The notes beneath the pieces are model-generated. The model had not been told where the DNA came from. It was given only the letters and a program-made list of their open reading frames with translations, and ran no database searches. Position numbers and translations under genes: made by a program. From positions 29,351-43,624 of the forward strand of contig JAXINV010000008.1 in NCBI GenBank assembly GCA_034190465.1: a DNA stretch of 14,274 nucleotides, written 5' to 3'. This document shows, one piece after another, positions 1 through 14,274 of the stretch. Within the stretch, counting starts at the first letter, position 1. Every line of letters starts with the position of its first letter. This DNA is from Candidatus Asbonarchaeum danakilense (GTDB lineage: Archaea; Nanohalarchaeota; Nanosalinia; Nanosalinales; Nanoanaerosalinaceae).

Positions 1-833
1 ATCGTGTCCTCTTCGAGACCCTGGACCAGGCCCGCGTAGATCAGCGTCACACCTGCCTGGCCGTACCATGACTCCTTCCGGTCGAAGTACGGGTCCTCCT
101 TGACCACAACGTCCGCGTACGGCTCGGCACCGCTGCCCGTCGCCACACCGAGATCAGCACGGAGCAGCGGCTGCCTGTCCGAGCCGCTGTCACCCGAGTA
201 CAGCATCGGCTTGTCCGAACCGTTCGTCCGCTGCAGCGCCTCCTCGTACCTGATCGGCTTCTTCGCGTTGCCGCACCCTGTGTCGATACCTGTCTGCGCC
301 CAGTTCTGCAGCGAGCCCAGGACGTGGAGGTCGCTGCCGTTGTCCAGCCCGACACCGTCGGCATCGATGTGGTCGGACTCCTGGTAGAACGTCCTGAGGA
401 ACGTCTGGTCCCCGGCAGACAGGATGATCGGGTGGCCGCCGACGTCAACAAGGTCATTGATAAACTCAGGAAAGCCGTCACGGAAGTCCTCGTCGTAGCC
501 GTCGTCGACCGCCGTCCGCGCCAGGTCCTCAACATCCTCCCGCGTGATATCGTCGTGCTCCATCCGGCGCTCAGCGATGAAGATCGCCAGCTCCTCCGCG
601 TCCGAGTGGCCTTCACCTGCGCAGTAGACACCGTCCATCGGCTCGCGCGGGTCGTCCTCCCCCCGCAGCCGTCGGACCTCGTCGACGAACGCCTCCGTAT
701 CCTCGAAGCCGAGGTCGTCGTAGAAATAATCCTTCCCGATGTCACCGGGATGGACGTTGCCGTCGTGGTCGAACACCGTATAGATCCTGTCGACCTCGAT
801 GTCGAACGTGTCATCGCCAGGATGTGCTGCCAT
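1..833 (-). CDS. HAD-superfamily hydrolase/phosphatase (phosphoserine-phosphatase-like, subfamily IB); 3' end runs off the window
   Basis: Hand translation from ATG at 833 gives MAAHPGDDTFDIEVDRIYTVFDHDGNVHPG...PIILSAGD...CGNAKKP...MLYSGDSGSDRQPL..., open to base 1. It contains HAD motif I (FDHDG, DxD), II (ILSAG), III (K) and IV (GDSGSD). Acidic composition; AGGTGG RBS 5 nt upstream. Absent from the ORF track because there is no stop in the window. Confidence 0.85.
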   Translation of the reverse strand, partial: MAAHPGDDTFDIEVDRIYTVFDHDGNVHPGDIGKDYFYDDLGFEDTEAFVDEVRRLRGEDDPREPMDGVYCAGEGHSDAEELAIFIAERRMEHDDITREDVEDLARTAVDDGYDEDFRDGFPEFINDLVDVGGHPIILSAGDQTFLRTFYQESDHIDADGVGLDNGSDLHVLGSLQNWAQTGIDTGCGNAKKPIRYEEALQRTNGSDKPMLYSGDSGSDRQPLLRADLGVATGSGAEPYADVVVKEDPYFDRKESWYGQAGVTLIYAGLVQGLEEDT

Positions 834-870
834 GGGAGCCACCTGTTATGACCGAAGTGTGATAACTCTG

Positions 871-878
871 CTTATAAG
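871..878 (-). promoter_or_regulatory. Putative TATA box (CTTATAAG) for the HAD gene
   Basis: AT-rich TTATAA about 40 nt upstream of the ATG at 833 in a GC-rich context. Confidence 0.5.
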
Positions 879-915
879 GGTTGGGGTCCGGCAGAGAACA
901 ACCACCAGCAGGGTA

Positions 916-2115
916 TCACACCCCGCCGGCAAGGTCCCTGATCCGGTCACGGCCCAGGTAGCCGCCAACGGCGACGACCAGCACAGCGCCAGCGAGCAGG
1001 GGGACAGGCAGCCCGCCGCCCGTGCCCGGCTGCAGCGGGACCTCGACCGTCGCCGTCTCCGTGTACGTCGTCGTGTCCTGCACACCGCGGATCTCGACGT
1101 CCAGCAGGTAGTCCTTGATCGCCGCCCCCTGCTCCGCCGTGACCTCGAACACCGCCGTGCCGGTCATGCCTGGTTCCAGCGTGCCGACGTACTGCGAGGC
1201 CGATGCGTAGCTGAACGGCATGTCGCTGCTGTCAAGCACCCGGACACGGGTCGCCGTCGCCTGCTCGTTGCCCACGTTCTTCACCGTCACGCGGAGCGGG
1301 CCCGTCTGCCCGGCGGTCAGGTTGCTCGACACATCGACCACACGGAACTGCGGCCGGCCCGCGATGTATGTCTGGAACGACGTCGCCTCCCGGTGCTGCG
1401 TGTCGTCCGACCAGTACAGCGACGCATCGACCGTCGCCATACCTTTCGTCGCGTTCGGCAGGATATCGACCGTGAACGACGCCCGCTTTACCTCACCGGG
1501 CTGGATCGTGCCCAGCGCCTCGCGGGTCGTGAAGCTGGACGTCGCACGGAAGGACGACGGCAGTTCCAGCTGCAGGACGACGTTATCGGCCGCCTCCTCA
1601 CCGTTGTTGACCGCCTCGACGGTTATCGTGGCGTCCTCCATGTCTGCCGTCAGCGTCGACGGCGCGGTGGACAGCCCGGCCAGGTTCAGCTCAACGTCCT
1701 GGCTCTGGACCTCGACCGGAATCGTCTGCCGGAACGTGACATCGCCCTGCGAGACCTTGACGACGAAATCGTTGCTGCCGTCCGGCGCGTTGTCAGCCAC
1801 CAGCACCTCCGTCGAGATGTAGTACGGCTGGCCCGGCGCCACCTGGCCGAGGTGGTAGGTGCGCTGCCGGTCAGGCTTCAGCGTGAACGGGAAGCTGTCC
1901 ACGATCGTGACCGTTACGTTGTCAGCGATGGCGTTGCCAGTGTTGCGGACCTTAAACGATATGTCCGCATCCTCCCCGGCCTGGACCGGGACAGGGTCCG
2001 TCGTGATGAGTGTTGTATCGAGGTTTGTCGTTGGTCCTGTTGCCGCGCCGGCCGCTCCTGCAAGGAGCAGCACCAGCGCCACCGTCGTGAATGCTTTCAT
2101 GTGCATAGTATTCAC
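916..2115 (-). CDS. COG1361 S-layer-family / Ig-like repeat surface protein with signal peptide and C-terminal membrane anchor
   Basis: N-terminal signal peptide (MKAFTTVALVLLLAGAAGA). Three beta-rich repeats with VxNxG motifs (VRNTGN, AVNNGE, VKNVGN) and LGxIxPG-type motifs (LGQVAPG, LGTIQPG, VGTLEPG). C-terminal TM helix followed by basic residues. The GTG start overlaps the upstream TGA; the true start could be ATG 2106 or 2100. Confidence 0.8.
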   Translation of the reverse strand: MNTMHMKAFTTVALVLLLAGAAGAATGPTTNLDTTLITTDPVPVQAGEDADISFKVRNTGNAIADNVTVTIVDSFPFTLKPDRQRTYHLGQVAPGQPYYISTEVLVADNAPDGSNDFVVKVSQGDVTFRQTIPVEVQSQDVELNLAGLSTAPSTLTADMEDATITVEAVNNGEEAADNVVLQLELPSSFRATSSFTTREALGTIQPGEVKRASFTVDILPNATKGMATVDASLYWSDDTQHREATSFQTYIAGRPQFRVVDVSSNLTAGQTGPLRVTVKNVGNEQATATRVRVLDSSDMPFSYASASQYVGTLEPGMTGTAVFEVTAEQGAAIKDYLLDVEIRGVQDTTTYTETATVEVPLQPGTGGGLPVPLLAGAVLVVAVGGYLGRDRIRDLAGGV

Positions 2116-3266
2116 CCATTCGTGATCGCCGAGAGCGTGAAGCCCTGTGCCTCATCTCCCGTGAAGTATCTATCATACAGCACCATGGCGGCCGGTATCA
2201 CCGTCAGCGCCGCCAGGTACGCCATCGTCGTCGTCAACGTCAGCAGGATTCCGAGCGAGGACAGGAACGTCACCCGCCCCACACTGAGCGAGAGGAAACC
2301 GATATTGGCCGCGATCAGCCCGACAGTCATCGGCGTGATGACCCCCTGCAGCGTCTCCGCCAGCGCCTGCTGAATCTCATGCTGTTCCCGTTCCTCGATG
2401 TACCGGGCGATCGGCTGGATCCCGAAGTCGATCGCCACACCGATCCCCATCGACAGCGCCCCCGACGTCGCCGGGCTCATGTTCATCCCCAGCCAGCCGA
2501 AGATGCCGAACCCGGTCGTGATGCCGAACACCAGCGTCAGCAGCGATGTCAGCCCGTAGAACAGCGACCGGAACAGCAGCACAACCACCAGCATCACACC
2601 GAGCAGCGCCGCCGTGCCGGTCACCCCCATCGTGCGCTGGGTCTGCCGCTGGAACGCCTGGTCGATGTACGGCTGGCCCGTGTAGCCGACCTCCAGCCCT
2701 GCCGGCCGGTCGTGGGCCGTCACCGTCTGACTGATCAGGTCCGCCATCTGCAGCTGCTCCTCAGGTGTCAGGCCGGTCGTCGTCGCGCGGATCAGGGCGG
2801 CACGGTAGTCCGGCGAGATGTACTGCTGCCACCGCCCCGCAGGCAGCTCAGCAAGCGCCTGCTGGACCTGGCGGGTGCTGGACGGGATGTCGTCGAACAG
2901 GTCGGTCGGCGACGAGACAGCTGTCACCGCATCATAGGCCGCCAGGTCGTCCGCCACCGCGTCCATGAACCTGAGCGCCCGAGGATCCCGGATGTCGCGC
3001 ACCTCCGTCGAGTTCGGGACCGAGGGCGCGACCCGGACAAGTATCGTGTACGTCGTGCCCGCCGTCGTGTCGAACTCCGCGTTGATCGTGTTGAACGCCT
3101 GCATCGCCGGCACCGAATTCGGCAGCAGATCCTCCTGACTCTGCTGCACCGTCTCCACCTTTGAAGCCCCCGATGCAAGGGCGACGGTCACCAGGACGAC
3201 CGCGAGCAACAGCATCCCCGGCCGCCGTGCCAGCAGCCCAGCGTACCGTTCCGTCGGTCGTGTCAT
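2112..3266 (-). CDS. MMPL/RND-family transporter, half-size subunit (1+5 TM)
   Basis: N-terminal TM, extracytoplasmic loop, TGQPYI motif, then 5 TMs with GIGVAIDFGI. Start placed at ATG 3266, which has an ATGA overlap with the upstream stop and a GAGGTGG RBS. Confidence 0.85.
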   Translation of the reverse strand: MTRPTERYAGLLARRPGMLLLAVVLVTVALASGASKVETVQQSQEDLLPNSVPAMQAFNTINAEFDTTAGTTYTILVRVAPSVPNSTEVRDIRDPRALRFMDAVADDLAAYDAVTAVSSPTDLFDDIPSSTRQVQQALAELPAGRWQQYISPDYRAALIRATTTGLTPEEQLQMADLISQTVTAHDRPAGLEVGYTGQPYIDQAFQRQTQRTMGVTGTAALLGVMLVVVLLFRSLFYGLTSLLTLVFGITTGFGIFGWLGMNMSPATSGALSMGIGVAIDFGIQPIARYIEEREQHEIQQALAETLQGVITPMTVGLIAANIGFLSLSVGRVTFLSSLGILLTLTTTMAYLAALTVIPAAMVLYDRYFTGDEAQGFTLSAITNG

Positions 3267-4351
3267 CCGTCCCACCTCTCATACTTGATGATCAGCGCCG
3301 GCGTCAGGACGAGCGCCGCCGTCAGGGTCAGCCCTTCACCCAGCGCCAGCGTTATGCCCAGGTCCCGCATGAACGAGATCGAGGCCAGCAGCAGCGACAG
3401 GAAACCGACCAGGTCCGTCGTCGAGGATCCGAGGACCGCCTTGCCCGTGTTCGGCACCGCGGTCATGACCCCGTCCTCGACGCCCTGCTCGTCCGTCTCC
3501 TCCATGATCCGCTCCGCGATGAACGAACCGTACTCCACACCCAGACCGAGCAGCATCGACCCGAGCGCGATCGTCGCGATGGTCAACGGGATACCGAGCA
3601 GGCCCATCGCGCCCAGCGTCCAGATCAGCCCGAGGAACAGCGGGGCGAACGTCGCCGGGCCGTAGAAGACGCCGCGGATCCCGACGAGCAGGGCGAGGAT
3701 AAGCACCGAGGCCAGAGCGATGATCCGGACCGTGTCCTGGATGAGGACATCGGACAGCGCGTTCCGCATGACGGGGACCCCTGTCGGGCGGATGCTGACA
3801 CCGGGGTAGACCGGCGCCTCGTCGATGTTCTGTTCGATCAGCCGGGTCGCCTGCCGGACGTTCTGCTCCGTCATCTCCGCGTTCAGCTCGACGAACATCG
3901 TTGTCGCGGTGAAGTCCCGGTTGATGAAGCTTCCCGGTGCGCGCTGCAGCACCGCCTTCACCTGCGCCTTCGACCTCGGAGTCGTGTTGAACAACGAGGC
4001 CATGGACGAGACGGAGGCGATCAACGGCTCACGCTGCAGCTCCTGCTCGATGAATTCCATCGTCCGGAGCAGCCGCGGGTCGCGGACGTCCGTGACGAAC
4101 GACGGCTGCTGTGGCCGCTCATTGACCTGGAACAGGATGATGATCGCGTTCGTGTTGCCGAACTGCGCCTCGACCCGGTCCTGCGTCCTGATCGGATCCA
4201 GCGTGTCCGGGAGACTTGCCTGGAAATCAGTCATCAGCTCGATGGACGGGACCCCGACCGCCAGCACCGCTGTCAGCAGGATGCAGGCAGCGATGACGTG
4301 GTCCGTGTGGTCGAGCTGGATCCGGGCAAGGAGTCTGAGCGGTGAACGCAT
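3263..4351 (-). CDS. MMPL/RND-family transporter, half-size subunit (1+5 TM)
   Basis: Same architecture as its neighbour: TGVPV, GLGVEYG and SSTTDLVGFLSL motifs. Start moved from 4396 to ATG 4351 (MRSPL) because the longer frame runs through the TATA box/operator; TATA lies 25-32 nt upstream of 4351. Confidence 0.85.
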   Translation of the reverse strand: MRSPLRLLARIQLDHTDHVIAACILLTAVLAVGVPSIELMTDFQASLPDTLDPIRTQDRVEAQFGNTNAIIILFQVNERPQQPSFVTDVRDPRLLRTMEFIEQELQREPLIASVSSMASLFNTTPRSKAQVKAVLQRAPGSFINRDFTATTMFVELNAEMTEQNVRQATRLIEQNIDEAPVYPGVSIRPTGVPVMRNALSDVLIQDTVRIIALASVLILALLVGIRGVFYGPATFAPLFLGLIWTLGAMGLLGIPLTIATIALGSMLLGLGVEYGSFIAERIMEETDEQGVEDGVMTAVPNTGKAVLGSSTTDLVGFLSLLLASISFMRDLGITLALGEGLTLTAALVLTPALIIKYERWDG

Positions 4352-4375
4352 GCGGGATGTGAGGGACGCCGCAAT

Positions 4376-4383
4376 CTTATAAA
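4376..4383. promoter_or_regulatory. Bidirectional TATA box (CTTATAAA / TTTATAAG) between mmpL and tetR
   Basis: Single AT-rich box 25-32 nt from the mmpL ATG (4351) and 23-30 nt from the tetR ATG (4406). This is the spacing expected for leaderless haloarchaeal transcripts. Confidence 0.65.
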
Positions 4384-4384
4384 C

Positions 4385-4400
4385 CTGAACGAACATTCAG
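4385..4400. promoter_or_regulatory. Putative TetR operator, CTGAAcgaacaTTCAG inverted repeat
   Basis: Imperfect 16-bp palindrome (CTGAA-N6-TTCAG) between the TATA box and the tetR start codon. Confidence 0.6.
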
Positions 4401-4405
4401 TCAGT

Positions 4406-4954
4406 ATGGGTGAGGGAAGCGACACCCGGGACCAGATCATGGACGCCACCTACCGGGCGCTCTGCGAACACGGCTACGCCGACCTGACGATCGAGCGGAT
4501 CGCCGACGAGTTCGAAAAAGGCAAGTCCGTCATCTACTACCACTTCGACGACAAGGACGACCTGATGGTCTCATTCCTCGACCACCTGCACGACAGGATC
4601 AGCAAGGACCTGGAGGGCGTCGACTGCGACTGTCAGCAGTCGCTGGACAATATGCTGGAGATGGCCCTGGGGCTGAACGACGAGGAGACCTGGGCGTTCC
4701 GGACCGCACTGTTCGAGATGCAGTCCGACGCGCCGTACAACGATGCACTTGCCACACGGTTCCAGGACATCCACGACCAGCTTATGGACCTGTTCGCCGA
4801 CATCCTCGACGACCTCGACGTCCAGGACAGCGAACAGGAGGCGGAGATGCTGTTCTACACGATCGAGGGCATCGTCTCCACCCGGATCACCGAGGGCCGG
4901 CAGGACGACATGGAGGCGCTGAAGGACCGGCTCGTGGAGCGGTACGCCCGGTGA
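4406..4954 (+). CDS. TetR/AcrR-family transcriptional regulator
   Basis: N-terminal TetR HTH (TRDQIMDATYRALCEHGYADLTIERIADEFEKGKSVIYYHFDDKDDL); divergent from the MMPL transporter genes. Confidence 0.95.
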   Translation: MGEGSDTRDQIMDATYRALCEHGYADLTIERIADEFEKGKSVIYYHFDDKDDLMVSFLDHLHDRISKDLEGVDCDCQQSLDNMLEMALGLNDEETWAFRTALFEMQSDAPYNDALATRFQDIHDQLMDLFADILDDLDVQDSEQEAEMLFYTIEGIVSTRITEGRQDDMEALKDRLVERYAR

Positions 4955-4972
4955 AATCGCCGCCGACCACAG

Positions 4973-5001
4973 CTTTTTATTTTGTCACTTCCAAGTTACA
5001 A
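4973..5001 (+). promoter_or_regulatory. TATA box (TTTTTATT) followed by a 20-bp inverted repeat TTGTcACTT-CC-AAGTtACAA (putative operator)
   Basis: T-rich box at 4974-4981, about 25-30 nt before ATG 5004; it may double as the tetR terminator. Palindrome at 4982-5001 with 8 of 9 arm positions pairing. Confidence 0.55.
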
Positions 5002-5003
5002 CC

Positions 5004-5822
5004 ATGGACGCGAACCCGTACCTCCAGCAGCCGGGGCCGCACTGCGCCGCGCAGCAGACCGTCTCACAGGTGCACTACGCGCCGCGGGACGACCACGTCG
5101 ACGAAAAGCTACGGGCCGCGGACTACGTCCTCGACCAGCTCGACGTCGAGACACCGGCGTTCTTCTACGACAGCCTGGCAGAGGTCAAGGTCTCGACCGA
5201 GGCCGGCCCCGACCCCGAGGACTCCACGCTGCTGGAGGAGAAGGACCGCGGACCGTACGACCGGGAGAGCTACGTCGAGAGCCACGCGGTCAAGGCACTG
5301 CTCGGCGACTTCGATGTCCACAGCGGCAACATCCAGGTCGACGCCAGCGGCCGCTTCTACCCGATCGACATCGACGCCACAGGGAAGATGCCCGTCGAGT
5401 ACGTGCACGACAACCTCGATGTCGACGCGCTCAACCGGTACGGCGCGATCAGCCGGGTGCAGGACGCCGCGTTCGAGAACAGACCGCCGCGGATGGGGGA
5501 CGTGACCCGGACGATCGAGGACCTGGCCAGTGACATCGACCTCGAGGAACTGGAACAGCAGTACCGGGAGGACGACAGGATCGCCTACGACCGGGACCGC
5601 ATCGAGGACGACACGCTGGACCACGGCAGGGACCGGCCGGAGCTCACGCAGAACTACATCAACGACCTCAGCCCGGCAGAGACCATCGTCCGCAACATCG
5701 AATTCGTGCGGGACAAGCGGCTCCGTTCCGGCCTGAGCAGGCACGTCCCCCTCCACGAGGCCGACGACATGCTCGACCAGGCGAAGGAACGGCTGGACGA
5801 CCTGGCGGACAACATACTTTAA
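5004..5822 (+). CDS. Hypothetical protein with an atypical kinase core (HipA / PI3-PI4-kinase-like)
   Basis: ALLGDFDVHSGNIQV matches the DxHxxN catalytic loop and FYPIDID matches the metal-binding ID(x) motif. Acidic composition and GAC/GAG codon usage support this frame. Confidence 0.6.
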   Translation: MDANPYLQQPGPHCAAQQTVSQVHYAPRDDHVDEKLRAADYVLDQLDVETPAFFYDSLAEVKVSTEAGPDPEDSTLLEEKDRGPYDRESYVESHAVKALLGDFDVHSGNIQVDASGRFYPIDIDATGKMPVEYVHDNLDVDALNRYGAISRVQDAAFENRPPRMGDVTRTIEDLASDIDLEELEQQYREDDRIAYDRDRIEDDTLDHGRDRPELTQNYINDLSPAETIVRNIEFVRDKRLRSGLSRHVPLHEADDMLDQAKERLDDLADNIL

Positions 5823-5844
5823 GCTCCCTGCCGGAGGGACGACC

Positions 5845-6645
5845 ATGGACCTGAGCCAGGACGAGATCGAGCGGTTCCAGCAGAAGATCTTCGACTTCTA
5901 CGAGGAGAACGGCCGGGACCTGCCGTGGCGGGAGACCACCGACCCGTACAGGATCCTGGTCAGCGAGGTCATGCTCCAGCAGACCCAGGTCACCCGTGTC
6001 GTGCCCAAGTACGAAGCATGGATGGACCGGTGGCCGACCGCGGAGGACCTCGCCGAGGCCGACCTGCAGGAGGTGCTGTCCCTGTGGAAGGGCCTGGGCT
6101 ACAACAACCGGGCGAAGCGGCTGCGGAACGCCGCCCAGAAGATCGTCGAGGAGTACGGGGGCGAGGTGCCGCAGGACCCCGAGGAACTGCAGGAGCTCCC
6201 CGGCGTCGGCCCTTACACGGCACATGCCATCATGATCTTCGCGTTCAACGCCGACGAGGTCACGGTCGACGCGAACATCCGGCGCATCCTGATCCATGAG
6301 TTCGACCTGGACGAGGACACCACCGACGGCGAGCTCCGCGACCTGGCCGAACAGCTGCTGCCGGAAGGACGGAGCCGCGCCTGGCACAACGCCTTGATGG
6401 ACTACGGCGCACTTGAAAAAACCAGTAAGGCTACAGGCGTCTCCCCAAAGACCACCCAATCCAGCTTCGAGGGCTCACGCAGATACTACCGCGGCCAGAT
6501 CCTCGACGAGCTGCTCGAGGGGTCGAAGACCCGCGACGAGCTGGACGACAAGATCGACACCGACGAGGTCAAAGACATCCTTGACGACCTGGAGGACGAG
6601 GGCATGGTCGCGCAGGACGGCGCCGAATACCGGATCGACCAGTGA
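5845..6645 (+). CDS. mutY: A/G-specific adenine DNA glycosylase (short MutY-type HhH-GPD), lacking the [4Fe-4S] motif
   Basis: RDLPWR, DPYRILVSEVMLQQTQV (catalytic Glu), WKGLGYNNRA, LPGVGPYTA (HhH), VDANIRR (catalytic Asp) and ALMDYGA motifs; GGAGG RBS. Confidence 0.9.
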   Translation: MDLSQDEIERFQQKIFDFYEENGRDLPWRETTDPYRILVSEVMLQQTQVTRVVPKYEAWMDRWPTAEDLAEADLQEVLSLWKGLGYNNRAKRLRNAAQKIVEEYGGEVPQDPEELQELPGVGPYTAHAIMIFAFNADEVTVDANIRRILIHEFDLDEDTTDGELRDLAEQLLPEGRSRAWHNALMDYGALEKTSKATGVSPKTTQSSFEGSRRYYRGQILDELLEGSKTRDELDDKIDTDEVKDILDDLEDEGMVAQDGAEYRIDQ

Positions 6646-6724
6646 CCGTGCATCAGTCGGCTCCGCCCATCGCGCTCAGAGGCGGTGAGAAACGTCCTGA
6701 ACGATCCTCCTTTGAGAACCAGCT

Positions 6725-7405
6725 TCACAGGATCTCCACGATCTCATCCTCGTCCCTGTTCGGCCGGTACAGCTTCGCCGGCCGGTGGGACACGTTCTCC
6801 GTCTTCTCGCCCGTGTACTCCACAAGATCCAGCTTCTTCACCTTCTTCCTGAAATTCCGCTTATCGAACTCCCGGTCGAACACCGTCTCATACGTCTCCT
6901 GCAGCTCCGTCAATGTGAACCGGTCCGGCAGGAACGAGAACACCGCCGGCGTGTACTCCAGCTTCCACCGCAGCCGCTTGATCGCGTACTCCGCGATCTC
7001 ATCGTGGTCGAACGCCAGCTCCGGCAGGTCGTAGGCCGAATGCCAGGCAGCCCGGTCATCATCCAGCTCCACCTCCGTATGGTTCACCAGCGCAAAGTAG
7101 CTGACCGTGATGACACGGGTCCGCGGATCCCGGTCCGGGTCGCCGAACGTGTACAGCTGCTCCAGATAGACGTCCGTCACACCCGTCTTGTCCTCCAGGA
7201 CACGGGTCGCCGCCGTCTCCAGCGACTCCTGCATATCGATGAACCCTCCCGGCAGCGCCCACTGGCCCTCGAACGGCTCATGGCCGCGCTCCACCAGCAG
7301 CACCTTCAGATCGTCATCAGTCACCGTGAAGATGATCGTGTCAACCGCCACCGATGGTCGGTCGAACGCCGACGGGTCGTAGTCCTCCGGTACCTCCTCA
7401 GGCAT
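6725..7405 (-). CDS. nrtR: NrtR-family transcriptional regulator (N-terminal Nudix, C-terminal winged HTH)
   Basis: PSVAVD, WALPGGF, YLEQLYTFGDPDRDPRTRVITVSY, LAFDH, FTLTELQETYE, DKRNFRKK and HRPAKLY are hallmark NrtR motifs. Start set to ATG 7405 because the GTG at 7426 lies inside the operator. Confidence 0.93.
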   Translation of the reverse strand: MPEEVPEDYDPSAFDRPSVAVDTIIFTVTDDDLKVLLVERGHEPFEGQWALPGGFIDMQESLETAATRVLEDKTGVTDVYLEQLYTFGDPDRDPRTRVITVSYFALVNHTEVELDDDRAAWHSAYDLPELAFDHDEIAEYAIKRLRWKLEYTPAVFSFLPDRFTLTELQETYETVFDREFDKRNFRKKVKKLDLVEYTGEKTENVSHRPAKLYRPNRDEDEIVEIL

Positions 7406-7408
7406 ACC

Positions 7409-7429
7409 TTCGTGTACGAACGACACGGA
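7409..7429. promoter_or_regulatory. NrtR box upstream of nrtR (autoregulation): TTCGTGT-ACGAACG-ACACGGA
   Basis: 21-bp palindrome with a GT-N7-AC core, between a TTTTTTA box (7436-7430 on minus) and the ATG at 7405. Same arms as the boxes at 12666-12743. Confidence 0.85.
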
Positions 7430-7444
7430 TAAAAAACAGGGCGG

Positions 7445-7915
7445 TCACTCCCACATCGACACGAACCCGTCCGCATACCTGTCCAGCAGCCGTCCACCGA
7501 ACCGGCGGATCGCCGTCACAGCCGAGCCACTCGGCTCATACCGCCTCGCACGGCCGTCCCGCTGCACCAGTACAACATCGTCAGCAGCCAGCGCCCGGAG
7601 ATGCTCCGATACCGACGACAGACTCAGCTCCACGCGTTCCCCGATCCCCGACATCGTCAGCCCTGGCTCACGGTCCACCACATGCAGGAGCAGGCCACGG
7701 CTCTCATGGTTCAGCGCTGCCAGCGCATCATACAGCTCCGTATCCACCTGCGCCGGAAAGATACGTCGATACCCGCGGATCCTCTCCTCGTTTAGCCCAT
7801 CGATCCGTCTAAGGTGGTAGTCCAGCGTATTCACCGAACAACCCACCTCCCGCTGCAGCTCCCGGAAATGGATCCCCGGCCGGCCGTTCACCGCGTCGAT
7901 GATCTGTGCCTTCAT
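7445..7915 (-). CDS. Tandem winged-HTH transcriptional regulator (ArsR-like / COG3398-type)
   Basis: Two wHTH units: PGIHFRELQREVGCSVNTLDYHLRRI and PGLTMSGIGERVELSLSSVSEHLRAL...RDGRARRY. ATGA overlap with the upstream membrane gene. Confidence 0.85.
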   Translation of the reverse strand: MKAQIIDAVNGRPGIHFRELQREVGCSVNTLDYHLRRIDGLNEERIRGYRRIFPAQVDTELYDALAALNHESRGLLLHVVDREPGLTMSGIGERVELSLSSVSEHLRALAADDVVLVQRDGRARRYEPSGSAVTAIRRFGGRLLDRYADGFVSMWE

Positions 7916-8178
7916 CGTACCGTCCCCCAGAAAAACAGCAGGATGATGACCAGGTTCAGCCCGTGCACCAGCGCCGTCAACAGCGGCATCGTCACGTAGA
8001 ACACACTGGCGAACGTCAGCACCGCCTTCACGGCAAACACGCCGAACGCCGAGCAGACGTACAGGAACTTCCGCGACCGCTTCATCCGGTACGCGCGGAT
8101 CGAGACCACGAACAGCCCCGTGGCTAACAGCAGCGTGGCCGCATGGACGATATAGTCGATCGTCGTGGCCTCGATCAT
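7912..8178 (-). CDS. Small 3-TM membrane protein (88 aa), coupled to the wHTH regulator
   Basis: Three hydrophobic helices with a basic loop (SIRAYRMKRSRKFLYV). ATG 8178 has a GGAGG RBS and TTTAAAAA at 8214-8207, so the 8223 start is unlikely. Confidence 0.75.
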   Translation of the reverse strand: MIEATTIDYIVHAATLLLATGLFVVSIRAYRMKRSRKFLYVCSAFGVFAVKAVLTFASVFYVTMPLLTALVHGLNLVIILLFFWGTVR

Positions 8179-8253
8179 CCCCCCCTCCAGAGATACCGCG
8201 GCAACGTTTTTAAACACCGGCACTCCCCGCAGAAGGGTTTACACGTATCAACA

Positions 8254-8280
8254 GAACAGTCAGCCTGAACAGTCAGCCTG
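8254..8280. repeat. Perfect 13-bp tandem duplication GAACAGTCAGCCT x2 spanning the NAD kinase stop codon
   Basis: Directly read: gaacagtcagcct gaacagtcagcct g. Confidence 0.9.
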
Positions 8281-9133
8281 TCACCACCCGGAGCGGCTCA
8301 TCCGCCAGCTCCACCGTCGCGGTCGCGCCGCGCGGGAACTCGAACAGCATGTCCTCACGGTCACAGTCTATGCTGATGATACCGTCCACGTTCATCTTCG
8401 ACCGGAGCTCCAGCGACCCATCCTCCCCGACGCGGCCCCTGTTCAGCTCCTGGTCCCCGTCACGGACCGGCTCGCGCTCGATGTACCGCAGCTCATCAGC
8501 ATCGTTCGGGAACGTCCCCTCGTTTCCTGGCACGTTGCCGTACCAGCCGGTCGAGCCCGCACCCGTCGACACGACCAGCCCGCTGTTCATGTGCTCTTCC
8601 TCGTACTCACCGTCACTGATCTCGTACCGTGCAACCTCCATACTGTGCCGGTCCGCCACGAACACATCGTTCAACGCGTACGCCGTCTCCCCATCGTAGT
8701 GGACCGCCGCACGGCTCCACTCCTCAAGATCAGGATCGTGCAGTGCATCGTCCAGCGCTTCCTCAATCTCATCCGCCCCGTACTGGCACAGCGCACCGTG
8801 GCTGTTCTCATCCGACCGCACAGGCACCATCGGCGTATCATCCATCACATAGTGCGACGCATCCAGCGCCGTGCCGTCACCGCCAAGACTGACGACCAGA
8901 TCGTACGCCACGAAGTCGTCGTCCGCCTCCTCAGGCACCCGCACCGTGTCGTAGTCGACGCCTTCCGCCTCCAGCCACGACTCCACAGTCTCCAGCGACT
9001 CGTAGTGGTTCTCGTGGCCCTCCACGATCGGCTCGTACTCCTCGTCCGGCAGTTCCTCAGCCGGATCACCGTCCTCCTCGCGGTAGTGGTCCAGCGTCGT
9101 CTTCTTCGTCGCGATCATCACCTGCTCAGTCAT
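8273..9133 (-). CDS. nadK: NAD(+)/NADH kinase
   Basis: VVSLGGDGTAL (GGDGT), ALNDVFV (NE/D motif) and SGLVVSTGAGSTGW (Gly-rich motif); GGAGGT RBS. Confidence 0.88.
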   Translation of the reverse strand: MTEQVMIATKKTTLDHYREEDGDPAEELPDEEYEPIVEGHENHYESLETVESWLEAEGVDYDTVRVPEEADDDFVAYDLVVSLGGDGTALDASHYVMDDTPMVPVRSDENSHGALCQYGADEIEEALDDALHDPDLEEWSRAAVHYDGETAYALNDVFVADRHSMEVARYEISDGEYEEEHMNSGLVVSTGAGSTGWYGNVPGNEGTFPNDADELRYIEREPVRDGDQELNRGRVGEDGSLELRSKMNVDGIISIDCDREDMLFEFPRGATATVELADEPLRVVTG

Positions 9134-9216
9134 CGATACTACCTCCGTTCTCCGTCACAATCTGTGGGTCCATGCTTCTTGTGTCCTACGGAAGGGACCG
9201 GCCGACCCGTCCAGGG

Positions 9217-10017
9217 TCAACCCGCCAGCTCCTCCTTCCGCTGCTTCAGCTGTTCGACGTACATGGGGAACTCGCCAGCATGCCGTTCCAGATCCACATC
9301 ATCCATCTCACCGTTGAGGTACAGCGTTTCGAGCTGCTCGCGTCCATAGCTCTGCTGTGGTTCTGCTATTCCCTCAGCGAAGCTCCGTCCATCCTCGATC
9401 TCCCAGGTCGTAATGAACTCGACACCGCGGTCCTGCCAGTCCTCGAACGCCGCATCGCGGTCATCCCCGTCCAGCTCATGGATCGCGTCCTCCACGACAT
9501 AGACCTGATCGACATCGGTATCCTCAACGAAGTAGTCCACCGCCTGGTCGACGCAGATCTCCGTGACCACGCCGTAGATCGCGACCGCGTCCGGGTCGAC
9601 CGCCTCGACGTAGTCAGCCAGGTTCGGGTTGTCCCGGACATCCGGCGACCGCTTCTCGAAGATCACCTGGCCGCCGTCCGCAGCGTAGTCAGCGACCTCC
9701 GCCTGCTGGTCGTCGGTCAGCTCCTGCTCCGGCACGTACAGCGGATCCCGGGTCGTCGCATCCAGCTTCTGCTGGCCCGGTGTGCCGTCGACGCAGTGCG
9801 GCGGGTAGACCTCGAACTCAGGATCGTCAGGCTCGTGGGCGTCCACCGAGCCGCCGTGGTAGACGTCGCTGTCCGCCGCGTACTCCGTCAGGCGTGCCAT
9901 CCGGTCGACGCGGTCATCCGCGCCGGGTACCGCGAGTTTGCCGTCAGGGTCGATGAAGTCGTGCTGCGTGTCGACGTCCCAGAACAGGACGTCGTCCAGT
10001 GTTGTTGTGTCTGTCAT
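9217..10017 (-). CDS. pncA: Nicotinamidase (isochorismatase-family cysteine hydrolase)
   Basis: DVDTQHDF (catalytic Asp), DAH and PPHCVDGT (metal ligands), FEK (Lys) and GVVTEICV (Cys). Lies in an operon with pncB; GAGGTGA RBS. Confidence 0.9.
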   Translation of the reverse strand: MTDTTTLDDVLFWDVDTQHDFIDPDGKLAVPGADDRVDRMARLTEYAADSDVYHGGSVDAHEPDDPEFEVYPPHCVDGTPGQQKLDATTRDPLYVPEQELTDDQQAEVADYAADGGQVIFEKRSPDVRDNPNLADYVEAVDPDAVAIYGVVTEICVDQAVDYFVEDTDVDQVYVVEDAIHELDGDDRDAAFEDWQDRGVEFITTWEIEDGRSFAEGIAEPQQSYGREQLETLYLNGEMDDVDLERHAGEFPMYVEQLKQRKEELAG

Positions 10018-10028
10018 GGTTGCTCACC

Positions 10029-10610
10029 TCAGTATGTGTCCTGCGCATCCGTGTACCGTTCTGCAACCGCGAGCACGTAGTCCTCACCGAGCACGTCCAC
10101 GGGATCGGCTCCTTCCTCCACCGCCGCCCAGTCGTCCTCGTCCAGCTCGTACGGCGAGCCGTCGTGCCACGGCCCGATACCGCTGATCTCGATGTCGTCG
10201 TAGCCCTCCTGCTTCAGGAACCGTTCCAGGTCGCGGGACGCCTCCAGCCGGATCTGCTCGCGCTCCGCCTGCTGCTTCACGTCCTCGTACAGCTCGCCGT
10301 CGGTCGCGTCCTGCTGCTCCAGCGCCGCCAGCTCGACGCGGGCCTCGCCCAGGTACTGCTCCACCGCCTCTGCCGGCTCCCGGTCATCGTCCCAGATCAC
10401 GTCCCATTCGCGTTCATGGATCCGGAACCGGTCGCTGAAGTACTGCAGCCCGATGCCCTCCGCCTGCTCGCGGGACAGGCCGTACTCCTGCTGCAGCCGG
10501 TCGCGGAACGCCTCCGTGTACTCGTTCTGCTTCCTGCCGCGGGCCATCCAGTCCGCCTCGTACGGGTGGGTCAGGTCCACCACGATCGCGTCGTCGTGCT
10601 CGTCTGTCAT
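10029..10610 (-). CDS. Hypothetical acidic protein (193 aa) in the NAD salvage operon
   Basis: Fills the gap between neighbours with 10-11 nt spacers; GAGGCGG RBS; acidic halophile-type composition. No motif recognised. Confidence 0.8.
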   Translation of the reverse strand: MTDEHDDAIVVDLTHPYEADWMARGRKQNEYTEAFRDRLQQEYGLSREQAEGIGLQYFSDRFRIHEREWDVIWDDDREPAEAVEQYLGEARVELAALEQQDATDGELYEDVKQQAEREQIRLEASRDLERFLKQEGYDDIEISGIGPWHDGSPYELDEDDWAAVEEGADPVDVLGEDYVLAVAERYTDAQDTY

Positions 10611-10620
10611 CCCGACCGCC

Positions 10621-11028
10621 TCAGCCGTTCACCGGGTACCGGATCGCCGGTGGCTCGTCCTCCAGGTTTGTCAGCCGCTCCGCCAGCAGGTCGATGTGCT
10701 CCGCTGTGCCGCGGTAGATCGACGCCAGATAGTCCTCCGGCGACCTGCAGCCGTCCCAGTCGTGGTAGCCGCCGCCACGGGTCTCGACGCCGTCAGGGGT
10801 CAGCACCTCCTCGTAGTCGAAATCCATGCGGCCGCGTTCCTCGACCTCCAGCAGCGTCACCGGGTCATCGATCTCCTCCTGCAGCTCGCCGAGTGCCTCG
10901 ACCACCGTGTCCCTGTATTCTTCACGCGCGTCCTGGCGCTGCTGCCTGACATCCTCGTACAGCTCATCGATCGCGTCCAGCCGCGCTTCCTGCCGGTCGA
11001 GCTCGCCCCTGTAGTCGTCGAACTGCAT
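10621..11028 (-). CDS. Hypothetical acidic protein (135 aa) with a predicted N-terminal coiled coil
   Basis: Starts 1 nt after the pncB stop; AGGTGA RBS; helical heptad-like N-terminus. Confidence 0.8.
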   Translation of the reverse strand: MQFDDYRGELDRQEARLDAIDELYEDVRQQRQDAREEYRDTVVEALGELQEEIDDPVTLLEVEERGRMDFDYEEVLTPDGVETRGGGYHDWDGCRSPEDYLASIYRGTAEHIDLLAERLTNLEDEPPAIRYPVNG

Positions 11029-11029
11029 C

Positions 11030-12262
11030 TCAGATCACCTGCTCCATGTGTTCGTCGATGTAGGTTTCCATCGCCTCGATGTCCTGCTCCCGGCCGGTCT
11101 TCGCCATCGGCTCGCCGTCCACCGCGTAGATGTCGGCCGTGCAGTGGATGCCGTCGTCGAAGCTGCCGGCACCGACACCGTGGAACAGGTCGTACGACTC
11201 GCCGAACTTTTCCTGGCTCTCCTCGCGGTACTCGTGCTGGGCATCGACGAACGCCTCCGCCTTGTCCGGATCGCCGAAGCCGGAGGACAGGATGATCTCC
11301 GTGTTGTCGCCGTATCCCTCCTCGATCAGGCGGTCACGGAGCGCCTTCACCGGCTCGATGCGGACACCTGTCCCCGTACGGTAATCGTCGGCCGGGTCGA
11401 CGTCGGCCGGGTCCATGCCCTGGGCGTGGTTCTCGCCACAGGTGTCGACGCGGAACTTCGCGGTCCAGTCGTCGCCGTCCCGCTCCTCGTCAAAGTAGCG
11501 GGCCACGTCCAGCGCGTCGTCGATCTCCCGGTTGAACGTGTCGATCAGCGTCGTCCGGGGGATGTCGTCGTCCATGTGCTCGTCGAACAGCTCTGCCGTC
11601 CTCCGGGTGGCGTTCGCCGGGGAGTAGTCCTCGGAGCCGGCCAGCGTCAGCGTCAGGAAGTGCGGCGTGGTGCCGACGCCCTCCGCATCGATGTTCGATG
11701 AACCGACATCCGTCGAGGTCTGGACCGCACCCGCGTCCAGCACACCGGCAGCCAGTTCATCGTCCTTCGACCAGTGGTAGTGCCGGGCGCCGAAGTAGAG
11801 GAACGGCACGTCCGCCTCGTCGTACAGCTCGGCGACCTTCGCCGCTTCCTCCCGCATGTCCTCGTAGGTCGGCGTGTCGACGCCGTTGGCCTCGGACAGG
11901 TGGTGGGACATCGCGCCCAGGTACATCGTCTCCAGCTCGACCACGTCCTGCGCCTTGCCCTTGAGCACCATCAGCGGGTCCTTCGATCCGAACTCGTCCT
12001 CCTCCGTCAGGTAGAGCTCGCCGCCGTTGTCGGAGAACGCCGGCTCCGCGTACTCCTCCACGATCGCCTGGGCCTCGGCCAGCGCCTCGTCCGGGATCTC
12101 GCCCTCGCCGCGTGCGAAGACCTTGACAGCGACGTCGGGGTTGGTCTCATCCGCCTCCAGGATCTGCCGGCTGCGCATGAAGTATTTGTCCGTGTACGGT
12201 CGGTGGTCGTCCGGCAGCTCGTCGCGGAACCGTTCCACCAGCTCGTCGTGCTCGTCGTCCAT
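11030..12262 (-). CDS. pncB: Nicotinate phosphoribosyltransferase (type II PRTase)
   Basis: YTDKYF, ELETMYLG, FGARH, GTTPH (phospho-His position), LIDTFN, RVDT, IILSSGF and TADI motifs; GGAGGTG RBS; same operon as pncA. Confidence 0.88.
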   Translation of the reverse strand: MDDEHDELVERFRDELPDDHRPYTDKYFMRSRQILEADETNPDVAVKVFARGEGEIPDEALAEAQAIVEEYAEPAFSDNGGELYLTEEDEFGSKDPLMVLKGKAQDVVELETMYLGAMSHHLSEANGVDTPTYEDMREEAAKVAELYDEADVPFLYFGARHYHWSKDDELAAGVLDAGAVQTSTDVGSSNIDAEGVGTTPHFLTLTLAGSEDYSPANATRRTAELFDEHMDDDIPRTTLIDTFNREIDDALDVARYFDEERDGDDWTAKFRVDTCGENHAQGMDPADVDPADDYRTGTGVRIEPVKALRDRLIEEGYGDNTEIILSSGFGDPDKAEAFVDAQHEYREESQEKFGESYDLFHGVGAGSFDDGIHCTADIYAVDGEPMAKTGREQDIEAMETYIDEHMEQVI

Positions 12263-12265
12263 CGG

Positions 12266-12655
12266 TCACACCTCCCCGTACTGCTCGACCAGGTCCTCGA
12301 CCTCGTCCGCCCAGTCGTGGAGCGCCGCGTGTTTGTCCATCAGGACGCCGTCAGGGTCGGGCAGCGCCGGGATCTCGTCCAGGTCCGCCTGCTCCGCTTC
12401 GAGGTACGAGGTCAGGGCCTCGCCGACCGCCACGTCGCCGGCGTACATCCAGTAGGCGTGGTCGCTGGATGCGTTGCGCTGCGATTCGCGGGCGTCGGCC
12501 AAGTAGTCCTCCGCCTGGTCCAGCGCCTCCTCAGTGTCCAGCCCGCGGTACTTGGCCACGGTGCGGCTCGTCTCGTTTGGATCGCCGGTGATGACGTACT
12601 CCAGCGTGTCAAAAAATGCCTCCCGGTCCGGTTCGGTCGTGTCATACTCGTCCAT
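12266..12655 (-). CDS. Hypothetical acidic protein (129 aa), first gene of the NAD salvage operon
   Basis: ATG 12655 is preceded by AGGTGA (the GTG at 12664 is part of the RBS); ends 3 nt before pncB. Confidence 0.8.
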   Translation of the reverse strand: MDEYDTTEPDREAFFDTLEYVITGDPNETSRTVAKYRGLDTEEALDQAEDYLADARESQRNASSDHAYWMYAGDVAVGEALTSYLEAEQADLDEIPALPDPDGVLMDKHAALHDWADEVEDLVEQYGEV

Positions 12656-12665
12656 CGCGATCACC

Positions 12666-12708
12666 TTCGTGTTTTTCTAACACTAACTTAGTGTGTTCTT
12701 TACACGAA
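12666..12708. promoter_or_regulatory. Tandem pair of NrtR boxes: TTCGTGT-TTTTCTA-ACACTAA (12666-12686) and TTAGTGT-GTTCTTT-ACACGAA (12688-12708)
   Basis: Two 21-bp GT-N7-AC palindromes 1 bp apart, between the TATA box and the RBS of the NAD operon. Confidence 0.9.
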
Positions 12709-12712
12709 AAGC

Positions 12713-12720
12713 TTTATATA
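12713..12720. promoter_or_regulatory. TATA box TTTATATA / TATATAAA in the divergent intergenic region
   Basis: Consensus archaeal TATA readable on both strands, with a BRE-like CGAAAA immediately upstream on the plus strand. Confidence 0.75.
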
Positions 12721-12722
12721 GG

Positions 12723-12743
12723 TAATTGTAGATTCGACACGAA
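12723..12743. promoter_or_regulatory. Third, weaker NrtR box: TAATTGT-AGATTCG-ACACGAA
   Basis: GT-N7-AC core with a perfect right arm (ACACGAA) and a degenerate left arm. Confidence 0.65.
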
Positions 12744-12815
12744 GGTTCATGCGGGTTAACCGGCAACAGCTAGAAAAAGGACAGGCCCCCATCTCCGGAC
12801 GGACAGTGACCCGGT

Positions 12816-13013
12816 ATGAGCGAGGATCTTGACCAGCTGGCGGACGCGGTCGAAGACTGGAAACAGGCGAAATACTTCGTCGAGCGGCTGACACAGTCCC
12901 TGTTCGACGCCGACGTCGACCCCGAGAAGTTCAAAGACGAGTTCGTCCAGGACGGCCACCCGGTCGACCAGAAACTGTTCGACCTCGCCGCCGACCTCGC
13001 CGGAGAACGATGA
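12816..13013 (+). CDS. Small acidic hypothetical protein (65 aa) coupled to the photolyase
   Basis: GAC/GAG-rich codons; the stop overlaps the photolyase ATG (ATGA at 13010-13013). Confidence 0.75.
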   Translation: MSEDLDQLADAVEDWKQAKYFVERLTQSLFDADVDPEKFKDEFVQDGHPVDQKLFDLAADLAGER

Positions 13014-14274
13014 CAGGCATCGTCTGGCTGCGGCGGGCGATGCGCGTCCACGACAACACCGCGCTCGTCCAGGCCGCGGAGGACCACGACGACGTCATCC
13101 CGTGCTACGTCGTCGACGACGAGCTGTTCGACAGCGCGACGCTGGGCTACCCGCGGGTCAAGTTCTGGCACGACGCGCTGCACGACCTCCAGGACCAGCT
13201 GCAGGAACAGGGCAGCGACCTCGTCGTGCGGCAGGGCAGCCCGGTCGAGGAACTCCAGCGGATCGTCGACGAGACGGACGCTGACGCGGTCTACCACAAC
13301 CGGGACTACACCCCGTACGCCAGGGAACGCGACGAAGCTGTCGGCGGGGCGCTCGACGTGCCGGTCACGAGCTGCAAGGACCTCGTCATGTTCGAGAAGG
13401 ACGAGATCCTGACCAACAGCGGCACACCGTACAAGGTCTACAGCTACTACCGCGACAAATGGTTCGACCGGGACAAGCCGCGGCCCGCGGAGCCGGACGG
13501 CTTCACCACGCCCGACCTCGACAGCGACGACATACCCTCGGTAGAGGCGCTGGGCCACGAGGAACCCGACGACTTCGACTGGATCTGGGACGCGTCGAGG
13601 GACGGCGCACAGCAGCGGCTCGAGGAGTTCAAGGAGAAGATAGCGCACTACGACAACCTGCGGGACCTGCCCGCGCGGGACGCCACGTCACGGCTCTCAC
13701 CGCACCTCAAGTTCGGGACCGTCTCGGTGCGGGAGGTGTTCTGGGAGGCGGAACGGATGCGCGGCCGGCTGAACGACGCGGACGGGGTCACCACCTGGCA
13801 GGAGGAGCTGGCGTGGCGCGACTTCTACGTCCAGGTCCTGTGGCACTGGCCGGAGACGACCGAGCAGGCGTTCCTCGAGCAGTACCGGGGCATCGACTGG
13901 CACTGGGACGACGAGCACCAGCGGATGTGGCAGGCGTTCCTGGAAGGACAGACTGGCTTCCCGTTCGTCGACGCCGGGATGCGGCAGCTGCGGCGGACGG
14001 GCTGGATGCACAACCGGCCGAGGATGGTCGTCGCCAGCTTCGCCGCCAAGGATCTGCACGTCGACTGGCGGAAGCTGCACGAGCACTTCAAGACCTGGTT
14101 CGTCGACGCGGAGATCGCCTCCATGGTTGGCGGCATCCAGTGGGCGTACAGCATCGGCACCGACGCCCAGCCGTACTTCCGCGTCTTCAACCCGTGGACC
14201 CAGGGCGAGGACCACGACCCCGACGGCGACTACATCCGCGAGTTCGTGCCGGAGCTGCGTGACGTGCCGGACGA
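13010..14274 (+). CDS. phr: Deoxyribodipyrimidine (CPD) photolyase / cryptochrome family protein; 3' end runs off the window
   Basis: Hand translation: MTGIVWLRRAMRVHDNTAL...TSRLSPHLKFGTVSVR...WQEELAWRDFY...GQTGFPFVDAGMRQLRRTGWMHNRPRMVVASF...GTDAQPYFRVFNPWTQGEDHDPDGDYIREFVPEL. Absent from the ORF track because there is no stop in the window. Confidence 0.95.
   Translation, partial: MTGIVWLRRAMRVHDNTALVQAAEDHDDVIPCYVVDDELFDSATLGYPRVKFWHDALHDLQDQLQEQGSDLVVRQGSPVEELQRIVDETDADAVYHNRDYTPYARERDEAVGGALDVPVTSCKDLVMFEKDEILTNSGTPYKVYSYYRDKWFDRDKPRPAEPDGFTTPDLDSDDIPSVEALGHEEPDDFDWIWDASRDGAQQRLEEFKEKIAHYDNLRDLPARDATSRLSPHLKFGTVSVREVFWEAERMRGRLNDADGVTTWQEELAWRDFYVQVLWHWPETTEQAFLEQYRGIDWHWDDEHQRMWQAFLEGQTGFPFVDAGMRQLRRTGWMHNRPRMVVASFAAKDLHVDWRKLHEHFKTWFVDAEIASMVGGIQWAYSIGTDAQPYFRVFNPWTQGEDHDPDGDYIREFVPELRDVPD

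Follow-up and report, generated by a model that had tools for sequence, protein, structure and literature searches.

A putative NrtR regulon for NAD salvage in the nanohaloarchaeon Candidatus Asbonarchaeum danakilense

Could NAD supply in an archaeon be controlled by a repressor family that has so far been characterized in bacteria? This question is raised by a window of 14,274 nucleotides (the whole stretch of DNA analyzed in this work) from Candidatus Asbonarchaeum danakilense, a tiny halophilic symbiotic archaeon with a 1.2-Mb, 92%-complete genome. A preliminary description of the window, which knew of no characterized archaeal example, had proposed a self-contained regulon comprising an NrtR regulator, four operator boxes and a six-gene NAD-salvage operon; our literature search likewise found no archaeal NrtR in print. 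We suggest that the archaeal NrtR and its boxes are likely a new and well-supported case of a known NAD switch. In particular, it is quite probable, judging from the sequence, that NrtR and the four palindromes form a repressor circuit of nrtR and the operon, released by ADP-ribose or another NAD breakdown product. This represents a precise, testable model of how NAD supply could be regulated in archaea at the level of transcription, a type of control that we did not find in print, and it would mean that a metabolite-sensing circuit persists in reduced symbionts.

The regulator and its ligand pocket

The nrtR gene (6725..7405, minus strand) is likely leaderless and codes for a 226-amino acid protein composed of an N-terminal Nudix domain (PF00293, 63.9 bits) and a C-terminal winged helix-turn-helix domain (PF21906, 89.8 bits against a cut-off of 27), both above their cut-offs. 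The best NCBIfam match is the equivalog NF050029 (171 bits, E 2.7e-50), the score lying below its cut-off of 400. The identity as NrtR already proposed is supported by these domains and by matches to structures of the family, namely PDB 5BS6 (AraR, the best match, E 8e-46) and 3GZ5 (E 1.7e-38); domain and NCBIfam matches, together with the loci of relatives, also link the protein to NAD-metabolism genes. The Nudix box is degenerate (RVLEDK), RExxEE being intact in 0/11 nanohaloarchaeal rows versus 9/10 of the other DPANN rows.

According to the available part of PMC4666351, residues Y10, F15, R41, K76 and R98 of the Shewanella NrtR (SoNrtR) contact ADP-ribose. In the structure-match alignments they correspond to Y9, F14, R40, K73 and R95, so that five of the six contacts listed in that part are kept, the mapping using an inferred residue-numbering offset of 3; the sixth differs (N43 in SoNrtR, H42 here) at a position that is variable among orthologues. 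On the basis of these pocket residues, we lean towards ADP-ribose as the main effector. Effectors vary within the family, since the best structure match, AraR of Bacteroides (BT0354), is an arabinose sensor and NdnR, in the same part of PMC4666351, answers to NAD. AraR and the archaeal protein have R40, R92 and H134 in common; however, AraR is described there as filling the ADP site with F36, L67 and G89, where the archaeal NrtR has H42, K73 and R95. The occluded nucleotide site was thus not found, and the targets are NAD genes rather than the pentose genes controlled by AraR, so membership of the AraR/XylR branch was rejected.

Operator boxes and promoter geometry

Four 21-bp palindromes with zero to two mismatches to the consensus TTMGTGT-N7-ACACKAA were found exactly where the preliminary description had placed them. 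The candidate operator before nrtR (7409..7429, one mismatch) lies between TATA and start codon, operator C (12666..12686, no mismatches) in the 5' leader of the operon, operator B (12688..12708, no mismatches) between TATA and the predicted start site, and operator A (12723..12743, two mismatches) over the BRE position of the operon promoter. All are intergenic, provided that nrtR starts at ATG 7405; the alternative listed start, GTG 7426, falls within the box. Length, GT-N7-AC core and promoter location agree with the rule that NrtR sites follow (PMC2330246).

Within the window alone, the significance of these boxes is modest: at up to three mismatches the shuffle mean is 0.89 and 5 of 200 shuffles reach four sites. 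Genome-wide, six sites have no more than two mismatches, four of them being the boxes described above. A matrix scan had also been proposed; a matrix made of 23 hand-picked boxes of other genera ranks the four boxes (21.6, 21.5, 21.0 and 14.3 bits) at the top of the 1.2-Mb genome, a test that is partly circular, the training boxes having been found with the consensus from this window, whereas box positions and the genome profile are not. The next site scores 9.2 bits, and above this value the scan revealed no further regulon members in this genome. None of 20 block-shuffled genomes contained a site above 18 bits, and sites above 14 bits numbered 0.5 per genome; because shuffles reach its range, the score of the nrtR box is insignificant on its own, and the case for this box depends on the conservation of its position. 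The same matrix is noisy on 80 distant loci (51/80, against 18-30 in shuffles).

Conservation of the boxes upstream of orthologous operons, which the proposal had called for, is found across three families, where the layout is box-TATA-box-box-Shine-Dalgarno before the operon and TATA-box-start codon before nrtR. The nrtR box occupies the same position in 9/10 nanohaloarchaeal nrtR loci with upstream DNA, and operator A is present in nine of ten pncB promoters. Among 61 genomes, at least two exact boxes occur in 10/11 genomes with nrtR and in 1/50 of the others, kin genomes not being independent in these counts; the one such genome without nrtR has a box at a contig edge, in an nrtR-promoter context. 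The operon-type pncB is found in 10/61 genomes, all with nrtR, and a second, unrelated pncB type in 7/70, none of whose seven loci has a box. Conserved footprints and co-occurrence of motif, regulator and pncB support the motif assignment, autoregulation and operon control as first described; we consider specific binding of NrtR to the boxes, with repression, very probable.

The TATA box of nrtR (TTTTTA, 7430..7435, minus strand) abuts the operator and begins at -30 from ATG 7405, the peak position of TATA-like hexamers in the genome (66 at -30, 40 at -29 and 31 at -31 among 840 ORFs); relatives carry TTTAAA, TTTTTA or a close variant there. The operon TATA box (12713..12720), kept between boxes A and B, can be read in two directions, as TATATAAA towards the operon and as TTTATATA towards the photolyase, and genome-wide TATA spacing predicts an operon transcription start near 12690. 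The Shine-Dalgarno sequence GGTGA (12661..12665, minus strand), conserved in relatives, abuts box C; the corresponding peak in the genome is at -11. A sigma-70 promoter scan gave 0 sites. Of the boxes, which had been proposed to occupy the DNA between TATA and the start site, three follow a TATA when read towards the gene that they would control; box A precedes the operon TATA by 2 nt. As far as the available part of PMC2995911 goes, bacterial-type regulators acting on archaeal promoters are the rule.

The bacterial regulons (Rodionov et al. 2008, PMC2330246) include Shewanella SO1979 (PDB 3GZ5/3GZ8), Synechocystis Slr1690 and the pncA/pncB systems of Roseiflexus and Blastopirellula. The archaeal system has in common with them the Nudix and winged helix-turn-helix domains, the degenerate Nudix box, the 21-bp GT-N7-AC palindrome, an ADP-ribose-type pocket, tandem sites, pncA/pncB targets and autoregulation (here predicted). 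It differs in its TATA/BRE promoters, the leaderless regulator gene, the third box upstream of TATA, targets including an NADK2-type kinase and a lineage-specific gene, and an acidic, halophilic protein.

The operon and the NAD pathway

The span is not a single regulon throughout. While nrtR and the six-gene operon belong to it, two genes on the minus strand between them, encoding a double-HTH protein (7445..7915) and a DUF7471 membrane protein (7912..8178), lie outside, with a common promoter whose TATA has no box; no homologues of either were found in the relatives' loci. As for the operon, three of its genes encode the only recognizable enzymes, and the other three have no assigned function. 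All six are on the minus strand. The first gene (12266..12655, 129 amino acids) is absent from relatives' loci and unique to this genome. It is followed by a pncB-like phosphoribosyltransferase of the PRK08662/Thermoplasma type (11030..12262), with the invariant GTxPH histidine, 101 bits to NF006415 (below the cut-off of 243) and 2I14 and 1YTD as only PDB matches; its clade has the distinct invariant motifs FGARHYH and DTCGEN. The 135-amino acid protein (10621..11028), a conserved companion of the module, is confidently modelled (pLDDT 90.7) as a long helix plus a small beta domain with no fold match (best Foldseek E 0.4, best VIA Z 4.5), weak coiled-coil matches to long proteins being discarded as noise. 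The 193-amino acid protein (10029..10610), found in two relatives of the same family, gave no family match in the domain search, and Atlas look-ups with it and with the 135-amino acid protein yielded nothing of use. The pncA-like nicotinamidase of the isochorismatase family (9217..10017) matches PF00857 with 57.8 bits, and its best PDB matches are nicotinamidases. The PncB and PncA assignments are thus probable ones, resting on distant homology.

The last gene (8273..9133, 286 amino acids) encodes the sole NAD kinase found in the genome, probably of the NADK2/C5orf33 type: its best match is human mitochondrial NADK2/C5orf33 (PMC3535332, PMC9245612; PDB 7R4J), with a profile score of 121.8 bits against 56.5 for the best canonical NADK. 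As in NADK2, it has GGDG, the NE/D motif (ND here) and Ser and Trp (Ser183, Trp197) in place of the Asp and Tyr of canonical kinases; it differs in being shorter and in having Thr at the position of the NADK2-type Lys (Lys317), and NADK2 has been reported in animals and protists.

The operon is not the only salvage route, contrary to the self-contained reading, as a second, box-less cluster (pncB-pncA-nadE) exists elsewhere in the genome, which also carries NadM, NadE and Prs outside the operon. Close relatives keep the switch though they lack enzymes needed to finish the NAD pathway. Prs is absent in 9/10 genomes with the module and present in 2/70 of the phylum, and NadE is absent in six of the ten, three of these being single-contig; among five tested, NadM was found in all and PncC in none. 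The PRPP gap is phylum-wide, because genomes with the other pncB type lack Prs too and 24/70 carry type-I PRTase domains. One of the other genomes (G001) has nadE within the same operon and a further box before a Nudix hydrolase.

Proposed mechanism, alternatives and wider occurrence

In the mechanism that we propose, NrtR dimers would flank the operon TATA and occupy the DNA just past that of nrtR; on binding ADP-ribose or a closely related product of NAD breakdown, they would leave the DNA. Box A, at the BRE position, might hinder TFB/TBP; Lrs14 acts by blocking TBP/TFB. RNA polymerase might be hindered by the three boxes that follow a TATA (B, C and that of nrtR), in agreement with LrpA and MDR1, whose downstream sites block polymerase recruitment according to the available part of PMC2995911. 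Sites of LrpA, MDR1 and Lrs14 likewise border the TATA box in that part, although families and signals are unrelated to NrtR. Once released, the operon would supply PncA (nicotinamide to nicotinate), PncB (nicotinate plus PRPP to NaMN) and the kinase (NAD to NADP), and the route would be completed by NadM, NadE and Prs encoded elsewhere; therefore, the operon may act as an inducible second entry beside the box-less cluster. The biotin regulon of BirA in bacteria and archaea and archaeal RbkR, as far as the available part of PMC5397151 describes them, are also cofactor regulons with an enzyme-derived sensor domain in archaea, but cofactor and fold differ and RbkR is predicted to activate.

The same repressor and boxes might respond to another effector (e.g. 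NaAD, NAD(P)H, NMN or a ribose phosphate), a possible but rather unlikely reading, proposed because the cell has no evident ADP-ribose source. Four families of ADP-ribose-producing enzymes (SIR2, Macro, ADP-ribosylglycohydrolase and Tpt1) were not found in the 92%-complete genome, whereas an NAD-dependent ligase, an enzyme that releases NMN, is present. SoNrtR is also released by NaAD, NADH, NADPH and NADP (PMC2330246). However, NAD+ also hydrolyses without enzymes, the search covered those four families only, and most ADP-ribose contacts are kept. The absent Prs, NadE and ADP-ribose sources point to metabolites passing from the host. It is unlikely, in our opinion, that the nanohaloarchaeal module is host-fed with PRPP or amidation, or works in reverse, PncB cleaving host pyridine mononucleotide to give PRPP and PncA removing the base. 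The missing Prs and NadE, NadM without PncC and the distinct clade motifs of the PRTase would fit; yet Prs, NadM and NadE are all encoded in the genome studied here, the operon of G001 itself contains nadE, the PRPP gap is not module-specific, and the PRTase keeps invariant the histidine that we take to be the position coupling ATP to forward synthesis in NAPRTases. More doubtful still is that a non-catalytic NrtR senses the NAD state of the host, ADP-ribose from an attached haloarchaeon inducing an operon that uses host-derived PRPP or pyridine nucleotides; if true, this would account for complete genomes that retain the switch and pncAB although both Prs and NadE are missing. The question of host supply is perhaps approachable, because a nanohaloarchaeon carrying PncAB is in culture (PMC10266531).

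Two further readings concern the boxes themselves. A 65-amino acid gene and a DNA photolyase truncated by the window end (12816..14274, plus strand) diverge from the operon, possibly with a common TATA box, and it is possible, though rather unlikely, that box A controls them as well, tying NAD repair to UV repair. Indeed, TTTATATA is followed 2 nt on by box A, resembling the nrtR geometry, no TATA lies at -30 before the 65-amino acid gene, and the photolyase lies beyond the pncB promoter in 5/10 module genomes, which belong to two families; in three, no more than a single small gene intervenes. On the other side, box A persists even next to a different divergent gene, the photolyase belongs to the core genes (56/70 genomes) and is unlinked in three module genomes, and G014 and G028 have their own TATA-like element at -31. 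That the boxes are AT-rich palindromes arisen by chance, or sites of a different regulator (the double-HTH protein encoded next to them, for instance), appears highly improbable: the modest window-only significance and the shuffle-range score of the nrtR box would allow it, but across genomes the boxes follow the distribution of nrtR, the loci of relatives lack the double-HTH gene, and in Chloroflexota, Planctomycetota and Cyanobacteria the nrtR loci carry the same motif.

The NrtR family, to which we assign the repressor, is present in 10/70 genomes of the nanohaloarchaeal phylum and 35/251 of a Woesearchaeota-containing phylum. Six Woesearchaeota/Pacearchaeota-type loci have boxes before nrtR or NAD operons (nadA, pncB), with nadE, pnuC-nadR and ADP-ribosylglycohydrolase genes nearby. 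A single bacterial-to-DPANN transfer of nrtR is unsupported, an all-DPANN clade appearing in 19/60 bootstraps; nanohaloarchaea form a clade in 50/60, and in 59/60 together with an Aenigmatarchaeota row.

Boxes and their distribution across genomes

The four palindromes claimed in the preliminary description were recovered by a motif scan of the window, one directly before nrtR (7409-7429) and three before the six-gene operon (box C, 12666-12686; box B, 12688-12708; box A, 12723-12743). In a test confined to the window, four sites at 3 mismatches were reached in 5 of 200 shuffles. When the source genome (1.2 Mb, 61% GC, 92% complete, with acidic proteins; the window stands at the end of its contig C10) was scanned with a matrix, the same boxes ranked 1-4 at 21.6, 21.5, 21.0 and 14.3 bits, the next site scoring 9.2, and no site above 18 bits was found in 20 shuffled genomes. 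The matrix was built from 23 boxes from other genera, found with the consensus from the window and chosen by their position upstream of nrtR or pncB; boxes from the same genus and hits lying elsewhere were left out.

The profile across 61 genomes represents a test independent of the matrix, even though the co-occurrence counts come from related genomes and are not independent of each other. NrtR-type proteins (at least 68% identity) occur in 11 genomes, and the window's pncB type in 10, all within those 11. At least two exact boxes are harbored by 10 of the 11; in the remaining one (G060) a contig end falls inside nrtR. Among the 50 other genomes, G027 has two boxes, one of which lies at a contig edge in an nrtR-promoter context, and G013 has one; a backwards control pattern matched 9 genomes. 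A second, unrelated pncB type (7 of 70 genomes) lacks a box in all seven loci. An NrtR regulon on archaeal promoters is real and well supported, and we infer that NrtR acts by repression and ADP-ribose sensing.

A literature search retrieved no archaeal NrtR regulon, a result that subscription papers and supplements could change. In the available portions of the respective sources, the NrtR regulon survey covers only bacteria (PMC2330246), no HTH was found in Sulfolobus Nudix proteins (PMC10311068), an NrtR search including archaeal RefSeq reports bacterial trees (PMC6800001), and PncAB is noted in a cultured nanohaloarchaeon with no mention of a regulator (PMC10266531).

Promoter architecture

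TATA-like hexamers peak at -30 from the ATG among 840 ORFs of the source genome. The TATA of nrtR (6725-7405, minus strand) begins at -30 from the ATG at 7405, with the box occupying the whole interval from one to the other; hence, judging from the sequence, nrtR is likely a leaderless, autorepressed gene. This layout is shared by nine of the ten relatives' loci with upstream DNA (source locus counted); in the relative G002, nrtR closes the operon and has no box of its own. The operon promoter begins with box A, separated by 2 nt from TATA; box B follows after 4 nt, box C after 1 nt more, and then the SD. Box A therefore lies upstream of TATA, a point missed in the preliminary description. The boxes are conserved upstream of orthologous operons: of ten pncB promoters, seven have three clear boxes, two keep A and C beside a degraded B, and one has B and C. 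It is known that LrpA and MDR1 block polymerase recruitment from sites downstream of TATA (PMC2995911). Two planctomycete loci (L090, L103) have tandem boxes placed likewise behind a TTGAC -35 element; the motif has thus not changed relative to bacteria.

The NrtR protein

The protein combines a Nudix domain with the NrtR winged HTH, and it misses the NCBIfam equivalog cut-off for NrtR. Its closest solved structures are the Bacteroides arabinose regulator AraR and Shewanella NrtR (SoNrtR). Five of the ADP-ribose contacts listed for SoNrtR (PMC4666351) recur in the alignment as Y9, F14, R40, K73 and R95, the last two of which correspond to Leu and Gly in AraR; the SoNrtR contact N43 is replaced by His, at a position variable among orthologues. 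The catalytic glutamates are lost in all 11 nanohaloarchaeal rows and kept in 9 of the 10 other DPANN rows. The close homologues with a named source are nanohaloarchaeal, from which, together with its acidic proteins, the source genome is taken to belong to a nanohaloarchaeon (DPANN); the phylogeny supported a nanohaloarchaeal clade in 50 of 60 bootstraps, but an all-DPANN clade in only 19. Within the phylum, 10 of 70 genomes carry the winged HTH, as do 35 of 251 in a Woesearchaeota-containing phylum; none was found in four control archaea. By eye, K148 (LRWKLEY) resembles the acetylated K134 (LVAKLSY) of mycobacterial NrtR (PMC6800001).

The operon and NAD salvage

In its own direction, the operon (8273-12655, minus strand) comprises an unknown, a pncB-like gene, two further unknowns, a pncA-like gene and an NAD kinase. 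Gaps are 1-11 nt, except for 83 nt before the kinase, a spacer with an SD and no TATA seen. The kinase (8273-9133) scores 121.8 bits against human NADK2 (C5orf33) and at most 56.5 against canonical kinases, and carries the Ser and Trp marking C5orf33 (PMC3535332); five other DPANN loci likewise have it next to nrtR. The family, closer to human mitochondrial NADK2 than to canonical NAD kinases, may be relevant to how NADK2 arose and, together with the relatives' incomplete pathway, is most worth following. A separate promoter lacking boxes serves the two genes that lie between kinase and nrtR, and neither gene is present in the relatives' loci.

The source genome encodes Prs, a NadM-like enzyme, NadE and an NAD-dependent ligase; since the first three are present, textbook salvage is possible there. 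A second, box-less NAD cluster (G000:C1:9419-12702, L168) holds a TIGR01513-type pncB, a pncA-like gene and nadE, with a convergent nadM. SIR2, Macro, ADP-ribosylglycohydrolase, Tpt1 and PncC were not found in this genome. In the phylum, Prs occurs in 2 of 70 genomes, type-I PRTase domains in 24 and NadE in 22, many without any pncB. Among genomes with the nrtR/box/pncB module, NadM is present in all five tested and NadE is missing in six of ten, three of the six being single-contig. Complete relatives maintain regulated enzymes without PRPP supply or amidation by known families. Nanohaloarchaea depend on haloarchaeal hosts (PMC10266531), and the simplest reading is that the host supplies both; that the salvage reaction runs in reverse in these relatives is a weaker explanation than such host supply.

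The relative G001 has nadE within the operon. It also carries, downstream of a TATA, a box that stands before the gene of a stand-alone Nudix hydrolase whose Nudix box is intact (L167:4293-4762, contig C2), likely a further regulon member. Two DPANN NrtR loci (L059, L076) contain ADP-ribosylglycohydrolase and nucleoside 2-deoxyribosyltransferase-like genes.

Strong matches to the 135-aa unknown occur in 10 of 70 genomes, nine of them box-carrying; the protein is absent from G030 and G050 and forms 22 clusters across the whole sequence library. The exception, G043, holds its member (L179:1459-1920) outside any NrtR locus. The box-controlled operon at L166 (G027:C125) has two copies of this family, a short pncA and a kinase gene that looks frameshifted; no pncB was seen in it, and it is possibly decaying. 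Acidic ORFs at 5004-5822 of the window, and near 2860 in loci L169 and L043, have no Pfam match and display, by eye, kinase-like motifs (D-x-H-x-x-N...IDxD). The region 916-4954 carries two MMPL/RND membrane genes and a CARDB/Ig-domain surface protein, with a divergent TetR gene.
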